Assembly (NCBI GenBank): GCA_964035545.1
Contig: OZ037767.1
Location: forward strand, 19,484,628-19,548,627
Reading direction: 5' to 3'
Source: Bugula neritina
Lineage: Eukaryota; Animalia; Bryozoa
DNA: 64,000 nt
Shown in pieces: positions 1 to 64,000 of the stretch. Position 1 is the first letter of the stretch. The number at the start of each line of letters is the position of its first letter. The translations under genes were made by a program, and so were the position numbers. The notes beneath the pieces are model-generated. The model saw only the letters and a program-made list of their open reading frames with translations, made no database searches and was not told the DNA's origin.

Positions 1-6
1 GCCTAC

Positions 7-3000
7 CTTGATTTTGTTTCCAACTACAACTTTTACATCAGTTCTGTCGAGACCCATTTTCAGAGCTCTTTGCACTACATCACTATCCCATCTGGGTCTC
101 ATCATCCTGGTAGTTACTATCTACAATGTGTAAGTTTGTTACATGCTTCTAGGGAAAACTTTGAAATACTTTGTGATGCATCAAAAATATAAACATTTCT
201 TTTAGAAAAAAAGGGATTAACATATTTATTGTCAACTGCAGTAATGTTTTGCTAGTTTTACATTTACTTTTCCTATATTTGAATGCAGCTTATGCTATTT
301 TTATATGCTCTATTTTTCAACAATAAAAAACATAGCTTACAGAAAACTACATAATTCGCATTATTATGAACTAATTGCTTTTTAATTTGACTCCTGGGTT
401 ACTAGTATTCCAAGTTAGAATCTTCTAGTCTGCTGAATGTCTTGCTTATGCAACAGTTTTATAAGCTCCATGTACCAAAAAGCTGATGATTTATATGGCC
501 AAATTTCGCAACATCAATTGAGAAAAAAAGAACTTTACTTGTAAATTCCTTGCTGAAGAATTTAGATAAATCCTACTCCAGATAACTTGAACATAGAGAA
601 TATCTATCGTGAAAAATGCACTTTGACACAACCTTCAACCTTCCATTTTACTAGTCATACATCTGCTTTACCAGAGCTTTATCAAGTAAAATATGTGTAA
701 GTTTTACTCACAGAAATCTTGTCTTCTGGTTCTCCTTCCCTGTACACACCAAACTCTTCTACCACGGAACTTATGTACTCTCTTCCTTTCTCCTGGACTA
801 TGAACTGACATTTACCAGATGTCCTGGCATGTCTCTGGAATGGATCTTCATTTGTTCTCCAATTCGCAGACACACACCCACAATAAAAGCACGTCACAGC
901 ACCGTCAGCACCTCCTAAAAACAAGCATTGTTCCACAACAACTATAGGTTCTCCTAATAGTGCTATATCATATTTTTGAGTTGGTTAATTATCTCCCCTT
1001 GCTAGTATATGCACATAGGAGGCACAACTCTATTTATGTAAATTAGCTGCCACAGTATAAGTATAGAAGTGTAGAAGCGAGCAGTCGTAGTCCAGGGGTT
1101 AAAGTGTTTGACTAAGCAAGCACAGAGTCATGAGTTTGAGCCCGACAAAGGCCATTAGTGAGGTGTGGAAGAGCATCCAGTCATAATTGCTCCTATGGCA
1201 CCTGGAAATGAATAAGTCCTTAACCTGAGTACAAAAAACCTTTCCATCAGGAGTTCTCACATGGATGGCTACTATAAACTTATATGTAGGTGTGGCCTGC
1301 ATGATGAAGAGGATTAGTATAAGAAGTATATTATAAGAGAGTGAGTGCAAATAGATTGCAGGACCATAGCTTGTGCACATACTTAGTTACTCAATAAATA
1401 CATAACTTGTATATACAGAGAGATCATGAATGAGTTGAGAATCCTAATAAGAATGTATTGTAGAGAGTGCTCCATCCAAGATTCTAAAATGAGGAGCACC
1501 ACCAGATGGATAACCTAACCCAGAGTTCTAACTTTTTTAACAGATCGTCAGGAGCTGGAGTTACCAAGCAACTCGTACCCATACCAATACACCGACCACT
1601 AAGCTAACCTGGAGGCTACAATATGATATTCTATTTTGTGGATTAATTGAATAGCATAAAAACTTTTAATGCCACGTTGTAGCAACAGTAAAACTAGACA
1701 AATTTTGAAACACTTTCACTACCAATTATTTTAGCTCGTTAGAAACTTTAAGGGGTTGTTGTATTTATTCAAAGCTACTTCTAGTATGTATACAAATAAT
1801 ACTAAGAAATATATTACGTTTAGAAGATAGACCTATTATATAATTTAATTATTTGGCTGACATACCTTGAAAAAAGTAGCCGGCTTGACACAGTTTCTCA
1901 ATCATTAGCTTCTGGGGGTAAGAAAGAAGAGTCTGCAGACGTCTCTCTGCAACAGCAAACTCGGGAAACCTGGCTAACTGAGATCTAATACCAAGATGGG
2001 TGGTGTCCACTGAGGGCGGCAGCGGCTTCCACCCCCAACAAGCAGTGTTGAGCACATCAGGTATGTTTACCTGCTGCCTCACTATTCCTGTCAGCATGGG
2101 GCAGCATAGAGAGTGAGATTGATGCTCTTGTGTTACAAAGATACTCTGACAAGTATCTCTAGACAGCGGCATCGTGAAGTTACAGAATGCACAGCACATC
2201 GTCTCTCCTCTTATACTTGGAGCTAAAAGTTTAAAACTCGATTTTAAATGCTAAAGTCATTTGGAGTTTGAAAAGACGCTAAAGCAAACTATTATGGCGT
2301 CATGGCAAAGTTATAGTTTTACGGCAATATGATTTTATTCCAAATACATTATAATAGAATGTTAAACATTTAAATCAACTGATATGCTGTATACTATTGT
2401 ATTCCATTGTGTACATTTTAAATAAAGTCCATCCGCCGCCATGTCCCACAACTGGTCTCTCATCATTGGATCAGCATACAGACTACTATTAGAAAAAGTC
2501 TTTCTTCTTGCAGCCTCTAATTTCATATCCTTAGACAGGTCTTTTTCTGTTTTTGAAATATTTTCTAGTTTCGTTTCAGTACTAAAAGGAAAATAGTTAT
2601 TGCCAAACATGATATTGCATACCTTACTAATTTTACAATAATGACTATAAGTTAAAAAAACAAGGAAATCGGAAAGTTCCAAATTACAAAATAACTATTC
2701 ATTACTTCCACATCTACAGGGAAAATAGGTGGAATGCTAAATTGGGCAATGAATAATTTTATATCCCTATAGAGTACTTTAGAAAATAACTTTATTTGCT
2801 AGTGGTTGTTTATGTAGTGCTGAGTTTACCCAGTGGCCACTGTGGTGTAATTGGTTAGTGTGCCTGCTTGCCATCCGGAAGTCTGTGGTTCGAGTCCCAG
2901 TAGTAGCAATTATTTTACAGTTTATTTGGATGATTGAGCATAACTATATAGATTATAGTGTCTTACTAGACTAGTAGTAGCTGTGAATAGTGAATACTTG

Positions 3001-4702
3001 TGTGAGGTATTTTTCATTTAGTAAGCTAATAAATGAGGTGGGATGACTCACTTTCTCTGAGCATACTTGAGGTACGTTTGTTGAGAATTCTCACATTGGT
3101 CACTGCTGACTTCATCGCTGCCATTTACTGTCAACACAGATGCCTCCGATGCCGAACATCTAGCCACTGAAGCCTCATCTATCAATAATATACATTAGTT
3201 CAAATTAAATTAGTTTAGATATTTTATGGAGTATCATGTGAATATTTTTATTGCGTATTTAACACGTTATCAAGTTGAGTCGCAGAGAAAGAGTGAGTGA
3301 CATTATGTATTGAAAACACAAGCTTTACATAGCTTTTTCTTTTAAGGCCTGTATAACAATGATTAAGCTATAATGCAATATATGAATATACAACATTCTA
3401 TTTACTAATAAACAGAGCTCGTGACCCTAATTTATACAACAGTGTAATAATGTCATAAGGTCATAAGTTCTCAGTGACGGACTTTATCATGATTGCTGTA
3501 ATAATGTAAAAACCCAGTGATAGTAACTAAACTTTTAGTAATTTACTGATATTGCGTCTACATGCACTGTCTAGAAGTAACTGGAAGTCAAATTAAACTG
3601 CAGTCAACTTTAATGTTCGTCAGCTAAAGTTTCACCATAATTGTTTTCATTTGGTCAAATCATCTGTTGCTTATTCAAACCTTTGACAAACAAATATGTC
3701 ATACCCGTTGACAAAAGAAAAGCTTGTCATGTTTCATTCAACTGTCAGAACAAGTTTCCGTGCTATTAGGTTCTTTCTAATTGGTGCTAAAAGTTATGAG
3801 CATAGTTTTGGCTCTTAGATTATCCAGTCAATCAAAACAGATACAGTCTCTTCATGTATTGTTTTGTATACCTGTAACATCAGTGTCTATGCGCTAATAC
3901 TATGTAATTATATCTACAAACCTATATGCAACTTTCCTGGTCTCCTTGAGTTTTCTAATTGTTTCAAAAACAGACATTTTCCTCTGCTACGTTGATAGTG
4001 AAAAGCAAGAGGGTCAAAATACTGCCTGAACTTTGCCGAGAAGCGGAGACCACAGTAGGTGCAGGTGATGAGCCCACCCTCACTGTTGACATAGCTGAAC
4101 CCTGCTGAGGCTAATTCAATGACAGGCACCTTGTCAATGTGATGGCCAACGTAGGTGATCAGCTTTGCTACAACACCAACACAAAACAGGTATTGATATT
4201 ATCGCAGTAAGTAATTCTACCACAAAAAATGATAAGGCAAGAAAAAAGAATATGGAAGTTACGGTATGGTTGTGTTGGAATGTATTGGTAACCTCTGCGT
4301 CACTTACCTACGGCTACTGTGTTATTATCATTCTCATCATTCTTTTTCCGTTTCTTTTTTGGTTTTGGAAAGTCCACTTTAACAATTATGAGACAATATT
4401 GTGAGCATTCAAGAGACAGTATGAGTATAATATAGCTTATCTTTACATGCTATAATAATAGCAGATGTGTAGGAATTCATTGGATGCAAAACATATACTT
4501 TATTTAAATGTGACATAAAAATAAAACACCCGTGTATTAAACAAGAAGCAAGAGCAATCTATAACTGAGATCCAACACTACCAACTATTTCTTGGTGGTC
4601 ATTACAAACTGATTTAAGGACAAGCACCCAAAAGCAATCATGTGTGTGTGTTAGAGTAAGTATTATGTACTCACGGCAGTGTTGAGTTTGCTTCAAATAC
4701 AT
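7..4702 (-). CDS. Inhibitor of apoptosis protein (3 BIR domains + UBA; XIAP/cIAP-like); 3' end lies outside the window
   Basis: Phase-consistent GT-AG exons: 4702-4675, 4376-4308, 4167-3922, 3178-3052, 2581-2415, 2222-1866, 914-712, 120-7. Three BIR zinc motifs: LASAGFSY..CTYC..H..C; MAADGLY..CAFC..H..C; LCQAGYFF..CFYC..W...EDPFQRH..C. Exon 120-7 reads SDVVQRALKMGLDRTDVKVVVGNKIK, similar to the cIAP/XIAP UBA domain. The first two small exons are less certain. Confidence 0.88.
1081..1200 (+). mobile_element. tRNA-derived SINE-like fragment in an IAP intron
   Basis: A-box-like TAGTCCAGGGG and B-box-like GAGTTTGAGCCC with tRNA spacing, followed by non-tRNA body sequence. Boundaries are approximate. 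Confidence 0.4.
2813..2915 (+). mobile_element. tRNA(Gly-GCC)-like degenerate repeat / SINE head
   Basis: A box TGGTGTAATTGG, anticodon-like loop TTGCCAT, B box GGTTCGAGTCC, imperfect stems (2836-2908). The same upstream flank TGTAGTGYTGAGTTWACCCAGT precedes related copies at ~8355-8440 and ~23187-23270. Confidence 0.55.
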
Positions 4703-4778
4703 CAGCTATAAGAAACCTCATTGACATATCTATGTAAAGCCGATGAGTGGAGTGTGAGCGATCGTGGTTAGTGCTAAT

Positions 4779-4861
4779 ATTTATACCTCGTCACGCTCCA
4801 CTAAGAAGATAATATTATTGGTTTTTCCACACGCAGTAATTTTTGTTGAATGGGGAATTCC
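4779..4861 (-). promoter_or_regulatory. Putative IAP promoter: TATA box plus NF-kB-type site
   Basis: TATAAAT on the minus strand at 4785-4779, ~80 bp upstream of the predicted ATG. GGGGAATTCC at 4852-4861 fits GGGRNWYYCC. Confidence 0.45.
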
Positions 4862-6217
4862 AGATCGTTACAGTTTAAACTAGATGGGCCGGGAATAGCT
4901 ATGGAACACTTGAACACGCATTGTATGGCTGAATTAATGTCTAGATCCGTACAACAGTTTGGCAAATAAAACGGAAATGTAACAAACAATAAATATAAAA
5001 ACACAACAATTGATTTTTAATGAATAAGAACACGGGAATAAGCTAAAAGCAGAATCACTCTTCCTTCAGAAAACATTACCAGGGAAGTATTGAATTCCCA
5101 ATGCCATTAATATTATTTATAGTCTGAAATATGCATGTATAATGACATTAACAATGCACTACTAATTTAAAATCCATCAAACTGTTAACTTGCAAATCTA
5201 ACATAAGCTAAAGGCAGGTTACCTCTGAAGCAAGGAAGGACATCCAGTCATTTTAATGTGACTTTAACTTGTCATCATAATTTTTATGCAACTAAGTTCA
5301 TCATGATTTCAATGTGACTAATGTTATCATTTATTCTTTTTACACAATTGATTGGAATCACAATTACTTGATGTACATAAATTATCATTTTATGGTGTTC
5401 CACAGCATATATTATTATTGTAAAGTTGAATTTATATGACCAACAATGCAATTTTACTGTTTAGATGTATTTATCTTTCAAGTTGCATACTGCTTCATAA
5501 CTTTCCACACAATGCGTGCTTTATAATTTTTACGATATGATTACAAAGTTCTTTATTCTAGAAATTACTGTTTTTATTGAAAAGCTAGAAGCAACTTTAA
5601 GTTCATTTTAGAATTCAATTTGGTATTGAGTCTCTTAATATTGCATATATGATAAAAAAGATACATTAGTACTTTTTATTACTTGATTCATCTAGGCCTA
5701 TAAGTTACTACTAAGTTACTACCCATGTTAGTATGCATAATGTATGAGAACACAACTTTGGTGTCCATAATTGAAATTTATTATATTTATCATTATCTTA
5801 AAAAATATTTATATATACTATAGATTAGAAATTTTTTCTAATGAGATAAAAAGAAACAATATTATAATGCTGTTTGTACAGAATTCATAAAAAACTAAAA
5901 AAATTGTTTTATAATATTTAAGTTGATCTTGCTCTCTCCTCCAGTCTGGTATGTTGTAAACACAGCTTTTCTTTCAACTATTCTTATTCCTATAAGTATC
6001 TAAAACAAAAGAAAAATATTGAAAATACTATGCCATCTTACAGAATTTAATTTTCAATAATTTCGATCGGTAAAATATCAAGATTCCAAAGATAACCAAC
6101 TTGTAAGAAGATGCGATGACAAGGATGTTATATTGATAAGCTATATTAATTAAATAAAAAAGTGAGTTATATAGCTATTCATACCACCTACACTGTGTCA
6201 ATGTCTCAAGTCTTCTA

Positions 6218-7429
6218 TTATTTTTGCAACTCGGGCCATAGTGGCAGCAATAAAAACTGTATTATGAGACTCAGCCCGCATATGCCAACAGCGAACTTTT
6301 GTTTTTCACCTCCATTTATGCCTTGCGATTCTCTTCGATTTCTACAACAGAAGCAAAGCTGTAGAATTTTTCTTATTCATGCAGATACATTTTATTAAGT
6401 TTATGACTGGAATTAAACAAATTATAGGCATTTTTCAATCTACTTTAGCTAAAATATAACCAACAAAACAAACAAGCAAAAATATGTATATATAGTTTGC
6501 TAATAATTGCACGTCACAGGTTTTTACACAATATTTGTACTTAAAGAAATGTAGCCCACCTTTTAGAATTTTCCTTGACATCATTATAGTGTTTATCAGT
6601 AGGTATTTGTGTGGTTTGGGCTATGCTTACAGAGACTGTAGTCACAGCAGACGGAGTAGAAGATGCACTCTTTTCAAGGTCACATGTCTGATTATGGAAT
6701 TTAAACTCTAAAAGAAGAAAACAACTTTTTCAACCTTGACATAAACAAAAAAATTCTTTAGAGCTGTGATATCATATTGATGCTGTGTTAGTGATTTACA
6801 CAGCCAGTCTACTAACTCCTAAGTGTGTATATAGATAAGATTCATTTTATTGCTTATAATAATGTAAACACTCTAGAGTCTAGTGTATCCATAGTGTAAG
6901 GGACAAGCTACTCTATATTCTATTACTATGTGTATACTTCACTGACCTTTGCAATACTTTAAGAATCTATAGTATGCGGACTGTCTATAAGTTGCCTTTG
7001 AGAGAGTTAGACAAGATTCCACAATACTAGATGTGGATCCAAAGGTGGGTGGTCTCACCACACACTCCCTGTAGAACTTTGGATGCTTCACTTCTTTAAT
7101 GTGTTCTCTGACACATAAGTAATCGAAAAAGTTACAAAGATAGTCATCAGTAGGATAGGCAGCAGAACTGGCAGCATGAGCAAAGGCTGGTATCAGCACC
7201 AGCAGTGCCTGAATAATAAAAAAATCAAAGTTGTAAATAAATAATGCATACTTTAATATTATTTACATTCTACAACATTTTAGCTATGATATAAAAGTGT
7301 ATACTCTCTGTTAGTATCAATAGTAATATTGACCTATAAATGATCATTGATTTCTTACAAGAAATAAGTTTGAGTGCTTACCAATTTAAGAAGATTTTGT
7401 TGGCACAAGCTATTAAAACTGCTAGTCAT
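6218..7429 (-). CDS. Cysteine-containing cell-surface protein, paralog 1 (~193 aa): signal peptide, Cys domain, S/T stalk, C-terminal hydrophobic segment
   Basis: Exons 7429-7382, 7208-6947, 6707-6560, 6341-6218 join in frame with GT-AG sites. Translation: MTSSFNSLCQQNLLKLALLVLIPAFAHAASS...LKYCKEFKFHNQTCDL...KFAVGICGLSLIIQFLLLPLWPELQK*. Frame and all splice sites are conserved in paralog 2. Confidence 0.72.
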
Positions 7430-8354
7430 GTTGATGCTGTTTTAATACTACTTGTATAACTGGTGATTAAGCTTCAAATGTCATAGCTTACCGATCACGC
7501 GCAGTAAGCATGGATGTATCCATTATATATATATATTATAGAAAATCCCTGAAACTCATATTTCTTCATTATATCTTCAGAGTAGTTGGAACAAAAATAG
7601 TTTCACCATATGAGGGGAATTATATAATCTTTTGTTCCTTTTCAAAGCTAATACCCAATAATGAAGTGGCATGACTATAAACTATGCACTTAGGCTAAGA
7701 ATGTTCAATTCATTCAGAAGTCTAGCATATATATATCTTGGGATTTTGGTACTTTAGAGTATTGATTTACAACGCAATAAATAAGAAAATATTTCTATAT
7801 TGATACTCTCAGCTTTACAGCATTTCGTCACGAGTTGTTTACATTAACAACGCATATTGCTAAAAGTTTTGATTAATGGAGTGGTGTTTTCCATAAACAT
7901 TACTTAATTACTAGGAAAAATTCCTTTCCACAACCTATAACAATAGATAGAATGATTGCATACAGTTATTGTCACAGTTAACAATGTTTACTATACAAAT
8001 ACATTTTTTGTTTAATAACTTTAAAAGATGTTTACATCATTAACAAAACATTAGCATCAGTTCCTTATAATAAAGAATCAAGTTTACAATAATAAAAAGG
8101 CAGATCTTAAAATGGTGAGATTTGAAGATTACTTAGTAAAAAAGTTTCTACATAGAAAAAAAAATTCCAGTTGTACAACAAAAACTTCAATTTATTTTAT
8201 TACAGCAATCTCTAAATATAGGTTTCATAAAATATTTTGCTTACAGGATTGCCAATGTACTTGCGAATCTCAGCAGCATTATTTGTTAGATGTTTATAAC
8301 TGCTCGCAACTTTCTGATGGGTCTGCTATTTGCATGGCAGATAGTCGTATGGAC

Positions 8355-8440
8355 TGTAGTGTTGAGTTAACCCAGTAGTCTCTGTGGTGTAATGGTTAGC
8401 TAGCCTTAGGTTCGAATCCCAGTGGGAGCAATGCTTTTCT
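8355..8440 (+). mobile_element. tRNA-like SINE head, internally deleted
   Basis: TGGTGTAATGGTTAG and GGTTCGAATCCC boxes. Same family as 2813-2915; paralogous copy at ~23187-23270. Confidence 0.5.
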
Positions 8441-8672
8441 ATATGAACGGAATTGTGGTTATGGTAGCAGTTTCATTTGATTGACACTGTGCCATGGTTC
8501 TAATGTAAATTACACTCACATAATGAGTATGAGAATCCAGAGTTACTGTTGTATGCCCAGTAGTTTGGTCTTGACATAAGCTCTAGATTGTATAGACTCT
8601 CTAAGTACTGCATACTAATATTTCAAACCATGTGCCATAGTTGTAGTAAAAGTACACTTATCACCTTATGTT

Positions 8673-8800
8673 TGTAAGATGATCTGATGTTGACAAGCTA
8701 CAAGCTAGCAAGTACTAAAGCTACTGACAAGTGATAGCCGAAGGAAAGCCAACAAGGAACACTCTGGAGCTAGAGCTTAGCCTGGTAGGTTAACACTACA
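8673..8800 (+). repeat. 5' LTR
   Basis: Identical to 11207-11334; starts TGT and ends ACA. Confidence 0.96.
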
Positions 8801-8818
8801 TGGCGCAGTCGGCAGGAT
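8801..8818 (+). other. Primer binding site complementary to a tRNA-Ser 3' end
   Basis: TGGCGCAGTCGGCAGGAT is the reverse complement of ATCCTGCCGACTGCG-CCA, matching the 3' end typical of metazoan tRNA-Ser. Confidence 0.8.
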
Positions 8819-9126
8819 ATTGAGGAGACAAGAGTTACAAAAGAGAGAAGTGTGTTGTTTGGAGTTCACTAGACTTCAGAGGTTTATATTTGAGAAAAAG
8901 AGTTGAGAGGCTTGTTGAGAAAGGTGGTGAGTGTTGACTTTTGAGCAATTTATAAATAATACTAATATATTCAGAATAAGAGTGCCGGCGAAAGGAACTG
9001 AGAATTAAACTTTGAGAGACACGGATGCGCCCAGGGATTGAAACTGAGAGTACAGTGCATAATCACGAGATAGCTACTTAAAATTAAATTGTTTTATTTA
9101 CTCTATTAAAACTGCTTAAGTGTAGT

Positions 9127-10500
9127 ATGGCTCATGAAGACATCAAATTAGACCTTAATGCTTTTCCTAAATTAAAGTTGGATGAAAGCAACATAACCAA
9201 ATCTTGGAACTCATGGCTCATTCAATTTAAATTGAGTATAGAAGTTACTTCCCTTAATGCAGGGTTTGAAGTAGTAGGGGATGAACAGGTTAGCAAATTT
9301 AGAGGTAGGAGAAAGCTTTTAGCTCTGTTAGGAGCTGTAGGGCCAGAAGGTCTTGATACTTTACAGTCATTAGGTTTTGATTTAAATAATAACTCTGATG
9401 ATGGATATGAGTTAGCCTTAGACTTACTGCAATCTCACTATAATAGAGATGATACATTTTATGTGAAAACCATGAAGTTTGTCACTGTGACCCAAGCTTG
9501 TGGAGAAAACGAAATTGATTATTTGCTAAGAGTTGAGAAGCTAAGTAGAGCAATAAACTTTGGCAATAATGATGATGTTAGAATGGGATTTGCAGTTGCG
9601 CTAGCAGTTAATGGTCTAAGAAATGCAGGATTACGTAGACATTTGTTGCAGCATGCTAATCTAAGCTGGGAACAGCTGAAAAGGAAAAGTCGTGCTGCAC
9701 ATTTAAGTAAACTTTCCGAGGATGCTTTAAATGCAATAAACAATGAATGCATAGATGAACAGTCAATTGGTAGACTCACATATTCTTACCGAGCTAATGG
9801 TAGCTCAGAACATTGTAAGAAAAGAGATAAAGTTCTACATAGATCTAATTATGATAAGACCATTTCTATCAATAGAGACAACTCTTTTTCAAAGAAAAAA
9901 GAGGCATGTCATTCATATCAACATTGTAGTTATAAATTGCAAAATGCTTACAAAAGTCATGGCAGATGCTTTAGATGTGACCGTACAGGACATTATGTGA
10001 GAAACTGTCCTAAAACCCGTTGCTACATGTGCAAGGAATTCGGCCACATTGCTCAAGATTGTTCTGATAACAAAAGATACCATCACAAAAAGAGATATGT
10101 GGAACAGAGAGAAAACAGGATCGGAGTTATGGACTCCCTAAAATCAGTGAAGTTTTCTAAAAAGAGTGATGGGACTTATAATCACAATGTCAGTCCTAAA
10201 ATAACAAGGACTTTACTAGTTAGTGGTAGGCGTGTAGAATTCTTGCTAGATACTGGGTCTAAAGTTTCTACACTTACTGAGGCGACTGCAGAAAAGTTGA
10301 ACATTAAATTAAAGGAACCAGATAAGCATATTACAGGTGTTGATAAGTCTTTGGTGAATGTGCTAGGCAGAGCTAAGGTTTGCATTGGCTACTTCAACAG
10401 ATTTGTGGATACCAAGATTTATGTATTGCCAAACTCTACTGAAAATTTGCTTGGTATAGCTGATATTACTAGGTTAAAATTGCTGGATCTACAATGTTGA
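9127..10500 (+). CDS. gag: Retrotransposon Gag-protease polyprotein (457 aa)
   Basis: Two CCHC knuckles (CFRCDRTGHYVRNC, CYMCKEFGHIAQDC) and retropepsin motifs FLLDTGS and NLLGIAD. The stop follows directly after the protease. Confidence 0.92.
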   Translation: MAHEDIKLDLNAFPKLKLDESNITKSWNSWLIQFKLSIEVTSLNAGFEVVGDEQVSKFRGRRKLLALLGAVGPEGLDTLQSLGFDLNNNSDDGYELALDLLQSHYNRDDTFYVKTMKFVTVTQACGENEIDYLLRVEKLSRAINFGNNDDVRMGFAVALAVNGLRNAGLRRHLLQHANLSWEQLKRKSRAAHLSKLSEDALNAINNECIDEQSIGRLTYSYRANGSSEHCKKRDKVLHRSNYDKTISINRDNSFSKKKEACHSYQHCSYKLQNAYKSHGRCFRCDRTGHYVRNCPKTRCYMCKEFGHIAQDCSDNKRYHHKKRYVEQRENRIGVMDSLKSVKFSKKSDGTYNHNVSPKITRTLLVSGRRVEFLLDTGSKVSTLTEATAEKLNIKLKEPDKHITGVDKSLVNVLGRAKVCIGYFNRFVDTKIYVLPNSTENLLGIADITRLKLLDLQC

Positions 10501-11206
10501 TATAAAATGATACATGTGTGTTGTAGATATGGAAAAGTGTGTTGATGTTCACTGTAATGATATAAACACATTATTGCAGTGGAATACTAAGGAATGACAG
10601 GCAGAAGCAGTTACCACTAATGTTGTGTGCTCCTGTGAGTTTAACTCATGGAAGACTCTGTAAGCCGGCGAGAGAAGTCAGTTGTGACCCTCGCTGTTGC
10701 TTCACGGGGTGTGAGCCGAGTGTAGTCTATATGCAGACCCTCGACATCTCACTTTCAGATAATATGATAAATGTGAGGTTTGACCTCAGTACTGACATGA
10801 CATCAACATTGCCAATAATGTTGTCTGCTCCTGTGAGTTCTTTAGTTTAACTCATAGAAGACTCTGCAAGCTAGCAAGAGAAGTCAGCCTTGACCCTTGC
10901 TGCTACTTCACTTGCAGCTAATATGATAAATGTCAAATTTGGCATTGTTCTTCCCAACAGTGCTAGCAATGCGAGGAGGTGGGATTCGACATCTAGGACT
11001 GAGCCACTTTGAACCACTTCATAATAAGTTTAAGTATTCAAGGGCATTAGTTGAAAGCTAGTTTTGTTTGAATTGATTGCACTTCTCTTTTAAAAGAAAA
11101 GGGCATGTGGAATTATTAGCATCATGATGATGATAATATAGATATGTGTTCTGGCATTCTGAAAATGTGCTCTTGTGCCCTGCTTCTCTTTTGTAAGGAG
11201 GGAGCA

Positions 11207-11334
11207 TGTAAGATGATCTGATGTTGACAAGCTACAAGCTAGCAAGTACTAAAGCTACTGACAAGTGATAGCCGAAGGAAAGCCAACAAGGAACACTCTG
11301 GAGCTAGAGCTTAGCCTGGTAGGTTAACACTACA
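11207..11334 (+). repeat. 3' LTR
   Basis: Identical to 8673-8800; preceded by the PPT. Confidence 0.96.
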
Positions 11335-12569
11335 ATGTTAAATTTCAAACTTTCGTTTATCAATTCTTTACCATGAACAATCAAATAAAAGCTTGATTTG
11401 AGTCAAGATTGGCAAATAATTGCTAACTTATAATTAATTCTGAAGACTTTGCTTCATTCATGTACTATAGAACTTAACACAATGCAGTTGACTTATTGTG
11501 AGCTTTTACAATTAAAGCTTTCAGTTTTATTTAATTGAAATTAAGATTACATATAGTCTAAGCTTGTTATTAGTGTAAACTACTTACTGGTGTAAACTGC
11601 TTACTTTTTTAATAGTCTAAAATCTGAACTGAAGAACTTTTCTATTATATTAAAAGAGTATAATACAGAAGGTTTATATCGAAGTTATGTTGACGGAACT
11701 AAGAAATTCTATATATCTAACCATAATAATTCAGCATAATCTGCAGAGAATCTATCAAGATTTGCAAAATACCCATATATAGTTGCCATATATCTCAGCA
11801 AACAACAAGACACAAATAGTTTTTAAAGGGAAAATCTAGCAGCTTCTATCTACTGCAGATTTGAGCCAGAAACTGAGAGTAAACATAAAAATAACGAAAC
11901 CAAATTGACAGGTGGCAATTAAAATGAAAACTTATATTTCAACTGAAACTATATTTTGCATACCAATCGATTTTTGACAATGACTCAAACTGATTAACAA
12001 TTGATGTCGGAAATATGGCAACTTTACTTTCAAATTTGCATCCAGATTTAATTCTTATAATGATAAGATGAATGTATAAATACATTTTTCTGTGACTAGC
12101 TTTGAAAATTTACTAATTTCCTTGATTAAACTTAAGCAGACATAAGTAAAACAGTTTTAATCACGTTTAATTGAAATCTACATGATACTTTTAATATAGT
12201 GACTAGAGAAGCAGATTAGTAAATAAAATATTTGTAAAGTTTGTTTGCTTAAAACTGTTGACTGTAATCTCTTGTGGTAACTTGCAGTACAACCTGCATT
12301 CTTATATACGTCTGTAGAATATGGTATGCGTTTATTTTATTCTCAATCGTGACAAGAACATTGTAAATGACTCTTTTTTCTACAGTCTACTTTAGTAGGC
12401 AGGTGAACATAGACATGTGCCCGAGCTAAAATATAGCGAACAGTTATATAAAGCAAAAAAATGAACGAACCCGACCCAAATGAAGTGCAGCCCCCCCCCC
12501 CTGCCCAATCTAGTGAAAAAGAAAACTTTATGATATTCAAATATTTATATAATATTAACTATTTAAGAT

Positions 12570-15500
12570 TATAATCATTATTATAATGGTAAACAAAAAC
12601 ATTGTGTATTATTTCGAACTTGGTAAGCTGAAGGAATTTGCACAGCTTGGTATTTCTAGAATAACCCAATACCTAGTGCTAAGCTTGCCTGGGTAAATCC
12701 ATTAGTCATCAGGCTTGTGACATGAATGGAATAAGCCAGCAAACCGCCTCAGTTGTAAACAGCTTATCAATGAACGTGAACTGATAAGTGAACTGATAAT
12801 ACAAAGTCATTCAATTGACAAATACTTGTTTATCAGCTTACCTATTTCGAAATTTAAGCATGGAAATTACATTTTTCGCTGATTTTTCATCATCAACGTT
12901 CCATATACATAATCCAGAATTATTTCTATCATGAAGCAACAATAATGAAGGAATTTTCTAGATTTCAGATTTCATAAGTTTTGAGTTTGATATCAACTAA
13001 AGTTAATCAATTTTATCTCTTTAGGACTTTTGCAATCTAACAAAGTGAGGTGAGCCATAAATAATAATGATAGCTGATGGTTAATAAATGGAGACACTAG
13101 TACTATTATTTGAAAGTGTAAGGCTTGATTAAAGACATGGGGAACACAATTCATCATATCTGAGCTCTGCAGCTGTTCATTCAATATGTTAAATTAAGAT
13201 TTATTTATATTTATCTCACCCGCTATTTCTGATTTTTATTGAAGTATGTGCAGATTTACAGTAGCCAGAAAAGAATATTGAACTATATTATTAAAAAATG
13301 GCACATCACATTAATCACAAAGCACACTTAATAAAAAGGTTATTCGAGAACACTTCGGTGTGGCATATAATATTGGCACTGCTATGGTCTATTACAAGGG
13401 AGACAATTACTATTGTTTAGAAGCAACCATCTAGTCATTTAACAATTTCAATTTTTATTATAATTGGAAGAAAGTGGCATGACTATGTTGTCCTTCTGAT
13501 GATCAGTCTAAATCACTCATGAGCTGCACACCTAATCACTAAAGAGTATTGTATAGTGGTTCTTGGTAACCTGTTTTCAAATTGCCTTCCCCCTTCTTTT
13601 TGTTGTTGTTTGTTTATAATATACTTCATGTAAGCCGATCCTTGGCTGAAGTTCGGGAGTTTCTACTACTATAAAATTTCAGCATAATAGCCCATATTCT
13701 TTCCAGCTCCTATAATACTGTAATGTAGTACATTATACAATGCACTATATTTCACACTATAGATCAAAAATTATAATTTTATTGCACATATCGCAGTATA
13801 CAGTGGGTTTATAGTTGCTATCACTGTGGGCACTTTTAATGGAATGGCTATGACTGACTGCTCTTCTTACGACCCAACTTGACCTTTGACCTCGTGTTCA
13901 CTAGGTCATTGCTCTAACTGCTACACCACACTGCTTTCTGCATTACAGTCCTAAATTGATAAGCTTTAACTTCTTTAATAAACACCAACAATAATTGTTC
14001 TAGGCTAAAGCATGACTTAACAATGTATATAATTATAGTGATGTTGAGGTTGTACTAAGTTTTGTATTTTATCAATTTGCTCTACCATATTATTATCCAC
14101 AAACTTATTCCTTCTGGTAACTTGTAATGACAATTATAGAAAGTTGAGCTGGTGTGCTCTATGATAAGACTAGAACATAATGTATATTATACATCAAGTT
14201 TATATAAATATTAAAGTTTTGCTACTGCCATGCATCTCAATGCTAACATTAGCTAAACGTGCGGCTAATTATAACCCCCCCCCCCCTCACAGCAGCTCCA
14301 TATATTTACTGTTTTATGCTTGTTTATAGGGGTAACGGGGGCACAACGGTCATAGGGGTACAAAAAGCCGGCCAAATTGTGAGAGAACTTATTGACTTAG
14401 AGTTGTGATTTTTTTTCTCATAAAAAGATATTGACATAATTATTTAGCCTTTGTAGTTTCAACACTTGCGGAACATACATGTTGAAAAGGCCAGTAAAAA
14501 ACTGTTTTTACCTACTTCTTGTAAATTTTTTAGGATATCGTTGAAGCCTTATAACTTTTTACACTCAAAGGCAAGAAGCCTAGATTTTACTGATATTGTT
14601 GCAATTGCTTGTCTCTACAATGCTTAACTAGTATAACAGCAAACACTGAAATAAATTTTCCTTGAGGCACATTTATTTTCAATTTGGCCACACGGGGCAC
14701 AATGGGCCAGGCTGACCGGGGCACAATGGGCCACCTGATTATTGCACCTTGATCACTGTTATAAGTTTGTTTGCCCAAAAGGTTGGTTGAACCGTTACTA
14801 AAATCTATAGATATAGCCATTTCTGACCTTTTTGTAAAATATCAAAGACATCATGGTAAGACTACAAAACTACAAGTTGAAGCTCCCCTAATACATACAT
14901 CTGGTGAGCTTAAAGCTTTGCCATTTTATACATAATACAAACACTCTGCTGTTGCTACTAGTAGATAGTCATGATAACCATTATATATTACACAATTGAG
15001 GGAATATACATGTATTTGGCTAAAATAAATTGTGATTTGCTCATTTGCTCCCCCCTCTCCCTTCCGTACTCCAGTCACAAACCTTCGCCATGCATGCACC
15101 TCAGCTACAGTTCATTGAAAAAAGTCCACTCGGAATTTCGTAGTACATGTTACTACAATTTTTTTTAAATAAACGTTGCTCTGAAGTGAAAATAACAAAA
15201 CATTTTTAGTTTTAAACGGTAATGATAATGGCACTGCAGAACCGAGTGACGTGCATTTGATTTTGCCTTCCTCTGCTATCCGTAGTGGCACAAACTGTAC
15301 AGCTAAAACATGAATTTCGCTGTAGATCTGAAAGAGTATCTTTATTTATTTGTAATATTAAATAAATAAAGATCAGATGTAACAAAATACGCAAAATTTC
15401 AATATATTTGTTGTGTCCCACCCAGTGGCCCATTGTACCCCGGTACCGGGGCACAATGGGCCAATTTTTTCGTCATGAAAATTTTATTATTCTGAAAGTT

Positions 15501-18320
15501 GTGAGAGAGATAGAAATAACAAACTGGTACCTGTAATAGACAACAGATGTAGCATTAAGACTAGAGATTATTGAACTAGTAACTTGAAAAACAGACGAAT
15601 GAGAGCAACAAATGCAAAATTCGGCCCGTTGTGCCCCCGTTACCCCTACTGCTTTATACATAAAATATATTACTTACTGTGTGTTAATATATCATATTTG
15701 CTACCAACTGTATATTTACTGCTGTATACATAATATATACTATTTACTGCATGTTAATATAATATATTTGTCTCAAAGTTTGAAGCTTTTGTTTCACTAT
15801 TTTAAATAGCCATTAAATTCAGAAAAGGGCAACTTGTTATGTTTATGCAGTCAGGCCTTAGTTTTTGCCGAATTAACGGCTTTCTCTTAAATTAATTAGT
15901 CTATTTTTAGATTATGTTTAATATATTTACTCACTAAATATTATATGTTGATTGTTGAATATATGCTGTATATTATATAATTTTTAAATAGCAAGTAGCC
16001 TAATAAAGGCACCTGCTATAGACATTATAGGCTTAATTCAGCTTTGTTTTAGAATTCATCTTTTTATCACAAGATTTATTTTAACTGAACATGGAAATGG
16101 CAACTTATTATAATGAAAATAGAAAAAAAGTGTATTATTTTGAGCACGGTAAGAGTGAAAGCATTTGCACAGCCTGGTATTTCCAGAATAACCCAATACG
16201 TAGTGCTAAGCTTGCCTGGGAAAACCCATTAGTCATCAGGCATGTGACATGAATGGAATAAGCCAGCAAACAAGCCTCAGTTGTAAACAGTTTATCAATG
16301 AACACACACTGATAACACAAACTTCTTAATGCATCGTGATTTGCAAGTCAAGTACTTGTTTATCAGCCTAAGTATTTCACAATGTAGGCTGGGAATTACA
16401 TTTTTCGTTGATTTTTCATCATCACTGCTCCAAATACATAATCCAGGATCATTCCTATTATGAAGCCACAATAATGTAGGAATTTTTTAGATTTTATAAG
16501 TTTTGAGTTTGATATCAACTAAAGTTAAGCAGTGTTATCTTTTTAGGACTTTCTCAGTCTAACAAAGTGAGGTGTACCATAGGTGAATAAATAATAACAT
16601 TAGCTGATGGTTAATAAAAGGAGATACTATAGAGCTAGTGATGTGACATAAAATAGTTGAAAATGTAAAGCTTGATTAAAGACATGGCCTGGAACACAAT
16701 TTATTATATCTAAGCTTTTCAGCTGCTAACTTAATATGTTAAATTAAGACTCATGTATAATATTTCTCTCACTGACCATTTCTGATTTTTATTGAAGTAT
16801 GTGCAGATTTACAGCAGCCAGAAAAAAATATTGAACTATATTATTAAAAAATGGCACATTACATTAATCACAATAAAAGCACACTTAATAAAAACGTTAT
16901 TCAAGAACACTTCACTGTGGAGCATATTGGCACTTGCTATGGTCTATTACAAGGAGGACAACTGCTATTGTTGGAAACAATCATCTAGTATAGTATGCTG
17001 ATCCAGAATCATTTAATTTTAGAACTTTAACCAGTCTTCTAAAAATAGTTGGTTATGTTCAAGCATACTACGTGTTTTCTGATGTCATATGAGAAGACCC
17101 GACTTCATATACTGTATGTAGCTTGTTTAAAAATAAATTACAAGAAAACAGCATTTGAAAACTTTCTTACCAGTTTGCTACTAGTGCTTCGGTTCGAGAT
17201 GTTAAATGGTTACAATGACAGATCACGTCAAGTGTTTTTGCCATTTGTTTGTACCAATTTACTTTTATTTTCTTTATGTTTTTTATTTTTAATTTTTAAT
17301 AAATTGTTTTTCAGCTCACAAAATAGTTAAAAAATGCATATTATAATAAGATAAATGGCACTGGCTCAACCTTCACACAGGGCGGTTCAACTTGCCCCCT
17401 GCAACAGTTTTGCAATAAAAAATGGCTCTCTTAGAGGGTAAAATGTTTATGCATTTAGTTTTAATGGACAAAGACAGCAAAATATGATTGACTTTGATGG
17501 TGCTGGTCTTTAGACTGGCAAAATAGTTCTTCAAAACATATATATGCTCAAAAACACAAGTTTTGGTTCCACTAGTACCACCCTCCCCTATGTGTCATAT
17601 ATAAAATTACAGCATTCACTTTTCAGCTCCTCGACTATAATATAGTACATTATACAATGCACTATATATCACACCAGAGATCCAACATTTTATTATACGA
17701 GTACATCTCAGTACAGTGGGTTTATAATTAATTTATAAATTGCTATATTACTGTGAGAACCTCTGATGGAAAGGCTGTGACTAGATGCCCTTCTTTAGTT
17801 CACCACACTAACCAATCAACTACTGTTTTACTAAGTCACTGCTCAGTGCCACTACACAGCTACACCTGCTCTCTGCATTACAGTACTATATCGGGAAGTT
17901 TTAACTAGTTTAGTAGGTGAAAACTCACTTTTTTGTAGCGAAAATCATGACTTAAAAATGTATATATATAGTGATGTTGAGGATGTACTAAGTTTTGTAT
18001 TTTATCAACTTACTCCACCATAATATTATTATCCACAAACCTATCCTTTCTAGTAAATTGTTATCACAATTAACAAGTTCCAGGTGTATTCTATATATGA
18101 TAAAAGTAGAACATATACTGTACATTATACAGTAACTTTATATAAATATTAAAGTTTTGCTACTGCTATGCATCTCAATGCTAACATTAGCTAAACGTGT
18201 GGCTAATTCCCGCAAATTATACGTCACAACCTCTGTATATTTACTGTTTTATGCTAATTGTTTATACTGCTGCCTGTATAATATTTACTGCTGTATACCT
18301 AATATATATTACTTACTACT
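12570..18320. repeat. Older internal tandem duplication (~12570-14328 plus 15647-15760 vs ~16095-18320); present again in copy B, giving four paralogous blocks
   Basis: Diverged collinear matches, e.g. 12600-12790 vs 16130-16320 and 14030-14320 vs 17970-18270. Corresponding blocks in copy B start at ~24770 and ~28260. Confidence 0.85.
14329..15646. mobile_element. Non-autonomous TIR DNA transposon with TA TSD, copy 1
   Basis: TIRs GGGGTAACGGGGGCACAACGG / CCGTTGTGCCCCCGTTACCCC, flanked by TA on both sides. Empty site (tgtttaTActgc) at ~26470-26481. Internal repeats of GGGGCACAATGGGCCA. No transposase ORF. Confidence 0.92.
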
Positions 18321-18470
18321 GACTGTATATTTCTGCTGACTATATATTTACTGCTGCATGACTGTATATCTACTGTTGCATGACTGTATATCTACTGCCG
18401 CATGATTGTATATTTACTGCTGACTGTATATTTACTGCTGCATGACTATATATTTACTGCTACCAATATA
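18230..18470. repeat. Degenerate ~22-bp minisatellite (CTGTATATTTACTGCTGCATGA)
   Basis: Tandem units are directly visible; paralog at ~34305-34550. Confidence 0.85.
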
Positions 18471-21055
18471 ATAATTCAACTGCTGCTAATAAAAATATTG
18501 GCTGATCAACATGTTAAGGTAGAATTGTTCAGATGTAAATGAAAATGAGAAAAAATCACTGCAACTTTACGTAATTTTAGAGTCTACATATATTTGATTT
18601 AACTTCAGTGGAAACCTGAAATTTAGTTTGTGTGGAAGTTAATTAGACTTCAGAGTTATGTACCAATATGTTACAACATTGGACTTGATTGAACATCTAC
18701 ATTGGTAGACTTTTTAAGGCATATAATATTGCATGAACAATAGGTCTGTAGAAAGGCCTAGCTCAACTTGCCTAGTATCTGCAGTGCACTCAGATCAAGA
18801 TAAATTTGTGTGCCAACTTAGTAAATGAATTGTATGAATGGAGTCTTCCAAGTTCCAACAAATCAACAATCAGCAGTAACTGTGCAATTATATACCTTTG
18901 TACCTTCGTCTTAATAAAATATGAAAGCTACTTAAACAATCTTGGCTGAAGTTTCGTAATGAAGCAAGTTGAACAACAATCTATGCTAATACAATGCAAT
19001 GGAATCTCCGGGTTTATTATGAGACAAAAGACGGAAAGTACAGGAATTTCCAATATGATTATATGAAGCCAGCAAAGCAAAAATATGGCAGTCTAACATT
19101 CCAACATATTAATATACAATTATGATAACATGAAAAACAACATAAAAAACAAAAGGACTGAAACTAAAAGACTAGATACTGGAAATAATAATAAACACAG
19201 AGAGTATAGCTAGCTGTCTCTCCAGTAAGACTGGCATGAAGTAAAGTACTGAGTCTATTTGTATAGTCTAGTAGTCTAGATAGATCAACTGCGGCACTAC
19301 TATTCTCTATAGTAGCAATTAGGCTTCTTGAGCAAATACAAGGTGCTTCATCACACTCATTAAATACATAGTATAGCATTATTAGTATATGAATATCAAG
19401 CATAGCATAACTTCATATAAAATAAGTATGAAAAGAAAAATCCTACTGATAACTATTTGAAAACGTTACCAGAGAAGAAAAGCCGTACAAAATTATTAAC
19501 GAAGAACCCCCAGGCAGTCAACATCCGAAGGAGTATACACCTCAGGACAGCTAACCCAAGACATGATTTCTCACTCACTAGAAGAATAGGTTGAGGATTC
19601 TTGCTAATTATAGTGAAATATGTTAGAGCATCAGTGTATCCTCAGCACCGTCCACAGGAGTTACATCATCTACATTAAACAAATTTAAAAAATGGTCGTA
19701 GGAAAAGACTAGAAACACGCTGGTTACAAATTTCAACACTCGAAAAGTTTACGTTCTGTAAATCGGAAAACTGGAGTTATCTTTCTCAAAAATCAATTCA
19801 TTTTTATGATGAAAAAATATGCTGTACTATAGGGGAAGATAACTCTATTATTTGCACATGATGCTAGATAGTTCAATTTTATGGTCTGAGAATATTTATG
19901 TAGAAGACATTAACAATGGCCAAATCAACGCTTGCTATTCAATTGTTTGAAGTCAACTGCATATATCGCTTTTGTCACTGACCAATGCATTAATAATCAA
20001 ACATTCATTAAATGATTAACTTTTAGATCCAACATAAGCTACATACAGGTTACGTCTGAAGCAAGGAAGGACATCCAATCATTTCAATGTGACTTTAATT
20101 TGCATCATCATGATTTTTATGCAACAAAGTTTATCATGATTTCAATGTGACGATTAATCTTATCACTTATTCTTTTTATACAACTGAATAAAATCACAAT
20201 TATTTGATATAATGTAAATAAATTATCATTTTATGGTGTTCCATGACATATGTTATAAAGTTGAATTTATATGACCAACAATGCAGTTTTACTGTTTAGA
20301 TGTATTTATCTCTAAAGTTGCATCCTGCTTCGTAACTTTTTACACAATGTGTGCTGTATAATTTTTAGAATATGATTACAAAGTTCTTTTTTTCTAATAA
20401 TTATGCTGTTTTTAATGCACATCTAGAAGCAACTTAAAAAATAATTTTAGAATTCAATTTGGTGTTGAGTGTTAATATTGTTAATAAGAAAAAATATATA
20501 ATTAGTATACTTTTTATTACTTGATTTATCTAGGCCTATAACTTATAAGTTACCAACCAAGTTAGTATGCATAATGTATGAGAACACAACTTTGGCTACC
20601 AAAATTGAAATTTATTATATTCAACAATATCTTACAAAAATATTCATATACTAGCTCAGAAACTTTAACTAATGAAACCGTAAAAAAGACATGATCTGCT
20701 GTTTGTACATAAATCATAAAAAAACTGAAAAAAAGATTGTTTTATAATATTTAAGCTGATCTTGCTTTCTCCTCCAGTCTGGTATGTTGTAAACACAGCT
20801 TTCCTTTCAACTATCCTTATTCCTATAAGTATCTAAAACAAAAGAAAAATATTGAAAATGCTATGCCATTTTACAGAATTTAATTTTCAATAATCGGTAA
20901 AATATCAAGATTCCAAAAATAACCAACTTGTAAGAAGATATGATGACAAGGATGTTATGTTGATATAACTATATTGATTAAATTTAATTAAATAAAAAAG
21001 TAAGTTATATAGCTATTTATACCACCTACACTGCATCAATGTCCCAAGTCTTCTA

Positions 21056-22281
21056 TTATTTTTGCAACTCAGGCCATAGTGGCAGCAATAACAGCTGTAT
21101 TATGAGACTCAGCAAGCATATGCCAACAGCAAACTTTTGTTTTTCACCTCCATTTATGCCTTGCGGTTCTTTTTGATCTCTACAACAGAAGCAAAGCTAT
21201 AGAATTTTTTTATATATGCGGATACATTCTATTAAGTTCATAACAATTGAATGAAACTAGAAGAAAAAAATTATAGGCATTTTTCAATCTACTAATTAGT
21301 TGAAATATAACAAAACAAGCATGGAAGCAAAAACGTGTACATATATAATAGTTTGCTAATAATTGCACATCACATTTTTGTACACATGCAATATTTGTAC
21401 TCAAAAAAATATAGCCCACCTTCTAGAATTTTCCTTGACATCATTATGGTGTTTAGCAGTAGATATTTGTGTGGTTTTTGTTATGCTTACAGAAACTGCA
21501 GTCACAGCAGACGGAGTAGAATATGCACTCTCTTCAAAGTCACACGTCTGATTATAGAATTTAAATTCTAAAACAACAATAAAACTTATTCAACCTTGAA
21601 GTAACAAAATAGCCCTTTTATAGAGCTGTTATATTGTATTGATGCTGTGTTAGTGATTCACACAGCCAGTCTACTAACTCCTAAGTGTGTATATAGATAA
21701 GATTCATTTTATTGCTTATAATAATGTAAACACTCTAGAGTCTAGTGTATCCATAGTGTAAGGGACAAGCTACTCTATATTCTATTACTATGTGTATACT
21801 TCACTGACCTTTGCAATACTTTAAGAATCTATAGTATGCGGACTGTCTATAAGTGGCCTTTGAGAGAGTTAGACAAGATTCCACAATACTAGATGTGGAT
21901 CCAAAGGTGGGTGGTCTCACCACACACTCCCTGTAGAACTTTGGATGCTTCACTTCTTTAATGTGTTCTCTGACACATAAGTAATCGGAAAAGTTACAAA
22001 GATAGTCATCAGCAGAACTGGCAGCATGAGCAAAGACTGGTATCAGCACCAGCAGTGCCTGAATAATGAAGAAAAATCAAAGTTGTAAACAAGTAATGCA
22101 TACTTTAATATAATTTACATTCTATAACATTTTAGCTATGATATGAAAGTTTATACTCTCTCTTAGTATCATTAGTAATATTGATTTATAAATGATCATT
22201 GATTTCTTACAAGAAATAAGTTTGAGTGCTTACCCATTTTAAAAGATTTTGTTGGCACAAGCTATTAAAACTGCTAGCCAT
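21056..22281 (-). CDS. Cysteine-containing cell-surface protein, paralog 2 (~189 aa)
   Basis: Exons 22281-22234, 22058-21809, 21567-21420, 21179-21056, open and phase-consistent. There is a 12-nt in-frame deletion relative to paralog 1. Ends KFAVGICLLSLIIQLLLLPLWPELQK*. Confidence 0.72.
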
Positions 22282-25200
22282 GTTGATGCTGGCCTAATAC
22301 TACTTGTATAACTGGTGGTTAAACTTCAAATGTCACAGTAAGCATGGTTGTATCCATTATATATATAATGGATACATTCCTAAAACTCATATTCCTTTAT
22401 TATCTTTAGAGTAGTTGGAACAAAAATATGTTTTACTAAATTGGGGTAATTATAAAATCTTTTGTTCCCTTTTCAAAGCTAATACCCAATAATGAAGTGG
22501 CATGACTATGAACTATGCACTTAGGCTAAGAATGTTCAATCCATTCATAAGTCTAGCATATCTCTTGGGATTTTGGTACTTTAGAGTATTGATTTACTGC
22601 AACGCAATAAATAAACAAATATTTCTATATTGATACTCTCAGCTTTACAGCATTTCCGTCACGAGTTGTTTACATTAACAACGCATATTGATAAAAGTTT
22701 TGATTAATGGAGTGGTGTTTTCCATAAACATTACTTAATTACTAGGAAAAATTCCTTTCTACAACCTATAACAATAAAAAGATTGATTGCATACAGTTAT
22801 TGTCACAGTTAACAATAATTACTATACAAATACGTTTTTTGTTTAATAACTTTAAAAGATGTTTACATCAATAACAAAATATTAGCATCGGTTCCTTATA
22901 ATAAAGAATCAAGTTTATACAATAATAAAGAAGCAGATCTTAAAATGGTGAGATTTGAAAATCACTTAGCAAAAAAGTTTCTACATAGAAAATAAATTCC
23001 AGTTGTACAACATACACTTCAATTTATTTTATCAGAGTAATCTCTAAATGTAGGTTTCATAAAATATTTTGCTTACAGGATTGCCAATGTATTTGTGAAT
23101 CTCAACAGCATTATTTGTCAGATGTTTATAACTGCTCGCAACTTTCTGATGGGTCTGTATTTGCATGGCAGATAGTCGTATGGACTGTAGTGTTGAGTTA
23201 ACCCAGTAGTCTCTGTGGTGTAATGGTTAGCTAGCCTTAGGTTCGAATCCCAGTGGGAGCAATGCTTTTCTATATGAACGGAATTGTGGTTATGGTAGCA
23301 GTTTCATTCGACTGACACTGTGCCATGGTTCTAATGTAAACTACACTCACATAATGAGTATGAGAACCCAGAGTTACTGTTGTATGCCCAGTAGTTTGGT
23401 CTTGACATAAGCTCTAGATTGTATAGACTCTCTAAGTACTGCATACTAATATTTCAAACCATGTGCCATAGTTGTAGTAAAAGTACACTTATCACCTTTT
23501 GTTAAATTTCAAACTTTCGTTTATCAATTCTTTACCATGAACAATCAAATAAAAGCTTGATTTGAGTCAAGATTGGCAAATAATTGCTAACTTATAATTA
23601 ATTCTGAAGACTTTGCTTCACTCATGTACTATAGAACTTAACACAATGCAGTTGACTTATTGTGAGCTTTTACAATCAAAACTTCCAGTTTTATTTAATT
23701 GAAATTAAGATTACATATAGTCTAAGCTTGTTATTAGTGTAAACTACTTACTGGTGTAAACTGCTTACTTTTTTAACCTAGCAAAAATCTAAACTGAAGT
23801 TTCCATTATGTTGAAATAGTATAATACAGAAGGTTTATATCGGAGTTATTTTGATGGAACTAAGAAGTTCTATATATCTAACCATAATAACTCAGCATAA
23901 TCTGCAGAAAACTAAGCATAATCTGCAGAGAATTTATCAGGATTTGCAAAATACCCATATATAGCTGCCATATATCTCATCAAAAAACAAGACACAAATA
24001 GTTTTTTTAAAGGGGAAATCTAGCAGCTTTCATCTACTGCAGATTTAAGCCAGAAACTGAGAGTAAACATAAAAATAACGAAACCAAATTGACAGGTGGC
24101 AATTAAAATGAAAACCTATATTTTAATTGCAATTATATTATGCATACCAATCGTCTTTTGATAATGACTCAAACTCATCAACAATTGATGTCGGAAATAT
24201 GGCAACTTTATTTTCAAATTTGCATCCAGATTTAATTCTTATAATGATAAGATGAATGTATAAATACACTTTCCTGTGACCACCTTTGAAAATTTACTAA
24301 TTTTCTTGATTAAATTTAAGAAGACATAAGTAAAACAGTTTCAATCACGTTTAATTGAAATCTACATCATACTTTTAATATAGTGACTGGAGGACCAGAT
24401 TAGTGAATAAAATATTTGTAAAGTTTGTTTGCTTAAAACCGTTGACTGTAATCTCTTGTGGTAACTTGCAGTACAATCTGCATTCTTATATACGTCTGTA
24501 GAATATAGTATGCGTTTATTTTATTCTCAATCGTGACAAGAACATTTTAAATGAGTTTTTATTCTATAGTCTACTTTAGTAGGCAGGTGAACATAGACAT
24601 GTGCCCAAGTTAAAATATAGCGAACAGTTATATAAAGCAAAAAAATGAACGAACCCCGACCCAAATGAAGTGCAGCCCCCCCCCCCTGCCCAATCTAGTG
24701 AAAAAGAAAACTTTATGATATTCAAATATTTATATAATATTAACTACATGTATTTAACATTATAATCATTATTATAATGGTAAACAAAAACATTGTGTAT
24801 TATTTCGAACTTATTAAGCTGAAAGAATTTGCACAGCCTGGTATTTCCAGAAAACCTAATACATAGTGCTAAGCTTTTCTGGGTAAATCCATTAGTCATC
24901 AGGCTTGTGACATGAATGGAAAAAGCGAACAATGCCTCCTCAGTTGTAAACAGCTTATCAATGAACATGAACTGATAATACAAAATCATTCAATTGATAA
25001 GTACTTGCTTATCGGCATACCTATTTTGAAATTTAAGCATGGAAATTACATTTTTTGTTGATTTTTCATTATCAATGTTCCATATACATAATCCAGAATT
25101 ATTTCTATCATGAAGCAACAATAATGAAGGAATTTTCTAGATTTCAGATTTCATAAGTTTTGAGTTTGATATCAACTAAAGTTAATCAATTTTATCTCTT

Positions 25201-26555
25201 TAGGACTTTTGCAATTTAACAAAATGAGGTGAGCCATAAATAATAATGATAGCTGATGGCTAATAAATGGAGACACTAGTACTATTATTTGAAACTGTAA
25301 GGCTTGATTAAAGACATGGGGAACACAATTCATCATATCTGAGCTCTGCAGCTGTTCATTCAATATGTTAAATTAAGATTTATTTATATTTCTCTCGCTT
25401 GCCATTTCTGATTTTTATTGAAGAATGGGTAGATTTACAGTAGCCAGAAAAGAATATTGAACTATATTATTAAGAAAAATGGCACATTACATTAATCACA
25501 AAGCACACTTAATAAAAAGGTTATTCGAGAACACTTCGGTGTGGCATATAATATTGGCACTGCTATGGTCTATTACAAGGGGGACAACTACTATTGTTTG
25601 GAAACAACCATATCTAGTTATTTAATCATTTCAACTTTTATTATAATTGGAAGAAAGTGGCATGGCTATGTTGTCCTTCTGATGATCAGTCTGGATCACT
25701 CACGAGCTGCACACCTAATCACTAAAGAGTATTGTAGTGGTTCTTGGTAACCTGTTTTCAGATTGTCTTCCCCCTTCTTTTTTGTTGTTTGTTTATAATA
25801 TACTTCATGTAAGCCGATCCTCGGCTGAAGTTCGGGAGTTTCTACTACTATAAAATTTCAGCATGATATATTTTTTCCAGCTCCTATAATACTGTAATGT
25901 AGTACATTATACAATGCACTATATTTCACACTATAAATCAAAAATTTTAATTTAATTACTACACATCGCAGTACAGCGGGTTTATAGTTGCTATCACTGT
26001 GGGACCTTTTAATGGAACGGCTATGACTGAATATTGCCCTTCTTACGGCCCAACTTGACCTTTGATCTCGTGTTCACTAGGTCATTGCTCTAACCACTAC
26101 ACCACACTGCTTTCTGCATTACAGTCCTAAATTAATAAACACCAACAATAATTGTTCTAGGCTAAAGCATGACTCAACAATGTATATAATTATAGTGATG
26201 TTGAGGTTGTACTAAGTTTTGTATTTTATCAACTTGCTCTACCATATTATTATCCACAAACTTATTCCTTCTGGTAACTTGTAATGACAAGTAGAAAGTT
26301 GAGCTGGTGTGCTCTATGATAAGACTAGAACATAATGTATATTATACATCAAGTTTATATAAATATTAAGGTTTTGCTTCTGCCATGCATCTCAATGCTA
26401 ACATTAGCTAAACGTGCGGCTAATTATAACCCCCCTCACAGCAGCTCCATATATTTACTGTTTTATGCTTGTTTATACTGCTGTACACATAAAATATATT
26501 ACTTACTGCGTGTTAATATATCATATTTGCTACCAACTGTATATTTACTGCTGTA

Positions 26556-27890
26556 GGGGTAACAGGGGGGGGGGGGGACACAATGGTCATAGGGGTACAA
26601 AAAGCCGGCCAAATTGTGAGAGAACTTATTGACTTAGAGTTGTGATTTTTTTTCTTAAAAAGATATTGACATAATTATTCAGCCTTTGTAGTTTCAACAC
26701 TTGCGGAACATACGTGTTGAAAAGGCGATTAAAAAACTGTTTTTACCTACTTTTTGTAAATTTTTTAGGATGTCGTTAAAGCTTTATAACTTTTTACACT
26801 TAAAGGCAAGAACCCTATATTTTACTAATATTGTTGCCATTGCTTGTCTCTACATTGCTTAACTAGTATAACAGCAAACACTGAAATAAATTTTCCTTGA
26901 GGCACATTTATTTCCAATTTGGCCATCTGGGGCACAATGGGCCACGCTGACCGGGGCACAATGGGCCACCTGATTATTGCACCCTTATCACTGTTATTAG
27001 TTTGTGTGCCCAAAAAGTTGGTTGAAATGTTACTAAAATCTATAGATATAGCCATTTCTGACCTTGTTGTAAAATATCAAAGACATCATGGTAAGACTAC
27101 AAAACTACAAGTTGAAGCTCCCCTAATATATACATCTGGTGAGGTTAAAGCTTTGCCATTTTATACATAATACAAAACACTCTGCTGTTGCTACTAGTAG
27201 ATAGTCATGATAATCATTATATATTACACCATTGAGGGAATATACATGTATTTGACTGATATAAATTGCGATTTGCTCATTTGCTCCCCCTCTCCTTTCC
27301 GTACTCCAGTCACAAACCTCAGCCATGCATGCACCTTAGCTACAGTTCATAGAAAAAAGTCCACTCGGAATTTTGTAGTACATGTTACTACTGTTACTAC
27401 ATGGTTTTTTTTAATAAACGTTCCTCTGAAGTGAAAATAACAGAACATTTTTAGTTCTAAACAGTAATGATAATGGCACTGCAGAACCGAGTGACGTGCG
27501 TTTGATTTTGCCTTCCTCTGCTATCCGTGGTGGCACAAACTGTACAGCTAAAACATGAATTTTGCTGTAGATCTGAAAGAGTATCTTTATTTATTTGTAA
27601 TATCAAATAAATACAAATCAGATGCAACAAAATACGCAAAATTTCAATATATTTGTTGTGTCTCACCCAGTGGCCCATTGTACCCCGGTACCGGGGCACA
27701 ATGGGCCAATTTTTTCGTCATGAAAATTTCATTATTCTGAAAGTTGTGAAAGAGATAGAAACAACAAACTGGTACCTGTAATAAACAACAGATGCAGCAT
27801 TAAGACTAGTGATTATTGAGCTAGTAACTTGAAAAACAGACGAATGAGAGCAACAAATGCAAAATTCGGCCCGTTGTGCCCCGTTACCCC
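26556..27890. mobile_element. Non-autonomous TIR DNA transposon with TA TSD, copy 2
   Basis: Same termini and interior as 14329-15646; TA on both flanks. Empty site (ctgctgTAtacataat) at ~15719-15734. Confidence 0.92.
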
Positions 27891-30303
27891 TATACATAAT
27901 ATATACTATTTACTGCATGTTAATATAATATATTTGTCTCAAAGTTTGGAGCTTTTGTTTCACTATTTTAAATTCAGAAAAGGGCAACTTGTTATGTTTA
28001 TGCAGTCAGGCTTTAACTTTTGCCAAATTAACGGCTTTCTCTTAAATTAATTAGTCTATTTTTAGATTATGTTTAATATATTTACTCACTAAATATTATA
28101 TGTTGATTGTTGAATATATGCTGTATATTATATAATTTTTAAATAGCAAGTAGCCTGATAAAGGCACCTGCTATAGACAGTAGAGGCTTAATTCAGCTTT
28201 GTTTTAAAATTTATCATTTTATCACAAGATTTATTTTAACTGAACATGGAAATGGCAACTTATCATAATGAAAATAGAAAAAAGTGTATTATTTTGAGCA
28301 CGGTAAGAGTGAAAGAATTTGCACAGCCTGGTATTTCCAGAATAACCCAATACGTAGTGCTAAGCTTGCCTGGGTAAACCCATTAGTCATCAGGCATGTG
28401 ACATGAATGGAATAAGCCAGCAAACAAGCCTCAGTTGTAAACAGCTTATCAATGAACAGACACTGATAACACAAACCTCTTAATGCATCAAAATTTGCAA
28501 GTAGTTCAATTGTCAAGTACTTGTTTATCAGCCTAAGTATTTCACAATGTAGGCTGGGAATTACATTTTTCGTTGATTTTTCATCATCGCTGCTCCAAAT
28601 ACATAATCCAGGATCATTTCTATCATAAAGCAACCATAATGTAGGAATTTTTTAGATTTTATAAGTTTTGAGTTTGATATCAACTAAAGTTAAGCAGTGT
28701 TATCTTTTTAAGACTTTTTCAGTCTAACAAAGTGAGGTGTACCATAGGTGAATAAATAATAACATTAGCTGATGGTTAATAAAAGGAGATGCTATAGAGC
28801 TAGTGATGTGACATAAAATAGTTGAAAATGTAAAGCTTGATTAAAGACATGGCCTGGAACACAATTTATTATATCTAAACTCTTCAGCTGCTAACTCAAT
28901 ATGTTAAATTAAGACTCATTTATAATATTTCTCTCACTGACCATTTCTAATTTTTATAGAAATATGTGCAGATTTACAGCAGCCAGAAAAGAATATTGAA
29001 CTACATCATTAAGAAAAATGGCACATTACACTAATCACAGCATACTTAATAAAAACGTTACTCAACAACACTTCACTGTGGCGCATATTGGCACTTGCTA
29101 TGGTCTATTACAAGGAGGACAACTTCTATTGTTGGAAACAATCATCTAGTATAGTATGCTGATCCAGAATGATTTAATTTTAGAACTTTAACCAGTCCTC
29201 TAAAAATAGTTGCATGGTTGTGTTCAAGCATACTACGTGTTTTCTGATGTCATATGAGAAGACCCGACTTCATATACTGTATGTAGCTTGTTTAAAGATA
29301 AATTACAAGAAAACAGCATTTGAAAACTTTCTTACCAGTTTGCTACTAGTGCTTCGGTTCGAGATGTTAAATGGTTACAATGACAGATCCCGTCAAGTGT
29401 TTTTGCCATTTGTTTGTACCAATTTACTTTTATTTTCTTTATGTTTTTTATTTTTAATTTTTAATAAATTGTTTTTCAGTTCACAAAATAGTTAAAAAAT
29501 GCATATTATAATAAAATAAATGGCACTGGTTCAACTTGCCCCCTGCAAAAGTCTTGCAATAAAAAAATGGCTCTCTTAGAGAGTAAAATGTTTATGCATT
29601 TAGTTTTAATGGACAAAGACAGCAAAATATGATTGACTTTGATGGTCTTTAGACTGGCAAAATAGTCCTTCAAAACATATATATGCTCAAAAACACAAGT
29701 TTTGGTTCAACTAGTCCCACCCTCCCCTATGTGTCATATATAAAATTACAGCATTCACTTTTCAGCTCCTAGACTATAATATAGTACATTATACAATGCA
29801 CTATATATCACACCAAAGATCCAACATTTTATTATACGAGTACATCTCAGTACAGTGGGTTTATAATTAATTTATAAATTGCTATATTACTGTGAGAACC
29901 TCTGATGGAAAGGCTGTGACTAGATGCCTTTCCTTAGCTCACCACACTAACCAATCAACTACTGTTTTACTAAGTCACTGCTCAGTGCCACTACACAGCT
30001 ACACCTGCTCTCTGCATTACAGTACTATATCGGGAAGTTTTAACTAGTTTAGTAGGTGAAAACTCACTTTTTTGTAGCGAAAATCATGACTTAAAAATGT
30101 ATATATATAGTGATGTTGAGGATGTACTAAGTTTTGTATTTTATCAACTTACTCCACCATAATATTATCCACAAACCTATCCTTTCTAGTAAATTGTTAT
30201 CACAATTAACAAGTTCCAGGTGTATTCTATATATGATAAAAGTAGAACATACTGTACATTATACAGTAACTTTATATAAATATTAGGGTTTTGCTACTGC
30301 CAT

Positions 30304-32844
30304 CACAGTTGGTTTAAGGTCATACGTTTCATTTTCTGGCTCTTTGCCAGGTGCTTTATGTTCTATATGAACAATGTTCCACTGATAGCTCGAACAGGTT
30401 GAATGTCACAGGAACAAAAAAAATATGAAAAGATAAAGAAACTTATGTTCTCCAATATACTTTTTTATTTTTTTCAAAAGCCAATTCATGTTTAAGTTAT
30501 AGCTTGTTGAAAAACATAGTCCCCCTTCCACATTCTTTTCAATTTATACGCTCCTGACTTGTTATTGTGTCTCAATAATATGCCTTGTATTTGAGTGCTT
30601 ATTAGTCTCGCTTCACTAACTTTGCCTATACTTCACAAGTGCCAGTGCTGCTGGCTCAAAAGCTAAATGTTATAAACTGTCAGCTAAAACCCAATCTTGT
30701 ATTCTTAGGTTGGTTGGCCTAAATAAAACAATAGTCAAATCATGATTTCATGTTTTAAAAATGTACTCTATTCTAACCTGCTGCCTAGCTAGTTCTCTTT
30801 TTGATGTATAATTACAAAATTTGTGATACATTTTTTTGGCAACCATGTGATTTATAAAATGCAGTAATGGTACTTATAATATTATATTATTATCATTATA
30901 ATATATTATATAGTATTATGTGTGTTTTTATTATACTGCATAATATCTATTTTATTATTGTTGTTGCGCAAACAAGTGCAATTAACCTAGTTTTCAAAAT
31001 GTACCTCTAAATTATCAGAATATCAGTTTAGATATTTTCATGCTTTGTTAGGTAAACCTAAAAAAAGAGGCTGTATTCCCAAAGTAAAGGGTGTTGAACT
31101 ATGAACTATATTAGATTAGCCACTCTGCTACCAAGTGCATCAGTATAATATTATATGAATAGCTCTGATGCTTTGTCTCCGGTGGCTGGCTGCGATATGA
31201 TAACTTGGCCAACTTCCAAGAGTTTAAAATTGGCGCAATTATTCAAGAGGTTACATGCTGCACAGAGCTAGCAGTGATAGTAACCTTGCTATTGGCAGTA
31301 CTTATTACAACTGCCAGCATATAAGCTGCATTGTAGAATGCCGTTGGGGTAGGCTAGTAAAACCAAATTCTGCTCTCTAATATACCTTAGACACAATGCA
31401 GCAACATAATTGTTCATTTCAAATTACATTGCCACCCTTACATGAGCTGTGGGCTTCATAAAGATTCATATGATTAGAGATTTATGCTATAGGCTAGCTA
31501 TGATGAAAATAACACACCATTGTCAAAGTTAACTTCAAGTATGTTGTTTTCCAGAAACTCAGTAATGTCCATTTATCTCTTGCATACAAATACTTATGTA
31601 ATAGCATACAGTTTAAGTTTTATTTTAGAGCACATCTGCAAACTCTACAATAAGAGCTTGCTTTACCAGTCTATTTCAGACCTGTTTTTGTAGCTAGTAA
31701 TACGCAAGCTACTTATTTTTAAACTTTTGGGTTATTTGTTCAAAACCATTTGCTTTGACTGCTATCAACATGAATTGACAGCCTAATAATTATAACCCAT
31801 TTGGGCGCGAAATATTTATGTAATGATAGTGACTCAAATAGTGCGCGTTCCATTAACGATGACTGCGTGGTCCAGAGGTTAGAGGCGTCAGCGACGTGTT
31901 GGTTGGTCATGGTTCAACCCTGTTATGTTGCAATTTTTTTGTCAACTTATGCAAATCCCACGCATGTATAATAAATATGGCTATAATTGTAAAGTTTTTT
32001 TTTAACTTTTGTTCAACAGTAAGACAACATACATGCATAATAATTAGATACTGAACACTAGACTAAATCTTAAATTGATCTTATAGATTACAATGTACTT
32101 AAAATAATCATATGTGAATTAGAGAAACTGAAAGTATACACCTGCTGCGCTATAGACAGACCTTTACTGACAAGACTGCAAAGTGAAGTGATTTAGCTGA
32201 AATTAACTCTGCCAAACAAACAAAGAATTATGTTGTGCTGAGGCATTTTCAATATAATATTATTGTAACATAGTGAGATGATTCAGCTAAGTGCTAATGT
32301 AAAACAGGGAACATTATATTGGCAGAAATCCAATAGATTGCCAATTTGTGCGAGAGGGTACTATATGTTATTGTGATAGCGCAGAGCGGCAAACGTACTA
32401 GGAATGTTATAATTAGTCACAGGAGCGTAGCTAGAACCACCATATGAAGAATTTAGAAAATTGCAGTGAAACTTGCAAAATGGTGTATGTTTTTACCAAA
32501 TTGTGAAGAGCATAAACAGAATTTCAAAAAACAAAGAAAGTATATTAGAGAAAACATATCAAGGAATGTCAAGTTTAACTTTTAGACTTTATAAAATGAA
32601 TCCCCTGTGCTACAGCAGTGGAACATGGAGGGTGTAAAATTTTACTTATTATGCAACAACTTTCTCAGAAAATTTTTTATTGAAAAATTAAAAAAGTATA
32701 TGAAAGAGGAATGCAAGAACTATCTTTTCATGTAAAATTTGTTAATGTGAGACAAAAACTGTTCGAGCTATCCCCTGGAAACCGTTTATATATAACATAA
32801 AGCAGTGCATGAATCTGGAAAGTAATGACCTTAAACTAACTGTG
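30304..32844. mobile_element. Transib-like non-autonomous DNA transposon (2541 bp)
   Basis: 20-bp TIRs CACAGTTGGTTTAAGGTCAT / ATGACCTTAAACTAACTGTG (1 mismatch). 5-bp TSD GCCAT (30299-30303, 32845-32849). A single GCCAT/GCTAT is present at the paralogous empty sites (~14227, ~18165, ~26382). No long ORF. Confidence 0.82.
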
Positions 32845-32990
32845 GCCATGCATCTCAATGCTAACATTTGCTAAACGTGTGGCTAATTCCCGCAAATTAT
32901 ACATCACAACCTCCGCATATTTACTGTTTTATGCTAATTGTTTATACTGCTGCCTGTATAATATATTTACTGCTGTATACATAATATATA

Positions 32991-32998
32991 GGGGTAAC

Positions 32999-33030
<32 letters not shown>

Positions 33031-34301
33031 ACGATCATAGCGGTACAAAAAGCCGGCCAAATTGTGAGAGAACTTATTGACGTAGAGTTGTGATTTTTTT
33101 TCATAAAAAGGTATTGACACAAATATTCAGCCATTGTAGTTTCAACACTTGCAGAGCATACGTGTTGAAAAGGGGAGTGAAAAACTGTTTTTACCTACTC
33201 TTTGTAATATTTTTAAGATGCCGTTAAAGCTTTATAACTTTTTTCACTCAAAAGCAACAAGTCTAGATTTTACTGGTTTTGTTGCCATTGCTTGTCTCTA
33301 CATTGCCTAACTAGTATAACAGCAAACTCTAAAATAAATTTTCCTTGAGGCACATTTATGTTTAATTTGGCCATCTGGGGCACAATGGGCCACCTGATTA
33401 TTGTACCCTGATTCCTGCTATTAGTTTGTTTGCCCAAAAAATTGGTTGAAATGTTACTAAAATCTACAGATATAGCCATTTCTGACCTTTTTGTAAAATA
33501 TCAAAGACATCATGGTAAGACTACCAAACTACAAGGTGAAGCTCCCCTAATATATACATCTGGTGAGGTTAAAGCTTTGCAATTTTATACATAATACAAA
33601 ACACTCTGTGTTGCTACTAGTAGATAGTCATGATATTCATAATATATTACACCATTGACGGAATATACACGTATTTGACTGAAATAAATTGTTATTTGTG
33701 ATTTGCTCATTCGCTCCCCCCTCTCCCTTCCGTAGCCATGCATGCACTTTAGCTACAGCTCATAGAAAAAAGTCAACTTAGAATTTTGTAGTACATGCTA
33801 CTAAAGTTTTTTTTTCTGATAAAAGTTCCTCTGAAGTGCAAATAAAAAAAACATTTTTAGTTCTAAACAGTAGTGATAATGACACCGTAGAACCGAGTGG
33901 TATGCGTTTAATTTTGTCTTCCTCTGCTATCCGTGGTGGCACAAACTGTACAGCTAAAACATGAATTTTGCTTTAGATCTGAAAGAATATTTGTATTTAT
34001 TTGTAATATTAAATAAATAAAAATCAGATGCAACAAAATCTGCAAAGTTTCAATATATTTGTTGTGTCCCACCCAGTGGCCCATTGTGCCCTGGTACCGG
34101 GGCACAATGGGCCGATTTTTTCGTCATGAAAGTTTCATTATTCTGAAAGTTGTGAGAGAGATAGAAACAACAAACTGATACCTGTAATAGACAACAGATG
34201 CGGCATTAAGACTAGAGATTATTGAACTTGCATGTAACTTGAAAATCAGATGAATGAGAGCAACAAATGCAAAATTCGGCCCGTTGTGCCCCCGTTACCC
34301 C
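32991..34301. mobile_element. Non-autonomous TIR DNA transposon with TA TSD, copy 3
   Basis: Same family; the left TIR has an expanded poly-G; TA on both flanks. Empty site (aatataTAttacttact) at ~18301-18317. Confidence 0.92.
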
Positions 34302-34304
34302 TAT

Positions 34305-34550
34305 TATTTACTACTGACTGTATATTTCTGCTGACTATATATCTACTGCTGCATGTTAATATATATTTACTGCTGCATGGCTATATATCTACTGCTGCAT
34401 GTTAATATATATTTACTGCTGCATGACTATATATCTACTGCTGCATGTTAATATATATTTACTGCTGCATGTTAATATATATTTACTGCTGCATGTTAAT
34501 ATATATTTACTGCTGCATGACTGTATATTTACTGCTGCATGACTGTATAT
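34305..34550. repeat. 22-24-bp minisatellite (ATATATTTACTGCTGCATGTTA-type)
   Basis: Tandem units are visible; paralog of 18230-18470 with a different unit composition. Confidence 0.85.
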
Positions 34551-35042
34551 ATAATAATTCAACTGCTGCTAATAAAAATATTGGTTGATCAACATGTTAA
34601 GGTAGAATTGTTCAGACATAAATGAAAATGAGAAATTATCACTGCAACTTTACGTAATTTTAGTCTACATATATATTTAATTTAACTTCAGTGGAAACCT
34701 GAAACTTCAGAGTTATATACCAATATGTTACAACATTGGACATCTACATTGGTAGACTTTTTAAGGCATATAATATTGTATGAACAATAGGTCTGTAGAA
34801 AGGCCTAGCCTAGTATCTGCAGTGCACTTAGATCAAGATAAATTTGTGTGCCAACTTGGTAAATGAATTGTATGAATGGAGTCTTCCAAGTTCCAAGGAT
34901 TCAACAATTAGCAGTAACTGTGTAATCATCCACCTTTGTACCTTTGTCTTAATAAAATATGAAAGCTATTTAAACAATTTGGGCGGAAGTTTTGTAATGA
35001 AGCAAGTTGAGCAAGAATCTATGCTAATACAATGCAATGGAA

Positions 35043-35263
35043 TCTCTGGGTTTATTATGAGACAAAAGACGGAAAGTACAGGAATTTTCAATATGATTAC
35101 ATAAAGCCGGCAAAACAAAGAAATTGGTATTCCAACATTCCAACATATTATAATATAATATGCTGGAATGTTAGACTGCCATATTTTTGTTTTTCCAGCT
35201 TCATACAATCATAATGGAAATTCCTGTACTTTCCGTCTTTTGTCTTATAATAAACCCGGAGAC
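35043..35263. repeat. ~220-bp imperfect palindrome (foldback / MITE-like)
   Basis: GGGTTTATTATGAGACAAAAGACGGAAAGTACAGGAATTT.. is mirrored by ..AAATTCCTGTACTTTCCGTCTTTTGTCTTATAATAAACCC, with the centre at ~35155. Confidence 0.8.
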
Positions 35264-36261
35264 TGCTGCTGTCATTTTTGGTCTCTGGGAGGGGGGGGGG
35301 TCTTACAAGATTTTTACTTTTTGATGTGGGTAAATAAAGTAGGACTTTGTAATCACACAGCACTTCAAATTTTTAAAATCAGTCAAATAGAACTAGAAAT
35401 ATGTCAGGTTATACACACAGAGGTCCATAACAAAAGACTTTTATTATTCCGAGTAATCAACAGTCAAAGTTCGGTGATCCAAAAATTATACTAAATTCGT
35501 TGTTGCAGTATATATTATATACAATTAAGATAACATGAAAAACAACATAAAAAATAAAAAGACTGAAACTAAAAGACTAGATACTGGAAATAATAATAAA
35601 TACAGAGAGTATAGCTAGCTGTCTCTCCAGTAAGACTGGCAAGAAGTAAAGTACTGAGTCTATTTGTATAGTCAAGTAGTTCAGATAGATCTACTGCGGC
35701 ACTACTATTCTCTATAGTAGCCGTCAGACTTTTTGAGTAAATACAAGGTGCTCCATCACACTCATTAAATACATAGTAGCATTATTAGTATATGAATATA
35801 AAGTACCTATAGCATAACTTCATATAAAGTAAGTATGAAAAGAAAAATCCTACTGATAACTATTTGAAAACGTTACCAGAGAAGAAAAGCCGTACAAAAA
35901 CATTAACAAAGAACCCTCAGGCAGTCAACATTCCAAGGAGTATACAACTCAGGACAGCTAACCCAAGACATGATTCTTCACTCACTAGAAGAATAGGTTG
36001 AAGATTCTTGCTAATTATGCTGAAATATGTTAGAGCATCAGTGTATCCTCAGCACCGTCCACAGGAGTTACATCATCTACATTACAAAGACAAATAACAT
36101 TATAAAAACCATTTATCAGAAATATAGCTAAAATCAGTGTTTACATTATGATACATCACAGTTTCAATATTACAATATAAATCATATTTTCTCTAGATAA
36201 TGTAGGAAACCGATCACACAAAATGGCCGACCGAATGCATGTCACGTGTAGGAGAGGATGC

Positions 36262-37293
36262 TCACAGCTTACTTGATTTATTATGTTCTTTCAACGGCTC
36301 CCTTGACCACCGAGGATTCTTACTACATTTAAGAGCTACAAACACAAGAGAGACTACGAGGCCAACAGCAAAAAGAGATACAAAGACGTAGGCAGCTATT
36401 CTGGAGGGAGGGGGGATGCTGTGACGTCCCATATGAGATTTGGAGTTGAGCTCCCTCTGGCTAGCCTTATTACTGGGAGCAGTTGGGGACGTCTTCAGCA
36501 GAGCTTTAGTAAGCACATATCTGGTGATAGCTGAGAGCTCCCTCGACCTAGCTTCAGAACCTGTGTGACTGGTTGCAGGTGAAGCTTCCTTTGGCGTAGC
36601 TTCAGTACTCGAGAGGTGCTGTGATATACCCCTGGTGCCCACAGATCTGGTGGTAGACGAGAACTTGCTGGGACTGCTATGAGAAGAGTTGTAACTGGAT
36701 ACGTTGAACGTCGAAGAAGTGGGTTCAATGTCAGCACAGGTTCTGTTATAATCTACAAAACCTGAAAAGGGAAATGCTAGAATTAGAAAATTACAATCTA
36801 TAGAATAAAATCCCACCACCACTATAATCACATGACATCAGTTTACTACTGTGTGTGGGAAAACTTCCATCATCTTTTAAATAATCAGCTTCATTTACTT
36901 TTCTCATTTACTAACTTTATACCGACGAAACTGAACACATAATGAATAAGTATATAAAAAATAGTATGCTTTGCTTTAATAACTACTTTAAACTATCTTC
37001 AAAGCACAAAAAGTAGATATTTTGTATTTTACCTAAAATATTGCTGCAGTAAGCTCACCTGGGCAATAGTAGAGACATTTGTAATTGGGAGCTTGCATTC
37101 TCTTTCGACACAATGTAGCACATGGTTTAGTTTGTGGATGGGCAGAGGTGACATCACTCCGATCTATATAACACTGGTTTTTGACAGGACTAGCTCCTTG
37201 CAGACTACACTGCTTGGCGCCAGCATTACAGCCAGCCCAACAGCCAGTTGAAATACACAGCACAAGCAACAGCCCAAATATGTGCTTCTTCAT
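36262..37293 (-). CDS. Single-pass type I membrane protein with one cysteine-rich domain (TNFR/Grindelwald-like), ~244 aa
   Basis: Exons 37293-37059 and 36761-36262 (phase-1 intron). Signal peptide MKKHIFGLLLVLCISTGCWA; Cys pattern ending CATLC-x10-CLYYCP; S/T-rich stalk; TM segment IAAYVFVSLFAVGLVVSLVFVAL; short basic tail. An acceptor AG lies directly before the ATG, with a probable 5'UTR exon ending near 38111. Confidence 0.8.
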
Positions 37294-38290
37294 CTACAAC
37301 AATGATCACCCCACACTATTTACTATTAGCCCACATCAACGGTAAAGCATTCAGCTCAAGTTTAGTGCAAGTGAAAAAATTTGTATTCCTAAACAAATCA
37401 CAATTTTAGAAATCTGCTAAAATATGTTAGCCCTGCAGGACTTTTCAAATTTATAATACCATAAAAACTTCTTATTGATAAGCATATGTAAAGTAAATTT
37501 CGTAAATTGCATACTTCATGTTGATACGAAAAATTCTAAGACAGTTCTAATAATCATAACATGACCGGCTGGGTAATGGAAATGCTCAGAAAACATTTAG
37601 CAGAGTGTACAGTAAGGATATGATCAAGTTTACAGTAGCTTGTCAAAACAAACATGAACATAAAGTTTAGTTTGCAAGTGTATTTTGGTCAATGAACTTC
37701 CATCAGCAGTGTTAAGATTGAACTGACATAATTATGCAAACTAACAGAGAAATGAAAAAAAGTAATGGCTTGAAGTCTGCAACACAACAGTAGCTTTTTA
37801 GGCAATAAGAACTTAATGCTAATTAATTTTAAAAGCATAAGTAGATTGTCAATAGAAAAAATGCTTTCCTGCTGGATCAATGAGTTGTACTTGTAACTTA
37901 CAATTTGAATTAGGATCTGCTAACCCCTTCCTTGACTATTATTGTGATTCGTTTTACAATCAGTCTGTGAACTACGAGTCTGCCACATTGCGATTAACTT
38001 TAATTTCACACGCCGTTATTAGTTATTAGTAATACTCATACTGATAGTATGGACTATAGTCATAGACATAGTAACTATGATAGTTTATTAAATTAAACTT
38101 CAAATCTAACCTTTGCTTATTTGTGGTTGAGTCTTTATCTTGTTTAATTCTTTAAGCTTCAGGTTATCAGTTTCTTTAACCTTGAATAAAGTCTTCTTCA
38201 CAGCGGTCAAGTGTTTTTAGAACGAACAGCTTTGTCTTCTTGAGTTGGACAGCCAGAATGAGAATGAGCGAAAAAGTATGCGTCAAGTCC

Positions 38291-38349
38291 ATTTATAGTC
38301 ATTATACTCGTATTACGATTACACCACTGAAAGTGAATTGGGGTTTTCC
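38291..38349 (-). promoter_or_regulatory. Putative promoter of the receptor-like gene: TATA box plus NF-kB-type site
   Basis: TATAAAT on the minus strand at 38297-38291; GGGGTTTTCC at 38340-38349, next to GAAAGTGAA. Confidence 0.45.
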
Positions 38350-39399
38350 ATTTTTAGTCATCTATACTTACAAATACTGTCTTGGGACTTGGGGGGTTTA
38401 CACTTACTAACTGAGTTTTACTGTTAGACTTCAACGACAACTGATTAACTTTAAGCCACGCCTCAATTGAAAATCTTGTCAATATAAACCTTCCCATAGA
38501 ATGGCCGAGTAAATAGTGAATTCACAGCGAGTACTTGAAGTTTTAGTTGAGCAGCATTTCGATTTCAACTATCCATTTTCATTGTGATTTTCATTCTGAT
38601 TCTCATTCTGATTCTGGCGAACCGCTGCTTTGACTTTGAATCAGGGTTCACCGAAAAAGTCATACTAGTTGGAGCATGGTACACAGCTGGTGAACACATC
38701 TATCAATCTATCAGTATTAAAATCAAGGAAATTTCCTGCACGAATGGAAATTTTACTTTCCATTTTTCTTTATGCGTGATGGAACAGATTGTCATGGCAG
38801 TTCTCAAGTGCATCAACTTTCACCGACGCCAGTGGTTACTTGGCATGTAGCCAATCAACGATTGATAGTGTTTGCCGAGCAGACGTCGGAAATAGTTCGG
38901 TTAAACAAATTTGAAAAATGATCGTAGGAAAAGACTAGAAACACGCTGGTTAGAAATTTCAAAGCTCGAAAAGTTTACATTATGTAAATCGAAAAATTGG
39001 AGTTATCTTTCTCAAAATCAATTCAGTTTTATGATGAAAAAATATGATACGTACTAGTATGAAGTCAGAAATCGCCTGAAGCAGCACCAAGTTGGGGGTG
39101 ATTAAGTGCATTGATTCTAAGGTTTCTCGAGTTCGCAGTGCGAACACCGGCATGTACAGAATGACACGTTCTACCTAGTCACACTTGACTCGGTGCTGCT
39201 TCTAAAATTTCAATTGCTTCTTGAATCGGGCTGAGGGCTTTCAGTTTATGAAAATCAAACTGATTCTGATAATCAGAAAAATTGAATATAATAAATTGCT
39301 GAAAACTTATTTTGGATTTTTCTGAATTTTCCAATTTGAGTAAAAGTCACTTGTGACTCAACTAATGTGATTGATTTTGAATCAGTTTGAGTACCGTAA

Positions 39400-40340
39400 G
39401 ACATAATGATAATGCTTAACAGTTAACGGTAATGCCTAAGGCTAATACTAATACTAATAGTAATGCCAATGGTAATGATGATCACATAATCATAATGATA
39501 ATCATAATAATAATGATAATGACATTCATATTGATATTGATATATTATTAATATTCATATTGATATAAGTTATGACTGATATGACTATGAGTATCAGTAT
39601 GACTAAGATTCAGTGGCGATGTAAAATTATTAAATTTAAATATCAAATTCAATCATCAATGATCAATGTCAATATGAATATCATATTGAATATGACTGTT
39701 AGTATTACTATGAGTACTAGTTTTACCATACATTAGTTTAGTTACTCTAGTATCAGTATGCGTATCACTATCACTACCAAACATAGGTAGAATGGTGTGA
39801 GAATCGCTGCCAGCCTGTTTCATGTCAGTTGTCAGCAAGTATTACTAGTGTACTACTAGTACTAGTACTAGAGTAGTAGTGCTAGTACTAGTACTAGTAG
39901 TACTACGAACTTCAAGTATTAAGTACCAACAACTACTAGTATTAATACTGCTGCTACCAACCCCAAGCACCTACTTTTATTTTTAGTCCTAGGGCCATTG
40001 GCTGAATGAAAGATTGCCCATGGTCTGTTAGTATTACTTTAAAATCACACTACTAGTACCACTTTCCTGGTGGTACTAGTAGTACTAATACAGTAATAGT
40101 AATACTATGAGTATGTCTATAGGCTACTATTGGTATTACTATTAGTAATAGTATTATTATTAGACTTAGTAGTACTACTATTACTATTAGTATTAGTCAC
40201 TAGACTAGTAGTAGTAGTATTACTATTAGTAGTAGCATTACACTAGTATTAGTAGTATAGTAGTTATAGTGATTGGTAGTAGTAGTATTAGTAGAAAGAG
40301 GAGCAGAAGTAGTAGTTGTAGTACTCAAGTAATAGTAATT
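39400..40340. repeat. Low-complexity AAT/AGT/ACT trinucleotide-rich tract
   Basis: Degenerate (TAA)n, (TAG)n and (ACT)n runs. Confidence 0.8.
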
Positions 40341-41823
40341 ATGCTAGAAGTAGAATGCTATACTACAATTTGCAGTAGATGCTAAGTATATTATTTCCTT
40401 ATACTTACATAGAGTAGTACAGGGGCTAATAAGTCATTAGCTTTCTTTCCTTGACCCATTTATCAACATAGGAAGACTGGTAGTTAAGGAAGTATTAGTG
40501 GTAGTGAGCATAATAGAGGAGTATAATAAGTAGAATAATCATAATAATAATCATGCCAGTAAAAAAACTAAAAAGGGCATTTTCTGGTCAACTGTCAAAC
40601 TTAGGGTAAGAATCGGAGTATCAGTATTACTCTTGGTCAAGCTTAAGTGTTTTGATGCATGGAACTAACTGGTTAAGTGGAGTTAGTAGCAATTAAAAAT
40701 GTTATTATTTTAATTCATATATTTTTTGTCCCTTTGACATTAACAACGTCAAGTTAGAATATTTTAATTTTGCCAATTAATGGCCCCACAAGATAATTTG
40801 TTTATGCTAGGCAAAAACTATTAACTTCAAAATTAACTATTGCCTATTACTATTACTATTTGCAATATTTATAGTGCAAAATTAGGTATAGCAAGGAAGA
40901 ATAAATTTATTGTACATTTTAAAATGCATAGTAGTAATGATAATAGAAAAAATAGTTACTTTAGTTATCCTAATGATTATAAAACTTGTGATTTGTTCCT
41001 TAAGCTTATTTTTACTGCCACAGCTGAAAGTATTCACATTATTTACTAATGCAATTTTGTTGACTTACTTTTTATTGATAAGTAACTCAACAACTAAATA
41101 ATTCCAATCAGTTTATTTTTCAGTAGGTATTTATTTTTTCTGTACTGTCAGTTTTGTGTGAGCTTAGACATTTGTTAAAATTTTATTTCGAAAAGCATAT
41201 GTCCAGTAAAAGCTGTCTGTGATATTGAGTAAACTTTTTAAAAATAATTAAAATAAAGATGCATAATTGAAAAAGTTTCTTGGTTTTTGTTGGTATTTTT
41301 ACACTACTGTGCAATTGATCATAATTTTTTAGTTTATTATTTGGCGGTTACTAGCCAATGACGCAAAACTTGTATAAATTTGAAAACCATATTTCTCTCT
41401 ACTATCAACAAAACTGTTCCATTGACATATTCTAAAAATCCTTTTGAGTAAAAGCTAAATATAGTATATAATTTTTACATTTTATAAAATTAATTTTACT
41501 TGCAAAGACATTTGTTTTAGTTAATCACTTTAAGAGCAAACTGTTAAATATAATTTGCAATTAACAAGCTGACCCCAAATATCAATCAAACTTTCATACA
41601 CACATATATAAAGAAGATGCTGATTGTTTTCTATTATATGTGGCTTTTAGATCAAGTTGCAATGTTTGCGATTTTTGTTGTGAATAAGTTTTTCATTGAA
41701 ATGTATTTATGCAGCTTCTCCAGATGATGTATGCAGTTATGTTGTAAAATCTCTTGTAATAATTGGGAACCAATAATTCTATTTTATGTGGCAATATTTT
41801 AATTTAGCATAAGTTGCTGCCAG

Positions 41824-44800
41824 ATGGCATTCTCAGCCAAGGAGGCTCACAGAGCTGCTACGTTTCAAAAGAAGCGGCAGAAAGAGCAGGAAGATCTGCA
41901 GCTGAAGAAGAAAAAGATCGAAGAGGAACTCCAAGTTGGCAGCATCAGTAACAAGTTTGCTGCTCATTACGATGCCATTGAACAGCAGCTCAAGTCAGAT
42001 ACAATTGGTATACTTCATTTTATGCTTGTAATAACACTTCTAATAACCTGGTTTAGTTTTTATTCAGATGATTTGCAATTGCAGTTGTTTTCTTTAAAGA
42101 AAGTTGTTGCTTTTGTTGAATAAGATTTAAACCAAAGTTTCAAAGCGTACTTTTGTTATTTGCTGCCAGTTTATTTGACATTTCTAGCAGTTGGTAAAAA
42201 TTAGTGATAGTTTGATGTTGAAAAATCAGTTGTGAATAGTTTAGTTCCCCTACAGCATGAAATAAACTCTCAGTTCAGGTATAGCTGACACTTGACATGT
42301 GCCACATAATATGTGTCATATGACATGTGATACAGGTTGCTCATGAAAAGTTGTGATTACTTGTTTCAGGTTTGGTGACTTTGGATGAGATGAAAGCAAA
42401 ACAAGAAGTAATGATTAAGGAAAGAGAAACACAGCTAGCTCAAAAAGAAAAAGAAGCTAGACTAAGTAAAGCAGAGTTGAAGAAGCAAAAAGCTAAAGAG
42501 AAGTCACAGGTGTGTATAATATATGATTAGCCCATAGCTAATAACTTTTTACAAATAATTCATAGCTAGTAATTAATAACTCACAGCTAGTAGCTCCCAA
42601 CTAGTAACTTGTAACTAATAATTCATAGCTGGTAACTCTTGACTAGTAACTAGTGGCAAGTAACTAGAGACTAGCAACTCATTGGTCGACTTTGGCAGAT
42701 AATTTCTCGTTGTTGCAAAGTCATGACCGTTTGCGGTGACATAAACTTGATGTTTGTAAACTGCAGATGTAGGCTGTTGTATGTATCATTAGTTGAGTGC
42801 CATACATGTGATGTTACTGAAACCGGTTGATGTACACCTGGTTAGGGCTATTACTCTGGTGTTATATATATGTTAGAAAGGAGCACTGTCGTTCCAACTG
42901 GAAGATGAGGATGATTGTGAAGATGGAGAAGACAATGAAGATAGTACAGAGACTGTTAATGAAAAGAAACGACTTGGTCAGTTCTCGTCTGTTTAATCAC
43001 CTTTGATTGGGTTTTGTTTTCAGCTAGATGACAACATATTGTTCTAGGGTGTCTAACATTGCTGGGCTTGCTGTCATAATGCTATAATAGTAAAGCAGCT
43101 AAGCCATCCACATTTCTAGCTTATGGATAAACCAAATATAATGTAAAAGCTAAAATTGAAATACTTGTTGATAACCTGACTACTTTACTATTTTTGAGAT
43201 TCATAAAGAGTGTGTGTTGAAGGAATGAATCCCGATGTAGACACCAGTTTCTTACCTGATCGGGAGAGGGAAGAGGAAGAGAATCGGTTAAGGTACTGTC
43301 TTAGCCATAGTTATTAGTTCAATCAGCTGGGTTAAGGGGCGTGCTAAATAACCTTCCTAACTTTGCCTTCCTAAACCCAGATATTTATTTATCAACACTC
43401 TACCATGTTGGTTGTTGAATAATGTGAGTAATCTTGTATATAATAAGTAACTAACATTGAATTTTAGAGCTCAATTAGCTGCCGAGTGGAGACAGAAACA
43501 AGACGATATTAAGAATGAAGAGATCTTGGTTGTGTATTCATACTGGGATGGTAAAGGACACCGTAGGCAGGTGAGACAACTCCATATCCTACTATTATAC
43601 AACTTCATGTAGACTGTTTGATATAGTCTTCAGCACTTGTAGCAAGTGTTCAGATCAATGTGTTCAATTGAATAACAATAAATCCTTTTCAGAGGTCCCA
43701 ATATCCACTTTACAACTAGGAGTTGTGTCCTCCCAAGGTGAATAGGTTGAACCTTTGTATAAAGAACAAACACATTAAAAATTTGGCTGTTTGGCTGCTA
43801 CTTAAAATTCTAATTATGCTATAGAATTGCTCTGTTAGGAGATAGATATTTTGGTATAAGCACACATATTAGCAGTTCAAAAATTTTTTTAAAAATATTT
43901 CTTCATGAAGAATTTTAAAGAAAATAAACTTGAAAGCATTTTTGTGGTTTTGGTTACTAAGCAATGCTGAGGTGGCACTTCAGCATTGCTTAGTAACCAA
44001 AATCACAAAAATGAGTTCAAGTTTATTTTTTCAATAATTTTCATTTTGGGAGGACACAACTCTTAATTGTAAGGGGGACATTGGGGACCTCTGAAAAGGG
44101 TTTATTGAGTTTGTTTGAACTGATTTGACATAGATTGAATTGGACTTGCTGTTGCCTTAAACCATGTCTGGTATCCTCAATAGTACTCATTGCAACCGCT
44201 CTCTTCAATATCTACCCTATTATTCAGGTGAAGATGAAGAAAGGAAACAGCATATACCAATTCCTGCAGAGGTGTTTGGAGAATCTGAAAAAGGAAGATA
44301 TTTATGCTGAACTCAAAGTAGCCTCAGCTGATCAACTGATGTACGTTAAAGAAGACCTTATCCTTCCCCATCATTCAACATTCTTTGACTTTATAGTCAC
44401 TAAAGCTAGAGGTAATGCAGTTTTTTTTAAATTATTGACTTTCGTTTTCTAGTATTTTGATTTAGATGATCACATCATAACATAGCATATAATATCTTAG
44501 TTGTTTGAGAAAAATGAACAAAGTACCAGCCACAAGGATGGCAAACTATGGGTTTGATAAAATGCAAATCGTTTTCATCGGTAGGTTATTTTCTTGACTG
44601 AAGTTTAGTATTAGATAGTTACACTGATCCACACCTAGCCACTACAGGTATCATCAGGAACCATTATCAATGTGCAGTCAACCAGTAACTTCATAATAAT
44701 ACTTGAAGTTGCTATACATCTTGAGGGCTTGTTAGTAAGATGGAAGGTGAATAAGTCAGACAGGAAATGGGTCAGACAAGAAGTGAATCATAAAGCAGTA

Positions 44801-47800
44801 TTGTTTGTTTTACAGGTAAGAGCGGACCTCTATTTAACTTTGATGTTCAAGAAGATATTCGGATAAAATCTGATGCAGCTATTGAGAAGAACGAGAGCCA
44901 TGCAGGTGAGTTGACGGAGCTGCTCTCTGTTGTGGAAGTCCCTATATTTAGGATAATATAATTATTTTATATTTACAATAGGGTCATTCCGCGTCAACTC
45001 AACCAATGGCCCACGCCTTTGCGTCTCAGATTTTGTTCATATTTACACCAAATGGACCTACACATGTCCTGAGTACTATTCTTGAATATTTCTGGCCTGA
45101 CACAAAAAACTTTTTGAGAAACGACTATTTCCATGAACAAAGGTTGGGAAAAATTTTGAGGAAAATTTGCGATTTTTATTTTTAGACCAATTTGTAAACG
45201 TCCATATCTCAATCATTTTTTTAGACTGAGCCTTAAAATATGGTGTGTGATTTGATAACACCTATCAATTTGCACTAGTAGTAACCCATACTGCAGAATA
45301 CTTTGTGTGCATATATGCTAAGCCATTGAATATTGGCAAATTTTTGTGAATTTTGAAAAATTTCGAATATTTGCCACGTCACAAAAGGCGTTAATTTTTA
45401 TTTTACTCCCATAAATGTTTATCCATAAATAGTTGATTATGGTGACTTTATACTCCTTAATTTCTGTAATTTTGAAAATAATATTTTCCGAGATATAGAC
45501 ATCCAAAGTGAAGAAAATGTGAAAATTTGCCCAACTTCACAAGGATGTAACCCGATGTTTGAATATGGTAAAAATTTTTAAACAAGCATTTTCTGTAACG
45601 TCATTTAGTTTATTTTGTAGATTCATAAATTTGACCGTCCTTATATTGTCCAAACTTAAAGTAAATCGCACGGAAAAATGGTATGCATACGAAAATCGGC
45701 AAAATGCAATTTTTCAATGTAATATGTTGGGATCATACATTTTTTATCATTCATATTGTTCAAAATATCAAGTAGATACATATATGTTTCCTATATATGT
45801 CAAATCTTTCTGTCTGGGTGTAGTTCCCATAGATCCCTGAGCCGTTAGCCTGGTAGAACCAGTTACCAGTGGTGACCACGAGGACGTGCCTCAGAGTCTT
45901 GATGATTGGTGACTTTACCAGTTAGTACTGGCACTTCGTCGCCTCAGCATCCTTGGTGTGTCTTCCTTCACTTTAGTAAGTTTGGCAGACATCCACCACC
46001 ATCTACTGAAGATTACAATAAAATCTGATTTGTGTGTAATAGCGTGAGAAAAATTCTGCCGGTTGGCATTATATGATATTCCCAGTAAGTTTCAGGTAGC
46101 AATTGTTATTTCTGTGAGTGAATGGTGTGAAACAGCTGAAATCTTGCTGGAATCAAGTACATTAAGTAGCTGAAGCAAGGGTGGCTTAAAATACATGCCC
46201 AAATATAACACCATGGCCCTGAACACAATAGGCCGAATTAGGTCAACTAGGTCAATTAGGTGTTATCAAATCACACACCAAATTTTAAGGCTCAGTCTAA
46301 AAAAATGATTGAGATATGGACGTTTACAAATTGGTCTAAAAGTAAAAATCACAAATTTTCCTCAAAATTTTTCCCAACCTTTGTTCATGGAAATATTCAT
46401 TTCTCAAAAAGTTTTTGTGTCAGGCCAGAAATATTCACGAATAGTACTCAGGACATGTGTAGGTCCATTTGGTGTAAATATGAACAAAATCTGAGACGCA
46501 AAGGCGTGGGACTTTCTGAAATTTGGTTGATTTGACACGGAATGACCCAATAGTTATCCAACTCTAGCTAACTTATCGAGTGTATTACTCATACTAATTA
46601 GACATGAAATTTAAATAGTTGCGTTTAATTACTACATGAATTTGTATAACTGTAAACCTTACTTAAATTCTGGTTTCGGTTGCAATATTTTGTCAATGCG
46701 TAGGTTGCCATAAACTACTATCAAACATTGACACTTTTGTAACTGGGAGTTGTTTTATCGTGATATTTGTAACCTGACGTCATGTAAGCATCTACAGTTA
46801 GCAATCAAAGTAACAATCAGATATGGATTATATTTCATCTAAACTTTGCCTGTATGAATAATAGGTCATCAGTTCTAGCTTATTGTGTTAATAAGTATTC
46901 TAGATATTCTATAGACTATACATTGCTGTAGGTAAGGTTGTCTATAGACTATACGTTGCTGTAAATAAGGTTGTCTATAGACTATACATTGCTGTAGGTA
47001 AGGTTGTATATAGACTATACATTGCTGTAGGTAAGGTTGTCTATAGACTATACATTGCTGTAGGTAAGGTTGTCTATAGACTATACGTTGCTGTAGGTAA
47101 GGTTGTCTATAGACTATACGTTGCTGTAGGTAAGGTTGTCTATAGACTATACATTGCTGTAGGTAAGGTTGTCTATAGACTATACATTGCTGTAGGTAAG
47201 GTTGTCTATAGACTATAGACTGCTGTAGGTAAGGTTGTCTATAGACTATACGTTGCTGTAGGTAAGGTTGTCTATAGACTATACGTTGCTGTAGGTAAGG
47301 TTGTCTATAGACTATACATTGCTGTAGGTAAGATTGTCTATAGACTATACATTGCTGTAGGTAAGATTGTCTATAGACTATACATTGCTGTAGGTAAGGT
47401 TGTCTATAGACTATACATTGCTGTAGGTAAGGTTGTCTATAGACTATACATTGCTGTAGGTAAGGTTGTCTATAGACTATACATTGCTGTAGGTAAGGTT
47501 GTCTATAGACTATACATTGCTGTAGGTAAGATTGTCTATAGACTATACATTGCTGTAGGTAAGGTTGTCTATAGACTATACGTTGCTGTAGGTAAGGTTG
47601 TCTATAGACTATACGTTGCTGTAGGTAAGATTGTCTATAGACTATACACTGCTGTAAGTAAGGTTGTCTATAGACTATACATTGCTGTAGGTAAGGTTGT
47701 CTATAGACTATACGTTGCTGTAGGTAAGGTTGTCTATAGACTATACATTGCTGTAGGTAAGATTGTCTATAGACTATACATTGCTGTAGGTAAGGTTGTC

Positions 47801-48028
47801 TATAGACTATACGTTGCTGTAGGTAAGGTTGTCTATAGACTATACGTTGCTGTAGGTAAGGTTGTCTATAGACCATACATTGCTGTAGGTAAGGTTGTCA
47901 TGAGAACCTGGTATGAAAGACACAAACACATTTTCCCCGCTTGTCGCTGGGAGGTGTTTGATCCGGAGAAGAAGTGGGATAACTACTCCGTGTCTGACAA
48001 GGAGAAAAGTAAATTCACAGTCAAGTGA
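41824..48028 (+). CDS. FAM50: FAM50 / XAP5 family nuclear splicing-associated protein
   Basis: Exons 41824-42007, 42370-42509, 42877-42976, 43223-43292, 43468-43570, 44228-44411, 44816-44905, 47889-48028. Hallmark motifs: [110 protein letters not shown]. Confidence 0.95.
43676..44107. mobile_element. MITE-like element in FAM50 intron 5 with ~65-bp TIRs and an internal hairpin
   Basis: CAATAAATCCTTTTCAGAGGTCCCAAT..GTTGTGTCCTCCCAA is mirrored at ~44045-44107. A second ~50-bp stem lies at 43921-44029. No clear TSD. Confidence 0.7.
44981..46548. mobile_element. Long-TIR non-autonomous DNA transposon (Sola2-like) in FAM50 intron 7
   Basis: ~285-bp TIRs (44981-45264 vs 46257-46548) with termini GGGTCATTCC / GGAATGACCC. 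4-bp AT-rich TSD AATA (44977-44980, 46549-46552). The superfamily is inferred only from the termini and TSD. Confidence 0.82.
46909..47899 (+). repeat. 30 x 33-bp tandem repeat made of the FAM50 last-intron acceptor plus the first bases of the last exon
   Basis: Unit CTATAGACTATACATTGCTGTAG|GTAAGGTTGT. The final unit runs directly into the terminal exon (GT AAG GTT GTC ATG AGA ACC TGG). Confidence 0.97.
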
Positions 48029-51000
48029 TGAGAAAAAAACACGGTGGGGAAGTCTCCATATGCATAATATGGAGTAACAGGAAGTGATACTAGAGCTGTT
48101 GCTTAGCAACATACCAACTATCATCTATCTGACTTGGATTTGGTTAAACAAAACTCAGTCGAAAACTTTTTCTTGAGTTTTGATGTAGATTTTGTTGAGG
48201 GCTTTCATTTATTGGTACTCTCTTGTAAATATTGCAACCATTTGCATTTTAATGATGTTGTAACCTTTCTATATCATGTACATATTGCAACATCCTTTTG
48301 TATTTTTTAGTTGTAAAAATGTTTTGGCTAATTTATGCAATATAATAATGTAATGAGATAATATAATAATATCAAATACTAAAACTCACAGCCTTTAAAT
48401 TATTGCAAATACTGAATATCTTATAAACAATGAAGCAGCCAATCTGCACCCCTTTCAATAATTACTTTCCATCAAATTACTAACTTTTGTCTAACAACTT
48501 TGTGCCATGCATAGGAGTTGTCATACTTGTATGTTGAGCCAACTTGGAGTATGTAGAAGCAGCTGCAACAAAAACGGCATACATGATTAATTCTATGTGC
48601 ATAGAACATAGTAAGTTTGAATGCAACTAAAAGTTTCTATTTCTAGTTATATAACACAGGAGCTTTGCTACAGGCATATCTTGGTGCTATGCATGGCTAG
48701 ATATTTTGTATTCCCCACAAAGTAAGAATAAAGGCTAAGCACTTACAGTATGTACTAACTATAACTTGGTGTTTTATATATTAATATAACTTGATTTTAT
48801 ATACTCGTACTTTGGCTCCATATTCTATAAATTCAAATATTTTCTTAAATCGATTAGCAATCAACATAAACTATATAATATAATCCAATCATGTTTTATT
48901 AGGTTATTTTTCATGTAGAAACTACTGCAGCGACTGATACGTACATTAACTATAAATACGCAATAATATAATCTAGTTGATGCAGTAAATGGCCTAGTCA
49001 AGGCACAAAGGGGTACACAATCATTTATATAATATAATATATAATCAGCATCAGCTCTTGCAAAAGTTTAGATTAAATTTGTGATGTATTAAACCATGCC
49101 AAAAGCACTTTTAATTGCTCAGAACTTACAGTAGTTACTTCAATGAAGTTTATTATCTCTTTTTAATGCAAGTATTACAATATGTTTAAATATTACATAT
49201 TTCTAAGCATATCGGTCAAATAATAATAATTTATTGCTTATTTTTAAAGTGCAGGGTTGCATAAGCTAAAAGATTTATTACCTAAAACTTTACTCTAAGA
49301 AACATTATCTTTACAATAACTAATACATGTTTTATGCAATCATACACATCACCTTACTGTATCACATTATCCTCCCATTACACAAAAGTTTAATATCTTT
49401 TACTATTGCAAGAATATTATTTGTTGCATAAGTTTAAAATGCACTGAAATATACAGCCACATATGTAAAAGTTGCAATTGTATTTATAAAATTGCATACA
49501 AAAATTTGCAAGTTGACTAAAAGATTTATTGCGAAGAGATTATTGAATGCAGATATTTGAAGTGTTGATTAGAAGAAAACTCAAATTTTGACCTTTTTCA
49601 GAGCTTTATTAGGAACATTATTTAGCTTTTGTAGAAATTAATTATAATTCTTGACTTATAATCATTTAAAATGACATCATTATTTAACATTATTTTATGT
49701 AGTGCAGTACTATATCATCACTAAGTATTAGAGTTCCCACAGGTCTCAGTTGGTTGGCCGACTCACATACTTCTCTGGCGTCAGCTCTTGCAGGTTTCCC
49801 TATAAACCTGCATACTGACATGAAGCTATTTATTCAAACACATAATTGAGTCTCAGTATGAGCAACTGACATGACTATGGCTGGCATTGTTCAAAGTGCT
49901 GATTTGATGCTTCACTTGTGTATTGCATTCATACATTATCTGTCTGAGAGGTTAGATGTTATTATGTAAGAATTTCGCCTTCGAATAAGATCCGAGCAGC
50001 TGTTACTGTGACTTGTACGATTACGTTTTGACATGACTTTTAACTGGCTACCTGCGTAAGCGGATTGTGCTCAAGCTTTTGAATTCTTATTAACTGTCTT
50101 TTGTCAAATAAATAATATCAATTTTATATCTGGTTAGAAGATTTGAATTATAAATTGAAGCGTTTTATTTAAATTGTTGAAATATATTTTGCAAATCTCC
50201 GATTGCATTGTTAACCAATAAACAACTTATAACACTCGAGGGCAGTTCAGTGTCCAAGCGCCGAGACAGATGGAAACACAGTTTTGTAATTTGTAAGTCA
50301 TTATGCATTAAATTAATGCTTTCAAAAAGACAATTGAAAACGTTTAGAATATAAAATAGTAATGTGGCTCTGTCAAACGAATTTAATAAATTAAAGCCCT
50401 GCTTGCAGAAAACAAAGTAAATACTGCATAGCCGATGTAAGTAATGATACAGATTAGTTGTGCATTCTCTTATTTTACAGGAAATGTAGGTTGAATTTTA
50501 AATTAAATAATTAGTTTATTAAATTTCTAATGCAAAGTTATTTTTGGAAAATTATACAATTTTCAATAAAGTTTGGAGTAAGGTGTTTTCTAACAATTAT
50601 TGCTTTTCTAGTCTAACATTTGCTTTTTACTAGCAAAATTTTATTTCAGGAACTGAAATGTGGCATATTGCCTTTGACAAAATGATTTGCATCAAATAAA
50701 TATATAGCAATAAATTGCAACATTTCTTTTTCCTGGATAAATGATCAAGCGTTTTAGATATGATGTAACGTATGACCAGGACAATTGTTGGCATATGTTA
50801 AGGACTACCTTGTCAATATATACTATGCCTGATTCCCATGTCAAACTAAACTTGTTAATAAGCAATTTAAATATTTTTATTGTTGAAGAAACACATAAAG
50901 TCTTTATTATAATACAATATGCTACAAGCAATACCAATTAGCTATGCGTTACCAGCCAATTTCAAAGTTACTTCATGACATTGCTGTCAGAAACATTTCG

Positions 51001-54000
51001 TTCAGCTTCAAATGATTGACATGTGGAATGCATTCAACACAATGACACAGCCTAGCCATGGCGTATCAACTCGAAGAAAGTCATCACTTTCGAGTGTCCT
51101 TCAAACTCGAGTCAGGGCTGTAAAACAATTTTTTCTATTCTTTCTGAGAATTTTCAGGGTATAATAGACTGCTAATATATTATTGTCTAATTACTCATGT
51201 ATTTTCTGTTGAGTGGATTGTTATATAATATTTAAACAATATTTGGCATTTGAACGTCTGGCTCTAGTGTATGTTGCCCATTCTCTACCCAGACAGTTCA
51301 ATTTAATCCACCCACCACTTCAAGTTGCAACCGTTTGACAAGCTCAAACACAATGCAGCATTCAGACTGTGTTGGCTGCATAAAACTAGTGACGAGCACT
51401 AATAAGTTTACAAAACCTGAGAAATTTATAGTTTTATATTAAATATCAATAACAAACTATTGATGAAATCAGGAGGTTGTCTTCCAAAAATGTGCCGATA
51501 TTGCAGTCAGTAATGTCAGTGAGCAAGTAATCAGTTTTGCAACAGAAATACATAAAATACTTGTGTTTATACTTGTGTTTATATTACTTTATTAAACAAG
51601 ATAAACTGATATGTGCTACAAAGTTGTGCAAATAATAAGATATGCAATTAATAGAATTCAGCTTAGGAACTGCAAGGCACAGAAGCGTTAGAAATCTCAG
51701 AAGAATGAGTTGCCAATTTTATTGTTTACAAGTTTGTCTTTTATATATCAGGAGATATGTTGCTATATATACAAGAGATGTTGCTATGCAAATATTAAGG
51801 TGTGCAGTGAAAGCATCATAACATGCTATTGCATTGTGTCAATTGATGGTTATAATATTACATATTAGGCCACTTTCTTGCTTACTTCAAATTAACTGGC
51901 TTGTACAAATCACTGGAGCAGTCAAGTTTCTGCTGTTACTATTTCTACCAATTTTCTTTAATTGCGCTAATCTTTATATTAATTGAAAGGAAAGTATTTA
52001 ATTAGCTGTCCACATAGCTCCTTGTATTTGTGTATCAGAAATAACTTAACATATCTAACACGGTGTCTGTCAAGTGGGTCAACTTAAGTGATAAACTGTT
52101 GTAAATCAACTGCTAACAATTATAGCCTCTCCAGTCACACAGTTTCACTGTGATTAGTGGTGTAAATTATCAACCAGCCAATATCTCTTTAGCCAGTAGA
52201 ATGCTGAATGTTATGCCACTTGGAGCTGGTAAACCATGGGGTTCAATAATAATTGTATCAGATGATATTTTAGCCTACAACTACAATTGGAGGTGAGAAA
52301 GTTACAAATCATCTGGTAAAATGTTAACCACTTGCTGTGAAAATATAATGACTTTATCTTTTTATTTCTTACTAATTGCCACACAAACAAAAGCTGAATG
52401 AAAAACAATTATTTATGAAGAAGACAATTTGTATAAAGGGATTAGTTATAGAGAAGAATAAGCAGCATTCTGTAATTATAACAGCTTCAACAATCATCTC
52501 TATAGATAAAATACCATAGCATATTAAACTAGGCATGGTTATTAAAACTAAAATAGAGAGTAATTATAGCTCATTTCAGATTATGGCTTCCCATCAACCA
52601 TGCACTGGATCATATTACCAATATTTTCAGTTTACTAAATATTCTTAGTAAATCTGTTTAGAACAGCAGCGGCATTCCTAGAACGTTTATTGCCTTGTGT
52701 TGATAAAACAATCCCTTTTTATGTTGAATGAAAGATGCAAATTAAAACAAACAACTTCCAGTAAGATTAAACTACAAATTAGATACAAAGAATGTGTTTC
52801 AATGTTCAGAGGGACCAAAATATTGAGCTCATTATTCTAAAGGCAGGTGTAGCTGGCCATAAGGTGCAGTAGCAGCGTAACCATCACACCGATGACTAAT
52901 ATCAGGTGAGAAAAATCACGAAACGTTGATAAGTTTTTGGTTATCAATACACATGCACCGAGTGACCCGCTTTACCAATCAGCACTGCAGTTCACATGTT
53001 TAATAAGTCATTAGAAAGATTGCTCCATGAACTCAAAGCTGAAAAATCACATCCTGTGACTATGCAGTGCACCGTCGTGAGTGTAAATCAACAAATAGAC
53101 ACTGCGAACGAATGCTGCCAAGTAGGTTCTGTCCCATGAGATCTGGTATCAAGAGAAGGCAGCGCCTTTAATAGTATAAGCCATGTCAGCGCTATAAAAA
53201 TATCTCGTCATCACCAAAGCAAATCTGCATCGCGTAATTTGGTCTGCAGTGTATTGTAGAAAGCCAACACCTTCATATGTACTTAAATGTTACAAAACTA
53301 TTTTTATTAATTTGAAACTACTTTATCAAGTAAATATTGCATTATGGAATAAATAGCAATATAAATATTGTAGTATAAACAAAAAACTTTGAAATTGTTT
53401 AACATTACATAATATGCAAATGAATATTGCTTTTATGTTGTCTATTTTTTACTACTAATTGTGCACACACTACATTACAATAATTAAATGGTAGAAGAAA
53501 TAAAATTTTTTATCTTGCGGGTCAGCTTAGGAGAATATTTTTAATCAACAAGTCTATCAAGAGATAAAACTTTTCTATTTATCCACAATCCTAAACTATA
53601 TGACACACTGGAAATAATTTAACATTAATTTTAAAGTTTTGAAATTTATTTTGATTTTATAGGGCTATCAAAATAATGAAAAGAAATTATAGCAGTCAGT
53701 GTGCAAAAACTTGCTAAAATGTATTTATAATTTGTTAAAAAATTCAAATTCTTTATAAAATTTCTACAATTTGTTTCAAATAACTTTTTTAACAAACTTA
53801 ACTTTTATGAAGCTTGTGAGATATTTTCAAAACTGTTTGCCTATCAACTTTTCTTAAGCAATTTTTTAGTATTGTGTCCAACAGTTGGACTGTGAGACAA
53901 AGTGTGTTTGAAATGTGGTCTAAGTCAAAGAATTATTCAGATATTTATTCTTCTTTTTTATTGGTTGTTGGAGAAATAAAACCATCGTATGCTCGAAGGC

Positions 54001-54224
54001 CGCAGCTACTCATACAAAGGATCGACTTTTGCTCTTACCTTTTGTATTATACAAGTGCAATTCATACAGGCACATTGTCATTTGACAAATCAGATTGCAA
54101 TAATAAAAGTATATATGGTCTGCAATTCACACGCCTTTTCATTTCAGTTCTATACGCCGTCAATTGTACAAGTCACCACGTCTTAACCTCTAAATTTAGA
54201 GATAGATCTGAAATATTCTATGAA

Positions 54225-55252
54225 ATGACTGCTTCTGTTGCTGACTCTAATAAAAGCGCTGCCAGCATGATCACCAAACTTCCACCATCAACTTCGGCAG
54301 CATCTAGTAAGTATTTCATACTTCATCATTGATTTCACACCCAGACGTGTTAACATGGAAAATATAATTATATTTGCTACTTGGTAAAGTGATGAACACT
54401 TTTCTTTTTATTCAGATAATAATGAACGTTCTTTTATCTTTTGTGTTATCATACATTAGAAAGAAATTAATATTGACTTTCACCAAATCAAGTTAATTCT
54501 TGGCTGTTTAAGAGCTTCTTTCAAAAGAACACAGTATTGGTGATGATCTTACTTGATGCATTTTCTTTTTCTCATCTAGTAATGACTTTTAAGCCAAGGC
54601 TTTGATCAGAGTCAATTTGCACAATTTCTAAGTTTCTAGACTCTCTTAAAATCCAATGTCAACTGTTCAAGTTTCTTTGGTTTATACTATGCTAGCTATG
54701 CTATGACGTTGACTGGTTATAGCTTTTTCTCTGCAATAAATTTTTTCTCTGCAATAAGCTAATTACTTTTTGAAGCAAAAATATTTTTTTTAAATTAATT
54801 ACTGACAGAAAAGTTATAAAAATTGTAGAAGTAAATTGAAATATTCACATTTCAAAAACTTCAGTATACTTATAAAAAGATTCAAAATAGATTGTTGTAA
54901 AAATGAAGTAATGCCTTGACTAAACTTTCTGTTTCACTGTGACAATTGTATTAATAAAGTGTATGATAATACAGGTATGTTTGAGACAAATCTGTTATAT
55001 GCATATTGTTGACAGGTCGAATTCTAATGGATATCCCTTGTAAAGTGTGCAATGACCACAGTTCAGGGAAACATTACGGCATTTACGCTTGTGACGGGTA
55101 AGTCATGAATATCAGTCTCTTTTGTGACAAAAATTTCTTTCTCGCGTATGATACAAATATTTGGTAATATTTTATTTGAAAAATTGTTTTGGATGAAATT
55201 TATATTATCCATTATTAGAGCGAAGCATTTCATAGCAAACAAAAAAGTTACT

Positions 55253-55309
<57 letters not shown>

Positions 55310-58300
55310 TTTTAGTACTTGTAAATATAGAGATAGCTAGACAGCATACTTTTTATTTCTATAATTTCAATAATGAAATCAGAATCAGCCATATTGTTTA
55401 ACTATAACTATATTTTTATTGTAGATGTGCAGGATTCTTTAAGGTAAGTTATAAAATTCTTCTGACTAGATGTGACAAAATTTTCCCTCTCTTCTTGGCA
55501 AATAGGCTTCAGTTTTGTCTGCTACACATTATTTTATTGCATTAAATTAGAATAAATATTAGTTTTATTTTGTGATTGAGTTTCAGTGTATTACAATATA
55601 CAGTTGGTCATAATAAACCGTGAAGCAACACAGGGCCATATATTTGCTTGCTACTACAATACATAGTTTAGGTGTTGGTGCAGTATGTGGTTGTTCACTA
55701 TAACATATTAAATTACACAAATTAAACATTCCATGCAATAATGGTATTTTTTTGTAGTATAACATATTCTATAATTATTATTATATATATTGATAGCAAT
55801 GCATTTAGTAATATTTAATAATTTCATAATTTCAACAGAGATCTATCAGGAGAAATAGACAGTATATCTGTAAGAGCCATGGGGGAGGTGGAGCTGGTGG
55901 TAAACTCTGTACAGTTGACAAGACACACAGAAACCAATGTAGAGCCTGTAGATTAACAAAGTGCACAGATGCTGGCATGAATAAAGATGGTGAGTAAAAT
56001 AACACTTATGACCAAAGGCTAGGATGGATATATTATGATGTTACTGAAATAAGAATTTGCGAATATTTATTTCAAAAACTTCAACGTAAAATACAAGCTC
56101 ACAAACAAATTGATTAACAATATTTATATTATTTAGACTGTGAATTTTCTTACACAATAAGGTTTACATGGGTAAATTAAGAGCTCTTGCTCTGTTTGCT
56201 AAGAAGTGATGCAATCAAGTGGTTACATAGCCAAAGGCAAATATTAAATTTATAAATTAATTATTAATTGAAAAATTATGTGAGTATTCAGCAATTTGAA
56301 GCTTTTTTCTGAGTTATTTAAGCGAAAGAGTTTGCTATCTTTAAACAATTTGCAGTTCCCATCAAATTTTGATTGTAAAAAAGTACCCTTGGGGTGAACG
56401 TCATAAAGCTCTTGCCTTTCTAGTTGTGAAAATGAAGAGCACTTGTTAGCTCTCTCAATGTTGCTGTATGACATATTAATGTGTGATATAAACAAAGGCA
56501 TTCTAGTGCTTCTTTCTCTCCACCTACTTGATTTCCATACAATACTGTGCTTTTAATATTTAATAGGCCTGAATTTCTCACGAATTCTTATAGCCTATTA
56601 ACTACTCTCTATAACATATGTATTACAAGCATATAAGATGACTGCTTGAATGCTAATAATACTGTAGTATATATTAATTTGTTAGCTATTAACAATATTT
56701 GGCAAACTTTGGTTGGCAATCTCAAAAACTGACACTCAAAAGAGAACATCTTTCGCGGTTAATGATATATATCAAATAAATCATTTGGAGAAATATCAGC
56801 TGGAGGCAGCTTTCCATCACTTGACAATATGCTGCCAGATTGTAGAGTGCTAGTTTCAATGCTCAAGTAGATTTGACAGGGCGTACTTGTGTTGAAGAGT
56901 TATGGGTTAATAATTGCTTACAAATAGATATAAGGAGATACTAGCAAACACCTTAATGCCAATGTCATACTCAAACCAACAAGCCGTAACAGGTTGTTAT
57001 GAAATAGGTGTCACTCATTGATCATTGATACTGGTAATTTATAACTCAGACAGTTAGTCTAATGTAATAAATTAGAATATAACTCTGATTAGCTAATAAA
57101 ATTAATAGTTCATTTTGATATAATATTTTTGGGAATAACATGATACTTTACATTTATTTGGGAATATTTATGAGTAGAATAATATGGTTAGAGAAAAGTC
57201 AAGTATTGTGTAGGGAAGTAGAGTAAAAACATTTCTTAACCGTTATTCCAAAGTAAACTCTAGAGTCAGACTGACGTGTAAAGTTCAGCTCCTAACAACT
57301 CGACAGATTTGCTGAAAGTCATAAACTCTCTTTATTATTTCTTTTCATAGAACTCATGCCGTGCAGTGCAAATCCAGCTGCTATGTGAAAGCATTGCACA
57401 AGTTCCTTTAGCCAAATCTTATTAATTGCTTATCGTAAGAGTCAATAAACCTGTTAAATTTTGAACATATAGAATGAATGCATTCTTTATAATTCTATAT
57501 CGACACTCGAAAGTTAATTTCAACCCTTAATACCACAGAATTACAATCTAAACAAGCATTCACATAAAAATCAACTCTGCATCTATTCAGTTGTCATGAT
57601 ATGTTGACAATAGTCATGAAAAGCCAAAAAATTAGTTTTCACGCAATAGTCTATCATGATAACAGGCCCAGACACTTATGTCACAAAATTTTCAATTAGC
57701 TCTAACATATTGCAAGCGCGAAGAGTTTGCTGTGTAGACTAATTTGATTTTGATATTTATAGTTTCTAAGTTAAATTTTAAGCCTTAAAATAAAGCTAGT
57801 AACTGTCTATTTGTAAGTGAGAGAGTAGAGAGAGTAGAGGGTTGTTATTTGTCTAAATGCAGTGAAATATATTTTCTAGAACAATCTCCTTCATTAATCA
57901 GAGTCAGTGAACACGAATGGGTTAGTTCGGTCATAGAGTAAAAGATTTATACAAATCTGCACTCAACTTGACTTATGACACCAGGCTTACGCTGCTGTAT
58001 TTCATAACAATGTTGGGCATAGATAGGGTCCTTGAGTACACTCCTCATTAAAAATAACTTAAGCATTTAAGGCTACTCTAGCTAAAGTATATTTATGATC
58101 AGAGCCAAACTAGGTAGGAAACTTTGTAGCAAATTGGTTAAAAATAGACTAATCATTATTAACGTAAAAATGATGCAAATAGTATGAATAAAAGGGTCGA
58201 GATATTAACATTAGTGCTGTACAAGTAGATTACAACGCAATAATATGCGATTATATTATTATAATGGTATATCATTCGAATGTAGCAATACTTGAAGACA

Positions 58301-58644
58301 ACATATTATTGTAAACATTAGATTTTATTTGGGAGATGACCATAATGTAATAAGCCATATGATTGGGCATTGACTATTACATGTATAGTTCATCAGTGTG
58401 CTATGTTATATTCACTAGCTGTACAGCATGAGCGAGGGCCTCGCAACTCTACCATACGAAGGCAAGTGGCAATGTATTTGAGAGAGACTAGCGAGTTAGC
58501 TTCAGCCATATCCTCAGCTGCTGTCCCTCCATACAGACCACCTCAACCCCTACCCGCACCATTCTATCTCCGGGCTCCACTGGCTAAGTAAGTATTCATT
58601 CTCTGTTTGGTATGCTAGAATATAATATATTATATATTATATAT

Positions 58645-58702
<58 letters not shown>

Positions 58703-61700
58703 CTATTTTTTACAGTATTGGTATAGACTCTGTTCCACCAGTCATAGGGAGCATGACTCCCCCAGAGATCTTGTCAGCAATAGCCCCGTCTCCACCCACC
58801 ATGACACCTGACACTACGCTACTCAACAACCTGGCTCTAGCCAATAGGATGATGAGCATGCACCAACTCTCGCATCCAAACGTACGTCTACCTATATATA
58901 CTAAGCAAGATGTTTTCTGGTTGATTTGGAAACTATTCTCTGTTTCTGTTTTTAGATATTTCATATCTGTAATCTTGTTTTAGATTTCACCACAAGAATT
59001 GCTGCAGAACTTTATCAATTCCCGGCCAGAAGCGTTGTGCGAAGCTGCTGCTAGACTTTTGTTCATGAATGTAAGATGGATGAAAAGTATCCCGGCATTT
59101 GTTAGCTTGTGCTTCCAGGATCAGCTGACTCTATTGGAAGAGGGGTGGAGGGAGCTCTTCGTACTAGCTGCCTGCCAATTCCAGATGTCAGTTGAAGTTA
59201 TTCCTCTCATGAATCATGCAGGTGAATATAACCTTCTATTTTCGCTTAAATTGGTAGAGAAAGTCAATTTTCATCACCTCTAGGAACATAAAATACGCAT
59301 CGATATAAACTTTATTATTTAAAATAGATTTAAATTTATTGCACCTAAACAGGATCTTCAGAAACCAGCATCTATCAATAAATTATCATGATTAACGCTT
59401 GGGGTTGTTAATGAGCACCCCACACATGGCGGCAGTGATTGTGGAAAGGTCTTTGCTGGGGGCACACCAATTGCTGTCGCATTTGAGTTAGCGTAAGCGT
59501 CAGTTTTGATTTGACTGTTGATAGTTGTTTAACAACAATAATTGGTGTTTTGGGACTTTTACGATTTATTTCATTAAATGAAACAAAAAATACACACCAC
59601 CGAGACCTCTGGAGTCTAATTTGCTGCCACATTTTAAAATGAAAGTCGTGATTTCTATTGTACTACAAAAAGCTGTCGTATCTTGGGAAACAGTCATCTA
59701 TTAGCACCTGTGTAAAAATACTTAAAGCTGTTTACATCAACAAAAGTAGTGTTCAAGTTGCTGAAATTTCAATGTTGCTAGTCAAGACGTCACAAAGGAG
59801 CTGTGACAAGATAATGATTTTGCTTTGAGGTAATCAACTAATTGAAAACAAATTGAAACTTCCACATAGTGTTTCACTTTACTGGTTTACAAAATTCCAT
59901 AGCTTAGAATTCATTCAATTTAATGCTGGATTTCTAGTCACGCCATTGTGAAAGCATTTACTAATAAATGAATAAAATATCTTTATTTAATGAATGTTGA
60001 TATGATTTTGATACTTTCTATATGTATCACAAATTAACTGCCTGACGATGTCAAAACAGTTGCTAAAAATAATTAGTAAAATTAGAATGATCCACAATTT
60101 TGCCATAATTAACCAGACTTTGTTCAATTTAGTTGATTGAAGCTGTTAGATTAATGAGACTGTATTTGATGTATCCAACTTATTTTTTATTTTGTTCCGG
60201 AAATTTCTAATGTTCTTGAAGCAGTGCATTACTCATGACTCTTTTACCAGGTTTTGGCAAGCTGGAGGGAGACAACCCCAAGTGTCAGCAGCTACTTGCA
60301 GATCTCCGATGTCTGAAAGATATGATAGCTAAGTTCAAGCTGATGAATGTAGATCCGTCAGAATTCGCCTGTCTGAAAGGAATTATTGTGCTAAAGTCAG
60401 GTAAATATCCCTAAAGGCTTGAAAATGTCTATATAAAAAACTTTGATAAAACTGCTAGGTAAAAATCTTGCATTGTCGTGTCAAAATAGCGTATTCTTTT
60501 CCAAAAAGATCAAATAACTCTTGAAATTATGATAAAGTAAGTTAGCTAGGAGGAGTGACCGGCAATCCCACGCTATCGTCAAATAGAAAGTCATGACTAT
60601 GACGCACAATTAATAATTAAGTACCATGATTTTCATATCTGGTATCGGCAGTCAGCCAGTGCAATTCAAAAGCTGAAAATCACACATCAGGTTTTGCCTT
60701 TTATCAAAACAAAATTACACACAAAACTCATCAGAGAATGAGCCGTATACAGATGTCCTCAACTTGTAGTAGTCTTTGTGTTTAGAACCAAGTCTAATCA
60801 TTCTAGACCAGGTGTACGGATGTGCATTAGATTGTTGCATGTTGCTCAGATGTGCCTAGCAAGGCAATCAATCTGTTGATATTGTTATTTTCCTAATGAA
60901 AGTCTTTTTCAATATTGACGGACATTGTTTTGAAAACACCTGGGACTATGGGAGTTGAATTTAGTCGCAGCTTACATACAAAGATATAGGAGGAAGCCAT
61001 GACTGTATACTCTATTGACGGTTTTGTAATTGACAATAGAAGTTAACAAAAGAGCATAACATTCGTTCACACTCACTGGTCCCCTTTTTCTCCAAAGCAC
61101 CCAAAGCCCACATTCTTCTGTTGTTTTTGGAAGTAATGAATGAATTTTGTTTGCTCACTCCAGAGATACAAAGTCACACCAGGTCTTTCATATTTATAAT
61201 ATCAGCATATTAATTTCCAAGTTGAGCCATTCAGTAGGCTTGTGACTTGCACTTACAAAAAAGGGTCAAAGCGTGCAGTCCTTTGTACATGCATTTGACT
61301 TCTACTCATTCACTGCCTCACAACAATACCTCTACCTTTATTGGTATGCCCGGCTCATTACCTGATATGTGTTTCATAAATCAATAATTATCAAAGATTA
61401 CTTTTTAATAATTTGAAAAAAATAGAGTTTTTATCTTTTAATAGAATTGTTAATCTCTGGAGAGGCAGGTTTTAGAAAAACTCCTATAGGCCACAACTGA
61501 AATTCGTACCTGCAGTACCAGTTACAGCCTAAATGAAAGATTATTTACCTCAAAGGTGTTAATTGCACAGAAGTTTTGGTGTAAACAAGAATGTTCAATT
61601 CATTGTGCTTGAGTGATTCCCCAATCTCAACACCCTTAATTCCATTGTCTGAGTCACGTCTCAAGAATCTTAGTTGAAAATTTACTTTAATCTTTGTGGT

Positions 61701-62487
61701 CATTTCTATGATAGTTGTTTCTATTATTTACTGTAATTAATAGACAGATTTCTAGCCTCAGTTTCATTATAGAGTTTATATACATAGTTTGGGATATACC
61801 TAAAAATCCCCATAAAAATTATTTTGAAAATCCAGTGACCAACACTATAATAAGTGTGTGAGTGTTTACCACTAGATCATGTCATATTGTAAAGCATAAA
61901 CTTTGTCTTAAAAATGACTGAAAATTGTTACAAAGATGCGCAGGTGTTATGAGTCGGGTTAACTGTCACTTTTCTCACTCTATATCAACAGTAAATTAAA
62001 ACTTTATTTGATTTGCAGAAGTTGATGATTGACTAAAGTCAAGTTTCAATGGCTTCCGTAAATGAAAGCCAAATTGTAGAATTGCCTGGCCACATTTTAT
62101 GGCTTATATTACATTCACGTGCTTCTAGGTATGACATTTAGAGTGTCAGATTTTGTATGTAGAGCTGTGTTTATTAGGCAACATAGATGCCATATAGTCA
62201 CAACTGTTACTCTTTTAGAATTTGAAAACGCAAACGGAGAAAATAAGAGTGTGAAAGACTCGACTGTGATCAACGCCTTACAAGACCAAGCCCAGCTGGC
62301 CCTCAGCAAACACATTAGTCAAGTTTATCCCACACAGCCTTCCAGATTCGGGAAACTACTGCTGATGCTGCCAGCCCTGAGAACTATTAATGCATCAAGC
62401 ATCGAAGAGATCTTTTTTAGAAACTCAATCGGTTCTATTCCAATTGAACGTCTGCTAACTGACATGTACAAATCACAAGAACTGTAG
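54225..62487 (+). CDS. NR2E1: Nuclear receptor tailless / TLX
   Basis: Exons 54225-54306, 55016-55097, 55425-55443, 55839-55989, 58419-58587, 58716-58881, 58984-59221, 60251-60400, 62219-62487. DBD: [61 protein letters not shown] box: [23 protein letters not shown]: [29 protein letters not shown]. Confidence 0.95.
55256..55306. repeat. (TA)n microsatellite
   Basis: Perfect dinucleotide run in NR2E1 intron 2. Confidence 0.95.
58620..58697. repeat. (TA)n microsatellite
   Basis: Dinucleotide run filling most of NR2E1 intron 5. Confidence 0.95.
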
Positions 62488-64000
62488 AACAATTGTTGTG
62501 TTGATTGTACATAACACATCCTTAATGTAGTTTTTTTTATGTGATTTTAATTTATTTGCCATTTTATTTATTCATGGAACTTTTTTGAACACGCGAGGCA
62601 TCAGATTCTCAAGAGGTAAAATTCTGTTATAAAATATGACTGAACTGAGATAATATTAGTAACAGCATGCATATATTTTTGTTGTCATACACCATTATAT
62701 GAATAGTTTAAAATTTGCACCAACAGTTTTAAAGTCATTTGGTATCTTCTGCGTTATTTTTAAATTATTAACCTGAAAAACCGCATGTTTTAAAGTTGGG
62801 ATAATTCTATTTTCCCAGAAATATAATATACATCTTTATAAGTAGCTGCATAGAACATGCAAAACAGTCAATAACGTATTTCTGCAGTTCTATGTGTATA
62901 AATTGACTCTATAGTTCAATTATGTTTATTCATAACTATATATGATTGGTGGAAATCTCATTTTTAGGTAATGTTTAAAATTTAAGCTATAGCAATGAGG
63001 CTTATTCTGAGGACTTTGGAATGACAGTAATTAATGATGAATTATATTTTTATTTTTGTTTAAATGTTGTACCATTTGATATTGCAATAAAATATACTTG
63101 TATAAAAATATAATTGGAGTTTTTGTATTACTAATTACTATTGTATTATTCATAAAATTATTATAAAAAAATTGAAATATTTTAATGTATTAAACTAAGA
63201 TATTTCATTTATTATGCTTTATAATCAGATGAGTTTTCAACTTGTTGACATAAAAAAACAATAATTGGCTTCTAAACAATTGTTATAAAATTAATAAAAA
63301 CTTTGCTTCATTTTAAATTTTATTGCTACAATCTATGCAAGAGCTATACTTGCAAAATATTTTTGCTAATGATGTGAGAAAATGATCGATCACAACTCAA
63401 ACTTTTAATGCAAGCAGGTAGGTATTGATTTCTGATATTGATCACTAATTTGCAATTTATGAAGTCAGTGATTACTAATAGCACGTTGCCCTTTTGACCT
63501 CAATGCTATCAGGAACAGTATAATATATAGACCTACATGGAGGGTTCAAAAAGTAGAGAATATATCTCACTAATACACACTGTCCAACTAACCAGCCTTT
63601 ACAAATGTGCCATAATTGCTCCAAGCAAAATGAAAAGCGGCTAAATATATTTGTATCGTGTAAATGTAACGTAAAAAATTATAATATAATATCACATCAT
63701 AAATATTATTGTGCATGAGTTTAGCTACAGCATAGCTAAAGCTGTTTATTACAAAACAACATCTTGCTTATCGTTTATAATATATTTTTCTTTTGGGACA
63801 TTAGACAGTACAGACTATGGGTGAAATTTCCTCATAATTTTGTTATAGAGTTAAATTTTTGTGCTTCACAAGAGGAGATAAAACTTGTCATACTTTGCTT
63901 GAATAGCTGAATTTTATCGTTCTCTGTACAGTGCCTTTTGTGTGGTGATTCAAATCGTGCAATATTTCAAAACTGGGTGGCTGTGAACGTTAGTTTACGC

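Follow-up and report, generated by a model that had tools for sequence, protein, structure and literature searches.

A 33-bp minisatellite copies the last intron/exon junction of the FAM50 gene thirty times in the bryozoan Bugula neritina

The junction between the last intron and the terminal exon of the FAM50 gene is copied head-to-tail, in 30 units of 33 bp, within the window (the whole 64,000-nucleotide stretch of DNA that was analysed). This array is an acceptor-side mirage, a structure known from amphioxus, in a rarer form in which acceptor and donor are fused. With a probability of roughly 0.7, it is a near-neutral minisatellite, the last acceptor being chosen through the downstream exon. 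It is one of hundreds of splice-site-anchored minisatellite loci in this genome. The parts of the gene that are needed here are as follows (the slash in a motif marks the splice site):

41824-48028, + strand: FAM50/XAP5 gene from start to stop codon, single copy (tblastn with Watersipora FAM50; Pfam XAP5)
44816-44905, + strand: penultimate exon, 90 nt, with donor CAG/GTGAGT (tblastn; RNA contigs have their loose end at its 3' end)
44906-47888, + strand: last intron, 2,983 nt, phase 1 (orthologue position, RNA contigs)
47889-48028, + strand: terminal exon, coding portion (93% identical to Watersipora FAM50; Pfam XAP5; contigs)

Two exons matched Pfam XAP5. The terminal exon is present in one copy in the genome, its nearest protein is FAM50 of Watersipora subatra (93% across the exon), a match that marks the host as a cheilostome bryozoan, and the 3' UTR reaches at least 48303 according to one RNA contig. 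The array overlaps the start of this exon and contains the following:

46908-47899, + strand: minisatellite of 33 bp x 30, an acceptor-side mirage spanning the intron/exon junction (TRF, RNA junction, DNA depth)
within 46908-47899, + strand: units 1-29, intronic decoys, and unit 30, the working acceptor (RNA junction, DNA depth)
47216-47218, + strand: single in-frame TAG, in unit 10 (unit translation)

TRF reported 30.1 copies at 46908-47899, with period 33 and 96% matches. The unit comprises the final 24 bases of the intron and the opening 9 bases of the terminal exon; because of a 2-base microhomology, a split into 22 intron and 11 exon bases fits equally well. The orthologue and the RNA contigs both identify the copied junction as a genuine one, so the original prediction of a real acceptor amplified 30-fold was correct. 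It was also right that TAG/GTAAG is kept in 28 of the 30 units, the AG being lost from units 2 and 23, and that each unit is 11 codons long in the FAM50 frame with a lone stop: the length is a multiple of three, and 28 of the 29 decoys are open. The upstream exon does end in CATGCAG at 44905, and splicing to any TAG/GTAAG copy would regenerate a donor. Among 120 proteins, none of the homologues had the repeat peptide. In the whole 216-Mb assembly, the unit is specific to the FAM50 locus, with 4 isolated one-mismatch matches elsewhere. This locus specificity rules out a dispersed satellite or transposon as its source. The 10-bp palindrome that had been assigned to every unit exists but occurs 28 times, and therefore not in all 30 units. 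As a driver of such arrays in general it was discarded, the self-complementarity of junction arrays not exceeding that of bystander arrays.

The fused AG/GTAAG is a by-product of Gly-Lys codon choice at a phase-1 intron. The penultimate exon also opens with AG/GTAAG (Gly-Lys codons, at 44816), yet it is unduplicated. Splicing to 44816 regenerates a near-perfect donor, and use of this donor would leave out 90 nt without a change of frame.

The last intron also holds a second element, unrelated to the array:

44975-46554, no strand assigned: multicopy element with ~300-bp terminal inverted repeats (arms 88-97% complementary)

At least 40 matches to it at 92-97% were found (40 scored of 203 candidates). 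Elsewhere in the genome these are often paired ~3.7 kb apart, and the 1.6-kb copy in the FAM50 intron therefore looks internally deleted. In pre-mRNA, a long double-stranded stem could arise from the element. An upstream FAM50 intron carries a small nested inverted-repeat element (43697-44085 of the window), with outer arms of 46 nt and inner arms of 64 nt.

The stretch 47808-48500 of the window was used as the query for contigs of public DNA and RNA runs. In DNA run X1 the array contig had ~12x the depth of the exon, and in run X4 the summed array contigs had ~14x; these ratios show many copies and are not copy numbers. The X4 lineage differs at 8 of 129 coding bases (6%), all differences being synonymous. 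The array is real and multi-copy, and it predates the split of the X1 and X4 lineages. An assembly artefact, against which the raw data were to be checked, is contradicted by the multi-copy state in two independent DNA runs and by the patterned variants that the units carry. The X4 contig that is linked to the exon reaches back to 47870, so that exactly 30 bases precede the first base unique to the exon. This suggests that the last unit of that lineage bears no private mark over those 30 bases. A private T-to-C change in unit 30 was considered as a marker and rejected, as the same contig start implies that it is not private in the X4 lineage.

FAM50 of Watersipora has a phase-1 intron at the identical position, at HA/G, which indicates that the intron is ancestral and that no intron was gained. 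The last intron of Watersipora has a single acceptor, with no GT after it and no duplication of the junction. The unit does show the AG/GT anatomy required by the model of intron gain through tandem duplication of an AGGT segment (PMC3087553), a route raised in the original prediction, but an orthologue that already has the intron without any junction duplication speaks against it; intron gain and assembly artefact, even counted together, retain hardly any probability. Watersipora FAM50 has two arrays of its own. A degenerate 31-bp donor-side array in intron 1 (L012:3196-3304) copies the donor of exon 1, and an unrelated 37-bp array of 8.4 copies (L012:10554-10865) stops ~100 nt before the last acceptor and does not span it.

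The choice of acceptor was read from two RNA runs. X7 is recorded as random-primed RNA-Seq (total RNA) and comes from the sample of X4; X14 belongs to a separate study, and its RNA status, guessed by software, is supported by a spliced contig. The RNA evidence consists of assembled contigs, from which minor branches are dropped during assembly. Each run yielded one main contig, which begins at the acceptor and whose loose end corresponds to the last bases of exon 44816-44905. The contigs of both studies thus contain the direct 44905-47889 junction, that is, regular mRNA from the authentic site. Splicing to the last or to an internal unit would alike join the upstream exon to GTAAGGTTGTC, continuing with exon sequence in the first case and with unit sequence in the second. 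Exon 44816-44905 joined to an internal unit was not found among the X7 and X14 contigs, which are pruned of minor branches. The RNA from the sample of X4 picks the last unit although this is apparently unmarked over 30 bases, and the cue therefore probably lies in sequence downstream.

No array sequence was present in X14, at an mRNA contig depth of ~100. This argues against stable ladder isoforms, because retained units would pool their words. In X7, the depth of the array contigs, per copy, was roughly 9% of that of the exon, and the flank past the 3' UTR gave no contigs; this array signal fits intron RNA. Since ~9% array RNA leaves no break in the mRNA contig of X7, branches of such size are pruned. 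Stable ladder isoforms were not seen, and rare nascent recursive intermediates may be compatible with such contigs. The proteins extended by 11k residues, or truncated, that had been foreseen are not borne out by these contigs. Exclusive splicing from 44905 to 47889, named beforehand as the outcome contrary to recursion, holds for the mature RNA contigs, minor nascent intermediates lying, if present, below contig resolution. A 440-aa FAM50 match (P0004), considered as a ladder product, instead carries an internal duplication of a different region.

These data also bear on the proposal that repeat number tunes FAM50 output. As a tunable or feedback element, the array would act through k retained units or through the unit-10 stop, with copy number or the FAM50 level setting the output. 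The unit length of 3n and the 28 of 29 open decoys would suit such a device, and FAM50 is, as predicted, a spliceosome protein: human FAM50A is found in the C* spliceosome and affects 3' splice-site choice, its knockdown shifting NAGNAG choice to the distal site (PMC9984181). This effect is, however, known for sites 3 nt apart, and the acceptors of the array are 33 nt apart. The lack of array sequence in X14 and of the repeat peptide in the homologues argues further against tuning, as do the variants among the units, 7 of 8 alleles being non-synonymous or stop in the repeat peptide, and the absence of any enrichment of 3n units in the class (see below). Since hundreds of genes carry arrays, one splicing factor among them is expected by chance. 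We regard tuning as very unlikely.

A self-correcting ladder, the central proposal of the original prediction, would work differently: part of the nascent RNA would splice to an internal unit, regenerate CAG/GTAAG and re-splice to unit 30. Its anatomical half stands, since an acceptor has been amplified together with regenerated donors, 28 units having AG/GT and a near-consensus donor. Intermediates at ratchet points leave no trace in mRNA (PMC8605326), and contigs cannot reveal minor branches. The functional half found no support in RNA, model, variants or the arrays that lack GT. Total RNA that contains array sequence showed no joint from the exon to a unit. Under a re-splicing model with uniform choice, 37-60% of molecules were stranded at units 27-29, because the remaining stretch is too short to be removed; re-splicing among equivalent acceptors therefore gives no clean product. 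A nearest-first path ends on unit 30 in this haplotype with a minimum intron of 45-60 nt, but fails with a minimum of 70 or 100 nt, and depends on copy-number parity. The splice motif shows 2 variant alleles at its 8 sites, compared to 6 at the other 25 sites; the comparison rests on small numbers, and there is no sign of constraint, the motif not being spared from mutation. It is also not strongly conserved, as the Watersipora exon starts without GT, and the intron of 3 kb is far from the long-intron context (tens of kb) of ratchet points. The preceding exon, 44816-44905, is present in RNA contigs despite its identical regenerated donor. On balance, recursion of this kind is unlikely, though less so than the other alternatives. 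Masking of the decoys by RNA structure was rejected: folding of the array gave z -4.85 against ordinary shuffles, an unfair control for a tandem repeat, and z -1.1 against shuffled units, with unit 30 paired as much as the others.

Arrays of this kind are widespread in the genome. Three AGGTAAG motifs at a spacing of 12-42 nt gave 2,018 matches, compared to 117 for the backward control. Single large satellites inflate raw match counts and make them noisy controls, so the comparison was based on the number of loci on chromosome 1. Its first 24 Mb contain at least 18 unrelated arrays, and control heptamers gave 3 loci and 1 locus over its whole length. Eight of the 18 AGGTAAG arrays come after an open frame of at least 37 codons, with caspase, ankyrin and OATP matches. 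Motifs resembling acceptors were similarly enriched (973 matches vs 102, and 763 vs 27, for the controls), and of 40 sampled arrays with such motifs, 26 run up to an open frame that resembles an exon (background 25%, p about 8e-8). Exons were called from open frame and GC; only a few have clear Pfam support, OATP and ZZ matches lying above the cut-off beside such arrays. Extrapolated from chromosome 1, the sampled motifs alone would account for an estimated total of clearly more than a hundred acceptor-side arrays.

Among the 26 exon-adjoining acceptor arrays, units of 3n were found in 10, which is no excess (p 0.36). GT follows AG in 15, a strong donor is present in 2, and 11 lack GT, some of them with 20-28 copies. 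Arrays are thus tolerated irrespective of frame and without the need for a regenerated donor. The suggestion that ~29 decoys are tolerated through re-splicing is undercut by these GT-less acceptor arrays (9-28 copies), and the lack of 3n enrichment, together with the X14 data, counts against repeat number as a regulator. The search for fused YAG/GTRAG arrays gave 205 matches, the sampled ones being mostly donor-side. Most similar to the FAM50 array is L047:1493-1883, an acceptor-side array of 17 x 23 bp with fused AG/GTGAG before a short open frame; its unit of 23 bp is not a multiple of three.

The strong genome-wide enrichment of donor-motif arrays, several of the sampled ones not adjoining an obvious coding exon, is what would be expected if selection kept the array as a cluster of binding sites for U1 or another factor, aiding splicing or blocking premature intronic 3'-end cleavage. 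Retention of the FAM50 array in diverged lineages agrees with this too. Several observations count against it: mutation has not spared the motif, many acceptor arrays are free of donor motifs, and the array is missing from Watersipora. The probability of such a role appears very slim, marginally below that of tuning.

Some introns consist wholly or largely of a junction-bearing array (L034:1234-1952, L077, L084) and are candidates for intron gain. One such array, of 17 x 42 bp, belongs to a gene with an apparent resemblance to AFG3L2/paraplegin (no Pfam match). Gene-rich regions of the genome are dense in minisatellites: the ~190 kb surrounding the sampled arrays hold 73 more (L013-L069).

The preferred reading, a near-neutral minisatellite, would account for the FAM50 array as follows. 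A duplication of 33 bp across the ancestral 3' splice site, assisted by microhomology, may have started it, and slippage or unequal exchange would have extended and homogenised it. The last acceptor would win as the sole copy before the real exon, probably by exon definition through enhancers and coupling to the 3' end, with units 1-29 behaving as near-neutral intron sequence. Persistence of the array across lineages diverged by 6% is accommodated by this neutral account only with ongoing turnover.

In amphioxus, tandem repeats that span exon-intron boundaries are known as mirages; they are described for the globins BflGb6 and BflGb9 and for Adh3, and the mechanism behind them was called unclear (PMC3087553). 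The FAM50 array resembles them in that its unit spans a real junction and many units, though not all, keep AG/GT signals. BflGb6 likewise copies the 3' end of an intron and the start of the exon (acceptor side), and RT-PCR indicates normal splicing (PMC3087553). It has 3-6 copies, in contrast to the 30 found here, where a strong donor is fused to each acceptor; the phylum is also a different one, and the class numbers hundreds. At Adh3, unit sizes are 10-72 bp, 33 among them, and regular splicing is undisturbed (PMC3087553). In human CBS 844ins68, the 3' splice site of an intron/exon junction is likewise duplicated and the distal copy is selected; it has two copies and intervening G runs that promote the distal site (PMC1802585), in contrast to 30 copies and no G runs in FAM50. 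Ratchet points and RS-exons share the juxtaposed AG/GT, and splicing to such a site regenerates a donor; ratchet points are single, highly conserved, located in long introns and have demonstrated intermediates (PMC8605326), whereas the FAM50 sites stand in tandem, lack conservation and belong to an intron of 3 kb, and the contigs showed no intermediate.

A more elaborate scheme, in which a ratchet ladder in nascent RNA is resolved to the last unit by the role of FAM50 itself at the step-2 acceptor, would amount to autoregulation. We consider it quite improbable, somewhat less so than simple tuning of output. The FAM50 locus is nevertheless a natural test substrate, as the last acceptor of the X4 lineage appears to match the decoys from about -19 to +11. 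An acceptor so alike to its decoys is still picked, which places the cue downstream or in a hidden recursive route. More widely, cheilostome minisatellites are strongly anchored on donor and acceptor sites, well above motif controls, and one such array is also found in Watersipora. This genome makes the origin of junction-anchored minisatellites testable at scale.
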